Translations under genes and position numbers: made by a program
Shown here: positions 1 through 64,000 of the stretch, piece by piece
Numbering within the stretch: the stretch's first letter is position 1
How the letters are laid out: every line of letters begins with the position of its first letter
DNA from: Nocardioides psychrotolerans
GTDB lineage: Bacteria > Actinomycetota > Actinomycetes > Propionibacteriales > Nocardioidaceae
NCBI RefSeq assembly: GCF_943371775.1
Contig: NZ_CALRWD010000015.1
Span: 5,021-69,020 of the forward strand
Direction: 5' to 3'
Length of the DNA stretch: 64,000 nt
Notes under the pieces: generated by a model
Told to the model about the DNA's origin: nothing
Database searches by the model: none
The model's input: only the letters and a program-made list of their open reading frames with translations

Positions 1-129
1 AGGCGGAATGACGCGCGTCTCGGCGGGATGGCCGCGCCCAATCCGAGCCTTGTGTGGAACGCCGTCGAGTTGGTGCAGCTTGCGTTCGGGGCAGAAATGT
101 CGGAGGGGTTCTCTAGTCTGCTCTTGTGA
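1..129 (+). CDS. Partial 3' end of an unidentified gene entering from the left edge
   Basis: Frame 1 is open from base 1 to TGA at 127-129, with mostly G/C third positions. The stop overlaps the GTG start at 126 (GTGA), suggesting coupling to the next gene. Too short to identify. Confidence 0.3.
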   Translation, partial: RRNDARLGGMAAPNPSLVWNAVELVQLAFGAEMSEGFSSLLL

Positions 130-1073
130 CAGACACCGTGCTTCAGTCGCTGCGTGAGCGGGTCCTTGACGAGACCGAACCGCTCGCTGGGCTACTCCGC
201 AAGTGCCTCATCCTCGGCGCCGATACTGGCTCGGACTCGCTGCGCAATTGGGCTCGCCTGGAGCTCAATGGCTACGGCGACGACGATGACGTGCCGTCAT
301 ACCGACGCTTGCCGAATCCGACGATCACTTACGACTCGATGAGTGGGAACACCTGGATGACAAACGGCACGATGGACGCGCTCCAGCTGCCGGCGGAGGC
401 ACGGGAGCACATGCCCGGTTACCTCGCCTGCAAGCAGCCCATCGAGGAACTCGAAGAGTTGGCAAAGACGAAAGCTGTCTCCATGCGGACGGGGCACCTC
501 TCGTTCTCCGAGATGGTGTGGAACTCGAAGCTTAGTCCTTTTCAGCAAGTCATGAACCTGCGGTACTCGATGACCGGGTCGGTCTTCACAGGCTTGGTGG
601 GGCAAGTGCGGACCAAGCTCGTGGACATCGTTGCTGATCTCACTGCTGGCGTCCCGCTGACAGAACTGCCGCCAACCGCCCGGGTGGACGAGGTCATGCG
701 CGAGAGGGTCGGGCACGTTGGCGACATCTACAACACCAACGTCAACTATCCGACTGGGCCAACGGCGGTCGGCCAGGAAGCTATCGCGAAGAGCGAGGGC
801 ATGACAGTCGCCGAGGTCATCGCGCTTCTTGCTGAGATACAGCGGACGCTTGCATCGGCCCCGGCGGGTACAGCCCGAGACGAGGCGGGCAGCGCCTTGG
901 TCGAACTGCGGGAGGTGGTTGAGCAGGACAAGCCCGACAGGGGCGAGGTCGTCAGGCGCACCGGACGGCTGCGAGCGGCAATCGGCAGGCTCGGAAATGC
1001 GGGCGCCACCGCTGCGACGTCGCGTGCAGCGGAAGCGCTCACCGACATGGCGATGAACGGCCAGTTCTCTTAG
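126..1073 (+). CDS. AbiTii-like abortive-infection domain protein (315 aa)
   Basis: The N-terminus (LQSLRERVLDETEPLAGLLRKCLILGA...LRNWARLELNGYGDDDDVPSYRRL) matches the AbiTii domain pattern as I remember it (LLRK..L....L..W...ELNGY...P.YR). The C-terminal half looks helical/coiled. Confidence 0.6.
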   Translation: MTDTVLQSLRERVLDETEPLAGLLRKCLILGADTGSDSLRNWARLELNGYGDDDDVPSYRRLPNPTITYDSMSGNTWMTNGTMDALQLPAEAREHMPGYLACKQPIEELEELAKTKAVSMRTGHLSFSEMVWNSKLSPFQQVMNLRYSMTGSVFTGLVGQVRTKLVDIVADLTAGVPLTELPPTARVDEVMRERVGHVGDIYNTNVNYPTGPTAVGQEAIAKSEGMTVAEVIALLAEIQRTLASAPAGTARDEAGSALVELREVVEQDKPDRGEVVRRTGRLRAAIGRLGNAGATAATSRAAEALTDMAMNGQFS

Positions 1074-1388
1074 ACAGGGACTTCGCCGTGTCAAGCGCGC
1101 GGCCAGTAGCGGTCGCTCGGGGCGAACCGCGAAGACTTCCACTCAGCGTGGCCCGCACCGCCCCACCTATGACGACAGAGAACAGGTAAGGGGAACGCGG
1201 TGGAAAGACCGCCCTCAAGTGCTTTCGCAGCGGCAGATCCGGTAGTTGCTCTACTCAGCGCAGGACCGCGAGGGTCTCCACAGAATGGCCCGTGTGCGGG
1301 CCAGTAACTCGGATACTCCGAGCGGCGGTCTGGACATTGCACGAAAGTGTCGGCGGCGGCCGATAGACCATGTGCCGGAGGTGGGTCG

Positions 1389-2096
1389 ATGCCGCTGTCA
1401 GGTCTGGTCGATGGGGAACCGGTGGTGAGCTGCCTGCTCACCGAGGAAGAGTGGTCGCAGCTCAGGGGCGACGTCCGGGCGAAGCGCCGTACCGTGACGA
1501 TGCGCTGCGGGTGGAAGGGGCAGGCCAAGACCAGCAAGCTCGGCACCCAGTACTTCGCCCACGCCCCGGGCGGCGACGGCTGCAGTGCCGGCGAGACCGC
1601 ACAGCACCTGCGTGCGAAGGCGATCATCGTCGAAGCGATCACCCGAGCCGGCTGGACCGCTCAGACCGAGGTCCCGGGAGAGGGGTGGGTCGCGGACGTG
1701 ATGGCGACCCGTGGAGATGTGTACGTCGTGTTCGAGGTCCAGTGGTCCCGGCAGGACCTCGCCGTGTACCGACACCGCCAGCAGCGCTACCGCGACGCCG
1801 GCATCGACGCGATCGCATGGTTCGCCCGCCACTACGACGATCTGCCACGAGCCGACAAGGAGCTCCCGGTGTTCGGTCTGGACGTCGACGACGCAGGGGA
1901 GGCGACCGCCATGGTCGGCGTGAAGACGCTCCCGCTCGCCGAGGCGGTCGACCGACTCCTGACCCGCCGGCTGCAACACCGCGACCACCTCGCGAATGGC
2001 CAGCCAGCCGACGCGTTCGTCGTCGCAGCAGTGATCGCGTGCTACCGGTGTCACAAGGGGTTCGGTGTGTGGACCGCCCGCCAGACCACGGTCTAG
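1389..2096 (+). CDS. CoiA-like PD-(D/E)xK nuclease family protein, ending at an in-frame TAG
   Basis: ATG 1389 is preceded by GGAGGTG. Motifs YFAHAP, CSAGETAQHLRAK, EVPGEGWVADV, VVFEVQWS and RQQRYRDAGIDAIAWF follow the CoiA layout (HFAH / ES..H..K / E..PDV / E.Q.S / R..Y..G...W). Confidence 0.7.
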   Translation: MPLSGLVDGEPVVSCLLTEEEWSQLRGDVRAKRRTVTMRCGWKGQAKTSKLGTQYFAHAPGGDGCSAGETAQHLRAKAIIVEAITRAGWTAQTEVPGEGWVADVMATRGDVYVVFEVQWSRQDLAVYRHRQQRYRDAGIDAIAWFARHYDDLPRADKELPVFGLDVDDAGEATAMVGVKTLPLAEAVDRLLTRRLQHRDHLANGQPADAFVVAAVIACYRCHKGFGVWTARQTTV

Positions 2097-2108
2097 GGCA
2101 ACTGCGGC

Positions 2109-2615
2109 GTGAGGGACTTCCGCTACCGCTCCACCGGCGTCTTCGCCGAGCATCGGCCAGAAACCATCCCCTCGATCCGGGAGGCAGGCGAGCAGCTCGC
2201 CCGCGACCTGGGGGTGCAGCCAGGCAGGATCTTCCGCCGCCACACCGAGACAGCCGGCATGCACTACATGGCGTTCACCTGCCCGCACTGCAACGCCACG
2301 TGCGGGGACATGTTCGTCGAGGCGCTGTTCAAGGGCCGGCCCCGCGTCCGTTCGCGCTCCGTGAGCATTCCGCCGACAGCGCTGGCACGTCCGCACTGGT
2401 GCCCGGCTGGAGACGGCGGCCTGTGCCTCGTTCCGCCCGAATCAGTGCTGGCCGAGCTCGCCCGACTCAGCGGCCCCAAGATCGACCCGCTGCCCGGCGG
2501 AAAGCGTCTCAAGCGCAGAGGTGCCTCGGAGGCGGCCGTGACCCTCAGCCCGGTCGGGACTCACGGCGGGATTCCGGCCCACGAGGTCGTCGCGCGCACG
2601 TTCGGATGGCACTAA
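2109..2615 (+). CDS. Same-frame ORF downstream of the TAG; probable C-terminal part of the CoiA-like protein (Cys-rich)
   Basis: It lies in the same reading frame as 1389-2096, separated only by TAG 2094-2096 and 4 codons. There is no SD before GTG 2109. It contains FTCPHCNATCGD, complementing CYRCH just before the stop. Confidence 0.4.
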   Translation: MRDFRYRSTGVFAEHRPETIPSIREAGEQLARDLGVQPGRIFRRHTETAGMHYMAFTCPHCNATCGDMFVEALFKGRPRVRSRSVSIPPTALARPHWCPAGDGGLCLVPPESVLAELARLSGPKIDPLPGGKRLKRRGASEAAVTLSPVGTHGGIPAHEVVARTFGWH

Positions 2616-2908
2616 CTCTGACCCTGGCGGTGTCGCGGCGGATAGACGCACCCCCTCGCAGGGCGTTCCGCGAGCCCCCGGTTCACATGGAACTCGGCGT
2701 GTATCAATCACACACGACTGCTCGCCTCATGGTGCCGTCGAGATAGGCCGAGAGCTTTCGCGGTGTCGTCGGAGCCCTGCGCGTTTGTCACGGAGCACAA
2801 GACCACCCTCGCGGCCCGCAGAGACAAGTCGGGACACTGAACTGCTCTTGACTTGACTACCTACGAACCGCCCCGCTAATTACCGAGGGGAAGCAGGCGC
2901 GGTTCCAG

Positions 2909-4033
2909 TTACGTCTGCCTCCGGGCGGCGCGGTCGCTCAGGTGCACCACGCCGGCGACTGGCTCGTCGTCGTCGAGCTCCTGTTCAGGAACCCAGTGCT
3001 GCAGAAGCTCGACCGGGGTACCTATCAGGTAAGACACTCGCGCGGCGAACTGCGGCCCGTGCGCCCGATGAAGTGACTGTCCAAGCAGCAGCGGCCGCTC
3101 GACTGCGACGGGCACGGGCTCCTGCTCCTTCTTCCAGCCGATCGACGACATCTGGATGTAGAGACTGCGTACGCGATGATCAGACACTAAGCCGAGGCGT
3201 TGGCCGCGGAGGATCAGTGCGCGGACAGATACTCCGTAGTCGGCCTTAACCCGGAGGTAGCCCTGCAGGGTAAGTGTCTCGCTAAGGTGCTGCCGCGCGA
3301 TCGGCTCGGGCACGAGCAGCGCGCCTGCGAAAGCGTGTGCCCTCTTCTCCCGCTGGTCGCGGGTGCTGTTGAGCGGAGTCTTGAGGTCGCCGTCAGCGAT
3401 AATGTGGAAGAGTTCGTGCGCGATCGCCCACCGGAGCGTGTCGCCTGTGTGCTTGCCGACTATGGCGATGAGCGGCCGCTCGGACTCGGCCGGCCGAGAC
3501 AGCCCGGTGTGGTCGCCTGGGTCGTCGCTCCTTGCCGGGTCGAGGTCGATGATCACGCCGATGCCGAGCTTCTCGCAAAGGCGGGTCATGTTCTTGATCG
3601 GCGTGTGGGGTCTGAGTCCGGCCGACCGTCTCACGGCGGCGGCGATCGCCTCGACGTCGTGGTCGTGCGCAGCAGGGTCAGGGAGGCGGGCAGCGTGGTA
3701 GTCCGTAGTAGTAGACGTGTAGCGGAACAGCCGCAGCGCTTCGTTGTAGGTCTCAACGACCTGGGACTCGTCTCGGGCCCGCGCGCTGGCCTTCTTCCAG
3801 AATGTCACCGGCATCGCGTCGACCGGGTTTGACTGCACCCAGAGGAAGCTCATGGGTACCCGGTAGACGGTGCTGGCTCGGTGCGCGAGCTCTGTGGAGA
3901 TGGGGCGCGACCCCGACTTGACTTGCGACAAGTAGGACCCGGAGACCCCCAGGTCGGCAGCCATCTGCGTCTGCGTGACGCCCCGGAGTTTTTGGAGCGC
4001 AGTCAGCCGGTCTGCCTGCGGTGCATCAGTCAT
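2909..4033 (-). CDS. XRE-family HTH fused to an ImmA/IrrE (M78, DUF955) zinc metallopeptidase (374 aa)
   Basis: HTH: LRGVTQTQMAADLGVSGSYLSQVKSG. HExxH: AIAHELFHII, followed by EKRAHAFAGALLVP. ATG 4033 overlaps the upstream gene's stop (ATGACTGA). Confidence 0.85.
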   Translation of the reverse strand: MTDAPQADRLTALQKLRGVTQTQMAADLGVSGSYLSQVKSGSRPISTELAHRASTVYRVPMSFLWVQSNPVDAMPVTFWKKASARARDESQVVETYNEALRLFRYTSTTTDYHAARLPDPAAHDHDVEAIAAAVRRSAGLRPHTPIKNMTRLCEKLGIGVIIDLDPARSDDPGDHTGLSRPAESERPLIAIVGKHTGDTLRWAIAHELFHIIADGDLKTPLNSTRDQREKRAHAFAGALLVPEPIARQHLSETLTLQGYLRVKADYGVSVRALILRGQRLGLVSDHRVRSLYIQMSSIGWKKEQEPVPVAVERPLLLGQSLHRAHGPQFAARVSYLIGTPVELLQHWVPEQELDDDEPVAGVVHLSDRAARRQT

Positions 4034-4691
4034 CGCCGTCCACTGCCTCGTCGATCTCGGCCGCGTAGAGGTCGATGTCCTCGTCGTCGCCGACGAACTC
4101 GCGGTTGTCGAAGATCGTGCCGCCGGGCAGTACGTCGAGGGAGAAGTCGAGGGGCACCTTGCGTCCGTACCGACCCGGCGCGATCGGGCGGACCACCCGG
4201 AGCTTGAAGCCATCTTCGGCGCGCGCGCCCGCGTTGTCCCACAGCATCAACAGCCGGTGGAGCTTCGGTTCTTCGGTGACTATTGCCAGGTCCTCTAACG
4301 GCTGGTCCTGAATGCTCCAAGCCATACCGTCGCCGTTTGTCCAGGCGCGCCGACGCGCGGGGTTGCGACCGGCGGGCGGGGTACCCCCGACGTACGACTT
4401 CCGCTCCTTGAGGAAGCGCACGTCGATATCGGCGTCCTGGTTGGTCAGGCTGAGCTGGCCCATGAGGCGGCTGTCTCCGGTCAGCTCCCATCCGTCCGGA
4501 AGGCCGTTCTCCTTGAACCGCTCGCGGAGGTCGCAGCGGACCATCATTGGCAGGGCGTGGGGATACTCCTTGCGGTCGAGGCCGGCGACTCGCGCGCGGG
4601 ATCGGTCGATCGCCTCGGCGAGCGAGGAGTAAGCGTGCGGGCCCAGGACCCCGATTTCGGCGGTGAGAGCGGTCCGGAGGTGATTGTCCAT
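4026..4691 (-). CDS. Hypothetical 222-aa protein with a strongly acidic C-terminal tail; no family recognised
   Basis: ATG 4691 (MDNHLRTALTAEIG). Codon usage is GC3-rich after this start, while the upstream in-frame extension is AT-rich with rare codons. There is an 8-nt overlap with the HTH-ImmA gene. The tail is DDEDIDLYAAEIDEAVDGDD. Confidence 0.65.
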   Translation of the reverse strand: MDNHLRTALTAEIGVLGPHAYSSLAEAIDRSRARVAGLDRKEYPHALPMMVRCDLRERFKENGLPDGWELTGDSRLMGQLSLTNQDADIDVRFLKERKSYVGGTPPAGRNPARRRAWTNGDGMAWSIQDQPLEDLAIVTEEPKLHRLLMLWDNAGARAEDGFKLRVVRPIAPGRYGRKVPLDFSLDVLPGGTIFDNREFVGDDEDIDLYAAEIDEAVDGDD

Positions 4692-4720
4692 GCTTAAGGT
4701 CCGTTCGGTAGAGCCAAAAT

Positions 4721-4735
4721 GCTTAATCTTTAAGC
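4721..4735 (-). promoter_or_regulatory. Perfect palindrome GCTTAA-N3-TTAAGC in the AT-rich region upstream of the 4691 operon; candidate operator
   Basis: The sequence gcttaatctttaagc lies 30-44 nt upstream of the ATG. A related GCTTAAG sits at 4692-4698. Local GC is far below the genome background. Confidence 0.35.
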
Positions 4736-5078
4736 AGGAATGTAACATGCGACCGTTGGCCACGCGACCTGCTCCACCCGGCGTGTTGCTCTGCTCGAAA
4801 TGCTTTGACTTGCTCAGCGGGCATCCACTGCGCCTCTGTGATCCGAGCGCGCAGATCGGCGTCGTCGTGAAACCGCTAGCGCATGGTCCGAGCGCAACCG
4901 ACCTCGACTGAGAAGGCAGCCCTCCGCCTTGCGCCCAACGCTCGTCGAGCCCACGCTGCCGCGCCATCACCTAGCCGAAGCGGTCCAGATCGCCCAGCGG
5001 CCCACCGTCGCACGGCAGCCGCGCGTCATGTCCTCTTGAACGGTGCATCAATCTGGGCGGAGCTGAGGCGTTCGGTGT

Positions 5079-5993
5079 CTAGACGCCGGCGACGTATGCG
5101 GTCAGGAAGTGGACTCCGTGTCGGTCGAGGTTGCCGCGGGCGCGGTCGTAGTGCTCGGTCGTTCGTGGGTCGGCGTGGCGGGCCAGGATCTGGGCGTCTC
5201 GGAGCGGCACCCCTGCGTCGAGAGCGTTGGTGATGGCGGCGTGCCGCAGAGAGTGCGGACTGATGTGCCGTGGAATGCCGGCAACCTTCGCGATCCGGGC
5301 GACCATCCGGTACGCGTCGCGGCGGTCGATCGGGTTCCCCGAGACGGGTCGCAGGATGAGGGATCCGGTGCTGCGCTGGCTGCGGCAGGCTTCCAAGACG
5401 CGGAGGACGGGCACGGTGATCGGCATGGTGGCGGGCTTGTTGCCCTTACCGACCAGGTGCAGCACTCGGTGGCCTCGGAGGGTCTCGGCGTAGTCCTCGA
5501 TCCGCACGGCTGCGGCTTCGGATGCTCTGAGAGCGTTGATGCCGAGCAGGTAGGCCAACGCTCCGTGGTGAACGGTGAGGGTCTGAGCGACCTGGAGGAA
5601 CCGGATGAGTTCCAGCCGGTCCAGTCCCTGGGTTCGGGACTCGTCGCGGTGGACCTTCGGGAGCCTCGCGTACACGGCTGGGTCCGCAACGATGAGCCCG
5701 TCGATATGCGCGAACCGAAAGAAGCCTCGGACCGCGTGCATCATCGTGACGACGGAAGAGTCCATCAGGCCCGAGTCGCCGAGTTGGCGGATGTAGAGCT
5801 CGATGTGAGCGCGCTGAATCCCCTGCAATGGGTCAAGCCCGTGGTTCTCGCACCAGGCGAACCAGCGTCGCAGCTGGGAGGCGTACAGCCGGTGGGTGTG
5901 TCCGGAGTAGCGGGCGAGATAGGAGACCGCCGCCAGTTGTGCGGGCGACATCTCGGTCGGTTGGAAGGGTAGGAGTGCGGTCGTGCCTGACAT
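5079..5993 (-). CDS. Tyrosine recombinase, XerC/XerD-like phage integrase family (304 aa)
   Basis: C-terminal catalytic region: HSLRHAAITNALDAGVPLRDAQILARHADPRTTEHYD. ATG 5993 has GAGGTG upstream. Confidence 0.85.
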   Translation of the reverse strand: MSGTTALLPFQPTEMSPAQLAAVSYLARYSGHTHRLYASQLRRWFAWCENHGLDPLQGIQRAHIELYIRQLGDSGLMDSSVVTMMHAVRGFFRFAHIDGLIVADPAVYARLPKVHRDESRTQGLDRLELIRFLQVAQTLTVHHGALAYLLGINALRASEAAAVRIEDYAETLRGHRVLHLVGKGNKPATMPITVPVLRVLEACRSQRSTGSLILRPVSGNPIDRRDAYRMVARIAKVAGIPRHISPHSLRHAAITNALDAGVPLRDAQILARHADPRTTEHYDRARGNLDRHGVHFLTAYVAGV

Positions 5994-6401
5994 GGAGACA
6001 CCTCGCGGCGGCTTGATTTGCCCGGCCCCGCCCGCCGTCACCGCGACTCGGAGTCTGGCCTATCGACGCTAGTCCTCCCACCCGACTCTGGGCGTCCGCT
6101 GAGCGGCGGTTTGACGCATCCATTCCGGCTGCACGTTCGCCCAACCCGTTGTTGACGTCAGAAGGTCGGGAGTCGTCTCAGCGGCGACGCAGGGGCGTCA
6201 ATTGGGACAGGGCAACGGCGCCGGTCCCGATTCCCTTCGAGCTCAAGGCTCGGCATGATCCGTTTTGGGTCTGTGGCTCCCGTGGCCAGATCCGGTAACG
6301 CGCCGTACCCGCTAGGCAGCGTGCATGGGACGGAGGGACCTGGGCATTCATGCCCCGTAGCGCGATGACGGAGCCGCGGCTTGGCATAGTGGGGGTGGCC
6401 G

Positions 6402-8123
6402 TTAACGACTACGAGGAACGTAGGCCAGGAACGGCGATGCCCGTCGAGACCAGGTACCCCCCCGGTTGGTGACGGTGCGTGGCCGCGTGAGAAGTAATAG
6501 CCGACTCGGGCGGGTCACCGCAACATAGAATGCCCGCATCTCGGCCTCCCGGTCCTCGGGACTCTTCGCTCGGAAGTGGGGGAACTGCTCATCGTTTAGC
6601 CCAATGACTGCAACAGCACGGTACTCACGGCCCTGAGCCTTATGCACAGTGTGAAGTCGCACGCCGACCTCGTCATCCTCGCCGCGCTGCCAGCGCGATA
6701 CAAACAACTCGAACCGCGGCCAGTCGCGATCGCTAGCGGGCGTCTGATTGCAAAATGCGCGCCAGGCGGCGACGATCTCGTCCTGATCATGGGTCCACGC
6801 GACATCGTCGTCCCTCTGGAACTCGCCCACGAGCCGCACGAATTGGGAGGGGCTCATAGGCATCTCGACTTCACTCAAGAGAGCGTTGTCCGAGCCGGAG
6901 TCGAGGTGGCGTTCCAAGCGCCGCGTCGAGACGGCGGAGTGGGGCCTGTGCGTGGCTTGGAGCCATGCAGTCTGCGCGATGGAGGAACTCAACCAGTCGT
7001 CGGCGTGAGCGGCCACCGAGACCGCTATACCTGCCCGCCCGAAAGCTTCCTCGCATGCTCGTAGACCCCACGCCGTGCGGGCCAGCACGGCGATTTCCCG
7101 GTCTCGCAGCCTAGGGTCCTCCCCGGGGGAAAGAGCGCCAGTGGGAAGCCCGCTGGACAAGAGACGACCGACCCAAGCCACTACGGCCTCAGCTTCGGCT
7201 TGCTCGTCGGGGAGCTCTTCAACCTCGACGCTGCCAGGGGCGGCGTATCGCTGGTCGATTGATTGCGGGTCGCCGAGGGCCCGCGCAACCGCGTCGCCGA
7301 TCAGGACGATTGCCGCAGCAGAGCGGAAGTTCTGTGTGAGCGCAATTGTTCGCGCCCTGAACACCTCGGCGAAGGTCTGCAGGTGCCGCGTGCTGGCTCC
7401 GGCAAAACCGACGATCGACTGTTTGTCATCACCGACGAACACCGCGTTGACGTTGTGAGCGCCAACATCGAGGATCTTGCGGAGCAGGTGGAATTGCGAC
7501 GCGGTTAGGTTCTGCGCCTCGTCGACAACGATATGGCGGTAGAGGCGCCCAATTAGCGAGCCCACCCTTGGCACGTCCACGAGTTCGGACGCCATTACCA
7601 GCATCGCCTCATAGTCGAGCGCGCCAGCATCGGCAAGCGCCTCGCTCCATTCCGTCGAGTGTGGGTGTTCTCGGCGCGTGGCGCGGGCTAAGTCGAGAGA
7701 TTCGAGCACCGCTTTGGTGTCCGGTAGGGCAGGCAGGCCAGCGCCCATGCGCCAAGCGTCGAAGAGGTCAACTCGGTCAGTAAGGTCGGTGACAACCACA
7801 GGGTCCGAAGGTAGCCCCAGCCACGTGCCGTACTGGAGCAACAGACCTTGGGCGAATCCGTGGATCGTGTCAGTCTGAGCGCGTCGCCCCTCATCGCCGA
7901 GTCGCGCGGCAAACCGGTCGTGCAGTTCGCGTGTGGCACGCCGCGTATATGACAAAGCCAGTACCCGGAAGCCGGACTCGGCGCGCAGCAACCGCTCGAG
8001 ACGCTGAGCGACTACCTCGGTCTTGCCGCTCCCCGCGCTGGCGAGCACGCGCAGAAACTGATCGTCAGCTTCAACCGCGGCGAGCTGCTCGTCGCTAAGG
8101 GTCACCTCATGATTCTCCCGCAT
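6402..8123 (-). CDS. gajB: UvrD/PcrA/Rep-like superfamily-1 helicase (GajB-like)
   Basis: Walker A ASAGSGKTEV, motif II VVDEAQNL, and late motif TVHKAQGREYRAVAV. ATG 8123 has GGAGG upstream and overlaps the upstream OLD gene by 17 nt. Confidence 0.8.
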   Translation of the reverse strand: MRENHEVTLSDEQLAAVEADDQFLRVLASAGSGKTEVVAQRLERLLRAESGFRVLALSYTRRATRELHDRFAARLGDEGRRAQTDTIHGFAQGLLLQYGTWLGLPSDPVVVTDLTDRVDLFDAWRMGAGLPALPDTKAVLESLDLARATRREHPHSTEWSEALADAGALDYEAMLVMASELVDVPRVGSLIGRLYRHIVVDEAQNLTASQFHLLRKILDVGAHNVNAVFVGDDKQSIVGFAGASTRHLQTFAEVFRARTIALTQNFRSAAAIVLIGDAVARALGDPQSIDQRYAAPGSVEVEELPDEQAEAEAVVAWVGRLLSSGLPTGALSPGEDPRLRDREIAVLARTAWGLRACEEAFGRAGIAVSVAAHADDWLSSSIAQTAWLQATHRPHSAVSTRRLERHLDSGSDNALLSEVEMPMSPSQFVRLVGEFQRDDDVAWTHDQDEIVAAWRAFCNQTPASDRDWPRFELFVSRWQRGEDDEVGVRLHTVHKAQGREYRAVAVIGLNDEQFPHFRAKSPEDREAEMRAFYVAVTRPSRLLLLTRPRTVTNRGGTWSRRASPFLAYVPRSR

Positions 8124-9855
8124 CCGCGCCTCCATTCTCATTCGCGTCGTCGGCCGCAGGTGCGAACGCGGCAACGAGCTGCTGAAGACCAAGCGGCCAA
8201 TCGACCGGGTCGGGCCAACGTTGAACGAACGCCCGCCCCAACGCGTTGCCAAAGCTCCCCTTCAAATCAGTGAGGCGAGAGAGCGGAGTGCCGGTGCTGG
8301 AAGGGCTGAGCTCGTCGCACTGCTCGACGACCCAGGTTGAGTCATGCGTGACCAGGACGCTCTCGAGGGCACCATCGGCGGCCTCATCGCCTGCAGCCCA
8401 CACCCTCGTGGCGTACGCGGGAAGGTCAGCAGCATCCTTGCGACCTGCGATGTCGCCATCGACGAAGAGGATGCATGGGATGTCGGCGGCTTCCGCGTAC
8501 TTAATGATCGGAGCGGCCTTTGCCATCGACCCGGGATCAACGACGCATATCCCGCCTGCGCGCGGTCCTACGGCGGCCCGAAGGACGTGCGGCAAGAAAC
8601 CACGCTCTGTGGCTCCGTCACCGATCACCAGCGCACTGGCGAACAGCACCTCGCCGAAGGGACGCTCAACCAGTCGGCGAATCTTCTCCCATTCCGACGC
8701 AGCAAGACTGAGTCTGAGCGCCCGCGGTGTGGTGAAGGCGTCATCGGTAGGCGTGAGGTCGCGAAGGACACAAGTTCCATCACGGTCGCGCACCAGCCGG
8801 ATCGAGCTCGGACCGACGGTCGTAACCAGGTGCGAAGAGTGCGTACTTACGACGACCTGACCAGGAATGGACTGCAGGAGGTCGCCAACGTCAAGGCTGG
8901 CCTGCGGGTGCAGGTGGGACTCGGGCTCCTCCACCAAGGTGACCGGAAGAACTGGGAAGTCGCTCCCATCGCGGCCGAGACGGCGGTCGTACAGAACGCT
9001 CTGTACTTGGAGTGATGCAAGACTTTGCGCTCCGGAGCCATGCAGCCGCATCGGCAGCGGGCCGGTGCCGGTGTCGAGTGCGATCTCGATCAAGCGGACC
9101 AACTCTTCGAGCCTCCCGGGTAAGGCGCTGACGTCGGGTTTGCCGATCCCGACGACGGTGGCAGCGAGGTCGTCGAGTCGCTTCCGGATGGCGGCCAAAG
9201 ATGAACTTCCGGCAACGATTCGTCCGCCGAGTTCGGCAAGCTCGGACTCAAGGGCCGAACGCTGGGACTCATCGACCTCTAGGTCTTCGAGGACGCGGCG
9301 CAGTGACGAGCCAGGCCGGGTGGCTTCGTCTGCCAGATTGCGGCCCGTCGGCGTCAGATCAGCCGCAACAGCACGGATGTGGGTGCGACCAAGTTCCGCA
9401 GAACCGGAGGCAGGAACCCACTGGTTGGAGACGACGTCATAGGTCAGGAATCTGCGCTCGGCGCGAGCGCCCCATCCCTCCGCCGACGGGCGGATCGTGG
9501 TGCGCCAGGCGACTCTTTCCCCCAGGGGTGCCAATTGCGGCGCCCCGAACACCTCGATGACCCGTCCGTCGAAGCTATCGCCCGTAGCGGGGGCGAGCAC
9601 AAGATCAATCGAGGGATCCGACATGGGCGAGTCGGACGGCACCATAGTGAAGTCGTCGCGATCGGCTCGGACGTCGCCGCACGCGAGCGCGATTGCCCTA
9701 AGCAGACGCGATTTGCCGGAGTTGTTTCGGCCTACAAGGACAGTGAGGTCCCGATGCAGCGGCAGAACCACGTCGTTGATTCCACGAAAGGACCGCACCT
9801 GGACGACCTCAATGCGTATAAGCGCGTTCGAAGAAGCCGGGGCACCGATGGTCAC
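8107..9855 (-). CDS. gajA: OLD-family ATPase/Toprim endonuclease (class 2 OLD, GajA-like)
   Basis: Walker A GRNNSGKSRLL, Walker B/ABC-like VTLVEEPESHLHP, and a C-terminal Toprim (VIGDGATERGF ... ILFVDGDIAG). 582 aa. GTG start at 9855. Confidence 0.85.
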   Translation of the reverse strand: MTIGAPASSNALIRIEVVQVRSFRGINDVVLPLHRDLTVLVGRNNSGKSRLLRAIALACGDVRADRDDFTMVPSDSPMSDPSIDLVLAPATGDSFDGRVIEVFGAPQLAPLGERVAWRTTIRPSAEGWGARAERRFLTYDVVSNQWVPASGSAELGRTHIRAVAADLTPTGRNLADEATRPGSSLRRVLEDLEVDESQRSALESELAELGGRIVAGSSSLAAIRKRLDDLAATVVGIGKPDVSALPGRLEELVRLIEIALDTGTGPLPMRLHGSGAQSLASLQVQSVLYDRRLGRDGSDFPVLPVTLVEEPESHLHPQASLDVGDLLQSIPGQVVVSTHSSHLVTTVGPSSIRLVRDRDGTCVLRDLTPTDDAFTTPRALRLSLAASEWEKIRRLVERPFGEVLFASALVIGDGATERGFLPHVLRAAVGPRAGGICVVDPGSMAKAAPIIKYAEAADIPCILFVDGDIAGRKDAADLPAYATRVWAAGDEAADGALESVLVTHDSTWVVEQCDELSPSSTGTPLSRLTDLKGSFGNALGRAFVQRWPDPVDWPLGLQQLVAAFAPAADDANENGGADAGES

Positions 9856-9916
9856 TTCCTCACCCTAGGGCGGGCTCCTGGCCATGGCCGCTGTTTACAC
9901 ACGCGGCGATTCGTAC

Positions 9917-10019
9917 GAGAGAGTCTCGGCGTAGTCCTCGATCCGGACCTCGGCGGGCCTCGGATGCGCGGAGGCTGTTGGTGCCGAGGTGGATGGCCAG
10001 CGCTCCGTGATGGACGGTG
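9917..10019 (-). pseudogene. Internal fragment of a tyrosine recombinase gene, paralogous to 5478-5577
   Basis: About 100 bp align by eye at roughly 75-80 percent identity with the intact integrase gene. Translation gives TVHHGALA..LG.N.LRASEA and then loses frame. Both gene ends are missing. Confidence 0.6.
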
Positions 10020-10115
10020 TTTGTACAAGTAGGGTCCCTCCCATCACTCGTGCGTACAAAGACTTCAGGAGCCTCGTTGTCTAACTCACCGGAGCCCGAT
10101 CTCCTGTTCGTGACG

Positions 10116-10709
10116 ATGAACCTCGGGGATCGCCGGCCGACACTCCCGGAGATCTCGGAAGCTCTTGACACGATCGACTCCGCTTGGGCTCTTTCGTATC
10201 AACTGACACAGGTCGAGGTTGTGCTGAGCAATCTCGATCAAGTGGCGATGGAGATTCAGCGCGCTGAGTCGCCGAAGTTGCTGGCTTCGCTTGTGCGGAA
10301 TTCGGACATCGCGGACTTGCGCGATGGCCTCGGGATGTTCGAGAGCGTGCCACGACCAGATGCAACGGTCAGTCGTCAGTCTCCCTTGACGGTCGAGCTG
10401 ACCGAATGGATCGCACCTGCGATCGGATCACTGGCTAGTCTCGGTGTCTGGCAAGCCTTCAAGTACCTAATCGCAAACGCAGAACACATCAGCGGACTGC
10501 CCCATCGATTGAGGCTTGGGTGGCACACTGCCCGCGCGGACTCCGACGAGGCGCGGGTTAAGGCGATGATGGCGCGACGTCGCCTCGAGCTCCAGCAACT
10601 TGAGCAGGCGCGTGCTGCCGAGATCCAATCGGTCGCGCGTGAGCTTCGTCGTCTGGGACCAATCGAAATCGATTCCAACTTTCCGGATGAGCCGTCCTTT
10701 TGGCCTTAG
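10116..10709 (+). CDS. Hypothetical protein (197 aa) with one hydrophobic segment and a coiled-coil-like C-terminus
   Basis: ATG 10116. Hydrophobic stretch WIAPAIGSLASLGVWQAF and an Arg/Glu/Gln-rich helical tail. No family recognised. Confidence 0.45.
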   Translation: MNLGDRRPTLPEISEALDTIDSAWALSYQLTQVEVVLSNLDQVAMEIQRAESPKLLASLVRNSDIADLRDGLGMFESVPRPDATVSRQSPLTVELTEWIAPAIGSLASLGVWQAFKYLIANAEHISGLPHRLRLGWHTARADSDEARVKAMMARRRLELQQLEQARAAEIQSVARELRRLGPIEIDSNFPDEPSFWP

Positions 10710-10945
10710 CGACCCGGAATCAGGCGTTTGGAGATTAGCGCCGGACCGAATCGTTGCCACGAGGGGCACGAGGCGTGCATTCGTGACGAAGAACTGCTCA
10801 GCGGCGATGCGCGCTAACGTCGAGGGCCCATGCGGTTCTCACCGCGTCATAGTGGGCGCAAGGGGCTACGTATGTGGCGACCGACTTTAATGCAGCAGCC
10901 TGAGATGATTGAGACCTCGCCTGGAGGCCTGCGCCGGTCCGGGTC

Positions 10946-11293
10946 TCATCGTCCGACGCGTCCGCGGCTAGGTGTGAGTTCATGCGTCGATCGCCGAGCG
11001 AGCCACCGCTGCGGAGCAGTGCCGCCGGAACTGCCCTGGTCGTTGCCGAGGCGACTACGGGCCGCATCGTCGGGACCCTGGCGGGCCGGTCCTGTCTCGC
11101 CGGTGACCGGAGATTCGGAGAGTGTGGCGGCGAGCTCGGCTGACAGCACCTGCTCGAGGATGTCGGCGACGCTGGCAGTGGAGCCGTCGCAGTGGTCGAT
11201 CAATTCGGAGGCGAGGCGATCAATGGCCCGGTCACCCTGCTGGGTGAAGGTGACGATGCCGGGGTTTTGCTGCTTCGCGGGTGAAGTGTTCAT
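10946..11293 (-). CDS. Small protein with a ribbon-helix-helix-like N-terminus
   Basis: ATG 11293 is preceded by AAGGAAGGA. GIVTFTQQGDRAIDRLASELIDH...SVADILEQVL resembles a strand-helix-helix CopG/Arc fold. The C-terminal half is low complexity, so the true end is uncertain. Confidence 0.4.
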   Translation of the reverse strand: MNTSPAKQQNPGIVTFTQQGDRAIDRLASELIDHCDGSTASVADILEQVLSAELAATLSESPVTGETGPARQGPDDAARSRLGNDQGSSGGTAPQRWLARRSTHELTPSRGRVGR

Positions 11294-11463
11294 GGGGTCC
11301 TTCCTTGCTGAGACGCCTGTGGTGATCCCGGACGTTGAGAGCGATCGACGATGCGACGGCCTGCGCCAGCCCGTAGCGGGCGGCGGCTGACAGGTTTGCC
11401 GCCCGCGGTGCCTCGGAGCGCGGCGCACCAGTGACGGGGGTGCGTCGTCAGTGGATCTCGCTG

Positions 11464-12657
11464 CTATTGCTCAGAGGCGAGAGGGTTCTCGTGTTCTTGG
11501 TCGGCCCCTTCTCCCGCGTGGCGTCCGGCTGCAAAGGCTGCATCCACAGCTATCCGGGTTCGCTCCGTGCTGCTGGGCATGAGATGGGTGTAGGTGCGCA
11601 AGGTGAAGCCGGGGTCGCTGTGGCCGAGGTACTCGGACACAGCGCGAATCGATTCGCCGGCGTCCAGGAGTACGGAGGCGTACCAGTGGCGTAGGGCGTG
11701 CATGCCATTGTCCCGCGACTGCTCGATGCCCACATGGGCTTGGCCGGGCCTCCAGAGCCGTGTGTTGAAGTAGTTGCGGTTGAGGGCAGAACGCTCGCGC
11801 GTGGTGAGGATGAGCCCTGCGCTCGACTTCTTCTCTGCCTGGGGCGTTCCACACGGGAGCGTGACGCTTCTTCGCGGGTAAGTGGCGAGGTGGCTGCTGA
11901 GCTCCGTTGCGACGCTCTCGGGCAAGGGGACGGTGCGGGTCTTGTCCCCCTTCGGTAGGCCGAAGACGAGGCGGTTGCCTCCGAATACCTTGACCTGCCG
12001 CCTGACCTCGACGACCCCGCGGAGGAAGTCAATGTCCTCGACCGCAAGCCCGAATACCTCACCTTGGCGTAGACCCAGTCCCGAACCCAACGTGACTGAG
12101 ATCCTGTACTGGGGCGGGAGCGCGTCGTGCATGGAGGAGACCCATTCGGACGGCCAGGGCACCACCTTGCGGCGCGACGTGGCGGGCCTTGTCACTGAGC
12201 TGGCTTGGCACGGATTCTTGGCAATCATGTCGTCGTCGACCGCAGCCGAGAAGATGGCAGACACGTTGGAGAAGATCACGCGCCGGTAGGTCTCGGCCAA
12301 CTCCATCGATCGCAGGAGCTTCTGAATCGTCGACGGCTTGATCTGTCGCAGCTCGAGGTGTCCCAGCGTCGGGAACACGTGGAGCCTGAGTCGCAACTCG
12401 GTCGCCTCATACGTCAGCGGGCTGAAGGTCCGACTGTCGAGCCACCCTTCGGCGTAGGACCGAAACGAGATCCTGCCGGCATCGACGTCGAGGTATGTCC
12501 CGCGGAGCTTGTCCGCCTCCACCGTGTTGCGGAACGCGACCGCCTCGGCCTTACGCCTGAAGGTCTTGCGGCGCTGCCGCCCCTCGGGATCTCGATAGTT
12601 CACCACGTAGCGAGGGCGCCCGTCGTGTGCTGGCTTACCGAGACTGATGCTGGCCAT
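11464..12657 (-). CDS. int: Phage-type tyrosine integrase (397 aa)
   Basis: N-terminal arm-binding-like region (YVVNYRDPEGRQRRKTFRRKAEA), a SAM-like core, and catalytic HALRHWYASVLLDAGESIRAVSEYLGHSDPGFTLRTYTHL. Confidence 0.9.
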   Translation of the reverse strand: MASISLGKPAHDGRPRYVVNYRDPEGRQRRKTFRRKAEAVAFRNTVEADKLRGTYLDVDAGRISFRSYAEGWLDSRTFSPLTYEATELRLRLHVFPTLGHLELRQIKPSTIQKLLRSMELAETYRRVIFSNVSAIFSAAVDDDMIAKNPCQASSVTRPATSRRKVVPWPSEWVSSMHDALPPQYRISVTLGSGLGLRQGEVFGLAVEDIDFLRGVVEVRRQVKVFGGNRLVFGLPKGDKTRTVPLPESVATELSSHLATYPRRSVTLPCGTPQAEKKSSAGLILTTRERSALNRNYFNTRLWRPGQAHVGIEQSRDNGMHALRHWYASVLLDAGESIRAVSEYLGHSDPGFTLRTYTHLMPSSTERTRIAVDAAFAAGRHAGEGADQEHENPLASEQ

Positions 12658-12762
12658 GGCTGTCCTTGGCAGAGTCCGAACGCGTGACCAACAATGCTGA
12701 TGAGCGTCTGCCGCCTGGTGGCGCTGGGACCGATTCCGCCCGGAGCCGGCGGTGTCTTGATT

Positions 12763-13038
12763 TCACCGGTTCTCCTCGAGCCGCACCGTCCAATTGATCA
12801 CGGTTGCTGCCCGCCAGCGCAGGTGTTTGCCGACGCGGAAACCCACCGGGCCGTAGCCGGTCGTCCGCCAGGAGTAGATGGTCTGCTTGGTTACGCCCAG
12901 GTAGGACGCGACGTCGTCGATGTCCCAGAGCTCTTGGGCCTCGGCCAGCCTGGGTGTCCGGCTGCCACCGTCCCCGCGCCGCCGAGGGCCAAAGATTCCC
13001 GGTTCCACACCCGGCACGTTCGAGTTCGTTGCCATCAT
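12763..13038 (-). CDS. xis: Excisionase / MerR-type helix-turn-helix DNA-binding protein
   Basis: LWDIDDVASYLGVTKQTIYSWRTTGYGPVGFRVGKHLRW is a typical Xis HTH. ATGATG at 13038 is preceded by AAGGAGG. It lies directly upstream of int on the same strand. Confidence 0.8.
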   Translation of the reverse strand: MMATNSNVPGVEPGIFGPRRRGDGGSRTPRLAEAQELWDIDDVASYLGVTKQTIYSWRTTGYGPVGFRVGKHLRWRAATVINWTVRLEENR

Positions 13039-13323
13039 CAAGCCCCTCCTTGCGGCACTGACGGACAGTTGGTCTACGGGCACCTATGTTCAACGGCGGC
13101 ATGGGAGCGATCACCTCAAGGCAGGTGATGTGGCGGCGAGTCGGCGTGGGAAACGCAGCCGTGATCCCGAAGCTGCCCGATGCGAAGCTGGCCGTTCGGG
13201 CTGCTGACTCGGGCGAAGTGCGCCGCGGCGACCTACCTGGAGGTGCCCCTGAGGATCGGGTAGCGGGGATGGCGTCCGCCAATTTTGTACCAAATTTGTA
13301 ACAGACGGGCGGCTACCAACAGC

Positions 13324-13363
13324 AAACGCCGCCAAGCGACCACAGGGTCGCTCGACGGCGTTT
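13324..13363 (-). terminator. Two-tier hairpin downstream of glnA
   Basis: In aaacgccg-ccaa-gcgacc-acag-ggtcgc-tcga-cggcgttt there is an 8-bp outer and a 6-bp inner stem. Only a weak T tract follows on the minus strand. Confidence 0.4.
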
Positions 13364-13429
13364 GTGCAGGTCAGAGGCTGTTTATTGCGGTCAATCGGCG
13401 TTGCTGAATGACCGCAGCCGGAGGCCCGG

Positions 13430-14854
13430 TTAGATGTCGTAGTACAGCTCGAACTCGTGCGGGTGCGGGCGCATCTGCACGGGGAGGATCTCGTTGGTCC
13501 TCTTGTAGTCGATCCAGGTCTCGATCAGGTCCGGCGTGAAGACGTTGCCGGCCGTCAGGAACTCGTGGTCGGCCTCGAGGGAGTCGAGGACGGCGTTGAG
13601 CGAGGTCGGGACCTGGTTGATGTCGGCCATCTCGTCGGGCGGGAGCTCGTAGATGTCCTTGTCGATCGGGGCGGGCGGCTCGATCTTGTTCTTGATGCCG
13701 TCGAGGCCGGCCAGCAGCAGCGCCGAGAAGGCGAGGTAGGGGTTGGCCGACGGGTCGGGGCAGCGGAACTCGACGCGCTTGGCCTTGGGGTTGGAGCCCG
13801 TGATCGGGATCCGGACGCAGGCCGAGCGGTTGCGCTGGGAGTAGACCAGCGAGATCGGGGCCTCGAAGCCGGGCACCAGGCGGTGGTAGGAGTTGACCGT
13901 CGGGTTGGTGAAGGCCAGCAGCGAGGGGGCGTGCTTGAGCATGCCGCCGATGTAGTAGCGCGCCATGTCGGACAGGCCGCCGTAGCCGGTCTCGTCGTAG
14001 AACAGGGGAGTGCCCTGGTTCCAGATGGACTGGTGCACGTGCATGCCGGAGCCGTTGTCACCGAAGATCGGCTTGGGCATGAATGTCGCCGTCTTGCCGT
14101 TGCGCCACGCGGTGTTCTTGATGATGTACTTGAACTTCATCACGTCGTCGGCGGCCTTGAGCAGCTCGTCAAAGCGGTAGTTGATCTCCGCCTGGCCAGC
14201 AGTGCCGACCTCGTGGTGGGCGCGCTCGACGATCAGGCCGGACTTCTCCAGCTCGATGACCATCTCGTCGCGGAGCTCACCGAAGTGGTCGGTGGGCGCG
14301 ACGGGGAAGTAGCCGCCCTTGTACTTGACCTTGTAGCCGCGGTTGTCGTTCTCGAAGCTGTCACCGGTGTTCCAGGCGCCGGCCGAGGAGTTGATCTCGT
14401 AGTAGCCGGCGTTCTGCTTGGTCTCGAAGCGCACGTTGTCGAAGACGTAGAACTCGGCCTCGGGGGCGAAGTAGGCGGTGTCGCCGATGCCCGTGGTGCC
14501 GAGGTAGGCCATGGCCTTCTTGGCGATGTTGCGCGGGTCGCGGGAGTAGGGCTCGCCGGTGAGCGGGTCGTGGATGAAGAAGTTGACCACGAGCGTCTTG
14601 GCGGCGCGGAACGGGTCGATGAAGGCCGTCGTCGGGTCCGGGAACAGCGACATGTCGGACTCGTGGATGGCCTGGAAGCCGCGGATCGAGGAGCCGTCGA
14701 AGCTCAGGCCGTCCTCGAAGACGGACTGGTCGAACGACGACACCGGGACCGTGAAGTGCTGCATGACGCCGGGCAGGTCGCAGAACCGCACGTCGACCAT
14801 CGCGACGCCCTCGTCCTTGATGTACTTGAGCAGCTCGTCGCTGTTCTGGAACAT
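13430..14854 (-). CDS. glnA: Glutamine synthetase type I
   Basis: [17 protein letters not shown]..., [30 protein letters not shown] 14854 is preceded by AAGGAGGA. Confidence 0.95.
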
Positions 14855-14959
14855 TCGTCCTCCTTGGCTGCGACCCGTGGTGGCAACCGTCAAAGCAAGC
14901 GAGTGGACACACGGCGCGCCGTTGCGCCGATAGTGATGCCCGCAACGTACGAACGGGCC

Positions 14960-14997
14960 GTGACGCGACGGTATCGGTAATGTTTCTGCGATGTAAC
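14960..14997 (-). promoter_or_regulatory. GlnR-box-like array upstream of glnA
   Basis: On the glnA strand the sequence reads GTTAC-n6-GAAAC-n6-GATAC-n6-GTCAC, 106-143 nt upstream of the start. The first pair exactly matches the Streptomyces gTnAc-n6-GaAAc consensus. Confidence 0.5.
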
Positions 14998-15046
14998 AGG
15001 TGGCCCACTCGCGAGACCGTCATGGGCGCGCTACTAGCCTGGCGCC

Positions 15047-15460
15047 GTGGTGACTGCCGGCTTCGAGACCGCCTCCTGGGCGCGTCGTGTCCTCGCCCTC
15101 TTCGTCGACTGGGTGGCCTCGACCCTCGTGGTGATCGTCTTCGTCGGCCTTGCCGACTACGCCGAGCCCGGCAGCAGCGCGCAGCTCTACGTCCTGCTCG
15201 TCTACGTGCTCGAGTCGGCGGTGTTCACCTGGTTGCTGGGCGGCTCCTTCGGCAAGCTCGCCACGCGGTTGCGGGTGGTCCCGGCCGACGGACGGTTGCG
15301 GCCCCTCAACCCCCTCAAGACCCTGCTGCGCCAGGTGCTGATCGCCCTGGTGATCCCGGCGCTGGTCTACCGGCCCGACGGGCGCGGGCTGCACGACGTG
15401 CTCGCCGGCACGGCGACGGTGACCATCGACGAGTTCAACAGGCTGCTGCGCCCGGCCTGA
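15047..15460 (+). CDS. RDD family membrane protein
   Basis: WARRVLALFVDWV..., GGSFGKLATRLRVV, GRGLHDVLAGTATV. The position next to glnA matches Mycobacterium. Confidence 0.75.
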   Translation: MVTAGFETASWARRVLALFVDWVASTLVVIVFVGLADYAEPGSSAQLYVLLVYVLESAVFTWLLGGSFGKLATRLRVVPADGRLRPLNPLKTLLRQVLIALVIPALVYRPDGRGLHDVLAGTATVTIDEFNRLLRPA

Positions 15461-15545
15461 GCGACCCGCCGAGTGGTCTGGGCCGGGTGTCAGTCGCCTT
15501 CCGGATCGCTAGCCTGAGGGCACCCACCCCTCGAAAGGCGCCCCC

Positions 15546-16403
15546 ATGTCGCTCACCCTGCTCCGTCGTACGGCGTCCGCCGCGACGTTGACCCTCGCCC
15601 TCACCGGCCTCGCTGCCTGTGGAGGCGGTGACGACACGTCGGGCTCCGACGCCGCCGCAGACTCGTCCAGCTCCAGCGCGCCAGACGAGGTCGGCGAGTC
15701 CGACGGGGGCGAGGACGTGGGCGCTGAGGAGAGCGAGGACACCGAGGAGGCCGTTCCGACCGCCGGTGAGGAGATCGACGCCTCCGAGATGGCCGATGTC
15801 TTCAAGACCGCCTTTGAGGGTGCGACCACCGCGACCGTCGCGCAGTCCATCGGCGGGGGCGGGGACGGCGGCTTCGAGTCGACCGGGGTCATCGACTTCT
15901 CGACGACGCCGCTGTCCATGGCCATCTCGATCGACGTGCCGCAGGCGCCCAAGCCGATCCAGACGATCATCGTCGACGGCTTCATCTACCAGAACATCTT
16001 CGGCGACAAGTTCACCAAGACCGCCCTCGACGACCCCGCCAACCCGGCCGGCGACCTCAGCGACCAGCTCGACATCGGTGCGCAGTTCGAGACCTTTGAG
16101 AAGGCGATCACCGCGGCGACGTACGTCGGGGAGGAGGACGGCCTGGAGCACTACAGCCTCGTGCTGGACTCCAGCACCCTGCTCGACGAGCAGGGCACCG
16201 ATCTCGGCTCCCTGCCCACCGGATCGGTGCCGGAGACCTTCACCTACGACCTGTGGTTCGACGACGAGGGCAACCTGCGCCGGATGCAGAGCGACCTGGG
16301 CGACGTCGGCGGCGAGCTGGTCGCCACCTACGACAACTGGGGCGAGCCGGTCGAGATCGTCGCTCCCGACGCCTCGCAGATCATGCAGATGCCGGGCGCC
16401 TAG
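15546..16403 (+). CDS. Secreted lipoprotein, function unknown
   Basis: Signal peptide with lipobox LTGLAAC, followed by an acidic low-complexity linker. Confidence 0.7.
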   Translation: MSLTLLRRTASAATLTLALTGLAACGGGDDTSGSDAAADSSSSSAPDEVGESDGGEDVGAEESEDTEEAVPTAGEEIDASEMADVFKTAFEGATTATVAQSIGGGGDGGFESTGVIDFSTTPLSMAISIDVPQAPKPIQTIIVDGFIYQNIFGDKFTKTALDDPANPAGDLSDQLDIGAQFETFEKAITAATYVGEEDGLEHYSLVLDSSTLLDEQGTDLGSLPTGSVPETFTYDLWFDDEGNLRRMQSDLGDVGGELVATYDNWGEPVEIVAPDASQIMQMPGA

Positions 16404-16429
16404 GTCTCGACAGGCTCGACCAACGGCCC

Positions 16430-17152
16430 TTAGCGGCCGCGCATGTTGCCGCGCATCCCCTTCATGCTGTTGGGCACGGGGCCCTTCGGCAGGGGGATCG
16501 CGGAGCGGTTGGCGTCCAGGGCCTTGAGCCGGTTGAGGACGTCGGTCATCTCGGCGGGCTTGACCTGACGGCCCAGCTTGGTGACGTGTCGGACCAGCTT
16601 GGCCAGCGGGACCTGGCCCTCCTCGGAGCCGACGACGACCTCGTGGATCGGCGTCTCGGAGGCGACCCGCTCGTGCTTGCGGCGCTCGCTGAGCAGCAGC
16701 TGACGCACGCGGTGGGGGTTGCCCTCGCCGATCAGGACGATGCCCGGAGGGCCGACCACGCGGTGCACGACGTCCTGCTGCTTGGTGAAGGCGATGACCG
16801 GGTCGGACTTCCAGCCGCGCTTGAGCAGCGTGAGCGCGCTGGCGGCGGCGCCGGGCTGGCCGGCCATGCGGTCGTAGGCGGTGCGCTGGGCGCGACGCGA
16901 GAAGACGATCATCATCGCCAGGAGGCCGAGCATCAGGCCGCCGACGATGGCGATGACCAGGCCGATGGTGCCGCTGCCGGGCAGGATGTAGAAGAGCCCG
17001 AAGCCGAGGGCGCCGAAGAGCAGGAACGACCCCAGCATCCACAGACCGATGCGCTTGTCGGTCTGCTTGGTCATCTTGTAGGTCGCCACGATCTGCTGGC
17101 GACGACCCATCTCGGAGGGGTCGGTGGGCTGAGCCTTGTCCTTCTTGGCCAT
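16430..17152 (-). CDS. DUF4191 membrane protein (Rv2219-like)
   Basis: MAKKDKAQPTDPSEMGRRQQIVATYKMTKQTD, two TM helices, and conserved synteny next to lipA. Confidence 0.8.
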   Translation of the reverse strand: MAKKDKAQPTDPSEMGRRQQIVATYKMTKQTDKRIGLWMLGSFLLFGALGFGLFYILPGSGTIGLVIAIVGGLMLGLLAMMIVFSRRAQRTAYDRMAGQPGAAASALTLLKRGWKSDPVIAFTKQQDVVHRVVGPPGIVLIGEGNPHRVRQLLLSERRKHERVASETPIHEVVVGSEEGQVPLAKLVRHVTKLGRQVKPAEMTDVLNRLKALDANRSAIPLPKGPVPNSMKGMRGNMRGR

Positions 17153-17196
17153 GGAGCGGTGCTGCCTTGTCGACTCGGGCTGACGACGTCGTGTCG

Positions 17197-18159
17197 TCAG
17201 ACGGTGGCGGGGGTGACGGAGGTCGTGATGCCCTCGCGGGCGTCCATCGCCTGACGGTACAGGCGCCCGGCCCGGTAGGACGAACGGACCAGCGGGCCGG
17301 ACAGGACACCGGAGAACCCGATCTCGTCGGCCTCGTCACGCAGCGCCACGAACTCCTCCGGCTTGACCCACCGCTCGACGGGGTGGTGCCGTGCGGAGGG
17401 GCGGAGGTACTGCGTGATGGTGATGAGCTCGCAGCCGGCCGCGTGGAGGTCGCGCAGGGCCTGCGAGACCTCGTCGCGGGTCTCGCCCATGCCGAGGATC
17501 AGGTTGGACTTGGTGACCAGGCCGAAGTCGCGGGCCTGGGTGATCACGTCGAGCGAGCGGTCGTAGCGGAACGCGGGACGGATCCGCTTGAAGATCCGGG
17601 GGACGGTCTCGACGTTGTGGGCCAGGACCTCGGGACGCGACTCGAAGACCTCACGGAGCAGGTCGGGCTGGCCGTTGAAGTCGGGGATCAGGTTCTCCAC
17701 GCCGATGCCGGGGTTGAGCTCATGGATCATCCGGACGGTCTCGGCGTAGAGCCAGGCCCCGCCGTCGGGGAGGTCGTCGCGGGCGACGCCGGTGATGGTG
17801 GCGTAGCGCAGTTGCATCTTCTGCACGGACTCCGCCACGCGGCGCGGCTCGTCGCGGTCGAGCGGGTCGGGCTTGCCGGTGTCGATCTGGCAGAAGTCGC
17901 AGCGACGGGTGCACTGCTCACCGCCGATGAGGAACGTCGCCTCCCGGTCCTCCCAGCACTCGAAGATGTTGGGGCAGCCGGCCTCCTGGCACACGGTGTG
18001 CAGTCCCTCGGACTTCACCAGGCTCTGGAGCGCCTTGTATTCGGGGCCCATCTTGGCCCGGGTCTTGATCCACTCGGGCTTCTTCTCGATGGGGGTCTCG
18101 GCGTTGCGGACCTCGAGACGGAGGAGCTTGCGGCCTTCAGGGACAGGAGCAGTGGTCAC
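17197..18159 (-). CDS. lipA: Lipoyl synthase
   Basis: [13 protein letters not shown] and radical-SAM [10 protein letters not shown] motifs. Confidence 0.95.
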
Positions 18160-18213
18160 TCCCGCAACTGTACGCCGCTCCCACAGGCAGGCGAACTCGA
18201 CGTGAGGTCGTCG

Positions 18214-19209
18214 TCAGGGCACGTCGCGACGGTGGAACGAGACCACCGACGCGGCACCCGCCAGGACCAGGAACGAGCCGACGTAGAGGGCGCCGTTGCG
18301 CGCGGGGAGCACCTTCTCCTCGTCGCACACCGCACCCTGTGGAGGGCGGTTGGTGTAGCACTCGTCGGGGACCGAGACGTAGTAGTCGGCGCCGTCGAGC
18401 ACCACCGCCGCGATGTTGGTCTGCGGCTGGAACTGCTCGTCGATGCCGAGCACGGCGATCAGCGCCCCGCCGGCGACGGCGACCGCGAAGAGCACCCCCA
18501 GCGTCGCCACCGTGCTGCGGAAGAGCATGGTGAGGGCATAGCCGCCCAGGGCCGCCCCGCCGGCCACCAGGGCGCCGCGCAGGCCGTCCTGGAGGCAGTC
18601 GACGAGGATCTCGGTGGTGGCGGGCAGGTCGCGGGAGCGGGCGACGGCCCAGAGCGCGAGCCAGTAGCCGGAGAAGACGACCAGCGAGAGCACGACGGAC
18701 ACCGCGAAGACGACCAGCGCCTTGGCGGTCCACACCCGCGTGCGCCGGGTCTCGAAGAGCAGCTGGTTGCTCATCGACCCGCTGCCCCAGTCGTGACCGA
18801 CCAGGGTGGTGCCGGCGAGCAGGAGCAGGACCGAGACGAGCGCGACCACGGCCAGACCGGTCTCGTCGCGCTCCTGGGCCAGGTCGAGGGTCTCGAAGTA
18901 GAGGAACCACTCGCGCTGGGGGAGCACGAAGGACTCGCACTGGGCCTGCAGGTCCGGGTCGTCGGCCTGGAGGCCGAAGCGCTGCGGCTTGGCGACGCAG
19001 CGGTCGAGCTCCTTCTGGACGTAGGGACGCGCGGTCTCCTCGGCGACCTGCTGGTCGACCCGGGCGAGCTCGGCGTCGGAGGGCGGCTGGGTGCTCCACG
19101 CACGGGCGACCCCGAACACCACGGGCAGGACCACGACGGCCAGGAGGAGCAGGAGGACCGCACGGCGCCAGCGCAGGCGGGTGAGCTCGACGAGCAGGAG
19201 GCGCCTCAT
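18214..19209 (-). CDS. ABC-2 type transporter permease
   Basis: Multiple TM segments. The ATGA overlap with the upstream ATPase gene indicates an operon. Confidence 0.7.
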   Translation of the reverse strand: MRRLLLVELTRLRWRRAVLLLLLAVVVLPVVFGVARAWSTQPPSDAELARVDQQVAEETARPYVQKELDRCVAKPQRFGLQADDPDLQAQCESFVLPQREWFLYFETLDLAQERDETGLAVVALVSVLLLLAGTTLVGHDWGSGSMSNQLLFETRRTRVWTAKALVVFAVSVVLSLVVFSGYWLALWAVARSRDLPATTEILVDCLQDGLRGALVAGGAALGGYALTMLFRSTVATLGVLFAVAVAGGALIAVLGIDEQFQPQTNIAAVVLDGADYYVSVPDECYTNRPPQGAVCDEEKVLPARNGALYVGSFLVLAGAASVVSFHRRDVP

Positions 19210-20171
19210 GCGGCACCGCCCTGCGTCGGACGGTCGGCGTGCTCGTGGCCGAGGGTGTCGGCCTCGGTCAGCTCGAGGAACACCGACTCCAGGTCGCGTC
19301 GTACGGGGGTGAGGGCGGTCAGCCAGATGCCGGCCTCGCCGAGCGTCCGCGTCACGTCGGCCGGCGCCTCGGACTCGACCAGGAGCCCCGGCTCGTCGGA
19401 CACGGCCGGTGTCACCGCGAAGCCGGCGCCCTCGAGGACCGACCGGGCGGCCACGGGATCGGGCACCTCGACGCGCAACGCGGAGGCACCGCCCTGGAGC
19501 AGCTCGTCGACACGGCCCGAGGCCAGGAGCCTGCCGTTGCCGATGATCGTCGCGGAGGTGCAGACCTGCTGCACCTCGGCCAGGATGTGGGAGCTCAGCA
19601 GCACGGTCACCCCACGCTCGCCGAGGTCTCGGATGGTGTCGCGGATCTCGCGGATGCCCGCCGGGTCGAGGCCGTTGGTGGGCTCGTCCAGGATCAGCAG
19701 CTCGGGGTCCTTGAGCAGGGTGGCCGCGATGGCCAGGCGCTGCTTCATGCCGAGCGAGTAGGACTTGAAGCGGTCCCGGTCGCGCCCGGTGAGGCCGACG
19801 GTCTCGATCGCCGCGTCGACGCGGCTGGTCGGCGCACCGATGGTGCGGGCTAGGAGCAGGAGGTTCTGCCGGCCGCTGAAGTTGGGGGAGAACTTGGGGG
19901 ACTCCACGACGGCACCGACGCGGTCGATGACGGCCGGCAACGCCTGCGGCACCGGGTGGCCGAAGAGCTCCATCGACCCGTTGCTGGCGCGGGCGAGGCC
20001 GAGCAGCATCCGGATGGTCGTCGTCTTGCCGGACCCGTTGGGGCCGAGGAATCCGTGCACGCCACCTCGGGGGACCGCGAGGTCCAGGCCCTGCACGGCG
20101 ACGCGCAGGCCGCCTCGTCTGCTGCGGAACTCCTTGCGGAGGCCCGTTGTCTCGATCACCAGGTCACTCAT
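19206..20171 (-). CDS. ABC transporter ATP-binding protein (DrrA-like)
   Basis: Walker A GPNGSGKTT, signature YSLGMKQRL, Walker B LLILDEPTNGLD. ATG 20171 (MSDLVIETTGL). Confidence 0.9.
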   Translation of the reverse strand: MSDLVIETTGLRKEFRSRRGGLRVAVQGLDLAVPRGGVHGFLGPNGSGKTTTIRMLLGLARASNGSMELFGHPVPQALPAVIDRVGAVVESPKFSPNFSGRQNLLLLARTIGAPTSRVDAAIETVGLTGRDRDRFKSYSLGMKQRLAIAATLLKDPELLILDEPTNGLDPAGIREIRDTIRDLGERGVTVLLSSHILAEVQQVCTSATIIGNGRLLASGRVDELLQGGASALRVEVPDPVAARSVLEGAGFAVTPAVSDEPGLLVESEAPADVTRTLGEAGIWLTALTPVRRDLESVFLELTEADTLGHEHADRPTQGGAA

Positions 20172-20247
20172 GTGCCGTGTCTCTCCGTCCGTCCCGAGGG
20201 AGACGATCACAACAGACGAAAAGGTTGTGTCAGCGGCGTGACACGCC

Positions 20248-20973
20248 TCAGGGCGTGAGCAGAGTGATGCGCGGCGTGCGTCCCGGCTCGGGCCGGGCGT
20301 CGAAGTCGGGGGTCGGCACGTAGGCGTCCCAGGCGAGGTAGCGCGCGAGGTGGCGCTCCACGACCGGGAGGACCTCGGTGACGGTGACGGGGCGCTCGAG
20401 CTCGTGGCTGAGGGTCGTCACGCCGGCGTCGGCGATGCCGCACGGGACGAAGCGGTCGTACCACCCGAGGTCGACGTCGCAGTTGAGCGAGAAGCCGTGC
20501 ATCGTCACCCCACGGCTGACCCGGATGCCCAGGGCGGCGACCTTGCGCTCGGGACCGCGGTCGTCGGCGCGCAGCCAGACGCCGGAGCGACCCGGCACGC
20601 GGGCGGTGGTGACCCCGAGCTCGCCGCAGGCCTGGATGAGGGCCTCCTCCACCCGTCGTACGTAGTCGACGACCTTGACGTGGTCGGGCAGACGCACGAT
20701 GGGGTAGCCGACGAGCTGGCCGGGGCCGTGGAAGGTGATCATCCCGCCGCGGTCGACGTCGATGACGGCCGCGCCACCGGGGTCGGCGGGCCGGTCGCCC
20801 GGGGCCGTGCGCTTGCCGGCGGTGTAGACGGGCGGGTGCTCCAGGAGCAGCACCGTGGGCGGACGGCTGCCCTCGACCACGCCCGCGTGCACCTCGCGCT
20901 GGAGGTCCCACGCCGCGAGGTAGTCGACCGCGTCGGCTCCCAGGCCGACCTGCTCGAAGCGCAGCTCACTCAC
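20248..20973 (-). CDS. lipB: Lipoyl(octanoyl) transferase
   Basis: [42 protein letters not shown]. Confidence 0.9.
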
Positions 20974-21065
20974 GTGCTCGAGGCTACCCCGGCGCCGAGG
21001 AGGTCAGCGGGGCTGCCTGTGGAGGAGCGGTCGCGCCGTCGGTCGGGAGCCGGTAGGAGTGAGGG

Positions 21066-21593
21066 ATGACCCGACTCCTGCCCCGACTAGTGCCCTGCCT
21101 CGCCGTGCTGCTGGTGGCGCTCGCCACCGTCTCCGCCTGTACGACGGACCCGACGGTCGCGCGTCCGGCCGCCGGGTCGGTGTCGGTCCGGGCGGACGTG
21201 GCGGCCGGGGTGTCGCCCGTGGCGGTGCTCCAGGAGTGGGATCGCCGACGGGCCGAGGCCTGGGCGGTGGGCGACACGGCGGGGCTGAGGGCGCTCTACG
21301 TGCGGGGGTCGCGGGCGGGTGAGCGCGACGTGGCGATGCTGCGCCGGTGGCTCGACCGGGGGCTGAGGGTCGACAGGCTCGAGGTGCAGGTGCTCCGCGG
21401 CCGGGTGGTGGCCCGGGCGCCCCGGCGCATCACCGTGGCGGTGAGCGAGCGGCTGGTCCACGCCACCGCTACGGCCGGTGCGCGCCGCTGGGTGCTGCCG
21501 GTGGGCGCGGTCACGGAGCGGCGCGTCACCCTCTGGCGCACCGCCGGCAGGTGGCGGGTCGCCGGGGTGTCAGTCGCGGGCGGCCAGGCCTGA
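21066..21593 (+). CDS. Putative lipoprotein, function unknown
   Basis: Signal peptide with lipobox ATVSAC. GC3-rich frame. Confidence 0.55.
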   Translation: MTRLLPRLVPCLAVLLVALATVSACTTDPTVARPAAGSVSVRADVAAGVSPVAVLQEWDRRRAEAWAVGDTAGLRALYVRGSRAGERDVAMLRRWLDRGLRVDRLEVQVLRGRVVARAPRRITVAVSERLVHATATAGARRWVLPVGAVTERRVTLWRTAGRWRVAGVSVAGGQA

Positions 21594-22490
21594 GGCGACC
21601 ACGGCGTGCACATCGGGGTCGGCGAAGACGTAGCCCGCGGCCTCGAGCGCGGCCGGTCGCACGTTGAGCGAGCCGAGGATCTCCGGCCCCATCTCACCGG
21701 CAGCCACCTTGAGGATCGCCTTCGGTGCGGTGGCGAAGGCCGGACGGTGGAGGGCCTTGGCCAGGGCGCGGGTGAACTCGGCGTTGGTCGGGGTCTCGAC
21801 GCAGCAGAGGTTGAACGCCCCCGACGCGGTCGGGTGCTCGACGAGGTGGGAGACGGCGCCGACCCAGTCCCGCAGGGAGATCATCGCCATGTGCTGCTTG
21901 CCGTCGCCGAGCTTGCCACCGAGTCCGGCCTTGAAGAGCAGGCGCAGCTGCTGCAGGGGCGCGGCACGGCGGTCCATCACGGGAGCGGTGCGCAGGACGC
22001 AGACCCGGGAGCCGGCGTCGACGGCGGCGTCGGCGGCCGCCTGCCACTCACGGGTCACGTCGGTCAGCAGCGCGTGGCCGCGGGTGTCGGCGGACTCGGT
22101 GAGGACCTGGTCGCCGTGGTCGCCGTAGTGGGAGATGCCGTTGCCGGCGAGGAAGGCCGGGGGCTGCTCGGCGGCCGCGATCGCCTCGGCCAGCACGCGG
22201 GTCGTCGTCACGCGGCTCTCGCGCAGCTCGCGGGCCCACTTCTTCGAGTGCGGGTTGCCCGCGGTCGGGGAGCCGGCCAGGTTGACCACGACGTCGGCGT
22301 CGGCGACCAGGGCGCGGTCGACCTGACCGGCGTAGGGGTCCCAGGTGGACTCGGCGGTGCTGCTCGGGGCCCGTCGTACGAGCGAGGTGACCGTGTGGCC
22401 CCGGCGCACGAGGTCGGCGCGCAGGTGGGTGCCGAGGAAGCCGGAGCCGCCGGCGAGGACGACGTGCAGGGGTGCCTGGGGGGAAGCCAT
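21570..22490 (-). CDS. TIGR01777-type NAD-dependent epimerase/SDR family protein
   Basis: N-terminal VLAGGSGFLGTHL Rossmann motif. The position between lipB and sucB matches Rv2216 in Mycobacterium. Confidence 0.75.
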   Translation of the reverse strand: MASPQAPLHVVLAGGSGFLGTHLRADLVRRGHTVTSLVRRAPSSTAESTWDPYAGQVDRALVADADVVVNLAGSPTAGNPHSKKWARELRESRVTTTRVLAEAIAAAEQPPAFLAGNGISHYGDHGDQVLTESADTRGHALLTDVTREWQAAADAAVDAGSRVCVLRTAPVMDRRAAPLQQLRLLFKAGLGGKLGDGKQHMAMISLRDWVGAVSHLVEHPTASGAFNLCCVETPTNAEFTRALAKALHRPAFATAPKAILKVAAGEMGPEILGSLNVRPAALEAAGYVFADPDVHAVVASGLAARD

Positions 22491-22577
22491 GGCGCAAGCC
22501 TCCCATCACCGCCAAGGGGAGCGACGACGGAGGCCCCCGCTCGAGCAGTGCTCGTGCGGGGGCCTCCGGTGGGTGGG

Positions 22578-24365
22578 TCAGACCTCGAACTGGCCGGCCT
22601 CGAGGCGCTTCTTGACGTCCTGCAGGAAGCGACCCGCGTCGGCGCCGTCGACCAGGCGGTGGTCGTAGGTCAGCGCGAGGTAGACCATGTGGCGCACCGC
22701 GATCGTCTCGCCCAGGTCGGGGTCGTCGATCACGACCGGGCGCTTGACGACCGCGCCCGGGCCCAGGATGGCGACCTGCGGCTTGTTGATGATCGGCGTG
22801 TCCCAGAGGGCGCCGACGCTGCCGAGGTTGGTGATCGTGAACGTGCCACCGCCGAGCTCGTCGGGGCCGATCTTGTTGGTGCGGGTGCGCTCGGCGACAT
22901 CGGCGATCTTCTTGGCCAGGCCCGCGATCGAGAGGTCACCCGCGTCCTTGACGACCGGGGTGATGAGCCCCTTCTCGGTGTCGACCGCGAAGGCGAGGTT
23001 CTCGACGTCGTAGTAGGTGATCGTGCCGGCGTCGGTGTCGATCGTCGCGTTGAGCTTGGGGTGGACCTTGAGCGCGTCGATCGAGGCCTTGGCGAAGAAC
23101 GGCAGGTAGGACAGCTTCACGCCCTCGCGGGCCAGGAAGTCGGCCTTGGACTTCTCGCGCAGCCGGGCAATGCGGGTGACGTCGACCTCGATGACCTGCG
23201 TGAGCTGGGCTCCCGAGTGCAGCGAGTCGAGCATCCGCTCCGCGATGATCTTGCGCAGCCGGCTGATCTTCTCGGTGGTGCCGCGCAGCGGCGACGGCGC
23301 GGCCGACGGCGCGGGGGCTGCGGCGGCCGGAGCAGCGGCGGCTGCGGGAGCAGCGGCCGGTGCCTCCTTGGCCTTGGCGGCGTCGAGCACGTCCTGCTTG
23401 CGGATGCGCCCGCCGACACCGGTGCCGGTGATGCTCGACAGGTCGACGTCGTGCTGGGTCGCGAGCTTGCGGACCAGCGGGGTGACGTAGCCGGCGCTGT
23501 CGTTGGACGGCGCCTCCTGCGTGGCCTTCTCCTGAGCGGGCTCCGGGGCCTTGGCGGGCTCCGGCTCGCTCTTGGCTGCGGGGGCGGGAGCCTCCTGCTT
23601 GACCGGCTCGGGCTCCGGCTCCGGCTCCGGCTCGGGCTCGGGGGCCTTCTCCTCCTTGGCCGGCGCGGCGGGGGCGGCGTCGCCCGAGCCGATGACGGCG
23701 AGCTCGGCTCCGACCTCGACGGTCTCGTCCTCCTCGACCTTGATCTCCAGCAGGGTGCCGGCGACTGGGGAGGGGATCTCGGTGTCGACCTTGTCGGTGG
23801 AGACCTCGAGCAGCGGCTCGTCGACCGCGACGTCGTCGCCGACGGCCTTGAGCCAGCGGGTGACGGTGCCCTCGGTGACGGACTCACCGAGCGCGGGCAG
23901 CGTCACGGAGGTGCCGGAGCCGCCACCCGATCCACCGGACCCGCTGTCGGAGCCACCGGACGCGGCCGGCTGCTCCTTGTCGGCCTCGGGGGTCTCGTCG
24001 CCCTCGGGGAGGTCGCCGGTCTCCTCGACGATCTCCTCCTCCTGCTCGGCCTTCTTCTCGGCCTCGCCCTCGTCCTTCGGCTGTGCCTCGGGCTCGGCGG
24101 TCTCGTCGGCGTCGCCGGCGGACTCGCCCTCGTCACCGATCACCGCGAGGATCGCGCCCACCTCGACGGTGTCGTCCTCCTGGGCCTTGATCTCCAGCAG
24201 GGTGCCGGCGACGGGGGAGGGGATCTCGGTGTCGACCTTGTCGGTCGAGACCTCCAGCAAGGGCTCGTCGACGGCGACCGTGTCGCCGACCTGCTTGAGC
24301 CAGCGGGTGACGGTCCCTTCGGTGACGGACTCGCCGAGAGCTGGGAGGTTGACTTCGGTGGCCAT
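22578..24365 (-). CDS. sucB: Dihydrolipoamide acyl(succinyl)transferase E2 with two lipoyl domains
   Basis: Two copies of [17 protein letters not shown]...[14 protein letters not shown], Pro/Glu/Ala linkers, and catalytic [17 protein letters not shown]. Confidence 0.95.
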
Positions 24366-24394
24366 GGACTTCCTTTACGCGCTGGTGGTGGGGA

Positions 24395-25786
24395 TCAGGA
24401 GTGAGCGTGCAACGGCTTCCCGGCGAGCGCGAGGTGCGCTTCGCCGAGAGCCTCGTTCTGGGTGGGGTGGGCGTGCAGCAGAGGAGCGACGTCCTCGGCG
24501 TGGGCCTCCCAGTTGTAGATCAGCTGGGCCTCGCCGATGAGCTCGCCGACGCGGTCGCCGACCAGGTGGACGCCGACCACGGGCCCGTCCTTCTGACGCA
24601 CGAGCTTGACGAAGCCCTGGGTCTTGAGGATCTGGCTCTTGCCGTTGCCACCGAGGTCGTAGGTGATGCTCTCGATGCCGTCAGCGCCGTAGGTCTCGAC
24701 GGCGTCGGCCTCGTTGAGGCCGACCGAGGCGATCTCGGGGTGGCTGTAGGTCACGCGCGGGATCCCGAGCTCGTCGATGGGCTGCGGGTCGAGGCCGGCG
24801 ATCTCCTCAGCGACGAAGATGCCCTGCTGGAAGCCGCGGTGGGCCAGCTGGAGCCCCGGGACGATGTCGCCGACGGCGAAGATGCCCTCGACGTTGGTGC
24901 GGCAGCGCTCGTCGGCGAGCACGAAGCCGCGCTCCATCGCCACGCCGATCTCCTCGTAGCCGAGACTGGCGGTGCTCGGACCGCGACCGACCGCGACGAG
25001 CAGCAGCTCGGCCTCGATGACGCTCTGCTGACCGTCGGCCCCCTCGACGGTGACCGCGACGCCGTCGTCGGTGGTCGTCACGCTCTGGAAGGAGGTGCCG
25101 GTGCGGAACGCGATCTTGCGCTTGCGGAACGCGCGCTCCAGGGCCTTCGACGACGCCTCGTCCTCGACGGCGACCAGGCGCGGCAGCGCCTCGATGATCG
25201 TGACCTCGGCGCCGAAGCTGCGCCACACGCTGGCGAACTCGCAGCCGATGACACCGCCGCCGAGCACGATCACCGATGCGGGCACCCGCTCGAGGCGCAG
25301 TGCGTGCTCGGAGGTCAGGACCCGCTCACCGTCGACCTCGAGGCCGGGCAGGGACTTGGAGTAGGAGCCGGAGGCCAGGACGAGGTGACGACCGGTGTGG
25401 GTCGTGCCGTCGACCGTGACCTCGCGGGGGCCGGTGACCCTGCCCTCGCCCTCGATCACGGTGATGCCGCGCGACTTGATGAGGCCGGCCAGCCCCTTGA
25501 AGAGGCGCGAGACCACGCCGTCCTTGTAGGCGTTGACGCCGGGCATGTCGATGCCGTCGAACGACGCCCGGACACCGAACTGCTCGGACTCCCGGGCGCT
25601 GTCGGCGACCTCCGCGGCGTGGAGAAGGGCCTTGGTGGGGATGCAGCCGACGTGGAGGCAGGTGCCCCCCAGGTTGCCCTTCTCGACGAGACCCACGGAC
25701 AGGCCCAGCTGGGCTGCGCGCAGGGCACAGGCATAGCCCCCGGATCCCGCCCCGAGAATGAGAACGTCGAAGTCCGCCTCTGCCAC
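24395..25786 (-). CDS. lpd: Dihydrolipoyl dehydrogenase (E3)
   Basis: FAD motif LILGAGSGGY, redox-active GGTCLHVGCIPTK, C-terminal HAHPTQNEALGEA. Confidence 0.95.
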   Translation of the reverse strand: MAEADFDVLILGAGSGGYACALRAAQLGLSVGLVEKGNLGGTCLHVGCIPTKALLHAAEVADSARESEQFGVRASFDGIDMPGVNAYKDGVVSRLFKGLAGLIKSRGITVIEGEGRVTGPREVTVDGTTHTGRHLVLASGSYSKSLPGLEVDGERVLTSEHALRLERVPASVIVLGGGVIGCEFASVWRSFGAEVTIIEALPRLVAVEDEASSKALERAFRKRKIAFRTGTSFQSVTTTDDGVAVTVEGADGQQSVIEAELLLVAVGRGPSTASLGYEEIGVAMERGFVLADERCRTNVEGIFAVGDIVPGLQLAHRGFQQGIFVAEEIAGLDPQPIDELGIPRVTYSHPEIASVGLNEADAVETYGADGIESITYDLGGNGKSQILKTQGFVKLVRQKDGPVVGVHLVGDRVGELIGEAQLIYNWEAHAEDVAPLLHAHPTQNEALGEAHLALAGKPLHAHS

Positions 25787-25940
25787 GCTGGTCCCTCCAT
25801 AGTCACCGATGCGCGTCCCATCCTTGCACTTCTGGCGCGCGTGACAACACCGGCCTCAGCGCGGCCACCCGCGAGTCGCCACGACCCCCTCGCGAGGGGT
25901 CCTGCGCGCGAGATGACCGTCGAAGGGGCAAACTGGTCAC

Positions 25941-26318
25941 ATGGGTTTCATGGACCGCTTCCGCCGCGGGTCGGGCATGCGGATGAGCAAGCCGGCCAAG
26001 GACGGACTCCGCACGGGCTCCACGCGGGTCCGCGCCTCCGACAAGGTCGACGAGGCGCACCTGCACGAGTTCGTCACCGCGCGCCGCGGTGTGGAGGGGT
26101 TCGTCGAGCCACGCACAGCGGTCAGCGACGTGACCCTGCTCCTCGTCGCGCACGACGGCGAATGGACCCGACGCCGGGTCCCCTCGATCAACTGGGCGCA
26201 CGACTTCGCCAACAAGCACCAGGTGCCGTCCTACGACGCCGCCGTGGTCGGCATCCCGCAGCGCATGCGCGACTACAACAGCCGGCAGAAGCAGCAGCGC
26301 AAGGAGCGCGGCTACTAG
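25941..26318 (+). CDS. Conserved hypothetical protein (125 aa)
   Basis: GC3-rich ORF divergent from lpd. No motif recognised. Confidence 0.55.
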   Translation: MGFMDRFRRGSGMRMSKPAKDGLRTGSTRVRASDKVDEAHLHEFVTARRGVEGFVEPRTAVSDVTLLLVAHDGEWTRRRVPSINWAHDFANKHQVPSYDAAVVGIPQRMRDYNSRQKQQRKERGY

Positions 26319-26354
26319 CCGCACGGATGCGTGGGTGCTGGCTGGCCCTTCGTC

Positions 26355-26805
26355 GGTCGAGCCCGGCGAGCGCAGCGAGTCGGCGTCGAGACCTCGGTGA
26401 GGTGCTCGCCTGGGTGGGGGTACGGCGTACGCCGCACGGCTGAGGTTGGTGGTCGGCGTGCGGGGTCTCGACGCCTCGTCTCTGGCGCTCCTCGGGCTCG
26501 ACCTCCGAACACTGCGGTGGATCGCACGCACCAGGTGCGTGTGATCGACCGCAGTGATCCGTGGTTGCTTGCTGGTCGAGCCCGGCGAGCGCGGCGAGTC
26601 GGCGTCGAGACCTCGGTGAGGTGCTCGCCTGGGTGGGGACACGCCGTACGCCGCACGGCTGAGCTTGGTGGTCGGCGTGCATGGTCTCGACGCCTCGTCG
26701 CTTGCGCTCCTCGGGCTCGACCAGCGACCCCGCCTCGGGCTCGACCAGCGACCCCGCCTCGGGCTCGACCAGCGACCCCGCCTCGGGCTCGACCAGCGAC
26801 CCCGC
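26355..26805. repeat. Composite intergenic repeat: two copies of a ~150-bp palindromic unit (period 219 bp), a 47-bp palindrome and a 4 x 24-bp tandem repeat
   Basis: The units start at 26355 and 26574 (ggtcgagcccggcgagcgc...gcgctcctcgggctcgacc). Each has an internal inverted repeat ggcgtcgagacc/ggtctcgacgcc. The palindrome spans 26510-26556. The 24-bp unit ctcgggctcgaccagcgaccccgc occurs 4 times across 26710-26805. Confidence 0.85.
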
Positions 26806-26811
26806 TGCAGG

Positions 26812-28317
26812 CTACTTCTCGGCGGACAGCGCGCGGGCGTAGTCGACCAACGTGGTGACGGCCCAGCCGGTGCCGCCGCTGGTGAGGTGACCGCGGGGGC
26901 CGCCGGAGTTGAAGGCGGTGCCGGCGATGTCGAGGTGCGCCCAGGGGAGGCCGTGGGTGAACTCGCGCAGGAACGCACCGGCGAAGAGACCACCGCCCCA
27001 GCGCACCCAGTCGTGCTGGGAGAGATCGGCGATCTTGCTGCCCCTCACCCGCTCGACCATGCCCTCGGGGATCGGCATCGGCCAGTGGTCCTCGCCCGCG
27101 ACCTCCGAGGCGGCGATGACGCCCTGGACGATCTCGTCGGTGCCCATGACGCCCGCGACACGGTCGCCGAGCGCCAGCACCATGTGGCCCGTGAGCGTGG
27201 CGACGTCGAGCAGGACGTCGGGCTCCTGCTCGGCGGCGCGGCCGAGTGCGTCGGCCAGGACGAGACGCCCCTCGGCGTCGGTGTTCTGGATCTCGACGGT
27301 GGTGCCGCCGTACTGCGTGATGACGTCGCCCGGGCGGATCGCGGAGCCGGACACCATGTTCTCCGCCATCGCGGCGAAGGTGCTGACCTTGATCGGCAGG
27401 CCGAGCGCGGCGATGGCGAAGGTCGCCTGGATGACGGCGGCGGCGCCGGACATGTCGCTCTTCATCTCACCCATGCCCTGGGCCGGCTTGATGGTGAGGC
27501 CGCCGGAGTCGAAGGTGATGCCCTTGCCGACCAGCGCGAGGTGGCAGCGGGCGTCCTTGGGGGCGTAGGTGATCTCGACCAGGCGCGGGGGAGCGGCCGA
27601 GGCCGCGCCGACGCCGAGGATGCCGCCGCAGCCGAGCTCGGCGAGGCGCTTCTCGTCGAGCACGGTGACGGTGACCTTCGGGCCGCCGCGGCCCTTGGTC
27701 CACTCCTTGCCCGACGCCACGGCCGCGTCCGCGAAGACCGGGGGCGTCAGGTCGCCGGGAGGCGTGTTGACCCAGTCGCGGGTCTGGGCGACGGCGCGCG
27801 CGACGACCTGCGCCTCCTCGAAGGCGCTGGTCATCTCCTTGCGACGCGGGTTGGGGCACAGGAGCACGACGTCGCCGGGGGCGTCGTCCTTGGTCTCCTT
27901 CTTGTACGTCGTGAACGTGTAGGCGCCGAGCATCGCGCCCTCGGTCAGGGCGCGCACCAGCTCGGGGGAGTCGGCCGGCAGGGCGACCGCGACCGACGCG
28001 GCGTTGGTCACGGCGCGGACGGCGCCGCCGAGGGCACGGCGCACGGAGGCGGGCGTGGCCTCGTCGCCCAGGCCGACCAGGACCAGCAGCGGCGAGGTGA
28101 TCGTGCCGCTCGTGGGGACCTTGACCAGCTCGCCGGCCTTGCCCTTGACGCTGAGGGTCGCGAGCAGCGGGGCCAGCTTGCGGCCGTAGGCCTTGGCCAC
28201 GTCCTCGCCGCCGGGCGCGAGCTGCGGTCCCTTGTCCGTGGACAGGACGCCGACCACCACCGCGTCGGCTCGGGTCTTGGCGGGGCTGGCGCTGCGCAGC
28301 GTGTAGGTCGTGGTCAC
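26812..28317 (-). CDS. pepA: Leucyl aminopeptidase (M17)
   Basis: [11 protein letters not shown] and [12 protein letters not shown] motifs. Confidence 0.95.
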
Positions 28318-28376
28318 CGCGGCAGACTAACCCGCACCCCGCAAGGGTTCGCAGGGGCTGCGGTAGGTTCGCGGCC

Positions 28377-29480
28377 ATGGCCGAGCTCCTGCGATCGCCC
28401 CTCCATGACCGACATGTCGCGCTGGGCGCCAAGTTCGCCGAGTTCGGCGGGTGGTCCATGCCGTTGGAGTACTCCTCCGGCGTCGTCAAGGAGCACACCG
28501 CCGTGCGCACCTCGGTCGGTATCTTCGACGTCAGCCACCTCGGCAAGGCGATGGTCACCGGCCCGGGAGCCGCCGACTACGTCAACCGCACGCTGACCAA
28601 CGACCTGGCCAAGATCGGTCCGGGACAGGCGCAGTACACGCTGTGCTGCGACGACGTCACGGGCGGTGTCGTCGACGACCTGATCGTCTACTACCGCGAC
28701 GACGAGCACGTGCTCCTCGTGCCCAACGCCGCCAACACCGCCGAGGTCGTACGACGGCTCGCGGCGTCGGCGCCCGAGGGCGTGACGGTCGCGGACCACC
28801 ACCGCGACTACGTCGTGCTGGCCGTCCAGGGGACGCACTCCGACGAGGTGCTGAGGGCGGTCGGCCTGCCGGTCGGCCACGACTACATGAGCTTCACCGA
28901 GGCGGAGCACGACGGCAGCGGCGTCGTGGTCTGCCGCACCGGCTACACCGGCGAGCGCGGCTACGAGCTGATCGCGGCCAACGAGGTCGCCGAGTCCCTG
29001 TGGGACGCACTCGTCGCCGCGGGCGCGGCGTACGACATGCTCGCCTGCGGCCTCGGGGCCCGCGACACCCTGCGCACCGAGATGGGCTATCCCCTCCACG
29101 GCCAGGAGATATCCCTCGACGTGACGCCCAACGAGGCCCGCCTCGGCTGGGCGGTCGGGTGGAAGAAGGAGGCCTTCTGGGGGCGCGAGGTGCTGCTCGC
29201 CGAGAAGGCGGCCGGTCCCAAGCGCACCCTGCGCGGCCTGGTCTCCACCGGTCGCGCCATCCCACGCCCGCACATGATGGTCAGCCTCACGCCCGACGTG
29301 ATGCTCGGCGAGATCACCTCGGGGACCTTCTCCCCGACGCTCAAGAAGGGCATCGGCCTCGCGCTGCTGCCCTCCGACATCCACCCGGAGGCGGAGGTGA
29401 GGGTCGACGTCCGCGGACGCCGCGAGATCTTCCAGCTCACCAAGCCCCCCTTCGTCGACACCTCGGTGAGGGAGTCATGA
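28377..29480 (+). CDS. gcvT: Glycine cleavage system aminomethyltransferase T
   Basis: [54 protein letters not shown]. Confidence 0.95.
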
Positions 29481-29734
29481 ACCTGCCCGACCAGCCGCCC
29501 ACCTTCCGCCCGCCCTCGACCGCCGACCTGCCGTGGTGGTGGCGCCTCGAGGACAAGGAGGGGACCGAGGTCACCGTCTCCGAGGACTACGCCGGCCAGC
29601 GCTTCGCGAGCCAGGCCGACGCCGAGTCCTGGGTCGGTGAGTTCTATGCCGAGCTCGCCGAGCAGGGCGTCGACGGCGTCACGCTGCTCGAGGTCGACCG
29701 CGTCGTCTACGGGCCGATGTCGCTCCACGCGTGA
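29477..29734 (+). CDS. Small hypothetical protein (85 aa) coupled to gcvT
   Basis: ATG 29477 overlaps the gcvT stop (ATGA) and has GAGGGAG upstream. GC3-rich. Its stop overlaps the next GTG start (GTGA). Confidence 0.5.
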
Positions 29735-30573
29735 TCCCTGCCCCGGTCCCTGAGCAGGTCTCGGAGGTCTGCGCGACGTTCCTGCGCGTGGCGCCGCCGG
29801 GCCTGGTCACGGGGCTCTACCTGCGTGGCGGCACCGGCTTCGGGGAGTGGGTCCCGGGGCAGAGCGACGTCGACTTCGTCGCGACCCTGGCCCACCGGCC
29901 GGACCGGGCTGCGGTCGAGGCGCTGCGGGTGGCGCACGAGCAGGTCGCCGCGGCCCACCCCGACGTGGCCTTCGACGGGGTGCACGTCCTGGCCTCCGAC
30001 CTCACCGGCGACCCGGCCGACTGCCCCGACGTGCCGATCGTGCTCGGCAGGCTCTTCGAGGGCGAGGGAGTCCTCCACGAGGCCGTCGTGGTCTGGCACG
30101 AGCTCGCCCGGCACGGGGTGCGCGTCGCGGGGCCGCCCATCGCCGAGCTGGGCGTGTGGACCTCGCAGGCCGTCCTCCTCGCCTTCACGCGCGCCAACCT
30201 CGACACCTACTGGCGCGGCAGCGCCGAGGCCCTGACCGCGATGCCGTCCGAGGGCGCCCGTGAGGAGGCGTGCTGCTGGTGCGTCCTGGGGGTCACGCGC
30301 CTGCACCACCTGCTCGTCACCGGCGAGATGACCACCAAGTCGCGCGCCGGCCGGTGGGGGCTGGGCGCCTATCCCGAGCGCTTCCACCGCGTCCTGCGCG
30401 AGGCGCTGCGCATCCGTGAGGACATCCACGAGGTCGAGGCCTCCTCCTACGGTGACGACAGGGAAGCCCGGGGGAGGGACACCGCCGCGCTCACGGCCTG
30501 GGTCGTGGCGCAGGGGACCGAGAGCCCGTCAGGCCCGACGGGCTCGGCCACCACCCTGCCCTCACGCCGTTAG
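29731..30573 (+). CDS. Nucleotidyltransferase-domain protein (AadA-like fold)
   Basis: LRGGTGFGEWVPGQSDVDFV fits the G-x-G...D-x-D polymerase-beta-type NTase motif. No functional claim is made beyond the fold. Confidence 0.65.
   Translation: MIPAPVPEQVSEVCATFLRVAPPGLVTGLYLRGGTGFGEWVPGQSDVDFVATLAHRPDRAAVEALRVAHEQVAAAHPDVAFDGVHVLASDLTGDPADCPDVPIVLGRLFEGEGVLHEAVVVWHELARHGVRVAGPPIAELGVWTSQAVLLAFTRANLDTYWRGSAEALTAMPSEGAREEACCWCVLGVTRLHHLLVTGEMTTKSRAGRWGLGAYPERFHRVLREALRIREDIHEVEASSYGDDREARGRDTAALTAWVVAQGTESPSGPTGSATTLPSRR
30453..30522 (+). repeat. Copy A of a 70-bp direct repeat (copy B at 30954-31023)
   Basis: 66 of 70 positions are identical by eye. Weaker similarity extends about 20 bp upstream in both copies. 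Confidence 0.85.
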
Positions 30574-30697
30574 CGTCGCGCCGTCGCAGGGCCGTGTCCG
30601 CCACGGCGTCGGGGTCGGCCACTTGTACGGTCACGTCGGGTGTGCACGGTGCGTGCTGACCCAGATCGAGAGCACGGAGCCCCGGAGAGGACCACCC

Positions 30698-30907
30698 ATG
30701 GGACGTCCAGAACCAACCCCGATGCGAGTCCTCGACCGCCCTCTGACCTGCGTCGTGTGCGCCGGTGACCGCTTCACCGAGCGATCCATCACGATCATCA
30801 CGTCGGGCCTCGCCAACAGCGGGTTCAACAAGAGCGGTCAGGCCGTCACCTGCGCTGCCTGTGGTTACATCCACCAGTTCGTGACCGGAAGCGTCAGCCC
30901 CGGCTGA
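30698..30907 (+). CDS. Small zinc-ribbon-like protein (69 aa)
   Basis: ATG 30698 is preceded by GGAGAGGA. Two CxxC pairs (CVVC ... CAAC). It lies between the two 70-bp repeat copies. Confidence 0.45.
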   Translation: MGRPEPTPMRVLDRPLTCVVCAGDRFTERSITIITSGLANSGFNKSGQAVTCAACGYIHQFVTGSVSPG

Positions 30908-30953
30908 CGGGAGCGGCCCGAGGCATCCGCCGGGTCGAGGGCTCCGAATACCC

Positions 30954-31023
30954 TGACGACAGGGCAGCCCGTGGGAGGGACAGCGCCGCGCTCACGGCCT
31001 GGGTCGTGGTGCAGGGGACCGAG
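30954..31023 (+). repeat. Copy B of the 70-bp direct repeat
   Basis: See copy A. This copy ends 11 nt before ATG 31035. Confidence 0.85.
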
Positions 31024-31034
31024 GAGCGACAGTC

Positions 31035-32537
31035 ATGCGCGACGAGGGCGACTTCGAGGCCTACGCCGTCGCGCGCTGGACCACCCTGGTGCGCACCACC
31101 GTCCTGCTCGGCTCCCGCCCCGACGTCGCCCCCCGCCTGGCCCGCTCGACCCTGGGTCTGCTGCGCGCAGGGTGGGGCCGGCGAGACGAGCTCGGTGACC
31201 TCGACGTCCACCTCTTCCGCACGCTGCTCGACGTCCGCCGCGACGACCGGTCTGCCTGGTGGGCGACGGACGCCCCCGACGACGGGTGGCCGCTCGACCC
31301 GCAGTGGCCCACGCTCTCCGCCTCGCTCGACACCCTCGGGCCGGTCGACCGGGCCGCGTTGGTCCTGCGGTCGGTCGCCGGCCTCGCGACCGAGCAGGTC
31401 GAGCTGGTGCTCGGGCGCGAGCTCGGTCCCGCGCCGTCGGACGACTCCCTGCGCCGCGTCTCCGAGTCCCTCCACGTCACCCCGCTCGTGCTCGCTGACG
31501 TGGCCACCGAGCAGCGGGCCGACCGCCGCGCCCGCGTGCGTCGTACGACGGTCACGGCGGGCGCCGTCGTCGCCGTGCTCGCCGTCGTGGTCGGTGGCGC
31601 GACCTGGTGGGGCACCCGACCCGAGCCGGTCCCGTTGCTGGCCGACGTGCCCGTGGAGCGCGCGAGCAACCCCGCCCCGGTCGGGTGGTACTCCGACGAC
31701 GTCCTCCACCTCGCCGAGGTCGAGCTCCGGATCGAGGCGCTGCGCACGTTCTTCGAGGTGGACGACGGGGCGGTCTACACCGACGCCGTGGGGGAGATCG
31801 TCCACGTCGACCTCGAGGGGGCGCGCACGTCGATCGGGAAGCAGCGGCTCGACGGCACCTTCCAGGTCTCCGCCGAGGAGCGACTGGTCGCGTGGGTCGA
31901 CCAGACCGGCCGCCCGGAACTCCGGGTGTGGGACCTCGACGCAGGACAGGTGGTGGGCACGGTCGCCCTGCCCGACGACGAGGACATCGACGTGGTCGGG
32001 CTCGACGGCGGGACGGTCTACTACGTGACCCAGGGGCGCAACTACGCCTTCGACGTCGAGGAGGGTGGGGAGGTCGAGCTCGCGGCGCCCAAGGTGCTCG
32101 ACGTCGCGAGCGGTGCCGTGGCGCGCCAGGACGAGGGTGCGGTGAGCGTCGCCAGCCCGCGTGAGGCGGAGGACGAGATCGTGACCGTGCCCGGGGTCGG
32201 TGCGGAGCTGTCGCCCGACGGGGAGCTGGTGCTGACGCGCACGATCAACCCCGTCAGCGAGGTCGGCACGCTGCGGCTGTGGGACGTGGGCTCGCAGGCC
32301 GAGCTCCACACCGGGCTGTCCACCACCGACACCGTCTACGCCGCGCACCTGCAGGTCGACGGCGCGGCGACCTACCTCGTGGAGCTGGCGCAGCCCGACC
32401 CCGACGACGGGCCGCGCCTGTCCAACGCCGGCAGCCTCCAGCTGACCTCCTGCACCGCTCCCCGTCCGGGGTTCGCGACGGCCTGCGAGGTGGTGCTGAC
32501 CTTCCCGCGCAGCACGACGTGGGCGTTGGCCCAGTAG
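31035..32537 (+). CDS. Membrane-anchored protein with a degenerate ECF-sigma-like N-terminal domain and a large extracytoplasmic domain
   Basis: Region-4-like LDTLGPVDRAALVLRSVAGLATEQVELVLG, a single TM (VTAGAVVAVLAVVVGGATWW), then about 300 aa with repetitive beta-rich segments. Confidence 0.65.
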   Translation: MRDEGDFEAYAVARWTTLVRTTVLLGSRPDVAPRLARSTLGLLRAGWGRRDELGDLDVHLFRTLLDVRRDDRSAWWATDAPDDGWPLDPQWPTLSASLDTLGPVDRAALVLRSVAGLATEQVELVLGRELGPAPSDDSLRRVSESLHVTPLVLADVATEQRADRRARVRRTTVTAGAVVAVLAVVVGGATWWGTRPEPVPLLADVPVERASNPAPVGWYSDDVLHLAEVELRIEALRTFFEVDDGAVYTDAVGEIVHVDLEGARTSIGKQRLDGTFQVSAEERLVAWVDQTGRPELRVWDLDAGQVVGTVALPDDEDIDVVGLDGGTVYYVTQGRNYAFDVEEGGEVELAAPKVLDVASGAVARQDEGAVSVASPREAEDEIVTVPGVGAELSPDGELVLTRTINPVSEVGTLRLWDVGSQAELHTGLSTTDTVYAAHLQVDGAATYLVELAQPDPDDGPRLSNAGSLQLTSCTAPRPGFATACEVVLTFPRSTTWALAQ

Positions 32538-32561
32538 AGATCGGCCCAGTAGCGTGACGGC

Positions 32562-33404
32562 GTGCGCGCCTTCCGCCAGGTCGATGTCTTCTCGCCCCTG
32601 CCCCTGCTGGGCAACCCGGTCGCGGTGGTCCACGACGCCGACGGCCTGACCGACGAGCAGATGGCGGCCTTCGCGCGCTGGACCAACCTGTCGGAGACCA
32701 CGTTCCTGATGGCACCGACCACGCCGGACGCCGACTACCGGCTGCGGATCTGGACCCCGGGCGGCGAGCTGCCCTTCGCCGGCCACCCGACGCTCGGCAG
32801 CGCGCACGCCTGGCTCGAGGCCGGGGGAGAGCCAGCGGTGGCCGACACGGTCGTGCAGGAGTGCGGTGCCGGGCTGGTGCCGGTGCGGCGTGGGGAGCGG
32901 CTGGCGTTCGCCGCCCCGCCGTTGCTGCGCTCGGGTCCGGTGGAGGACGCCGACCTGGCGCGGATCGCTGCGGCGCTGGCGATCGGCGTGGACGAGGTCG
33001 TCGACGCCGCGTGGATCGACAACGGCCCCGGTTGGGTCGGGGTGCTGCTGCGCGACGCCGACGCCGTGCTCGCCGTACGCCCCGACCTGGCGCTGTTCGG
33101 CGACCTCGACGTCGGCGTCGTCGGGCTCTATCCGCAGGGAGCCGGGGACGGTGCGGTCGCGGAGGTCCGTGCGTTCTGCCCCGGGCTCGGGGTGGTGGAG
33201 GACCCGGTCACCGGCAGCCTCAACGCCGGGATCGCCCAGTGGCTGGCGGGCTCGCGCCTGCCCACGTCGTACGTCGCGTCGCAGGGCACGGTGATGGGCC
33301 GCCGGGGTCGCGTCCACGTCGACGTCCTGGGCGACGGGCCCTCTCGCGCGGTCTGGGTGGGCGGCGACACCCTCACGACGGTCGTCGGGACGGTCGCCCT
33401 CTGA
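32562..33404 (+). CDS. PhzF family isomerase-like protein
   Basis: FRQVDVFSPLPLLGNPVAVV...WTNLSETTFL and EDPVTGSLNAG motifs. Confidence 0.85.
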   Translation: MRAFRQVDVFSPLPLLGNPVAVVHDADGLTDEQMAAFARWTNLSETTFLMAPTTPDADYRLRIWTPGGELPFAGHPTLGSAHAWLEAGGEPAVADTVVQECGAGLVPVRRGERLAFAAPPLLRSGPVEDADLARIAAALAIGVDEVVDAAWIDNGPGWVGVLLRDADAVLAVRPDLALFGDLDVGVVGLYPQGAGDGAVAEVRAFCPGLGVVEDPVTGSLNAGIAQWLAGSRLPTSYVASQGTVMGRRGRVHVDVLGDGPSRAVWVGGDTLTTVVGTVAL

Positions 33405-33431
33405 CCCGTCCCCGGACGGTAGGTTGGGCTC

Positions 33432-34226
33432 ATGCAGCAGTACCTCGATCTCCTGACGCGGGTCCTCGACGAGGGGGTCGACAAGGGTGATCGCACGGGC
33501 ACCGGCACGCGCAGCGTCTTCGGCCACCAGATGCGCTTCGACCTCACCGACGGCTTCCCGCTCGTGACCACCAAGAAGGTGCACACCCGCTCGGTCTTCG
33601 CCGAGCTGCTGTGGTTCCTCCGGGGAGACACCAACGTGAAGTGGCTCCAGGACCGCGGCGTCACGATCTGGGACGAGTGGGCTGACGCCGACGGCGACCT
33701 CGGGCCCGTCTACGGCTACCAGTGGCGCTCGTGGCCGACGCCCGACGGTCGTCACGTCGACCAGATCGCCCAGGTCGTCGAGCAGATCCGCCGCGACCCC
33801 GACTCGCGCCGCCACATCGTCTCCGCGTGGAACGTCGCCGACATCCCGCGGATGGCGCTGGCGCCGTGCCACACGATGTTCCAGTTCTACGTCGCCCAGG
33901 GCCGACTGTCGTGCCAGCTCTACCAGCGCTCCGCCGACATCTTCCTCGGCGTGCCGTTCAACATCGCCTCCTACGCGCTGCTGACCCACATGGTCGCCCA
34001 GGTGACCGGGCTCGAGGTCGGCGACTTCGTGCACACCCTCGGCGACGCGCACCTCTACTCCAACCACGTCGACCAGGCCCGGCTGCAGCTCACGCGTGAG
34101 CCGCGCGCGCTGCCGCGGCTGGTGCTCGACCCCTCGGTGACGGCGCTGGACGCCTTCGACCTCGAGCACGTCGCGGTCGAGGGCTACGACCCGCACCCGG
34201 GCATCAAGGCACCGATCGCCGTATGA
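33432..34226 (+). CDS. thyA: Thymidylate synthase
   Basis: MQQYLDLL...[32 protein letters not shown]. Confidence 0.95.
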
Positions 34227-34245
34227 CGACCCGCATGATGCTGCA

Positions 34246-34737
34246 GTGACTCCCGGCGGCAAGCGCGTCGTGATGGTCGCGGCGGTCGCCGACAACGGCG
34301 TCATCGGTGCCTCCGGCGACATCCCGTGGCGCATCCCCGAGGACTTCGCGCACTTCAAGGCCACGACGCTGGGGCACACGATGGTCATGGGGCGCGCGAC
34401 CTACGACTCGATCGGGCGACCTCTGCCCGGGCGCACCACGATCGTCCTCACCCGCGACCCGTCGTGGAGCGCCGAGGGCGTGCTGGTCGCGCCGTCGTTC
34501 GCGGCGGCCCTCGCGCTGGCCGACGACCTCCCCGGCGAGGTGATGGTCGTGGGCGGCTCGCTGGTCTACGAGGACGCGCTGCCCCTCGCCGACGAGCAGG
34601 TGCTCACCGAGGTCCACCTCACGCCCGAGGGCGACACGTTCTACCCGGAGGTCGACCGAGCCGACTGGGTCGAGGCGCGGCGCGAGGCGCTCGACGGCTA
34701 CGACCGCGTCTGGCTGGTCCGCAGACCCACCCCCTGA
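34246..34737 (+). CDS. folA: Dihydrofolate reductase
   Basis: VIGASGDIPWRIPEDFAHFKATTLGHTMVMGRATYDSIGRPLPGR. Confidence 0.9.
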   Translation: MTPGGKRVVMVAAVADNGVIGASGDIPWRIPEDFAHFKATTLGHTMVMGRATYDSIGRPLPGRTTIVLTRDPSWSAEGVLVAPSFAAALALADDLPGEVMVVGGSLVYEDALPLADEQVLTEVHLTPEGDTFYPEVDRADWVEARREALDGYDRVWLVRRPTP

Positions 34738-34740
34738 ACG

Positions 34741-34896
34741 CCGAGTCGGCGCAATGTTGCACGGCCCGTGCCGAGTCGGCGCAATGTTGCACGGCCCGTG
34801 CCGAGTCGGCGCAATGTTGCACGGTGGTCGGCCCCCGCGGGCTGCAACATCGCGCCGACTCGGCGTACAGGCTGCAACATCGCGCCGACTCGGCGT
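34741..34896. repeat. Array of a REP-like element: three direct 30-bp copies followed by two inverted copies
   Basis: The unit ccgagtcggcgcaatgttgcacggcccgtg is at 34741, 34771 and 34801 (the last truncated). The inverted ctgcaacatcgcgccgactcggcgt is at 34842 and 34872. It sits between convergent genes. Confidence 0.9.
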
Positions 34897-34927
34897 CCGG
34901 GTTGACGGCACCGCGTGAGGCATGACC

Positions 34928-35563
34928 TCAGAAGCCGAGGTCGGCGCCGCGCAGCGCGGTGACCTTCTCGGCCGGCCCCTCGAACGTCAGGTCGTGCAGC
35001 TGGCGGCGCCCGAAGAGGAACAAGCTCACCTCGGTCGGGCTGCCCACGACCGTCACCGGGTCCTCCCCGCGGCGCATCGTGACCTCCGTGCCCGTGTCGG
35101 CGCGCCGGATCCGCACCGGCACCCCCGCCGGGCGCACCAGGGCACGGCCACCGATGCGGATCGCGGTCCAGATCGCGTCGTCGTCGGCCGGGGTGCGCTC
35201 ACGCGGCCGCCAGCCGGGCTGCGCGCGGCGCAGGTCCTCGTGGTGGACGAGATACTCCAAGGTGTTGCCCAGCACCTCCACCGGCCACAGGGCGTACGGC
35301 GTGAGGCCGGGCTCCCGCAGCCGCTCGACGAGCACCGCGAAGTCTCGGCGCATGACGCGTGCCATCGCCCGGTCGGTCAGCGGGGCGAAGGTCTCCATCG
35401 CGATCCCGAGAGCCCCGAGCGGGCTGTGCTCGCGCACGAGCAGGTGGGCGACGAGATGCTGGGCGTCCCAGTCACCGCACAGGGTCGGCGCGTCCTCGCC
35501 GAGCACGAGGGCCAGGTCGCACAGGTCGTGACGTTCGCGGCGGGCGAGGGTGGGGGAGCGCAT
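34928..35563 (-). CDS. TIGR03085-type / mycothiol maleylpyruvate isomerase N-terminal (DinB-like) family protein
   Basis: RRERHDLCDLALVLGEDAPTLCGDWDAQHLVAHLLVRE pattern. Confidence 0.7.
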   Translation of the reverse strand: MRSPTLARRERHDLCDLALVLGEDAPTLCGDWDAQHLVAHLLVREHSPLGALGIAMETFAPLTDRAMARVMRRDFAVLVERLREPGLTPYALWPVEVLGNTLEYLVHHEDLRRAQPGWRPRERTPADDDAIWTAIRIGGRALVRPAGVPVRIRRADTGTEVTMRRGEDPVTVVGSPTEVSLFLFGRRQLHDLTFEGPAEKVTALRGADLGF

Positions 35564-35676
35564 CGCCTCAGCCTAGGGACCGGCCGTCGGGCACGGCGTA
35601 CGGGACGGGTGGGGGATTGGGTGTTGTCGGTGCCCGGGAATAGCCTTCCTCGCGCGACGGTTGGCGCCGTCAACGG

Positions 35677-37533
35677 ATGAGTCAGGGAGACATGAGCGAC
35701 GAGCGAGCAGACGGCCGGGGGTCGACCCGAGCCGGTTTCGCCGTCCTCGGGGTGGCCATCAGGCGCGAGCCCTGGATCTTCACGCTGTCGACGCTCGGGA
35801 GCGTGCTCTTCGGTGCGCTGACCGTGGCCGACGCGTGGGTGCTGGGCTGGTCCACCGACAACGTCGTGCTGCCCGCCTTCGAGACCGGTGAGGTGGGGGC
35901 GGGGTCGCTCGTCGCCATCCTCGCGCTCTTCCTCGGCGTCGCGATCCTGCGCGCGGTCGGCATCGTCGCGCGCCGACTCGGGGCCGGGATCATGCAATAC
36001 CGCATGCAGGCCCGCACCCGTCGCGCTGTGACCCGGCAATACCTCTCGCTGCCCATGGAGTGGCACCAGCGCCACCCGACGGGCGAGCTGCTGAGCAACG
36101 CCAACTCCGACGTCGAGGCCGCCTGGGGGCCGATCGCGCCGCTCCCGATGGCCGTCGGCACGGTCGCGATGATGGTGATCGCGGTCGTCCAGATGTTCCT
36201 GGCCGACCTGGTGCTCGCGCTGGTCGGGCTGCTGGTCTTCCCGGCCGTCATCGCGGTCAACGTCATCTACCAGCACCTCGCGCAGGGCTGGATGACCCGG
36301 GCGCAGCAGCTGCGGGCCGAGGTCAGCGAGATCGCCCACGAGTCCTTCGACGGAGCGATGGTCGTCAAGACCCTCGGCCGCGAGCCGGAGGAGACCGCGC
36401 GCTTCGCCGCCAAGGCCGAGGAGCTGCGCGACGTCAACATCCGCGTCGGGCGGATCCGGGCCGCCTTCGACCCGGCGCTCGCGGCACTGCCCGGCATCGG
36501 GGTGCTCTTCGTCCTCGCCTTCGGCGTCTCGCGCGTGCTCAGCGGCGCCACCGACGCCGGCGACGTCGTGACGGTCGCCTACCTCCTGACCATCGTCTCC
36601 TTCCCGATCCGCTCGATCGGCTGGCTGCTCGGCGAGTTCCCCCGCAGCGTCGTCGGCTACCGCCGCGTCCGCGCCGTCCTCGACGCCTCCGGCGAGATGG
36701 TCTTTGGCGAGTCCCCGGCGACCGCGGGACGCTCCGGGGCCCGGCTGGACGTCGACGGCCTCGGCTACCGCTACGTCCCCGACCAGCCGCTGCTCGAGGA
36801 CCTGTCCTTCAGCGTCGAGCCCGGCCGCACGGTCGCGCTCGTGGGGGCGACCGCGTCGGGCAAGAGCACCCTCACGACCCTGCTCACCCGTCTCGTCGAC
36901 CCCGACTCCGGACAGGTCGTGGTCGACGGGACCGACGTGCGCGACCTCGCCCCCGGGCAGCTGGCGTCCATGGTCTCGCTCGTGCCACAGACCGCGTTCC
37001 TCTTCGACGACACGGTGCGCGGCAACATCACGCTCGGCGCCGACGTCAGTGACGCTGACGTGTGGGAGGCCCTGCGCATCGCCCAGGGCGACGGCTTCGT
37101 CGCGGCCCTTCCCGACGGTCTCGACGCCCGTCTGGGGGAGCGCGGCACATCGCTGTCCGGCGGGCAGCGCCAGCGCATCTCGCTGGCCCGCGCCCTCGTA
37201 CGCCGCCCGCGGCTGCTGATCCTGGACGACGCCACCTCCGCGGTCGACCCCGAGGTCGAAGCCCGGATCCTCGCCGGCCTTCGCTCGGGTCTGGCCGCCG
37301 GGGAGGGTGACGACGCGAGCGGGTCCACCCTGGTCGTCGTCGCCTACCGCAAGGCGACGATCGGGCTGGCCGACGAGGTGCTCCACCTCGAGGACGGCCG
37401 CATCGCCGACCGTGGCACCCACGCCGAGCTCCTCGCGCGCAACCCGTCCTACGCCCACCTGGTCAACGCCTACGAGCAGGACCCCGAGCACGCCGGCCAC
37501 GCCGGCCCCGGAGGAGAGGGGGTGCGGACATGA
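35677..37533 (+). CDS. ABC exporter, fused permease/ATPase
   Basis: Six-TM N-terminal domain. Walker A GATASGKST, signature LSGGQRQRISLARAL, Walker B LLILDDATSAVD. The start could instead be ATG 35692. Confidence 0.9.
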   Translation: MSQGDMSDERADGRGSTRAGFAVLGVAIRREPWIFTLSTLGSVLFGALTVADAWVLGWSTDNVVLPAFETGEVGAGSLVAILALFLGVAILRAVGIVARRLGAGIMQYRMQARTRRAVTRQYLSLPMEWHQRHPTGELLSNANSDVEAAWGPIAPLPMAVGTVAMMVIAVVQMFLADLVLALVGLLVFPAVIAVNVIYQHLAQGWMTRAQQLRAEVSEIAHESFDGAMVVKTLGREPEETARFAAKAEELRDVNIRVGRIRAAFDPALAALPGIGVLFVLAFGVSRVLSGATDAGDVVTVAYLLTIVSFPIRSIGWLLGEFPRSVVGYRRVRAVLDASGEMVFGESPATAGRSGARLDVDGLGYRYVPDQPLLEDLSFSVEPGRTVALVGATASGKSTLTTLLTRLVDPDSGQVVVDGTDVRDLAPGQLASMVSLVPQTAFLFDDTVRGNITLGADVSDADVWEALRIAQGDGFVAALPDGLDARLGERGTSLSGGQRQRISLARALVRRPRLLILDDATSAVDPEVEARILAGLRSGLAAGEGDDASGSTLVVVAYRKATIGLADEVLHLEDGRIADRGTHAELLARNPSYAHLVNAYEQDPEHAGHAGPGGEGVRT

Positions 37534-39344
37534 CGACCACCCAGCAGCCCAAGGCCGACGGCTCGACGGTCATGGAGACCGGCGAGGACATCGGCGCGAT
37601 GGAGACCATCCGTCGAGGCATCGGCCACTCGCCCGAGCTCAAGGAAGGCATCCGCGGCACCCTCCTGCTGGCCGTCCTCGCATCGGTCGGTCAGGTCATC
37701 GTGCCGATCGCCGTCCAGCAGACCCTCGACCGCGGGCTCAACGGTCCGGACGGACCCGACGTGTCCTACACGGCCTGGATGGGGGTGGCGGCCGCCGTCG
37801 GCATCCTGATCACCAGCTATGCCTCCTACGCGATGACGACGCGCCTCTTCACCACCTCCGAGCGGGGCCTGGCGACGCTGCGCATCAAGGCCTTCCGCCA
37901 CGTCCACGACCTGCCGCTCCTCACGCAGAACACCGAGCGCCGTGGCGCTCTCGTCTCCCGTGTCACGAGTGACGTCGACCAGGTCAGCCAGTTCCTCGTG
38001 TTCGGTGGGCTGCTCTTCGTCGTGAGCGTCGGCCAGGTCCTGATCGCGACGATCGTGATGCTGTTCTACAGCTGGCAGCTCGCCCTCGTGGTGTGGCTGT
38101 GCTTCGCGCCCCTGTTCCTCTCGTTGCGTTTCTTCCAGCGCAAGCTGTCCGATGCCTACAGCACCGTTCGACGCCAGGTGGGCTTCCTGCTCTCGGCGAT
38201 CTCCGAGCCCGTCGTCGGTGCCGCGGTCGTGCGCTCCTACGCCGTCGAGGCCCGCACGCAGACCCGCATCGACGAGGCCATCTCAGCTCACCAGGTCGCC
38301 AGCACCCGCGCCCAGGGCTTCACCGCCTTCTCGTTCTCCCTCGGCGGCGTCTCGGCCGGCCTGGCCAACGCCGGAGTGCTGATCGTCGGCATCTGGCTCG
38401 GCTTCGCCGGCGACATCACCGCCGGTGAGGTGCTGGCCTTCGCGTTCCTCGTGACGCTCTTCGTCGGCCCCGTCCAGATGGGCACCCAGATCCTCACCGA
38501 CGCGCAGAACGCCATCGCCGGCTGGCGTCGCGTCATCGGCATCCTCGACACCCCCGCCGACCTCGTCGACCCGGGTGCCGACGGCGAGGTGCTGCCGCGC
38601 GGCCCGATCGACGTACGGTTCGAGGACGTGGAGTTCGCCTATCCCGGTGGCCCCCCGGTCCTGCGTGACGTCACGCTCGCCATCGACGCTGGTCGCCGCG
38701 TCGCGATCGTGGGGGAGACCGGCTCGGGCAAGTCCACCTTCGCCAAGCTCCTCACCCGGCTGATGGATCCCTCGAGCGGGTCGGTCCTGCTCGACGGCGT
38801 CGACGTGCGACAGATCTCCGAGCGGTCGCTGCGCAAGAGCGTCGTGCTGGTGCCGCAGGAGGGCTTCCTCTTCGACGACACGATCACCGCCAACGTCCGC
38901 TACGGCAAGCTCGACGCCACGGAGGCCGAGATCCTCGCCAGCGCCGAGGAGCTGGGCCTCTCGGACTGGGTCGCCGGCCTGCCGCACGGCCTCGAGACCC
39001 TGGTCGGTCAGCGTGGTGAGTCGCTCTCCGCCGGGGAGCGCCAGCTGGTCGCGCTGCTGCGCGCCCACCTCGCCGACCCCGACCTGCTGGTCCTCGACGA
39101 GGCCACCAGCGCCGTCGACCCCGCTCTCGAGATGCGCATCGGCCGTGCGCTCGAGCGTCTGATGAGCGGCCGCACGTCGGTCACCATCGCCCACCGCCTC
39201 TCCACCGCCGAGGGCGCTGACGAGGTCGTGGTCGTCGACCAGGGCCGCGTGGTGCAGCGTGGTCACCACAGCGTGCTGAGGGCCGAGGAGGGCTCGGTCT
39301 ACGCCGGGCTGCACGCCTCGTGGGTCGCCCAGCAGGGGCAGTAA
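37530..39344 (+). CDS. ABC exporter, fused permease/ATPase (heterodimer partner)
   Basis: ATGA overlap with the previous gene. GETGSGKST, LSAGERQLVALLRA, LLVLDEATSAVD. Confidence 0.9.
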   Translation: MTTTQQPKADGSTVMETGEDIGAMETIRRGIGHSPELKEGIRGTLLLAVLASVGQVIVPIAVQQTLDRGLNGPDGPDVSYTAWMGVAAAVGILITSYASYAMTTRLFTTSERGLATLRIKAFRHVHDLPLLTQNTERRGALVSRVTSDVDQVSQFLVFGGLLFVVSVGQVLIATIVMLFYSWQLALVVWLCFAPLFLSLRFFQRKLSDAYSTVRRQVGFLLSAISEPVVGAAVVRSYAVEARTQTRIDEAISAHQVASTRAQGFTAFSFSLGGVSAGLANAGVLIVGIWLGFAGDITAGEVLAFAFLVTLFVGPVQMGTQILTDAQNAIAGWRRVIGILDTPADLVDPGADGEVLPRGPIDVRFEDVEFAYPGGPPVLRDVTLAIDAGRRVAIVGETGSGKSTFAKLLTRLMDPSSGSVLLDGVDVRQISERSLRKSVVLVPQEGFLFDDTITANVRYGKLDATEAEILASAEELGLSDWVAGLPHGLETLVGQRGESLSAGERQLVALLRAHLADPDLLVLDEATSAVDPALEMRIGRALERLMSGRTSVTIAHRLSTAEGADEVVVVDQGRVVQRGHHSVLRAEEGSVYAGLHASWVAQQGQ

Positions 39345-39387
39345 CGCATCACCGCATTTCAGCGCAGCAGAATGCGTCGAATGGGTG

Positions 39388-39416
39388 GTCCCGGTTTAGT
39401 CCACCGGGACTAATTT
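39388..39416 (+). terminator. Hairpin terminator after the ABC exporter operon
   Basis: GTCCCGG-tttagtcca-CCGGGAC followed by TAATTT. Confidence 0.5.
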
Positions 39417-39531
39417 GCCCCCTTGGGCATTGATTTCGTGTGACAGCGATAACACCCTCCCCGACCCGCCGTTGTGTGCGTGCCGGCCCAGACGCGGGCC
39501 TGCCGGTGCTCCCCGGAAGAGGTATCCCCCC

Positions 39532-42500
39532 ATGCGTTCTGCTGCATCCTCGTCAGCCCTGAGACGAGCCCTCCCTGTCGTGTTCCTCGCAGTGCTCGCG
39601 CTGTTGATGGGTGGGCTCGCGCCCGCCCAGGCCGCCGGGATCGTGTCCGGCAAGGTCACGGATGCCTCGGCGATTGGTGGCCCCGGGCTCGGTGGCGTCA
39701 CGGTCACGTTGACTCCCCAGGCGCCGACGACCGGTGCGACGCAGACCGCCACCACCGCCAGCGACGGCTCGTATGCCTTCACCAGCGCCCCCAACGGCTC
39801 CTATGCCGTGAAGTTCCAGAAGGCCGCCTACGACCCTCAGGACGGTCCCGTCATCACGTTCGCTGACGCGGCGCCGGACAGGACGGGAACGGACGCGGCG
39901 CTAGAGAACACCACGCAAAGCCAGATCGGCGGTCGGGTGGAGAACATCGCCGACACCGGGCTGCAGGACGTCACCGTGACCGTCCAGCGACGCGTCGCAT
40001 CCGGCTCGAGCGCGGAGCCGACCTACCAGGACGTAGCGACGACCACGACCAAGCCCAACGGCACCTGGGCAGTCTTCGTGCCTTTCGGCTCCTACGTCGT
40101 GCGTTTCACGGCGTCGGCCTTCAGCACTGCTTACTACAAGGCGGACACGGAGTTCGGTGCCGCGGATCCCGACGACGCCGGCGCAAGCGATGTGGAGAAG
40201 GGCGCGCCGACCGGTGGCCTGGACGTCACGATGCGGGCCAACAACGTCGCGTTCTCCGGCAAGGTCGTCACCGGCGCCGCCAAGGATCCTGTCTCCGGCG
40301 TCCAGGTGCGCGTCGAGTACTCCGTCACCCAGGCGTCGGGCATCGTGACCCAGGAGGTCGCGGCCTCGACCACGACCGCGCAGAACGGCACCTACTCCCT
40401 GGCCGCACCCACGGCTGCCGGTCGCTCCTACACGATCAGCTACATCTCGACCGGCTTCCCGACCCGCTTCTACACCGACCCCACTGCGCCGGCACCGGCC
40501 CCCACCGAGGGAACCCCTGACCGCGCTGGCGCACGCACCTTCCCGGCCGAGCCCGGCAGCACCACGCTCGCCGATCTGCGCCTGGTCCCCGGCAGCGCCG
40601 TCACTGGCCGCGTGACCGACGTGGGGGGAGCCCCCCTCAGTGGCGTTGCCGTCACCCCCGTCGTCTTCGAGACGACCCCGACGCCGTGGGGCCCGACCGC
40701 GATCGCGGGCGCGGTCACGACCCGCGCCGACGGTACCTACGAGGTGCCGGTCGCTCAAAGCAATCAGCCCTTCCGGCTGCGCTTCACCAGCCCCGGCCGC
40801 ACCACCACGTTCTTCCCCAGCGCCAGCGTCGCGGAGGAGGGCACCAACATCTCCGTCGCCGCCAACCAGGTGCTGTCCGGGCGCGACGTGGTCCTGCCCA
40901 ACCTGAGCCTGTTGTCCGGGACCGTCACAGAGCCCAATGGCGCGGTCACCACGTCGGTCGCCGGCGCCACCGTCAAGCCTTACCGCCTCGTCACCTTCAC
41001 CACCGCTGGTGAGCAGGGAGGACCCTCGCGCACCGAGTGGCGCCAGGTCCTCACGCCCACCGGATCGCCCCTGGCCGCGAACGTCACCTCCGGTGCCGGC
41101 TACTCCCTCGCGCTGCCGGCAGGCTCCTACCGCCTGCGCTTCGACGGTCCCGGCTTCGGTGAGCGCGGCTTCCTGCCCGGTCTCGTGGGCCTTGACGATG
41201 CGCCGTCGGTCACGGTTGCCCGCCAGCAGTCCCTGACCGGCCAGGCGTTCGCCCTCTCGGGCAAGCAGCTCCTGCAGGGCACCGTCTCCAACGGCGCCGG
41301 CGCGCCTGTGCCCGGCACGCCCGTGTTCCCCGCCTACCGCTTCGTCGCGGACGTCGAGGACGGCGCTCCGGTCACCGAGCTCGTCGACCCCACTTCGTTC
41401 TCGCAGCCTGTGACGCAGGCTGACGGGTCCTACTCGCTGACCGTGCGCCATCGCACCTACCGTGTAAAGGCCGGGTCGGCCGACGCCGTGCGCTACTCCC
41501 CGCGCGCGACGTCCTTCGAGGAGGCCGACGAGGTGGTCGTGGCGGACAACGTCGTCACCGGCGTCGACATCGAGCTCGCGACCGGGGCCCCCTCCAACAT
41601 CCACCTGCCGTGGATCTCGGGCCTCAACCAGCAGGGCCAGACCCTGACGGCCAACAACGGCACCTGGTCGCGCGACGACCTGACGTTCACCTACGCGTGG
41701 TTCGGCGTGGACACCGACGGCAACCGCACCGCCAACCCCGTCTCGACCGCGCGGACGTACACCATCCCGGCGGCACCGATCCTGCCCCTCCCGGGCGGAG
41801 GCTCGACGGCGTCGGCCTTCTACGACCTGATCGTGACCGCGTCGGCGACGGGCGAGACCGCAGTGCCCGCCACGGCCAAGCGCACGGGTCGTGTGGGCGC
41901 AGGCACCCCCGACATCGAGAACCGCCAGATCCCGATCGTGACCGGCAAGGCTGCGGTGGGGGAGACCCTGACCGGCACCGACGGTCAGTGGAGCAAGGCG
42001 GGGACCTACACCTACCAGTGGTTCGCCGGAGCCCAGGCGATCACGGGTGCCACGAGCAAGACCTTCACCATCACGTCGGCCCAGCTGGGCAAGCAGCTCA
42101 AGCTGCGGGTCACCGAGACGAGCGGGTCGACCCCCTCGGGTGGTGAGGTCGTCGACTCGAAGTCCACGGTCCAGGTCGTCTCCGGCGCGCTGCGCAACAC
42201 GGCCCTGCCGACGATCACCGGTGAGACCAAGGTCGGCAAGACGCTGACCGCGACCCCCGGCACGTGGTCGACGCCCAGCCCGACGTTCGCCTACCAGTGG
42301 CTGGCCAACGGCCAGGTCATCAGCGGTGCCACGGCGATCACGTTCGTGCCGACGGCGGCCGAGGCAGGCAAGAGCCTCGTGGTCCGCGTGATCGCAACGT
42401 CGCCCGGCTTCAGCTCGGGGGTGGCCTCCTCCGCGCCGACCGAGGCCATCGGCACCGACGCGATCGTCAACAACGCCCTGCCGACTATCTCCGGCTCCCC

Positions 42501-43557
42501 GGTGGTGGGCGGGACGCTGACCACGACCAACGGCACCTGGACCCCGGTCCCGACGTCGTTCGCCTACCAGTGGCTCGCCGACGGTACGGCGATCAGCGGG
42601 GCGACCGCCGCCTCCTACGTCCCCGTCGCGGGTGACGTCGGCAAGCGGCTGTCGGTCCGCGTGACAGCCAAGCGCGCCGGGAGCTCCGACGGTGTCGCGA
42701 CCTCGACCCAGACGGTCGCCGTCAAGCAGTCCGACTTCGTCAACAACACCGCGCCGATCGTCTCCGGCACGGCCGCGGTCGGCTCGCCCCTGACGGCCAG
42801 CACCGGCACGTGGACGCCGACCCCGACGTCCTTCGGCTACCAGTGGCTGGCCGACGGGACGCCGATCGCCGGCGCGACGGGCACGTCGTACACACCGGTC
42901 GCCGGCAACGTGGGTCGCCGGATCTCTGTGACGGTCACCGCCCGCAAGGACGGTCTCGCCGACGGCACGGCCACCTCGCTGCAGACCGCTGCGGTCACCG
43001 ACGAGCCGGCCGCAGAGCCGGTCGAGGTCACCTCGGGTCCGCGCATCGCCGGCACCCCGCGGCCGGGCAACATCCTGGTCGCCAACGCCGGCAGCTTCAC
43101 GCCCTCCACGGCGCGTGCCACCTTCCAGTGGCTGCGCTCGGGCGTGCCGGTGCCGGGCGAGACCGACGGCACCTACGCCGTCGGTGGCAACGACCTCGGC
43201 ACGCGACTGTCGGTGCGAGTGACCTACACGCCGACGTCCGGCGACCCCGTGGTCCGCACGTCGTCCGCCACGGCGCTGGTCAAGACCGCCGCGGTGCTCA
43301 CGACTCGGGTCGTCGGCGAGCAGCGTCCCCTGACCCTCAACGTCCGGGTGCGCGCCGACAACGCCAACCCCGTGCAGGGCACGGTGCGCGTGCTCAGCGA
43401 CGGCGTGCAGGTCGCCAGCGGGAAGCTGCGCAACGGCCAGGTCGTGCTGCGACTGCGCGGGCTCAAGCCCGGACGCCAGGTCGTCAAGGTGGTCTACGGC
43501 GGCGAGGCCCGGGTCATCGGCCAGAGCGTCGTGCGCAAGGTCACCGTCCGACGATGA
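39532..43557 (+). CDS. Large secreted repeat protein (1341 aa): CarboxypepD_reg-like beta-sandwich repeats, then six ~80-aa Ig-like tandem repeats
   Basis: ATG 39532 with signal peptide ...LMGGLAPAQAAG. Repeated G.V.D..G.PL.GV.V motifs in the N-terminal half. Six copies of N..LP.I.G...VG.TLT...GTW...P.sF.YQW.A.G..I.GAT...Y.P.....G..L.V.VTA span about 41590-43250. Confidence 0.85.
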   Translation: MRSAASSSALRRALPVVFLAVLALLMGGLAPAQAAGIVSGKVTDASAIGGPGLGGVTVTLTPQAPTTGATQTATTASDGSYAFTSAPNGSYAVKFQKAAYDPQDGPVITFADAAPDRTGTDAALENTTQSQIGGRVENIADTGLQDVTVTVQRRVASGSSAEPTYQDVATTTTKPNGTWAVFVPFGSYVVRFTASAFSTAYYKADTEFGAADPDDAGASDVEKGAPTGGLDVTMRANNVAFSGKVVTGAAKDPVSGVQVRVEYSVTQASGIVTQEVAASTTTAQNGTYSLAAPTAAGRSYTISYISTGFPTRFYTDPTAPAPAPTEGTPDRAGARTFPAEPGSTTLADLRLVPGSAVTGRVTDVGGAPLSGVAVTPVVFETTPTPWGPTAIAGAVTTRADGTYEVPVAQSNQPFRLRFTSPGRTTTFFPSASVAEEGTNISVAANQVLSGRDVVLPNLSLLSGTVTEPNGAVTTSVAGATVKPYRLVTFTTAGEQGGPSRTEWRQVLTPTGSPLAANVTSGAGYSLALPAGSYRLRFDGPGFGERGFLPGLVGLDDAPSVTVARQQSLTGQAFALSGKQLLQGTVSNGAGAPVPGTPVFPAYRFVADVEDGAPVTELVDPTSFSQPVTQADGSYSLTVRHRTYRVKAGSADAVRYSPRATSFEEADEVVVADNVVTGVDIELATGAPSNIHLPWISGLNQQGQTLTANNGTWSRDDLTFTYAWFGVDTDGNRTANPVSTARTYTIPAAPILPLPGGGSTASAFYDLIVTASATGETAVPATAKRTGRVGAGTPDIENRQIPIVTGKAAVGETLTGTDGQWSKAGTYTYQWFAGAQAITGATSKTFTITSAQLGKQLKLRVTETSGSTPSGGEVVDSKSTVQVVSGALRNTALPTITGETKVGKTLTATPGTWSTPSPTFAYQWLANGQVISGATAITFVPTAAEAGKSLVVRVIATSPGFSSGVASSAPTEAIGTDAIVNNALPTISGSPVVGGTLTTTNGTWTPVPTSFAYQWLADGTAISGATAASYVPVAGDVGKRLSVRVTAKRAGSSDGVATSTQTVAVKQSDFVNNTAPIVSGTAAVGSPLTASTGTWTPTPTSFGYQWLADGTPIAGATGTSYTPVAGNVGRRISVTVTARKDGLADGTATSLQTAAVTDEPAAEPVEVTSGPRIAGTPRPGNILVANAGSFTPSTARATFQWLRSGVPVPGETDGTYAVGGNDLGTRLSVRVTYTPTSGDPVVRTSSATALVKTAAVLTTRVVGEQRPLTLNVRVRADNANPVQGTVRVLSDGVQVASGKLRNGQVVLRLRGLKPGRQVVKVVYGGEARVIGQSVVRKVTVRR

Positions 43558-43584
43558 CCGCGGGGGCGTGACGGTTCGTCAGGC

Positions 43585-43962
43585 ATGAGGCAGGGCGGCG
43601 ATACTGGGTCGGTGGAGACACTCGACCCGGCCATCGCCGCCCTGCTCAAGCGTTCGGCCGAAGGACTGGTGCCGGCCGTGGTCCAGCAGCACGACACCCT
43701 CGAGGTGCTGATGCTGGGCTGGATGGACGACGAGGCGCTGCACCGGACGCTGACGACGGGCCGCGCGACCTACTGGAGCCGCTCGCGCCGGGAGTACTGG
43801 GTCAAGGGCGACACGTCCGGCCACGTCCAGTGGGTCAAGGACGTCCGCCTCGACTGCGACGGCGACACCCTGCTGGTCAAGGTCGACCAGGAGGGCGCCG
43901 CCTGCCACACCGGGGACCGCACCTGCTTCGACGCCGTCGAGCTCATCGCGACGACGCCGTGA
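43585..43962 (+). CDS. hisI: Phosphoribosyl-AMP cyclohydrolase
   Basis: [26 protein letters not shown]...YWSRSR...[11 protein letters not shown]...[21 protein letters not shown]. The start may be GTG 43612. Confidence 0.9.
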
Positions 43963-44537
43963 CGGACCAGCCGAGGTCGACCTTCGGGCCTACGGTGCTG
44001 GCCGGTCTGGTCACCGCGGGCTTCACGGCCATCGCGACCAACCAGACCCTGGCCACTGCGCGGCCCACCGAGAGCGGCATCGTCTACTCCGACCTCCAGG
44101 AGGGCTCCCAGGTCCCTCTGGGCCTGACGCTCAGCCTGGTGGTCCTCGCCTGCTGGGGCGTCGTGCTCGTCACCCGTCGCGTCGTACGACGAGGGGTCGC
44201 CGTGCTCGGGCTCCTCGCCGCGATCGGGGCTGCGGCGTCCGTGGTGCTCGCTCGGGGGATGATCCTCGACTCCTACCGCGACGACTTCCGCGACATCGGC
44301 GCGACTCCTGTCGTCGACTTCAGCTGGTGGTACTGGCTGGCGCTCTTCCTGTCGGTCCTCGCCGTCCTGCCGGCTGCCGTGGCCGTGCTCCGCGTGGGTC
44401 GCTGGCCCGAGATGGGCACCCGTTACGACGCGCCGGGGGACCAGGAGATGGGCCGCGTGGGCGCGGCCGAGGACGAGGAGCCGTCCAGCCTCGATCTCTG
44501 GAAGGCCATCGACGAGGGTCGCGACCCGACCCGCTGA
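43959..44537 (+). CDS. Trp-biosynthesis-associated membrane protein (TIGR02234-like)
   Basis: GTG 43959 overlaps the hisI stop (GTGA). Four TM segments and the characteristic C-terminus [14 protein letters not shown]. Confidence 0.75.
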
Positions 44538-44639
44538 CCCCACGGGTCGACCGGGCCTGAATAGAATGTCCACGCACCACCCGACGCCAACGAGATCCCG
44601 TGCGCACCTCGCCGCACGACCCATCGCAAGGAGCCCTGC

Positions 44640-44843
44640 ATGTCTGACAACCACGGCAACACTCCGGCTGCCTGGACGGCTGTGGTCGTCGCGCTGGTCG
44701 GCTTCGTGGTGGGAGGCGTCGGCCTGATGCTCAGCCCGATCAGCTTCGTCATCTTCTGGATCGGCGTGGTCATCACGCTGGCCTCCGGCGTGCTCTTCCT
44801 CATCATGGCCAAGATGGGCCTCCACGAGTCCGCGACGCACTGA
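44640..44843 (+). CDS. HGxxPAAW family small membrane protein
   Basis: MSDNHGNTPAAWTAVVV..., two TM helices, AAGGAG upstream. Confidence 0.8.
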   Translation: MSDNHGNTPAAWTAVVVALVGFVVGGVGLMLSPISFVIFWIGVVITLASGVLFLIMAKMGLHESATH

Positions 44844-44851
44844 CCGATGTC

Positions 44852-45298
44852 GTGACCCAGCAGCCGACGGCGCCCGCGCGCTCACCCGAGCGGCCCCCGC
44901 AGACGCGGGGGCAACGCCTCGTCGCGCCGCTGGTCACGATCGGCGCCCTCGGCGTCACCACCGTCGCCCTGCACGTCCGCGACCCGCACGCCGAGGGCAG
45001 CTGGGGCTTCTGCCCGAGCGCCGCGATGGGCTTCTGGTGCCCGGGCTGCGGAGGCCTCCGCGCCGTCAACGACCTCACCAACGGCCAGCTCGTCGACGCA
45101 GCCTCGAGCAACCTGGCCTTCATCGTCGCGCTGCCGTTCCTCGTCGCCGGCCTGGCGCTGTGGACGGTGGACCGCTGGCGGGGCCACCGTCGTCAGGTGT
45201 CGATGACGGCGGTCTCCCGCGTCGCGGTCACCGTGCTCGCGCTGATGGCCGTCTTCACGGTGCTGCGCAACCTGTCCGGGTCGTGGCTCGCGCCCTGA
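44852..45298 (+). CDS. DUF2752 domain membrane protein
   Basis: CPSAAMGFWCPGCGGLRA motif. Confidence 0.75.
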   Translation: MTQQPTAPARSPERPPQTRGQRLVAPLVTIGALGVTTVALHVRDPHAEGSWGFCPSAAMGFWCPGCGGLRAVNDLTNGQLVDAASSNLAFIVALPFLVAGLALWTVDRWRGHRRQVSMTAVSRVAVTVLALMAVFTVLRNLSGSWLAP

Positions 45299-45319
45299 GG
45301 CCGCGCGCCCGGACCCTGC

Positions 45320-45670
45320 CTAGCTGCCGAAGTTGCCCTCGTAGGTGACGTCGATCGCGCCGGTGGCGAAGAGGATCCAGTAGAGGACGCCCAGGACGAG
45401 GCCGACGATGCCGAGGATGAAGCCCCACTTGGCCTGACCCTCGCCCTTCTTGGCGCCCTGGGACTCGCGGATCTCCTTCTGCCCCAGCTTGCCGAGCACC
45501 ACGCCGGCGCCCGAGAAGACGAAGCAGCCCCAGAAGCAGGGGATGACGCCGATGATGCCGAGCACCAGGGCGGAGATCGCCATCACCGAGTTCTTGGGAG
45601 GCTGGGAGCCGTAGCCGTAGGGCTGCGGTGCGCCGTACTGAGGCGGCGGCGGGGGCTGGTCGTAGCTCAT
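45320..45670 (-). CDS. DUF4190 domain membrane protein with a Pro/Tyr/Gly-rich N-terminus
   Basis: MSYDQPPPPPQYGAPQPYGYGSQPP followed by two TM helices. Confidence 0.75.
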   Translation of the reverse strand: MSYDQPPPPPQYGAPQPYGYGSQPPKNSVMAISALVLGIIGVIPCFWGCFVFSGAGVVLGKLGQKEIRESQGAKKGEGQAKWGFILGIVGLVLGVLYWILFATGAIDVTYEGNFGS

Positions 45671-45800
45671 GGGGTTCCCTTCGACGTGGGCCGGTCCAGC
45701 GGCATGACCGCTGTCTGGACCCTAAGGCCTCGCGTGACAGACTCGTGGCAGCGCAGCGTCCGCGTCGCCTCCCGGCGCGGGACCGATCCAGGAGGTAGTC

Positions 45801-46579
45801 ATGTCCGTGCTCGACGACATCGTCGACGGGGTGCGGATCGACCTCGCGAAGCGCGAGTCGGCGGTCTCGATGGCCGACCTGCGGGCAGCCCTCGCCGACG
45901 TCGAGCCGGCCCGCGACCCGATGCCGCACTTCCGCGCGCCGGGCTCCAGCGTGATCGCGGAGGTCAAGCGGCGCAGCCCCAGCAAGGGCGACCTGGCCGA
46001 CATCCCCGACCCCGCGGCCCTCGCCGTGGAGTACGCCGCCGGGGGAGCTGCCGCGATCAGCGTGCTCACCGAGCAGCGGCGCTTCGGCGGCAGCCTCGAC
46101 GACCTACGCGCCGTGCGGGCGGCCGTCGACACGCCCCTGCTCCGCAAGGACTTCATGGTCACGAGCTACCAGGTGGTCGAGGCCCGCGCCGCCGGTGCCG
46201 ACCTGGTCCTGCTGATCGTGGCCTCGCTCGACGACGACACCCTGCGCCGCCTCCACAACGAGGCTCGCGACCTGGGCATGACCGTGCTGGTCGAGGTGCA
46301 CGACGAGGCCGAGACCGAGCGCGCCGTCGCCCTCGGTGCCGAGCTGATCGGCGTCAACGCGCGCAACCTCAAGACGCTGGCCGTCGACAACGACACCTTT
46401 GCCCGCCTGGCACCGTTGGTGCCCGACGACCGGGTCAAGGTCGCTGAGTCGGGCATCTCCGGCCCACCGGACGTCACCCGCTTCGTCGGCGAGGGGGCCC
46501 GCGTGGTCCTCGTCGGTGAGGCACTCGTCAAGGACGGCGCCCCGCGTGACGCCGTCGCCGCCATGACAGGAGTCCAGGC

Positions 46580-46583
<4 letters not shown>
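45801..46583 (+). CDS. trpC: Indole-3-glycerol phosphate synthase
   Basis: [46 protein letters not shown] upstream. Confidence 0.95.
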
Positions 46584-47820
<1,237 letters not shown>

Positions 47821-47824
<4 letters not shown>

Positions 47825-48660
47825 GCAGCACTGCCCCCACCCTCACCACCAGCACCGCCTTCGAGAAGACTCGTGCCGAGGGCCGTGCGGCCCTGGTCGG
47901 CTACCTACCCGCAGGATTCCCCGACGTGCCCGGCGGCATCGACGCGCTGCGCTGCATGGTCGACTCCGGCTGCGACGTCATCGAGGTCGGCCTGCCCTAC
48001 AGCGACCCGGTCATGGACGGCCCCACCATCCAGCTGGCCGCCCAGCGGGCGCTCGAGGGTGGGGTCCGCACCGCCGACGTCCTGCGCACCGTGGAGGCCG
48101 TCGCCGCCACCGGCACGCCGACCGTCGTCATGACCTACTGGAACCCCGTCGAGCACTACGGCGGCCGCGGCGGTCACGCCCAGAGCGTGGCGCGCTTCGC
48201 CGCCGACCTGGCCAGCGCCGGGGGAGCGGGCCTGATCACGCCCGACCTCACCCCGGACAGCGCGCCGGAGTGGATCGCGGCGGCCGACGAGCACGGGCTC
48301 GACAAGATCTTCCTGGTCGCGCCCTCCTCGACCGAGAGCCGCGTCGCGATGACCACGGCCGCCTGCCGCGGCTTCGTCTACGCCACCGCCGTCATGGGCG
48401 TCACTGGCGCGCGCACGACCACCAGCGACCTCGCCGGCCCGCTGGTCGAGCGCACCAAGGCCACGACCGACCTGCCGGTCTGCGTCGGCCTGGGGGTCAG
48501 CAACGGCGACCAGGCCGCCGAGGTGGCGTCGTACGCCGACGGCGTGATCGTCGGCTCCGCCTTCGTGCGGGCCCTGCTCGACCACGACGACCGGGCCGCC
48601 GGCCTGCGCGCCCTCGCCGCCCTGACGGAGGACCTCGCCGCGGGATGTCGACGTGGTTAG
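47821..48660 (+). CDS. trpA: Tryptophan synthase alpha chain
   Basis: [43 protein letters not shown] 47821 overlaps the trpB stop; GTG 47809 is an alternative start. Confidence 0.9.
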
Positions 48661-49285
48661 GCCGTGGCGCTCGGGTCGGGTGCGCGCCGGCGTCGTGGCC
48701 GCGCTCCTGACAGTGCTCGTGGCCTCCGGCTGCGGGGGTGACGCCAACGCTGACGGCGCGTTCGAGGGCAAGACCCTCGACAACCCGCTCCCGGTGCCGG
48801 ACATCGCCCTGTCCGACACCTCGGGCGACGACTTCTCGCTGGCGGCCGACACCGACAAGCGCCTGAGCCTGGTCTTCTTCGGCTACAGCAACTGCCCCGA
48901 CATCTGCCAGACCGTGATGGCGTCGCTGGCGGGCGCGATCAACCGGCTCGACGACGCCGATCGCGAGCAGGTGGACGTCATCTTCGTGACGACCGACCCC
49001 GCGCGCGACACCGAGACGGCCCTGCGCCGCTACCTTGACCGCTTCAACCCCGACTTCATCGGGCTCACCGGCGACATCGAGACCATCATCGACGTGGGTC
49101 GACCGCTGGCGGTCTACGTCAACGACGGCGTCGAGCTGCCGACGGGCGGCTTCGACCTGGGCGGCCACAGCACCCAGGTCACGGCCATCGACAGCGAGGA
49201 CCAGGCTCCGGTCTACTGGAGCCAGGACACGTCGCAGTCGGAGTTCGCCGACGACATCCACACCCTGCTCGGCGAGGAGCCCTAG
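48653..49285 (+). CDS. SCO1/SenC family thioredoxin-fold lipoprotein
   Basis: Lipobox LVASGC, and a CxxxC in LVFFGYSNCPDICQTVM. Confidence 0.8.
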   Translation: MVRPWRSGRVRAGVVAALLTVLVASGCGGDANADGAFEGKTLDNPLPVPDIALSDTSGDDFSLAADTDKRLSLVFFGYSNCPDICQTVMASLAGAINRLDDADREQVDVIFVTTDPARDTETALRRYLDRFNPDFIGLTGDIETIIDVGRPLAVYVNDGVELPTGGFDLGGHSTQVTAIDSEDQAPVYWSQDTSQSEFADDIHTLLGEEP

Positions 49286-49287
49286 AC

Positions 49288-50229
49288 ATGCTCGACCACG
49301 TGATGCTCACCGCCCTCTCGATCCCCAGCCCCAGCCAGGGCGTCTGGAACATCGGTCCCGTCCCGCTGCGCGGTTATGCCCTGTCGATCATCCTCGGCAT
49401 CGTGGTCGCCATCTGGATCGGTGAGCGCCGCTGGGTGGCGCGCGGAGGTCGCCCCGGGGACGTCCAGGACCTGGCGATCTGGGGTGTGCCCTTCGGCCTG
49501 GTCGGGGCGCGGCTCTACCACGTGGCCACCGACCACGGGCTCTACTTCGGCGACGGCAACAACCCGATCACGGCGCTCTACGTCTGGCGCGGCGGGCTCG
49601 GCATCTGGGGCGGCGTCGCCCTGGGAGCGCTCGGGGTCTACCTCGGCGCCCGGCAGAAGGGCATCAAGCTCCTCCCGGTCCTCGACGCGATGGCACCGGG
49701 CGTGCTGGTCGCGCAGGCGATCGGCCGCTGGGGCAACTGGTTCAACCAGGAGCTCTACGGTCGGCCCACCGACCTGCCGTGGGGCCTCGAGATCGATCCC
49801 AGCAACTACCCGTCGGGACTGACCTTCCCCGAGGGCACGACCTTCCACCCGACCTATCTCTACGAGTTCCTGTGGAACCTCGCGGCCTTCGCGCTGGTGA
49901 TCTGGGCCGACCGGCGCTTCAAGCTCGGTCACGGCCGGGTGATCGCGCTCTACGTCATGGCCTACACCGCCGGGCGCGGCTGGATCGAGGACCTGCGCAT
50001 CGACACCGTCGAGCTCAGCGACGTCGGTGGTCTGCGCTTCAACGTGTGGGTCTCGATCGTGCTGTTCGTCGCCGCGGCGATCTACTTCGTCGTCAGCCTG
50101 CGGCTGCGCCCCGGCCGCGAGGAGGACGTCTGGCGCCCCGGTCGGGGGCCGGACGCCGCCGACGAGGCGGACGCCGTCGACACGCGCGCCACGCCCGCCG
50201 CCGGGAACGGCTCGGAGCCCTCGACCTGA
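49288..50229 (+). CDS. lgt: Prolipoprotein diacylglyceryl transferase
   Basis: IPSPSQGVWNIGPVPLRGYAL, GRWGNWFNQELYGRPT. Confidence 0.95.
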   Translation: MLDHVMLTALSIPSPSQGVWNIGPVPLRGYALSIILGIVVAIWIGERRWVARGGRPGDVQDLAIWGVPFGLVGARLYHVATDHGLYFGDGNNPITALYVWRGGLGIWGGVALGALGVYLGARQKGIKLLPVLDAMAPGVLVAQAIGRWGNWFNQELYGRPTDLPWGLEIDPSNYPSGLTFPEGTTFHPTYLYEFLWNLAAFALVIWADRRFKLGHGRVIALYVMAYTAGRGWIEDLRIDTVELSDVGGLRFNVWVSIVLFVAAAIYFVVSLRLRPGREEDVWRPGRGPDAADEADAVDTRATPAAGNGSEPST

Positions 50230-50367
50230 GGCGTCCACCGCACAGCCGGGGACTGCTCCGCGACGTAACCGGGTGGTAATCTGGAGGCTCCGCCGCGTGG
50301 GCCAATGTCGTCCCTTGCGCCCACACGTTGCAGCCATGTCTGCACATGACGACGACGGGAGAACTCA

Positions 50368-53300
50368 GTGCCCTACTCGCACGCGTTCCCGCCGCCCCAG
50401 GGGCTCTACGACCCCCGCCACGAGAAGGACGCCTGTGGCGTGGCTTTCGTGGCGACCCTCACCGGGGAGGCCAGCCACGACATCGTGGCGAAGGCACTGA
50501 CCGCACTGCGCAACCTCGAGCACCGCGGTGCCGCTGGTGCGGAGCCCAACTCGGGCGACGGCGCCGGCATCCTGATGCAGGTGCCGGACGCTTTCCTGCG
50601 CGCGGTGGTCGACTTCGACCTGCCGCCGGCCCACGCCTATGCCGTCGGCACGGCGTTCCTGCCCGGCGACGAGGCCCACGTCGAGGAGACGCGGCGCCGG
50701 ATCGAGGAGATCGCGGCCGAGGAGGGCCTCGCGGTGCTCGGCTGGCGCGACGTCCCGACCGACCCGTCGATCCTGGGCGCCACCGCCCAGGGCGTGATGC
50801 CGACGTTCAAGCAGGTCTTCGTCGCCGGTGCGACGCAGCGCGTGACGGGCATGTCGCTGGAGCGCATGGCCTTCTGCCTGCGCAAGCGCGCCGAGCGCGA
50901 CACGGACGTCTACTTCCCGTCGCTGTCCTCGCGCACCCTGCTCTACAAGGGCATGCTCACGACCGACCAGCTCGACAACTTCTTCCCCGACCTGGTCGAC
51001 GAGCGCGTCGCCTCGGCGATGGCTGTGGTCCACTCGCGCTTCTCGACCAACACGTTCCCCAGTTGGCCCTTGTCGCACCCGTTCCGGTTCATCGCCCACA
51101 ACGGCGAGATCAACACCGTCATGGGCAACCGCAACTGGATGCGGGCGCGTGAGGCGCTGCTCGCCAGCGACGTCATCCCAGGCGACCTCGAGCGGATCTT
51201 CCCCATCGTCACCCAGGGCGCCTCGGACTCCGCGTCGTTCGACGAGGTGCTCGAGCTGCTCCACATGGGCGGGCGCAGCCTGCCCCACGCGATGCTGATG
51301 ATGATCCCGGAGGCGTGGGAGAACCACACCGAGATGGACGCGAAGCGCCGCGAGTTCTACTCGTTCCACTCCGCGCTGATGGAGCCCTGGGACGGGCCGG
51401 CCTGCGTCGTGTTCACCGACGGCTCCCAGATCGGGGCCGTGCTCGACCGCAACGGCCTGCGCCCCTCGCGCTACTGGGTCACCGACGACGGCCTCGTCGT
51501 CCTGGCCTCCGAGGTCGGGGTGCTCGACCTCGACCCCGCCACGATCGTGCGCAAGGGCCGGCTGCAGCCGGGCCGGATGTTCCTCGTCGACACCGACGAG
51601 CACCGCATCATCGAGGACGAGGAGATCAAGGCCGAGCTCGCCGGGGAGCACCCCTACGGCGAGTGGCTCCACGCCGGCCTGATCCACCTCAACGACATCC
51701 CCGAGCGCGAGCACATCGTGCACACGCACGCCTCGGTGACGCGTCGCCAGCAGATCTTCGGCTACACCGAGGAGGAGCTGCGCGTCCTGCTGACCCCGAT
51801 GGCCAACACCGGGGGAGAGCCGCTGGGCTCCATGGGCACCGACACGCCCATCGCCGCGCTCAGCGACAAGCCCCGGCTGCTGTTCGACTACTTCAGCCAG
51901 CTCTTCGCGCAGGTCACCAACCCGCCGCTCGACGCCATCCGCGAGGAGCTCGTCACCTCGCTCAACGGCACGATCGGCCCGGAGGCCAACCTGCTCGACC
52001 CGACCCCGGCCTCGTGCCGCCAGGTCGTGCTGCCCTTCCCGGTCATCTCCAACGACGACCTGGCCAAGATCCGCCACATCAACCGTGACGGCGACATGCC
52101 CGGCTTCATCACCCACGTCGCCCGCGGCCTCTACGAGGTCGAGGGCGGGGGCGGCTCGCTCGCGCACCGCATCGAGGAGATCTGCGCCGAGGTGTCGCAG
52201 GCGATCTCCGACGGTGCCCGGATCATCGTGCTCTCCGACCGTCACTCGACCGCGGAGCTCGCCCCGATCCCGTCGCTGCTGCTCACCGCGGCCGTCCACC
52301 ACCACCTGGTCCGCGAGAAGACCCGCACCCAGGTCGGCCTGCTCGTCGAGGCCGGTGACGTCCGCGAGGTGCACCACGTCGCGCTGCTCGTCGGCTACGG
52401 CGCGGCTGCGGTCAACCCCTACCTCGCCATGGAGTCCGTCGAGGACCTCGCCCGCGAGGGTTACTACGTCAAGACCGAGCCCGAGACGGCCGTGGCCAAC
52501 CTCATCAAGGCACTGGGCAAGGGCGTCCTGAAGGTCATGTCCAAGATGGGCGTCTCCACCGTGGCGTCCTACACCGGCGCGCAGATCTTCGAGGCCATCG
52601 GGCTCTCGCAGTCCGTGGTCGACTCCTACTTCACCGGCACCACGTCCAAGCTCGGCGGCATCGAGCTGGACACCATCGCCGAGGAGGTCGCCCGTCGCCA
52701 CGCCACGGCCTACCCCCGGGGCGGGATCCTGCCCGCCCACCGGGAGCTGGCCGTCGGTGGGGAGTACCAGTGGCGTCGCGAGGGCGAGCCGCACCTCTTC
52801 GACCCGGAGACGGTCTTCCGCCTCCAGCACGCGACGCGCACCGGTCGTTACGACATCTTCAAGCAGTACACCGCTGCGATCGACGAGCAGTCCGAGCGGC
52901 TCATGACGCTGCGCGGCCTGTTCCGCTTCCGTGACGCCGACGAGGTCGGCCGCCAGCCCATCGCGATCGACGAGGTCGAGCCGGTCTCCGAGATCGTCAA
53001 GCGCTTCTCGACCGGGGCCATGTCCTACGGTTCCATCAGCAAGGAGGCGCACGAGACCCTCGCGATCGCCATGAACCGGCTGGGCGGCAAGTCCAACACC
53101 GGTGAGGGCGGCGAGGACGCCGAGCGGCTCTACGACCCCGAGCGCCGCAGCTCGATCAAGCAGGTCGCCTCGGGTCGCTTCGGGGTGACGTCGGAATACC
53201 TCACCAACGCCGACGACATCCAGATCAAGATGGCGCAGGGGGCCAAGCCCGGCGAAGGCGGCCAGCTGCCCGGCAACAAGGTCTACCCGTGGGTGGCCAA

Positions 53301-54918
53301 GACGCGTTACTCCACGCCGGGCGTGGGCCTCATCAGCCCGCCGCCGCACCACGACATCTACTCCATCGAGGATCTCGCCCAGCTGATCCACGACCTCAAG
53401 AACGCCAACCCGGCGGCGCGGGTCCACGTCAAGCTGGTCTCCGAGGTCGGGGTCGGCACGGTCGCAGCGGGGGTCTCCAAGGCTCACGCCGACGTCGTGC
53501 TCATCTCCGGACACGACGGCGGCACCGGCGCCTCGCCGCTGACGTCGCTCAAGCACGCCGGTGGACCGTGGGAGCTCGGCCTCGCCGAGACGCAGCAGAC
53601 GCTGCTCCTCAACGGTCTGCGCGACCGCATCGTCGTGCAGGCCGACGGTCAGCTCAAGACCGGTCGTGACGTCGTCATCGCCGCGTTGCTGGGCGCCGAG
53701 GAGTTCGGCTTCGCGACCGCGCCGTTGGTGGTCTCGGGCTGCATCCTCATGCGGGTCTGCCACCTCGACACCTGCCCCGTCGGCGTCGCCACGCAGAACC
53801 CCGTCCTGCGCGAGCGCTTCTCCGGCAAGGCCGAGTACATCGTCAACTTCTTCACCTACATCGCCGAGGAGGTCCGCGAGCTGCTCGCGCAGCTCGGCTT
53901 CCGCACCCTCGACGAGGCCATCGGCCAGGTGGGGGCACTGGACGTCGCGCACGCGGTGGAGCACTGGAAGGCCTCCGGTCTCGACGTGACCCCGATCCTG
54001 CACGCGCCCGACACGAGCGCGTTCCCCGACCAGGACCTGCGCTGCACCAAGACCCAGGACCACGGCCTGGAGCGCTCGCTCGACGTGACCGAGCTCGTGC
54101 CGCTGGCGCAGCCGGCCATCGAGAGCGGTGAGCCGGTCCGCGCCCAGGTCGCGATCCGCAACGTCAACCGCACCGTCGGCACGATCCTCGGCCACGAGGT
54201 CACCAAGAAGTACGGCGGCGAGGGTCTCCCCGAGGGCACGATCGACCTGACCTTCCTCGGGTCGGCCGGCCAGTCGTTCGGCGCGTTCCTGCCCCAGGGC
54301 GTCACCCTGCGGCTCGAGGGCGATGCCAACGACTACGTCGGCAAGGGGCTCTCGGGCGGCCGGATCGTCGTGCGCCCCGACCGGGCGGCGACGTTCAACA
54401 GCAACGAGCAGATCATCGCCGGCAACACGATCGCCTACGGCGCGACCAGCGGGCAGATCTTCCTGCGCGGTGGCTGCGGCGAGCGCTTCGCGGTGCGCAA
54501 CTCCGGTGCCTGGTTGGTGTCCGAGGGCGTGGGCGACCACGGCTGCGAGTACATGACCGGTGGCCGGGTGGTCGTCCTGGGCAAGACAGGGCGCAACTTC
54601 GCGGCCGGCATGTCCGGCGGCGTCGCCTGGGTGCTGGACCTCAAGGAGTTCCGCGTCAACCGCGAGCTCGTCGAGCTCGGCCCCGTCACCGGTGACGCGG
54701 CCGTCGAGCTGGAGACGATGGTCCGCGGGCACTTCGAGGAGACCGGCTCGCCGGTCGCCGAGGAGCTGCTCGCCGACTGGGACACGGCACTGACCCGCTT
54801 CACCGAGGTCATGCCCCGTGACTACCGGATCGTGCTCGAGGCCAAGGCGAAGGCCGAGGCCGACGGGCTGGATGAGAACGAGATCGCCCACGCGATGATG
54901 GAGGCGCTCCATGGCTGA
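50368..54918 (+). CDS. gltB: Glutamate synthase large subunit
   Basis: N-terminal amidotransferase with CGVAFVA, plus FMN and GXGXG domains. 1516 aa. Confidence 0.97.
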
Positions 54919-56389
54919 CCCGAAGGGATTCCTCAAGGAGGGCCGCGAGGTCGCGAAGCGACGTCCGGTCGACGAGCGGGTCCACGACTGGAACGAGGTC
55001 TACCCCGATGGCATCGGGAGGGCCCTTCTGCCGATCATCGGCAAGCAGGCCGGTCGCTGCATGGACTGCGGCATCCCGTTCTGCCACCAGGGCTGCCCGC
55101 TGGGCAACATCATCCCGGAGTGGAACGACCTGGTCTGGCGCGACGACTGGGAGGGCGCCATCGAGCGTCTCCACGCGACCAACAACTTCCCGGAGTTCAC
55201 CGGGCGGCTGTGTCCCGCCCCGTGCGAGACCGCGTGCGTGCTCGGCATCAACCAGGACCCTGTGACCATCAAGAACGTCGAGGTCTCGATCATCGACAAG
55301 GCCTGGGAGTCGGGCTTCGTCCGGCCCCAGCCGCCGGAGTGGCTCTCCGGCCGCACGGTCGCGGTGATCGGCTCCGGCCCCGCGGGCCTGGCTGCTGCCC
55401 AGCAGCTGACCCGGGCCGGTCACACCGTCGCCGTCTACGAGCGGGCCGACAAGATCGGCGGGCTGCTGCGCTACGGCATCCCCGAGTTCAAGATGGAGAA
55501 GAAGCACGTCGAGCGCCGCATCGAGCAGATGAAGCGCGAGGGCACGGTCTTCCGTGCCGGTGTCGACGTGGGCGTCGAGCTCACCGGCGACAAGCTGCGC
55601 GAGCGCTACGACGCCGTCGTGATCGCCACGGGCTCGACGGTCGCTCGCGACCTCGACGTGCCGGGGCGCGAGCTCTCCGGGATCCACCAGGCCATGGAGT
55701 TCCTGCCCCAGGCCAACCGCGTGGCGCTCGGCGAGGCTGCGACGTCGGACGGCTCGGACCAGATCCGCGCCGACGGCAAGCACGTCGTCATCATCGGCGG
55801 CGGTGACACCGGCGCCGACTGCCTGGGCACGTCGACGCGCCAGGGTGCCGCCTCCATCACGCAGCTCGAGATCATGCCCGAGCCGCCGGAGGCACGTCCC
55901 GCCGGTCAGCCGTGGCCGACCTACCCGATGACCTTCCGCGTCTCCTCGGCGCACGAGGAGGCGGGGGAGCGGGTCTACGCGGTCTCGACCAAGGAGTTCC
56001 TCGGCGACGAGCACGGCAACGTGCGGGCCCTGAGCCTGGTCGACGTGGTCTTCGAGGGGGGCAAGCTGACCGAGATCGAGGGCAGCGAGCGCGAGATCCC
56101 CGCCGAGCTGGTGCTCTTCGCCATGGGCTTCACCGGGCCGGAGAAGCAGGGCCTGGTCGAGCAGCTGGGCGTCGACCTGGACGAGCGCGGCAACGTCGCG
56201 CGCGACACGTCCTACATGTCGTCGGTGCCCGGCGTGTTCGTCGCCGGTGACGCCGGGCGCGGTCAGTCGCTCATCGTGTGGGCGATCGCCGAGGGCCGGG
56301 CCGCCGCCGCCGGTGTCGACACGTTCCTCACGGGCTCGACCACGCTGCCGGCGCCGATCCCGCCCACCGCTCGACCCCTGGTGGTCTGA
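54911..56389 (+). CDS. gltD: Glutamate synthase small subunit
   Basis: Cys clusters CMDCGIPFC and CPAPCETAC. Dinucleotide folds [14 protein letters not shown] and [12 protein letters not shown]. Confidence 0.95.
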
Positions 56390-56398
56390 CCCTCCACG

Positions 56399-56458
56399 GC
56401 CGAGTCGGCGCAATGTTGCAGTAGCCCCCGGGCATCCGCACCATGGCGCCGACTCGGC
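56399..56458. repeat. Solo copy of the GAGTCGGCGCAATGTTGCA element forming a 13-bp-stem hairpin after gltD
   Basis: gccgagtcggcgc (56399-56411) pairs with gcgccgactcggc (56446-58). The first 21 nt are identical to the 34741 repeat unit. Confidence 0.8.
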
Positions 56459-56526
56459 TGACGTCATTTGGGCGAACGCTCGGTCAACGCTGCTTGGATC
56501 GATCAAAGAGCCGCTAAGGTGGGTCC

Positions 56527-57990
56527 GTGCGTAGAGCAAAGATCGTCTGCACCCTGGGCCCCGCGACCAACACCGAACGGCGTATCCGTGAGCTCGTCTA
56601 TGCCGGGATGGACGTCGCCCGGCTCAACATGAGCCACGGCAGCCACGAGGACCACGCGGAGGCCTACCGTCTCGTCCGGGAGGCGGCTGATGCCAGCGGC
56701 CACGGGGTCGGCATCTTCGCCGACCTCCAGGGCCCCAAGATCCGGTTGGAGACCTTCGCCGACGGCCCGGTCCAGCTGCGACGCGGCCAGGTCTGGACGA
56801 TCACCACCCGTGACGTGCCGGGTGACGCGGTGATCTGCGGGACGACGTACAAGGGACTGCCGGGCGACGTCAGCATCGGCGACCCGATCCTGATCGACGA
56901 CGGCAAGGTGCGCCTGCGGGTGACGGCCGTCGACGACACCGACGTGACGTGCGAGGTGCTGGTCGGGGGCAAGGTCAGCAACAACAAGGGCATCAACCTG
57001 CCCGGTGTGGCCGTCTCGGTGCCGGCGCTCTCGGAGAAGGACATCGACGACCTGCGCTTCGCGCTGAGCCTGTCGGTCGACTTCATCGCGCTGAGCTTCG
57101 TGCGCAACGCCGCCGACGTCGAGGACGTGCGGCGGATCATGGACGAGGAGGGCGTGCGCCTCCCGGTCATCGCGAAGATCGAGAAGCCTCAGGCGATCGA
57201 CAACCTCGACGAGATCGTCGCCGCCTTCGACGGCTTCATGGTCGCGCGCGGTGATCTCGGGGTCGAGTGCCCGCTCGAGGACGTGCCCTTCCTGCAGAAG
57301 CAGATCATCGAGAAGGCGCGGCTCAACGCCAAGCCGGTGATCGTGGCCACGCAGATGCTGGAGTCGATGATCACCAGTCCCTCGCCGACGCGCGCGGAGA
57401 CCAGCGACGTGGCCAACGCGGTGCTCGACGGCGCCGACGCGGTGATGCTGTCGGGGGAGACGAGCGTGGGGGAGCACCCGATCCACGTCGTGGAGACCAT
57501 GGCCCGCATCATCAGCGCCACCGAGCGCCACGCGTTGGAGCCGCGCGAGTTCGGTCAGTTCGAGACGATCGACTGGGACCCTCACACGCGTGGTGGCGTG
57601 ATCTCCAAGGCGGCCGACGAGGTCGCGACGCGCGTGGGTGCGTCCTACGTCGTGGCCTTCACGCAGAGCGGCGACTCCGCGCGCCGCATGTCGCGGCTGC
57701 GGGGTCCCATCCCGGTGCTGGCCTTCACGCCCGAGGCGCGGGTGCGTTCGCAGCTCTCGCTGACGTGGGGGGTGGAGACGTTCAAGACGTCGGCGGTGGA
57801 CCACACCGACGAGATGGTGCGCCAGGTCGACGAGCAGCTGCTGCAGATCGGGCGGGTCGAGGAGGGTGACCTGGTGGTCATCATCGCGGGCAGCCCTCCG
57901 GGCATCCCGGGCTCGACCAACGCGCTGCGCATCCACCGGATGGGCGACGCCATCAACGAGGTGGCCCCGGCCTACCAGCGCCAGGGATGA
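56527..57990 (+). CDS. pyk: Pyruvate kinase
   Basis: RRAKIVCTLGPAT, MDVARLNMSHG, IAKIEKPQA, MVARGDLGVE, ATQMLESM. Confidence 0.95.
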   Translation: MRRAKIVCTLGPATNTERRIRELVYAGMDVARLNMSHGSHEDHAEAYRLVREAADASGHGVGIFADLQGPKIRLETFADGPVQLRRGQVWTITTRDVPGDAVICGTTYKGLPGDVSIGDPILIDDGKVRLRVTAVDDTDVTCEVLVGGKVSNNKGINLPGVAVSVPALSEKDIDDLRFALSLSVDFIALSFVRNAADVEDVRRIMDEEGVRLPVIAKIEKPQAIDNLDEIVAAFDGFMVARGDLGVECPLEDVPFLQKQIIEKARLNAKPVIVATQMLESMITSPSPTRAETSDVANAVLDGADAVMLSGETSVGEHPIHVVETMARIISATERHALEPREFGQFETIDWDPHTRGGVISKAADEVATRVGASYVVAFTQSGDSARRMSRLRGPIPVLAFTPEARVRSQLSLTWGVETFKTSAVDHTDEMVRQVDEQLLQIGRVEEGDLVVIIAGSPPGIPGSTNALRIHRMGDAINEVAPAYQRQG

Positions 57991-58023
57991 TCGCCGGCGC
58001 CCCGGTCGGGTTAGGGTCGACCG

Positions 58024-58644
58024 ATGGCCAGACGAGACGGTGGAGCTGACGACTCGACGGGGGAGCTCCGGCTGAGGTGGTTCGCCACCCTGCTGTCGCG
58101 CTTCGCCGCAGGATCGATGATCGACCTGGGGTCCGGGCACGGGTTGTTCGCCCAGCACGCGGCCGACCAGGGATGGCGGGTGACGGCCCAGGACGCTCGG
58201 GGTGACCGCTTCCCCCAGGACGACCGGATCACGTGGGAGGTCTCCGACGTCCGTGACCTCGACCTGTCCGGCTTCGACCTGATCTCCTGCCTCGGCCTCT
58301 TCTACCACCTCACGCTCGAGGACCAGCTCTCGCTGCTCGACCGGTCGCGCGGGGTTCCGCTCATCCTCGACACGCACGTCGCCAACGAGCGTCCAGCGCC
58401 CATGACGCTGTCGGAGCCGGTCGCCCCGCAGGGCTACCGCGGTCGCTACTACCGCGAGCCGGACCAGGCGACGCACTCCACCGCGTCCTGGGGCAACGAG
58501 GACTCCTTCTGGCCGCGGCCCCAGGCGCTCTACCGCATGCTCGACGAGCGGGACTACGACGTCATGGCCTCGGTGCCGTTCTACCTCCCCACCCGCACCT
58601 TCTTCCTGTGCCTGCCCCGGGAGGGCGCGGCCGTCACTGCTTGA
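58024..58644 (+). CDS. Class I SAM-dependent methyltransferase
   Basis: Motif I MIDLGSGHGLFA, post-I QDARG, and LISCLGLFYHL. Confidence 0.75.
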   Translation: MARRDGGADDSTGELRLRWFATLLSRFAAGSMIDLGSGHGLFAQHAADQGWRVTAQDARGDRFPQDDRITWEVSDVRDLDLSGFDLISCLGLFYHLTLEDQLSLLDRSRGVPLILDTHVANERPAPMTLSEPVAPQGYRGRYYREPDQATHSTASWGNEDSFWPRPQALYRMLDERDYDVMASVPFYLPTRTFFLCLPREGAAVTA

Positions 58645-59377
58645 GCCCGATCAGGCCGTCGAGCATCGCCACCGCCGGACGCGTGGACACGCTGATGTGG
58701 TGGGAGCTGGACTGACGCCAGGGGACGTCGACCAGGTCCAATGCCCAGCAGCAGAGCTCTCGGATGTCTGGCGAGCGATTGGAGAACTGCCACCTCGGAT
58801 AGACGTAGTGCTTGAGCTCGCCTGCGACCATCCGGTGGACGCGGTTGCGGACGCGGGAGCCGTCGGAGTGGAAGAGCCCGCGGAGGAAGGGCGCAGGGTG
58901 CGCCTCGACGATCACACGCTGCCAGTCCTCCAGGACGATGGGGCGACCGTGCTTGGGGCCCGGCCCGTGCTGCGGCAGGACGCAGGCCCAGTGCGTCCAC
59001 GCTTTCTGCACGACGACACAGCCGGGTGCGAAGACGACATGGGTGGCAGCCGACGGGTGAGTCAGCTCGAGGAGCCGACGCACGTCCGCGATGATCGCGG
59101 GGTACGTCGAGTCGCAGGTGATGCGCAACGTCATGCAGCGTCGTGCCCGCGAGACGCATCCATCGCCGAGGTAGTAGCCGAGAAGGGCCGCGTAGACGTC
59201 GGGGGCCATCGGGGCATCAGCGCATCGCGGGCACTCGGATGGGCGCGGGGTCAGGTTGCCGTCACGCCACGTGCGCAGAGTCGAGCGGGCCACCCCGGAG
59301 AGACGAGCGCAGGCCGACAGCGTCATGCCGGACGCCAGCAACGCCTCGGCGTGCCGGCGGCGGGATGAGGAGTGCAC
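58634..59377 (-). CDS. HTH-domain protein with two LAGLIDADG-like motifs (free-standing homing-endonuclease-like fold)
   Basis: HTH: SACARLSGVARSTLRTW. CPRC. Motif 1 is YAALLGYYLGDGCVS and motif 2 FLRGLFHSDGSRV, about 100 aa apart. The start is uncertain: GTG 59377 was chosen because ATG 59443 would overlap the tRNA and ATG 59326 truncates the HTH. Confidence 0.7.
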   Translation of the reverse strand: MHSSSRRRHAEALLASGMTLSACARLSGVARSTLRTWRDGNLTPRPSECPRCADAPMAPDVYAALLGYYLGDGCVSRARRCMTLRITCDSTYPAIIADVRRLLELTHPSAATHVVFAPGCVVVQKAWTHWACVLPQHGPGPKHGRPIVLEDWQRVIVEAHPAPFLRGLFHSDGSRVRNRVHRMVAGELKHYVYPRWQFSNRSPDIRELCCWALDLVDVPWRQSSSHHISVSTRPAVAMLDGLIGLKQ

Positions 59378-59418
59378 GTCTGCAGCCAAGCGGACAGCGC
59401 CGACAGTCCTGCGCCTCG

Positions 59419-59491
59419 TGCCCCGGGTGGGATTCGAACCCACACTGAATGCTGTTTGAGAGCATCGACTCTGCCGTTGGTCTACCGGGGC
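59419..59491 (-). tRNA. Class-I (short variable loop) tRNA with anticodon CAA; isotype uncertain
   Basis: Minus-strand cloverleaf: GCCCCGG-TA-GACC-AACGGCAG-AGTC-G-ATGCT-CTCAAAC-AGCAT-TCAGT-GTGGG-TTCGAAT-CCCAC-CCGGGGC-A. There are 7/5/5 perfect stems and a canonical T-loop; the only mismatch is C13-A22. No CCA is encoded. Confidence 0.7.
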
Positions 59492-59535
59492 TGAACGGCC
59501 GAAACACTAGCCGATTCGTCCCCTGCACCCTCTAC

Positions 59536-59563
59536 TAGACATGGTCAATCGAAACACTATAGT
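59536..59563 (+). promoter_or_regulatory. Candidate sigma-70-type promoter (TAGACA-16 nt-TATAGT) upstream of the small ORF and pdtaR
   Basis: An AT-rich patch in a GC-rich genome. The -10 hexamer fits TANNNT. It is 42 nt upstream of ATG 59605. Confidence 0.4.
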
Positions 59564-59604
59564 TTAGGCTCCGACGACGAGGATGTCGGCGGTGGGAGGT
59601 CACC

Positions 59605-59772
59605 ATGTGGAACCCGTGGCAGTGGGCAGCAGCCAGCAACGAGCGCGCCGTGGTCAATGCCCGGGAGGCCGCCACGGCGTGCAGTCGTCGCCGGGTCGAG
59701 CGGCTCGAGGTCGAGCTGTTCCTCGAGTCCCTCATCGCACCGGACAGGAGCGCGGCTAGCCTGTCGTCGTGA
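59605..59772 (+). CDS. Candidate 55-aa ORF translationally coupled to pdtaR
   Basis: ATG is preceded by GGGAGG. Third positions are mostly G/C. The TGA overlaps the GTG start of pdtaR (GTGA). It is below the 60-aa cutoff of the ORF track. Confidence 0.4.
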   Translation: MWNPWQWAAASNERAVVNAREAATACSRRRVERLEVELFLESLIAPDRSAASLSS

Positions 59773-60398
59773 CCCAGGACGCCCCCGCCACCGCCGCCAG
59801 CGACGCCGCCGCGACGAGCCGCACCGTCGTGATCGCCGAGGACGAGACACTGATCCGGATGGATCTCGCCGAGATGCTCACCGAGGAGGGTTTCCGGGTC
59901 GTGGGGGAGGCCGGTGACGGCGCCAAGGCCATCGAGCTGGCCGAGCAGCACAAGCCCGACCTGGTCATCCTGGACGTCAAGATGCCTGTCCTCGACGGGA
60001 TCGCCGCCGCCGAGGCGATCGCGGGGAAGCGCATCGCCCCGGTCGTCATCCTGACTGCCTTCTCCCAGCGCGACCTGGTCGAGCGGGCACGGGACGCCGG
60101 CGCGATGGCCTACCTGGTGAAACCCTTCTCCAAGACCGACCTGCTCCCGGCGATCGAGATGGCGGTGAGCCGCTTCGCCGAGCTGAGCATGCTGGAGGCC
60201 GAGGTCGCGGACCTCACGGAGCGGCTGGAGACGCGCAAGGCGGTCGACCGGGCCAAGGGGGTCCTGCAGAAGCAGCTCCACCTGTCCGAGCCCGAGGCCT
60301 TCCGCTGGATCCAGAAGACGGCCATGGACCTGCGCCTGTCGATGCGTCAGGTCGCCGACGGTGTGGTGGAGCACGGTCCGATGTCGACCGGAGACTGA
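59769..60398 (+). CDS. pdtaR: Response regulator with ANTAR RNA-binding output domain (PdtaR orthologue)
   Basis: VVIAEDETLIRMDLAEML...DLVILDVKMP...APVVILTAFSQRDLVERARDAGAMAYLVKPF...RLETRKAVDRAKG is near-colinear with M. tuberculosis PdtaR as I recall it. Confidence 0.9.
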   Translation: MTQDAPATAASDAAATSRTVVIAEDETLIRMDLAEMLTEEGFRVVGEAGDGAKAIELAEQHKPDLVILDVKMPVLDGIAAAEAIAGKRIAPVVILTAFSQRDLVERARDAGAMAYLVKPFSKTDLLPAIEMAVSRFAELSMLEAEVADLTERLETRKAVDRAKGVLQKQLHLSEPEAFRWIQKTAMDLRLSMRQVADGVVEHGPMSTGD

Positions 60399-60505
60399 AC
60401 CGTTACCAAGTGAGCGGTCCCGAGTCGACCCCGCCGGGGGCATCTGGTGGTTATGCTGCCGCTCTGGACGGGCGTCATCGGACGCCCTACTGACGGGAGT
60501 CCTGC

Positions 60506-61828
60506 GTGCTACAGCGCCTGCTGACCTTGCTCGCCTTGCTGATGGTGCTGCTGTTCCCTGTGGCAGCAGCGCACGCGGGTGGCGAGACCGAGAGCCCGGC
60601 TCCCAGCCCGAGCGGCGAGCCTGCCCCCAGACCTGACGGCCCCTACGTGACGGTGCGCCTCGTCGACAAGGACAACGACGACGCCCCCGTGGTCGGAGTC
60701 ACGCTCACGGTCGTCAGCGAGGCGGGCGAGGAGATCGCGTCCGCGGCCACCGACGCCGACGGACGGATCATCGTCCCGATCCCGGCCCTCGGCGTCTACA
60801 CGGTCACCCTGGACGAGGCGACGCTGCCGGACGGCATCGAACTGTCCTCCTCGGTGGAGTCCGAGATCGAGGTGCGCGCGATCCTCGATGGTGCCAACGG
60901 CGGTCTGTTCCCGATCGGCACCCAGGAGGTCACGACCGTGTCCTTCGGGGAGCGCTTCATGACCAGCCTTACCTCGGGCATCAAGTTCGGCCTCATCGTC
61001 GCCCTGGCCGCCCTGGGCCTCTCGCTCATCTTCGGCACCACCGGGCTGACGAACTTCGCGCACGGCGAGCTCATCACCTTCGGCGCCATCATGACCTACG
61101 TCTTCAACCGGGGGCTGGGCCTGCCGGTGATCCTGGCCGGTGCGGGCGCGGTCCTGATGTCCGCCCTGTTCGGCTGGGTGCAAGAACGCGGGCTCTGGAG
61201 ACCGCTGCGCAAACGCGGCACCGGCCTGATCGCGATGATGATCGTCTCGATCGGCTTCGCGCTCCTGCTGCGCAACGTCTACCAGTACACGATCGGCAGC
61301 TCGCGCAAGTCGCTGAGCCAGTACGTCAGCCAGGCACGCACGGACTACGGACCGATCAGCCTGGCCGACAAGGAGCTGGCGATCATCGTCATCGCAGCGG
61401 TCACGATCGTCATCGCCTGCATCCTGCTGCTCAAGACGCGCCTCGGCAAGGCCATGCGTGCGGTGTCCGACAACCCCGCCCTGTCGGCTTCCTCGGGCAT
61501 GCGGGTCGACGGGGTCATCGCCTCGGTCTGGATCCTCGGGACCGCCCTGACGGGTCTCTCCGGCGTGCTCCTCGCGATCAACAGCCAGGTCAACTTCCTC
61601 ATGGGCTTCAAGCTCCTGCTTCTGGTGTTCGCAGCCGTGACACTGGGTGGTCTGGGCACCATCTGGGGCGCGCTCTTCGGCTCGATGGTGATCGGCATCA
61701 TGGTCGAGGTCGGCCCGCTGTTCGGCGTTCCGTCCTCCATCAAGGAGGTCGGCGCCCTGGTCGTCCTCATCCTGGTCCTGCTGATCCGTCCGCAGGGGAT
61801 CCTCGGACGACGCGAGCGGATCGGATGA
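60506..61828 (+). CDS. livH: Branched-chain amino acid ABC transporter permease (LivH type) with an N-terminal secreted beta-sandwich extension
   Basis: Signal peptide plus about 140 aa (YVTVRLVDKDNDDAPVVGVTLTVVSEAGEE...DGRIIVPIP), then a typical LivH core (GLTNFAHGEL...). Confidence 0.85.
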   Translation: MLQRLLTLLALLMVLLFPVAAAHAGGETESPAPSPSGEPAPRPDGPYVTVRLVDKDNDDAPVVGVTLTVVSEAGEEIASAATDADGRIIVPIPALGVYTVTLDEATLPDGIELSSSVESEIEVRAILDGANGGLFPIGTQEVTTVSFGERFMTSLTSGIKFGLIVALAALGLSLIFGTTGLTNFAHGELITFGAIMTYVFNRGLGLPVILAGAGAVLMSALFGWVQERGLWRPLRKRGTGLIAMMIVSIGFALLLRNVYQYTIGSSRKSLSQYVSQARTDYGPISLADKELAIIVIAAVTIVIACILLLKTRLGKAMRAVSDNPALSASSGMRVDGVIASVWILGTALTGLSGVLLAINSQVNFLMGFKLLLLVFAAVTLGGLGTIWGALFGSMVIGIMVEVGPLFGVPSSIKEVGALVVLILVLLIRPQGILGRRERIG

Positions 61829-61886
61829 CGACGATGAGCGCCGACCCCCGCCCCACGTCTGCTTCTCCCGAACGGAGCACCACACG

Positions 61887-63170
61887 ATGACCACGACGCC
61901 GCAGCAGAGGACCGCACCCGCAGTCCAGGCAGCCCGACCACACCCGCAGGCCATCACCTCGCTGGTCCTCGGGGTCGCCGGACTGACGCTGACCGCGGGC
62001 ATCACCTCACCGTTCGCCTGGTGGAAGGCGCAGCAGGCGCTCGCCTCGATCAAGGAGGCCCCCGACCAGTACCGCGGAAACGGGCTGGCCCAGATCGGTC
62101 GTGTGCTCGGCATGCTCGGCACGGTCCTGCTGGTGGTGTGGCTGGTCCTGGGCTTCGCGACCGACGCCCTGCCGGTGGACGTGGGCCAGGTCTTCAAGAC
62201 CGCCCTCAACCAGGCGCTCGGTCCCAACGCCATCGTCTACGCCCTCGCAGCGATCGGGCTCAACATCCACTTCGGCTACACCGGCCTGCTCAACTTCGGT
62301 CAGGCCGGCTTCATGGCCGTCGGTGCCTACGGTCTCGCGGTGTCGGTCGTCATCTTGGAGACGCCCTTCTGGCTCGGCATCGTCGCCGCCCTCGTGGCTC
62401 CGGTCGTGCTGGCCCTCGTCCTGGGCTTCCCGACGCTGCGGCTCCGAGCGGACTACCTCGCCATCGCGACCATCGCCACCGCCGAGATCCTCCGCCTGGC
62501 CTTCGGGTCGGTCGAGCTCAAGGACGCGTTCGGCGGCTCCAACGGCCTGACCGGCTACGCCAGCGCCTACCAGGACCTCAACCCCTACGGCGGCCCGCTG
62601 GACCTCGGATTCGTCGAGTTCAGCCAGAGGGACCTGTGGTCCGTCACCGTCGGGTGGACGCTCGTGGCGCTGTCGCTGCTCCTGGTGTGGGGACTCATGC
62701 GCAGCCCGTGGGGTCGTGTGCTGCGCTCCATCCGCGAGGACGAGGACGCCGTACGCTCCCTGGGCAAGAACGTCTTCGCCTACAAGATGCAGGCACTGAT
62801 CCTCGGCGGCGTCTTCGGTGGCCTGGCGGGCCTGTTCCTGGCGCTCAAACAGGCCTCCGTGGTCCCGGCCGACTACTCCACCAACATCACCTTCTTCGCC
62901 TACACCGCCCTGCTCATCGGTGGCGCCGCACGAGTCCTCGGCCCCCTCGCGGGTGCCGTGATCTTCTGGTTCCTCATCGCTGGTCTCGGCTCGTTCTTCG
63001 GCCAGGCCACCTCCGGTCCTGACCCGCTCATGCCGACGTTCATCATGGACGACACCCAGGCGAGCCTCGTGCGCTTCATCGTCACCGGGCTCGGCCTCAT
63101 GCTGCTGATGATCTTCCGACCACAGGGGATCTTCGGCGACCGAAGGGAGATCGCGATCGATGGACGCTGA
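61887..63170 (+). CDS. livM: Branched-chain amino acid ABC transporter permease (LivM type) with a DUF4190-like N-terminal extension
   Basis: Core motif GYTGLLNFGQAGFMAVGAY. The N-terminal ~90 aa carry two extra TM helices. Confidence 0.85.
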   Translation: MTTTPQQRTAPAVQAARPHPQAITSLVLGVAGLTLTAGITSPFAWWKAQQALASIKEAPDQYRGNGLAQIGRVLGMLGTVLLVVWLVLGFATDALPVDVGQVFKTALNQALGPNAIVYALAAIGLNIHFGYTGLLNFGQAGFMAVGAYGLAVSVVILETPFWLGIVAALVAPVVLALVLGFPTLRLRADYLAIATIATAEILRLAFGSVELKDAFGGSNGLTGYASAYQDLNPYGGPLDLGFVEFSQRDLWSVTVGWTLVALSLLLVWGLMRSPWGRVLRSIREDEDAVRSLGKNVFAYKMQALILGGVFGGLAGLFLALKQASVVPADYSTNITFFAYTALLIGGAARVLGPLAGAVIFWFLIAGLGSFFGQATSGPDPLMPTFIMDDTQASLVRFIVTGLGLMLLMIFRPQGIFGDRREIAIDGR

Positions 63171-64000
63171 CGCGCAGTCGACGAGCCAGAGCACCACTGC
63201 CACCACGAGGTCCGCGGTCGACCTCAGTGCGGTGCCCGCCGTCCCAGGAGCAGCCAAGCCCGACGCGCTCATCGTCGGGGACAACATCACCCGCAAGTTC
63301 GGCGGCCTCACCGCCGTCGACGTCGACCACATCGAGATCCAGCGCGGTGTCATCACCGCCCTGATCGGGCCCAACGGGGCCGGCAAGACCACGTTGTTCA
63401 ACCTGCTCACAGGCTTCGACGTGCCGGACTCCGGCTCCTGGAGCCTCAACGGCGGTTCGCTGGCCGGCGTCGCGTCCTACAAGGTCGCCCGCCGCGGCAT
63501 GGTCCGCACCTTCCAGCTGACCAAGGTGCTCTCCAAGCTCACCGTCATGGACAACATGCTGCTGGGGGCCACCGGCCAGCGTGGGGAGAAGCTCCTCTCG
63601 GCGCTGTTGCCCTTCCGCTGGCGCGCCCAGGAAGAGGCCAACGCCGAGCGTGCCAACGACCTCCTCGCCCGCTTCAAGCTCGATGCCAAGCGTGAGGACT
63701 TCGCCGGATCGCTCTCCGGAGGGCAGCGCAAGCTCCTCGAGATGGCGCGTGCGCTGATGGTGGACCCGGAGCTCATCATGCTCGACGAGCCGATGGCCGG
63801 GGTGAACCCGGCGCTGAAGCAGTCGCTGCTGGGCCACGTGAAGTCGCTGCGCGACGAGGGCCGCACGGTCCTCTTCGTCGAGCACGACATGGACATGGTG
63901 CGCGACATCTCCGACTGGGTCATCGTCATGGCCCAGGGCAAGATCGTCGCCGAGGGGACGCCCCAGGCCGTCATGCAGGACCCCGCCGTGATCGATGCCT
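63160..64000 (+). CDS. livG: Branched-chain amino acid ABC transporter ATP-binding protein (partial, runs off the window)
   Basis: ATG 63160 overlaps the livM end. My own translation gives Walker A GPNGAGKTT, signature LSGGQRKLLEMARAL and Walker B IMLDEPMAGVNP. It is absent from the ORF track because there is no stop codon in the window. Confidence 0.85.
   Translation, partial: MDADAQSTSQSTTATTRSAVDLSAVPAVPGAAKPDALIVGDNITRKFGGLTAVDVDHIEIQRGVITALIGPNGAGKTTLFNLLTGFDVPDSGSWSLNGGSLAGVASYKVARRGMVRTFQLTKVLSKLTVMDNMLLGATGQRGEKLLSALLPFRWRAQEEANAERANDLLARFKLDAKREDFAGSLSGGQRKLLEMARALMVDPELIMLDEPMAGVNPALKQSLLGHVKSLRDEGRTVLFVEHDMDMVRDISDWVIVMAQGKIVAEGTPQAVMQDPAVIDA

Follow-up and report, generated by a model that had tools for sequence, protein, structure and literature searches.

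RosmerTA confers protection from phage, and no delta-rmrA mutant of the system from E. coli OLC-716 could be isolated (Millman 2022). Actinobacterial RosmerTA pairs, for example that of Kribbella flavida, are already included in the tables of Millman et al. 2022, and the pair carried by Gordonia phage Kita (RmrT_D5/RmrA_D25) has been validated both as a toxin-antitoxin and as a defense system, with a toxin that possesses a C-terminal membrane segment and depolarizes the membrane (Ernits et al. 2023, PNAS). [quoted passage not shown]

Related architectures are found in ImmR/ImmA of ICEBs1, DdrO/IrrE of Deinococcus and CapH/CapP of CBASS. Each of these pairs consists of a repressor and a distinct protease; the protease cleaves the repressor, and other genes are thereby transcribed.

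Here, we report the analysis of a gene pair in a 64-kb stretch of DNA from Nocardioides psychrotolerans (the window, by which we mean the whole stretch analyzed). An earlier note, made from the sequence alone, had presented this pair as an unclassifiable protein coupled to a helix-turn-helix (HTH) metallopeptidase and as a candidate novel module. Judged by the profile matches described below, the pair belongs, as an actinobacterial representative, to RosmerTA, a toxin-antitoxin phage-defense family that is already catalogued, and is no new kind of module.

Results and discussion

The gene pair and its class assignment

The two genes overlap on the minus strand:

4026..4691, minus strand: rmrT-like toxin/effector gene (ORF-T), from the open reading frame, its translation and the PADLOC RmrT match
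2909..4033, minus strand: rmrA antitoxin/regulator gene (ORF-A), from the PADLOC RmrA match, Pfam and an AlphaFold2 (AF2) model
4026..4033, minus strand: 8-nt overlap ATGACTGA, with the rmrA start codon across the rmrT stop codon, by direct reading

ORF-T runs from an ATG at 4691 to a TGA stop at 4028-4026 and encodes 221 aa plus the stop; the earlier note had placed this frame correctly and gave 222 aa because the stop was counted in. ORF-A begins with an ATG at 4033, ends with a stop at 2909-2911 and encodes 374 aa. The overlap proposed at 4033-4026 is plainly there on direct reading, and overlap or near-abutment of the two genes recurs in homologous loci; this arrangement of the rmrT stop and the rmrA start suggests translational coupling. 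Chance open reading frames are excluded: a profile search finds 58 homologues, the family forms 177 clusters at 50% identity (E<=1e-3), and the start Met is kept in 91% of the 153 aligned members of the toxin family.

Both proteins match PADLOC RosmerTA models, which is why we assign the pair to this class. The 374-aa protein is matched over nearly its entire length by the RmrA model PDLC03953 (E 1.6e-74, residues 1-366 aligned with profile positions 1-371 of 373), with the rival models far behind (other RmrA models at about 1e-34, capP at 1e-10, capH at 1e-3). The small protein is matched by the RmrT model PDLC03939 (E 2.4e-19, 67.8 bits, residues 18-215 aligned with positions 18-201 of 212), a match that we read apart from PADLOC's own per-model thresholds. 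It represents a divergent branch of PDLC03939, scoring 68 bits against 267 bits for the seed-like P0058, a distant family member that matches the model at 3e-80 and is followed by an HTH-M78 gene; the family members P0031, P0056 and Opie gp34 match it as well. Thus, the locus combines two adjacent, co-oriented genes with an RmrA and an RmrT profile match. The PADLOC check that the earlier note itself had suggested thereby overturns the labels "unclassifiable" and "candidate novel"; its broader proposal of an effector plus HTH-M78 regulator module of the toxin-antitoxin or defense type, for which RosmerTA had already been named as a comparator, is supported.

Domains and active site of RmrA

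RmrA consists of an N-terminal XRE HTH, an M78 (ImmA/IrrE) Zn-peptidase domain and a helical C-terminal region (AF2 pLDDT 93.9):

3842..4015, minus strand: XRE-type HTH DNA-binding domain, RmrA residues 7-64 (Pfam HTH_31 at 7-60, HTH_3 at 15-64)
3212..3577, minus strand: M78 metallopeptidase domain, RmrA residues 153-274 (Pfam Peptidase_M78, E 9.8e-12)
3404..3418, minus strand: HELFH zinc-binding/catalytic motif, H206-H210, by direct reading

This is the 374-aa XRE HTH and M78 protein with a HELFH core that had been described from the letters, now confirmed by Pfam and direct reading; the protein also matches PHROG 2439. All of 66 RmrA homologues have H206, H210 and E229, and at least 90% of them have E207. 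The best Foldseek matches of RmrA are CapP 7t5t, IrrE 3dti and PprI 8sln, all to the M78 part with probability 1.0, and the HTH is structurally matched by C-proteins, DdrO, CapH and SinR.

Comparison with described systems

With RosmerTA, the window pair shares the toxin-first two-gene operon, an antitoxin in which an XRE HTH is fused to an M78 Zn-peptidase, a site in a defense island and, as is usual in this family, a toxin with no assigned function. The verified RmrT of E. coli OLC-716 belongs to a different model, PDLC03935; given an hhalign probability of only 0.3% between the two, the window toxin family has no detectable relation to it. The likeness to phage Kita lies in an actinobacteriophage-borne HTH-M78 antitoxin with an orphan toxin, the pairs of the Gordonia phages Opie and Malibo occupying the same type of genome position. 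In contrast to the Kita toxin with its membrane segment, no transmembrane or anchoring segment typical of the membrane-depolarizing RmrT (Kita D5 type) is predicted in the window toxin, which has no hydrophobic segment and is predicted to be soluble and globular with an acidic tail; a mode of toxicity other than that of Kita is therefore expected.

RipAB resembles the window pair in that the toxin gene comes first and the antitoxin combines an XRE HTH with an ImmA-like protease. With a score of 60.6 bits, the window RmrA stays below the cut-off of 335 set for NF052239, the NCBIfam equivalog model of spr1629, and so falls outside the spr1629 subfamily. What it has in common with ImmR/ImmA, DdrO/IrrE and CapH/CapP are the HTH and M78 structures, the HExxH...E site and an upstream palindrome. 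Whereas those pairs are built from separate genes, here a single 374-aa polypeptide contains both HTH and M78 and is strictly paired with a small effector gene, and the IrrE match spans only about 160-170 residues, the M78 part.

Genomic island in the window

The pair shares its island with AbiTii (126-1073), GajB (6402-8252), GajA (8107-9855) and two tyrosine recombinases, one of which (5079-6041) lies directly upstream of the pair on the same strand. The Gabija, AbiTii and recombinase neighbors listed in the earlier note thus stand, and its "CoiA-like" frame (1347-2096) drops out, having no Pfam or PADLOC match at E<=1e-3. The GC content of the island is 64-66%, compared with 70-73% for the genome, and a search of 1-20 kb for a tRNA attachment site found none. 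The best explanation is that the island was horizontally acquired and carries defense genes.

Promoter region and candidate operators

Three short elements precede or overlap the rmrT start:

4720..4736, no strand assigned: candidate operator O1, perfect inverted repeat TGCTTAA-AGA-TTAAGCA, 29-45 nt upstream of the rmrT start
4691..4697, minus strand: candidate operator half-site O2, TTAAGCA, which includes the A of the rmrT start codon
4741..4746, minus strand: GTTACA (TTnCA-type) hexamer, 4 nt upstream of O1, conserved across loci

The AT-rich perfect palindrome noted earlier upstream of the operon is indeed present at 4720-4736. It is unique in the 64-kb window, with 0 copies expected by chance, and the three copies of TTAAGCA in the whole window, compared with 0.26 expected, are all located here, O2 being the third of them. 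Each homologous locus compared has its own AT-rich palindrome, of lineage-specific sequence, at the equivalent position, with the exception of L016, in which no palindrome is evident there. In all loci compared that have the palindrome, it is directly preceded by GTTACA, GTTGCA, GTTTCA or TTTCAT; the GTTACA hexamer could be a -35-like element or a part of the operator.

L003, L004, L011, L017 and L018 likewise have a second palindrome, or half of one, where the toxin gene starts; in the last three of these, the -10 element of a near-consensus promoter falls within the palindrome, which recurs across the start codon. The second copy at this position suggests autorepression by the HTH and, by analogy, that RmrA controls its own pair through the candidate operators. 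The promoter that the earlier note attributed to the operon is a plausible reading for the window, a simple sigma-70 scan of the rmrT upstream region having returned no consensus promoter.

Spread of the family and toxin-antitoxin pairing

The toxin family, with about 177 clusters at 50% identity, is small and mostly actinobacterial. In every context for which downstream sequence could be read, about 12 independent ones, an RmrA gene directly follows the toxin gene, so that the conserved pairing with HTH-M78 genes proposed as a check of the earlier note is borne out. In addition to the window, the toxin-then-antitoxin order is found in Kribbella, Nocardioides Root122, Micropruina, Rhodococcus, Micrococcus luteus and a Jonesiaceae genome, in the metagenome contexts L007, L010 and L016, in the Gordonia phages Opie (gp34/gp33) and Malibo (gp35/gp34), and in two IMG/VR viral contigs. 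A contig profile search with a 12-sequence alignment yielded four of the loci, and the remaining neighborhoods come from individual look-ups; P0051 (Mycobacteroides abscessus) lies outside the set of loci read. In Kribbella, Rhodococcus, Kocuria and the phages Opie and Malibo, the toxins of this subfamily are labeled "hypothetical protein".

Neighborhoods vary. In phage Opie, the pair is located between the tail genes and the integrase, beside RelE/RelB; L007 has a Type ISP restriction enzyme and a transposase as neighbors, and transposases are present at L010, L013 and L014. The pairs of Kribbella (L001) and Rhodococcus (L011) have metabolic genes on either side and are located outside defense islands. 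Defense or mobile neighbors were thus seen at the window, L007, L010, L013, L014 and Opie, loci too few for a statistic.

The toxin: fold, conservation and chemistry

The toxin core of about 186 residues is modeled as two long N-terminal helices and a six-stranded sheet, with the element order alpha-beta-beta-beta-alpha-beta (AF2 pLDDT 83.2, pTM 0.75). As the earlier note had stated, the protein has no transmembrane segment and no P-loop: the Kyte-Doolittle maximum in a 19-residue window is 0.73, and the AF2 model is a globular alpha/beta structure. A short C-terminal extension follows the core:

4029..4133, minus strand: acidic C-terminal tail of the toxin, residues 187-221, from composition and the low-confidence model

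The tail contains 13 D/E and a single K/R (pI 4.05, compared with 7.9 for the core), with pLDDT of 46-62 across residues 191-221; among the last 25 residues, a recount gives 12 Asp/Glu instead of the 11 reported earlier. Acidity of the tail is a family-wide property, D/E averaging 32% in the last 30 residues, and several tail positions (F199, D207, F/Y209, I213) are conserved. In the core, the conserved set across 153 members consists of R52, R56, R92, K95, R113, R165, W68, W151 and D182. By alignment, then, the conserved toxin residues are Arg, Lys and Trp, together with the acidic tail.

Scans of the toxin against Pfam, NCBIfam and PHROG gave nothing above noise, Pfam on 56 family members found no recurrent family (DUF1287 at E 0.023 in one member), and a profile search of PDB sequences returned nothing. 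When the AF2 model was compared with PDB and BFVD by Foldseek, no match reached E<0.1, the best having E 0.17 and TM 0.32.

Because the Rosmer toxin RipA targets DnaN, we weighed the "GQLSL" segment (residues 78-82) as a beta-clamp-binding motif and rejected it. The segment is inside the confidently folded core, its fifth and sixth positions (T/E/V and N/A/H) are unlike those of QL[SD]LF or QLxLxL, and across the family it varies in the manner of a buried strand.

Proposed mechanism and alternative readings

We consider it probable that the pair is a RosmerTA-class, type II-like toxin-antitoxin/abortive-infection module on a horizontally acquired defense island. In this scheme, the rmrT-like gene would encode a soluble cytoplasmic effector whose conserved core is basic and rich in Arg, Lys and Trp and whose C-terminal tail is acidic and disordered, and rmrA, translationally coupled to it, would provide the fused XRE-HTH and M78 Zn-peptidase that keeps the effector inactive. 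The HTH of RmrA would repress the operon by binding the O1 palindrome in the promoter region and O2 at the ATG of rmrT. Were a cue from phage or stress to act on the peptidase/sensor region of RmrA, both neutralization and repression might be lifted, and the freed effector would arrest the infected cell; its target would most likely be polyanionic (nucleic acid or nucleotide) or a protein of replication or expression, the effector not being a membrane toxin. It is from the tested RosmerTA systems that we infer toxicity of the small protein, its neutralization by RmrA, autorepression, the trigger and a defense phenotype.

A plain addiction or stabilization module, or a stress-response toxin-antitoxin, with no antiphage role would also account for a pair on a mobile island flanked by integrases and for the several homologous loci outside defense islands; the pair would serve island upkeep or, like RipAB, a Rosmer-family system with a documented role in replication stress and competence signaling and not in phage defense, convert stress into growth arrest. 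We regard this as unlikely, given the location of the window locus between AbiTii and Gabija, the homologues that Gordonia phages carry in their prophage "moron" region, the one next to the Type ISP restriction enzyme, and the phage defense measured in two other RosmerTA systems; the two kinds of role are, in any case, not mutually exclusive. The adjacent tyrosine recombinase, the proximity of the Opie pair to an integrase, the resemblance of the M78 and HTH parts to the regulator pairs IrrE/CapP and DdrO/CapH, and the transcriptional control to which the palindromic candidate operators point could instead speak for a fused ImmR/ImmA-type switch of the recombinase or of island excision, with the 221-aa protein as an accessory sensor or anti-repressor and no toxin. 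This seems very unlikely to us, because the toxin-antitoxin pair forms an autonomous unit in loci with no nearby recombinase, such as L001 and L011, the candidate operators precede the pair itself and not the recombinase, the match to RmrA models surpasses that to capP by about 60 orders of magnitude, and the small partner is toxic in the tested RosmerTA and RipAB systems.

As for the chemistry of the effector, the PD...ExK-like spacing pointed out in the earlier note raised the prospect of a divergent PD-(D/E)xK nuclease that degrades DNA once released. The element order of the predicted core agrees with such a fold, and the non-significant Foldseek matches include the Shedu nuclease domain, the influenza PA endonuclease, NucC, DUF2800 and phage PD-(D/E)xK proteins, but all of these have E>=0.96 and TM<=0.28. 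The hint fails on the poor conservation of the proposed residues, D66 being kept in only 25, D90 in 12 and K98 in 19 of 153 members; moreover, the conserved set lacks an acidic metal-binding pair in strands 2 and 3, and none of the 56 members scanned matches a Pfam nuclease family. We find a nuclease most improbable. A more far-reaching proposal, distinctly unlikely as a whole, is that the toxin and its family of about 177 clusters represent a structurally new soluble fold with a new mode of action, for example, an Arg/Lys-rich site (R52, R56, R92, K95, R113, R165, D182) with nucleic acid, a nucleotide or a replication protein as the target that it binds or modifies, the acidic tail serving as an intramolecular mimic or as a handle or cleavage site for control by the RmrA M78 domain. 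If the tail were such a handle or cleavage site, RmrA would be an antitoxin that works by proteolysis instead of simple sequestration.

Significance

The RosmerTA assignment removes a false lead to a novel system, one that a standard PADLOC or DefenseFinder run would name RosmerTA, and brings to light a coherent RmrT subfamily, mostly from actinobacteria and actinophages, that had no annotation, with a confident yet structurally unmatched model and a recognizable layout of two candidate operators. To our knowledge, RosmerTA toxins are largely uncharacterized, and a target is known only for the membrane-depolarizing and the DnaN-targeting toxins. For this reason, a toxin that is soluble, rich in Arg and acid-tailed, and for which Gordonia terrae lysogens offer tractable phage-host pairs, would be a reasonable model, which could help to reveal the cue that the RmrA M78 peptidase senses and the substrate that it cleaves.

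Assignment of the gene pair to RosmerTA

Two minus-strand ORFs, in the layout described by the earlier note, are read directly in the sequence:

4026-4691, minus: toxin (small protein), 221 codons, ATG at 4691, TGA at 4028-4026
2909-4033, minus: antitoxin (large protein), 374 codons, ATG at 4033, end at 2909

The 3' end of the toxin ORF and the start of the antitoxin ORF share the 8-nt string ATGACTGA. A PADLOC-DB search assigns the small protein to the RmrT model PDLC03939 (E 2.4e-19), with residues 18-215 aligned to profile positions 18-201 of 212, and the large protein to the RmrA model PDLC03953 over its full length (E 1.6e-74). The latter match is far above those to the thirteen remaining RmrA models (about 1e-34 or weaker) and to capP (1e-10). 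In RosmerTA (Millman et al. 2022), RmrT is the toxin and RmrA the antitoxin, and actinobacterial pairs, such as that of Kribbella flavida, are already in the genome tables of that study. Judged by profile matches and architecture, on which membership rests rather than on a tested relative, the window pair is a member of this catalogued system, and any standard defense annotator would label it RosmerTA.

The earlier note had proposed a candidate novel module with an unclassifiable small protein; the former view gives way to the RosmerTA matches of both genes and the latter to the RmrT match, although its functional reading of the module was broadly right. The profile-HMM search that it recommended classified both genes through PADLOC but yielded no Pfam, NCBIfam or PHROG family for the small protein, and 56 toxin homologues had no Pfam family match.

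Antitoxin architecture

The XRE HTH and M78 domains recognized earlier in the 374-aa protein were recovered with Pfam:

residues 7-64: XRE-type HTH (HTH_31/HTH_3)
residues 153-274: Peptidase_M78
residues 206-210: HELFH motif

H206, H210 and E229 never vary across 66 homologues and E207 hardly does, from which we infer that the peptidase is under selection as an enzyme. In a very confident AlphaFold model (pLDDT 93.9, pTM 0.90), the M78 part is structurally nearest to the proteases CapP (7t5t), IrrE (3dti) and ssDNA-bound PprI (8sln), and the HTH part to C-proteins, DdrO, CapH and SinR, so that RmrA looks like a fusion of both halves of repressor/protease pairs. Equivalence to Streptococcus pneumoniae RipB was rejected (60.6 bits vs a cut-off of 335).

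Candidate operators

Two sites precede or overlap the toxin start:

4720-4736: O1, perfect inverted repeat TGCTTAA-AGA-TTAAGCA, unique in the window (0 expected by chance)
4691-4697: O2, third TTAAGCA half-site, over the toxin start codon

All three TTAAGCA copies in the 64 kb lie in O1 and O2, vs 0.26 expected. Of the AT-rich promoter with a perfect palindrome that the earlier note gave the operon, the palindrome is present, but no sigma-70 consensus promoter was detected upstream of the window toxin. An AT-rich palindrome lies 20-60 nt before the toxin start in each compared homologous locus except L016, a metagenome locus where none is evident; its sequence varies by lineage, and its position is just 3' of a conserved TTnCA-type hexamer.

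Palindromes upstream of the toxin gene in the window and homologous loci
window: TGCTTAA-N3-TTAAGCA
L003: window sequence with one change
L004: TGCTCAATAATTTAGCA
L005: AGTAATATCATTACT
L007: TGCTCATAATATAAGCA
L010: TGTAGTAATATTATTACA
L011, L017, L018: GTCATAATATGAC

A near-consensus promoter (-35 TTGCAA, TTGCGA or TGGACA; 17-nt spacer) has its -10 element (TAATAT or TATTAT) inside the palindrome in L011, L017 and L018. These loci carry another copy of the palindrome over the toxin start codon, the same two-site layout as in the window. Lineage-specific palindromes at a fixed position are what operators of a cognate HTH would look like; because position is fixed and sequence lineage-specific, autorepression by RmrA at these candidate operators is a well-founded prediction.

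The hexamer (GTTACA, GTTGCA, GTTTCA or TTTCAT) occurs 3-6 nt upstream of the palindrome in the window (4741-4746) and equivalently in L001, L003-L005, L007, L010, L011, L017 and L018. It is not simply a -35 element, since it falls inside the promoter spacer in L011, L017 and L018.

Conserved pairing and phage carriage

In every locus with available downstream sequence, an HTH-M78 gene comes immediately after the toxin gene and in most cases overlaps it, which bears out the pairing that the earlier note had suggested examining.

Loci with the toxin-antitoxin pair
Kribbella: L001/L002
Nocardioides Root122: L004
Micropruina: L005/L006
three metagenome contexts: L007-9, L010, L016
Rhodococcus: L011
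Gordonia phages Opie and Malibo: L012
Micrococcus luteus: L013
Jonesiaceae genome: L014
two IMG/VR viral contigs: L017, L018

The nearest RmrA homologues, among those looked up, have a window-type toxin upstream; none was found upstream of a more distant M78-only protein (L015).

Judged by sequence, Opie gp34/gp33 (MN813694.1, 27429-29187) and Malibo gp35/gp34 (MZ681514.1, 26988-28719) are RosmerTA pairs not annotated as such: their toxin and antitoxin are 36% and 51% identical to the window proteins, and the deposited annotations read 'hypothetical protein' or 'helix-turn-helix DNA binding protein' (both hypothetical in Opie). The Opie pair has the tail genes on one side and the integrase on the other, the usual site of prophage-expressed defense genes in actinobacteriophages; in both phages a RelE/RelB pair and the integrase are neighbors. 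This carriage has a validated counterpart in the RosmerTA of Gordonia phage Kita (Ernits 2023).

On the metagenome contig L007 (7871-11257), the neighbors flanking the pair are a Mutator-family transposase and a Type ISP restriction-modification enzyme of 1128 aa (N6_Mtase and Type_ISP_C domains), with a large DUF8437 helicase upstream; this locus is another small defense island.

Genomic context in the window

The pair lies in a segment of 64-66% GC (1 to about 16-17 kb), vs 70-73% in the genome beyond about 18 kb:

126-1073, plus: AbiTii protein, 315 aa (Pfam 2.3e-31, PADLOC 1e-33; N-terminal residues 6-177)
1347-2096, plus: ORF between AbiTii and the RosmerTA pair
2109-2615, plus: ORF, same interval, with CxxC-type cysteines (CPHCNATC)
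5079-6041: tyrosine recombinase
6402-8252, minus: GajB (PADLOC 3.5e-84; UvrD helicase)
8107-9855, minus: GajA (PADLOC 7e-65; AAA_15 and OLD-like TOPRIM)
11464-12657: second integrase, a tyrosine recombinase
13430-14893: glutamine synthetase, after the island genes

The segment is a defense island on an integrative element, in agreement with the context proposed earlier, except that a CoiA-like gene was not confirmed, its ORF (1347-2096) having no Pfam or PADLOC match at E<=1e-3. GajA followed by GajB (6402-9855) is a complete Gabija system; because the ORFs as called have about 146 nt in common, GajB translation probably begins downstream of the first TTG. The C-terminal half of the AbiTii protein (about 140 aa) extends beyond the AbiTii match. 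The ORFs at 1347-2096 and 2109-2615, with no Pfam or PADLOC matches at E<=1e-3, could be another uncharacterized defense pair. A search of 1-20 kb for a tRNA gene as a candidate attachment site was negative, and the left end of the island lies outside the window.

The toxin family

Single-sequence search retrieved 13 toxin relatives and profile search 58; when 1.84 billion representatives were scanned exhaustively with HMMER, 177 clusters passed E<=1e-3. Almost without exception, these are single-domain proteins of 200-230 aa, and the named sources are all Actinobacteria (Kribbella, Rhodococcus, Kocuria, Mycobacteroides abscessus, Pengzhenrongella, Dermatophilaceae, Nocardioides and Micropruina), the nearest genome match being a Nocardioides MAG (87% identity). 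The family member P0058, 30% identical to the window toxin, matches PDLC03939 at 3e-80 vs 2.4e-19 for the window toxin, which belongs to a branch distant from the sequences on which this model appears centered. The experimentally verified toxin of E. coli OLC-716 falls under a different model, PDLC03935, and its similarity to the family is undetectable (hhalign probability 0.3%).

The earlier description of the toxin as lacking membrane segments and a P-loop holds (maximum Kyte-Doolittle 19-residue window 0.73; no P-loop found), with its size corrected from 222 to 221 residues and the Asp/Glu count of the last 25 from 11 to 12. The pI of the acidic tail (residues 187-221) is 4.05 vs 7.9 for residues 1-186. 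The AlphaFold model (pLDDT 83.2, pTM 0.75) comprises:

residues 3-34 and 46-62: two long N-terminal helices
residues 68-95: three-stranded meander
residues 111-117: short helix
residues about 120-143: poorly modelled insert
residues 145-186: three further strands
C-terminus: acidic tail, low confidence

Foldseek found no neighbors in PDB or BFVD at E<0.1. Among 153 members, the conserved residues are W68 (149), R92 (148), R52 (147), R113 (145), W151 (141), R165 and D182 (140 each), R56 and K95 (127 each) and E96 (120); the P105-x-A107-G108 loop and tail positions F199, D207, F209 and I213 are also conserved. Residues 78-82, GQLSL (4446-4460; conserved as M-G-Q-L-x-L), resemble the start of the beta-clamp-binding motif QL[SD]LF; this stretch is probably structural, since it is part of the core that is folded with confidence and the aromatic or hydrophobic residue that ends the motif is absent.

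A PD...ExK-like spacing, noted earlier as a hint of chemistry, is rejected, since its residues are not conserved (D66 in 25, D90 in 12 and K98 in 19 of 153). Two Rosmer toxins have known targets: Kita D5 acts on the membrane (Ernits 2023) and RipA on the DnaN clamp (PMC12795458); a Kita D5-like action is excluded for the window toxin because it has no membrane segment. The toxin is soluble, and its conserved surface, basic and Trp-studded, points either to a polyanionic ligand (nucleic acid or nucleotide) or to another protein as the target; speculatively, the acidic tail might mask this surface or serve as a handle for RmrA. Like most RmrT families, the window subfamily has no assigned activity and no relative among solved structures; the residual interest of the pair lies in this, in its neat two-operator layout and in its occurrence in tractable Gordonia phages.
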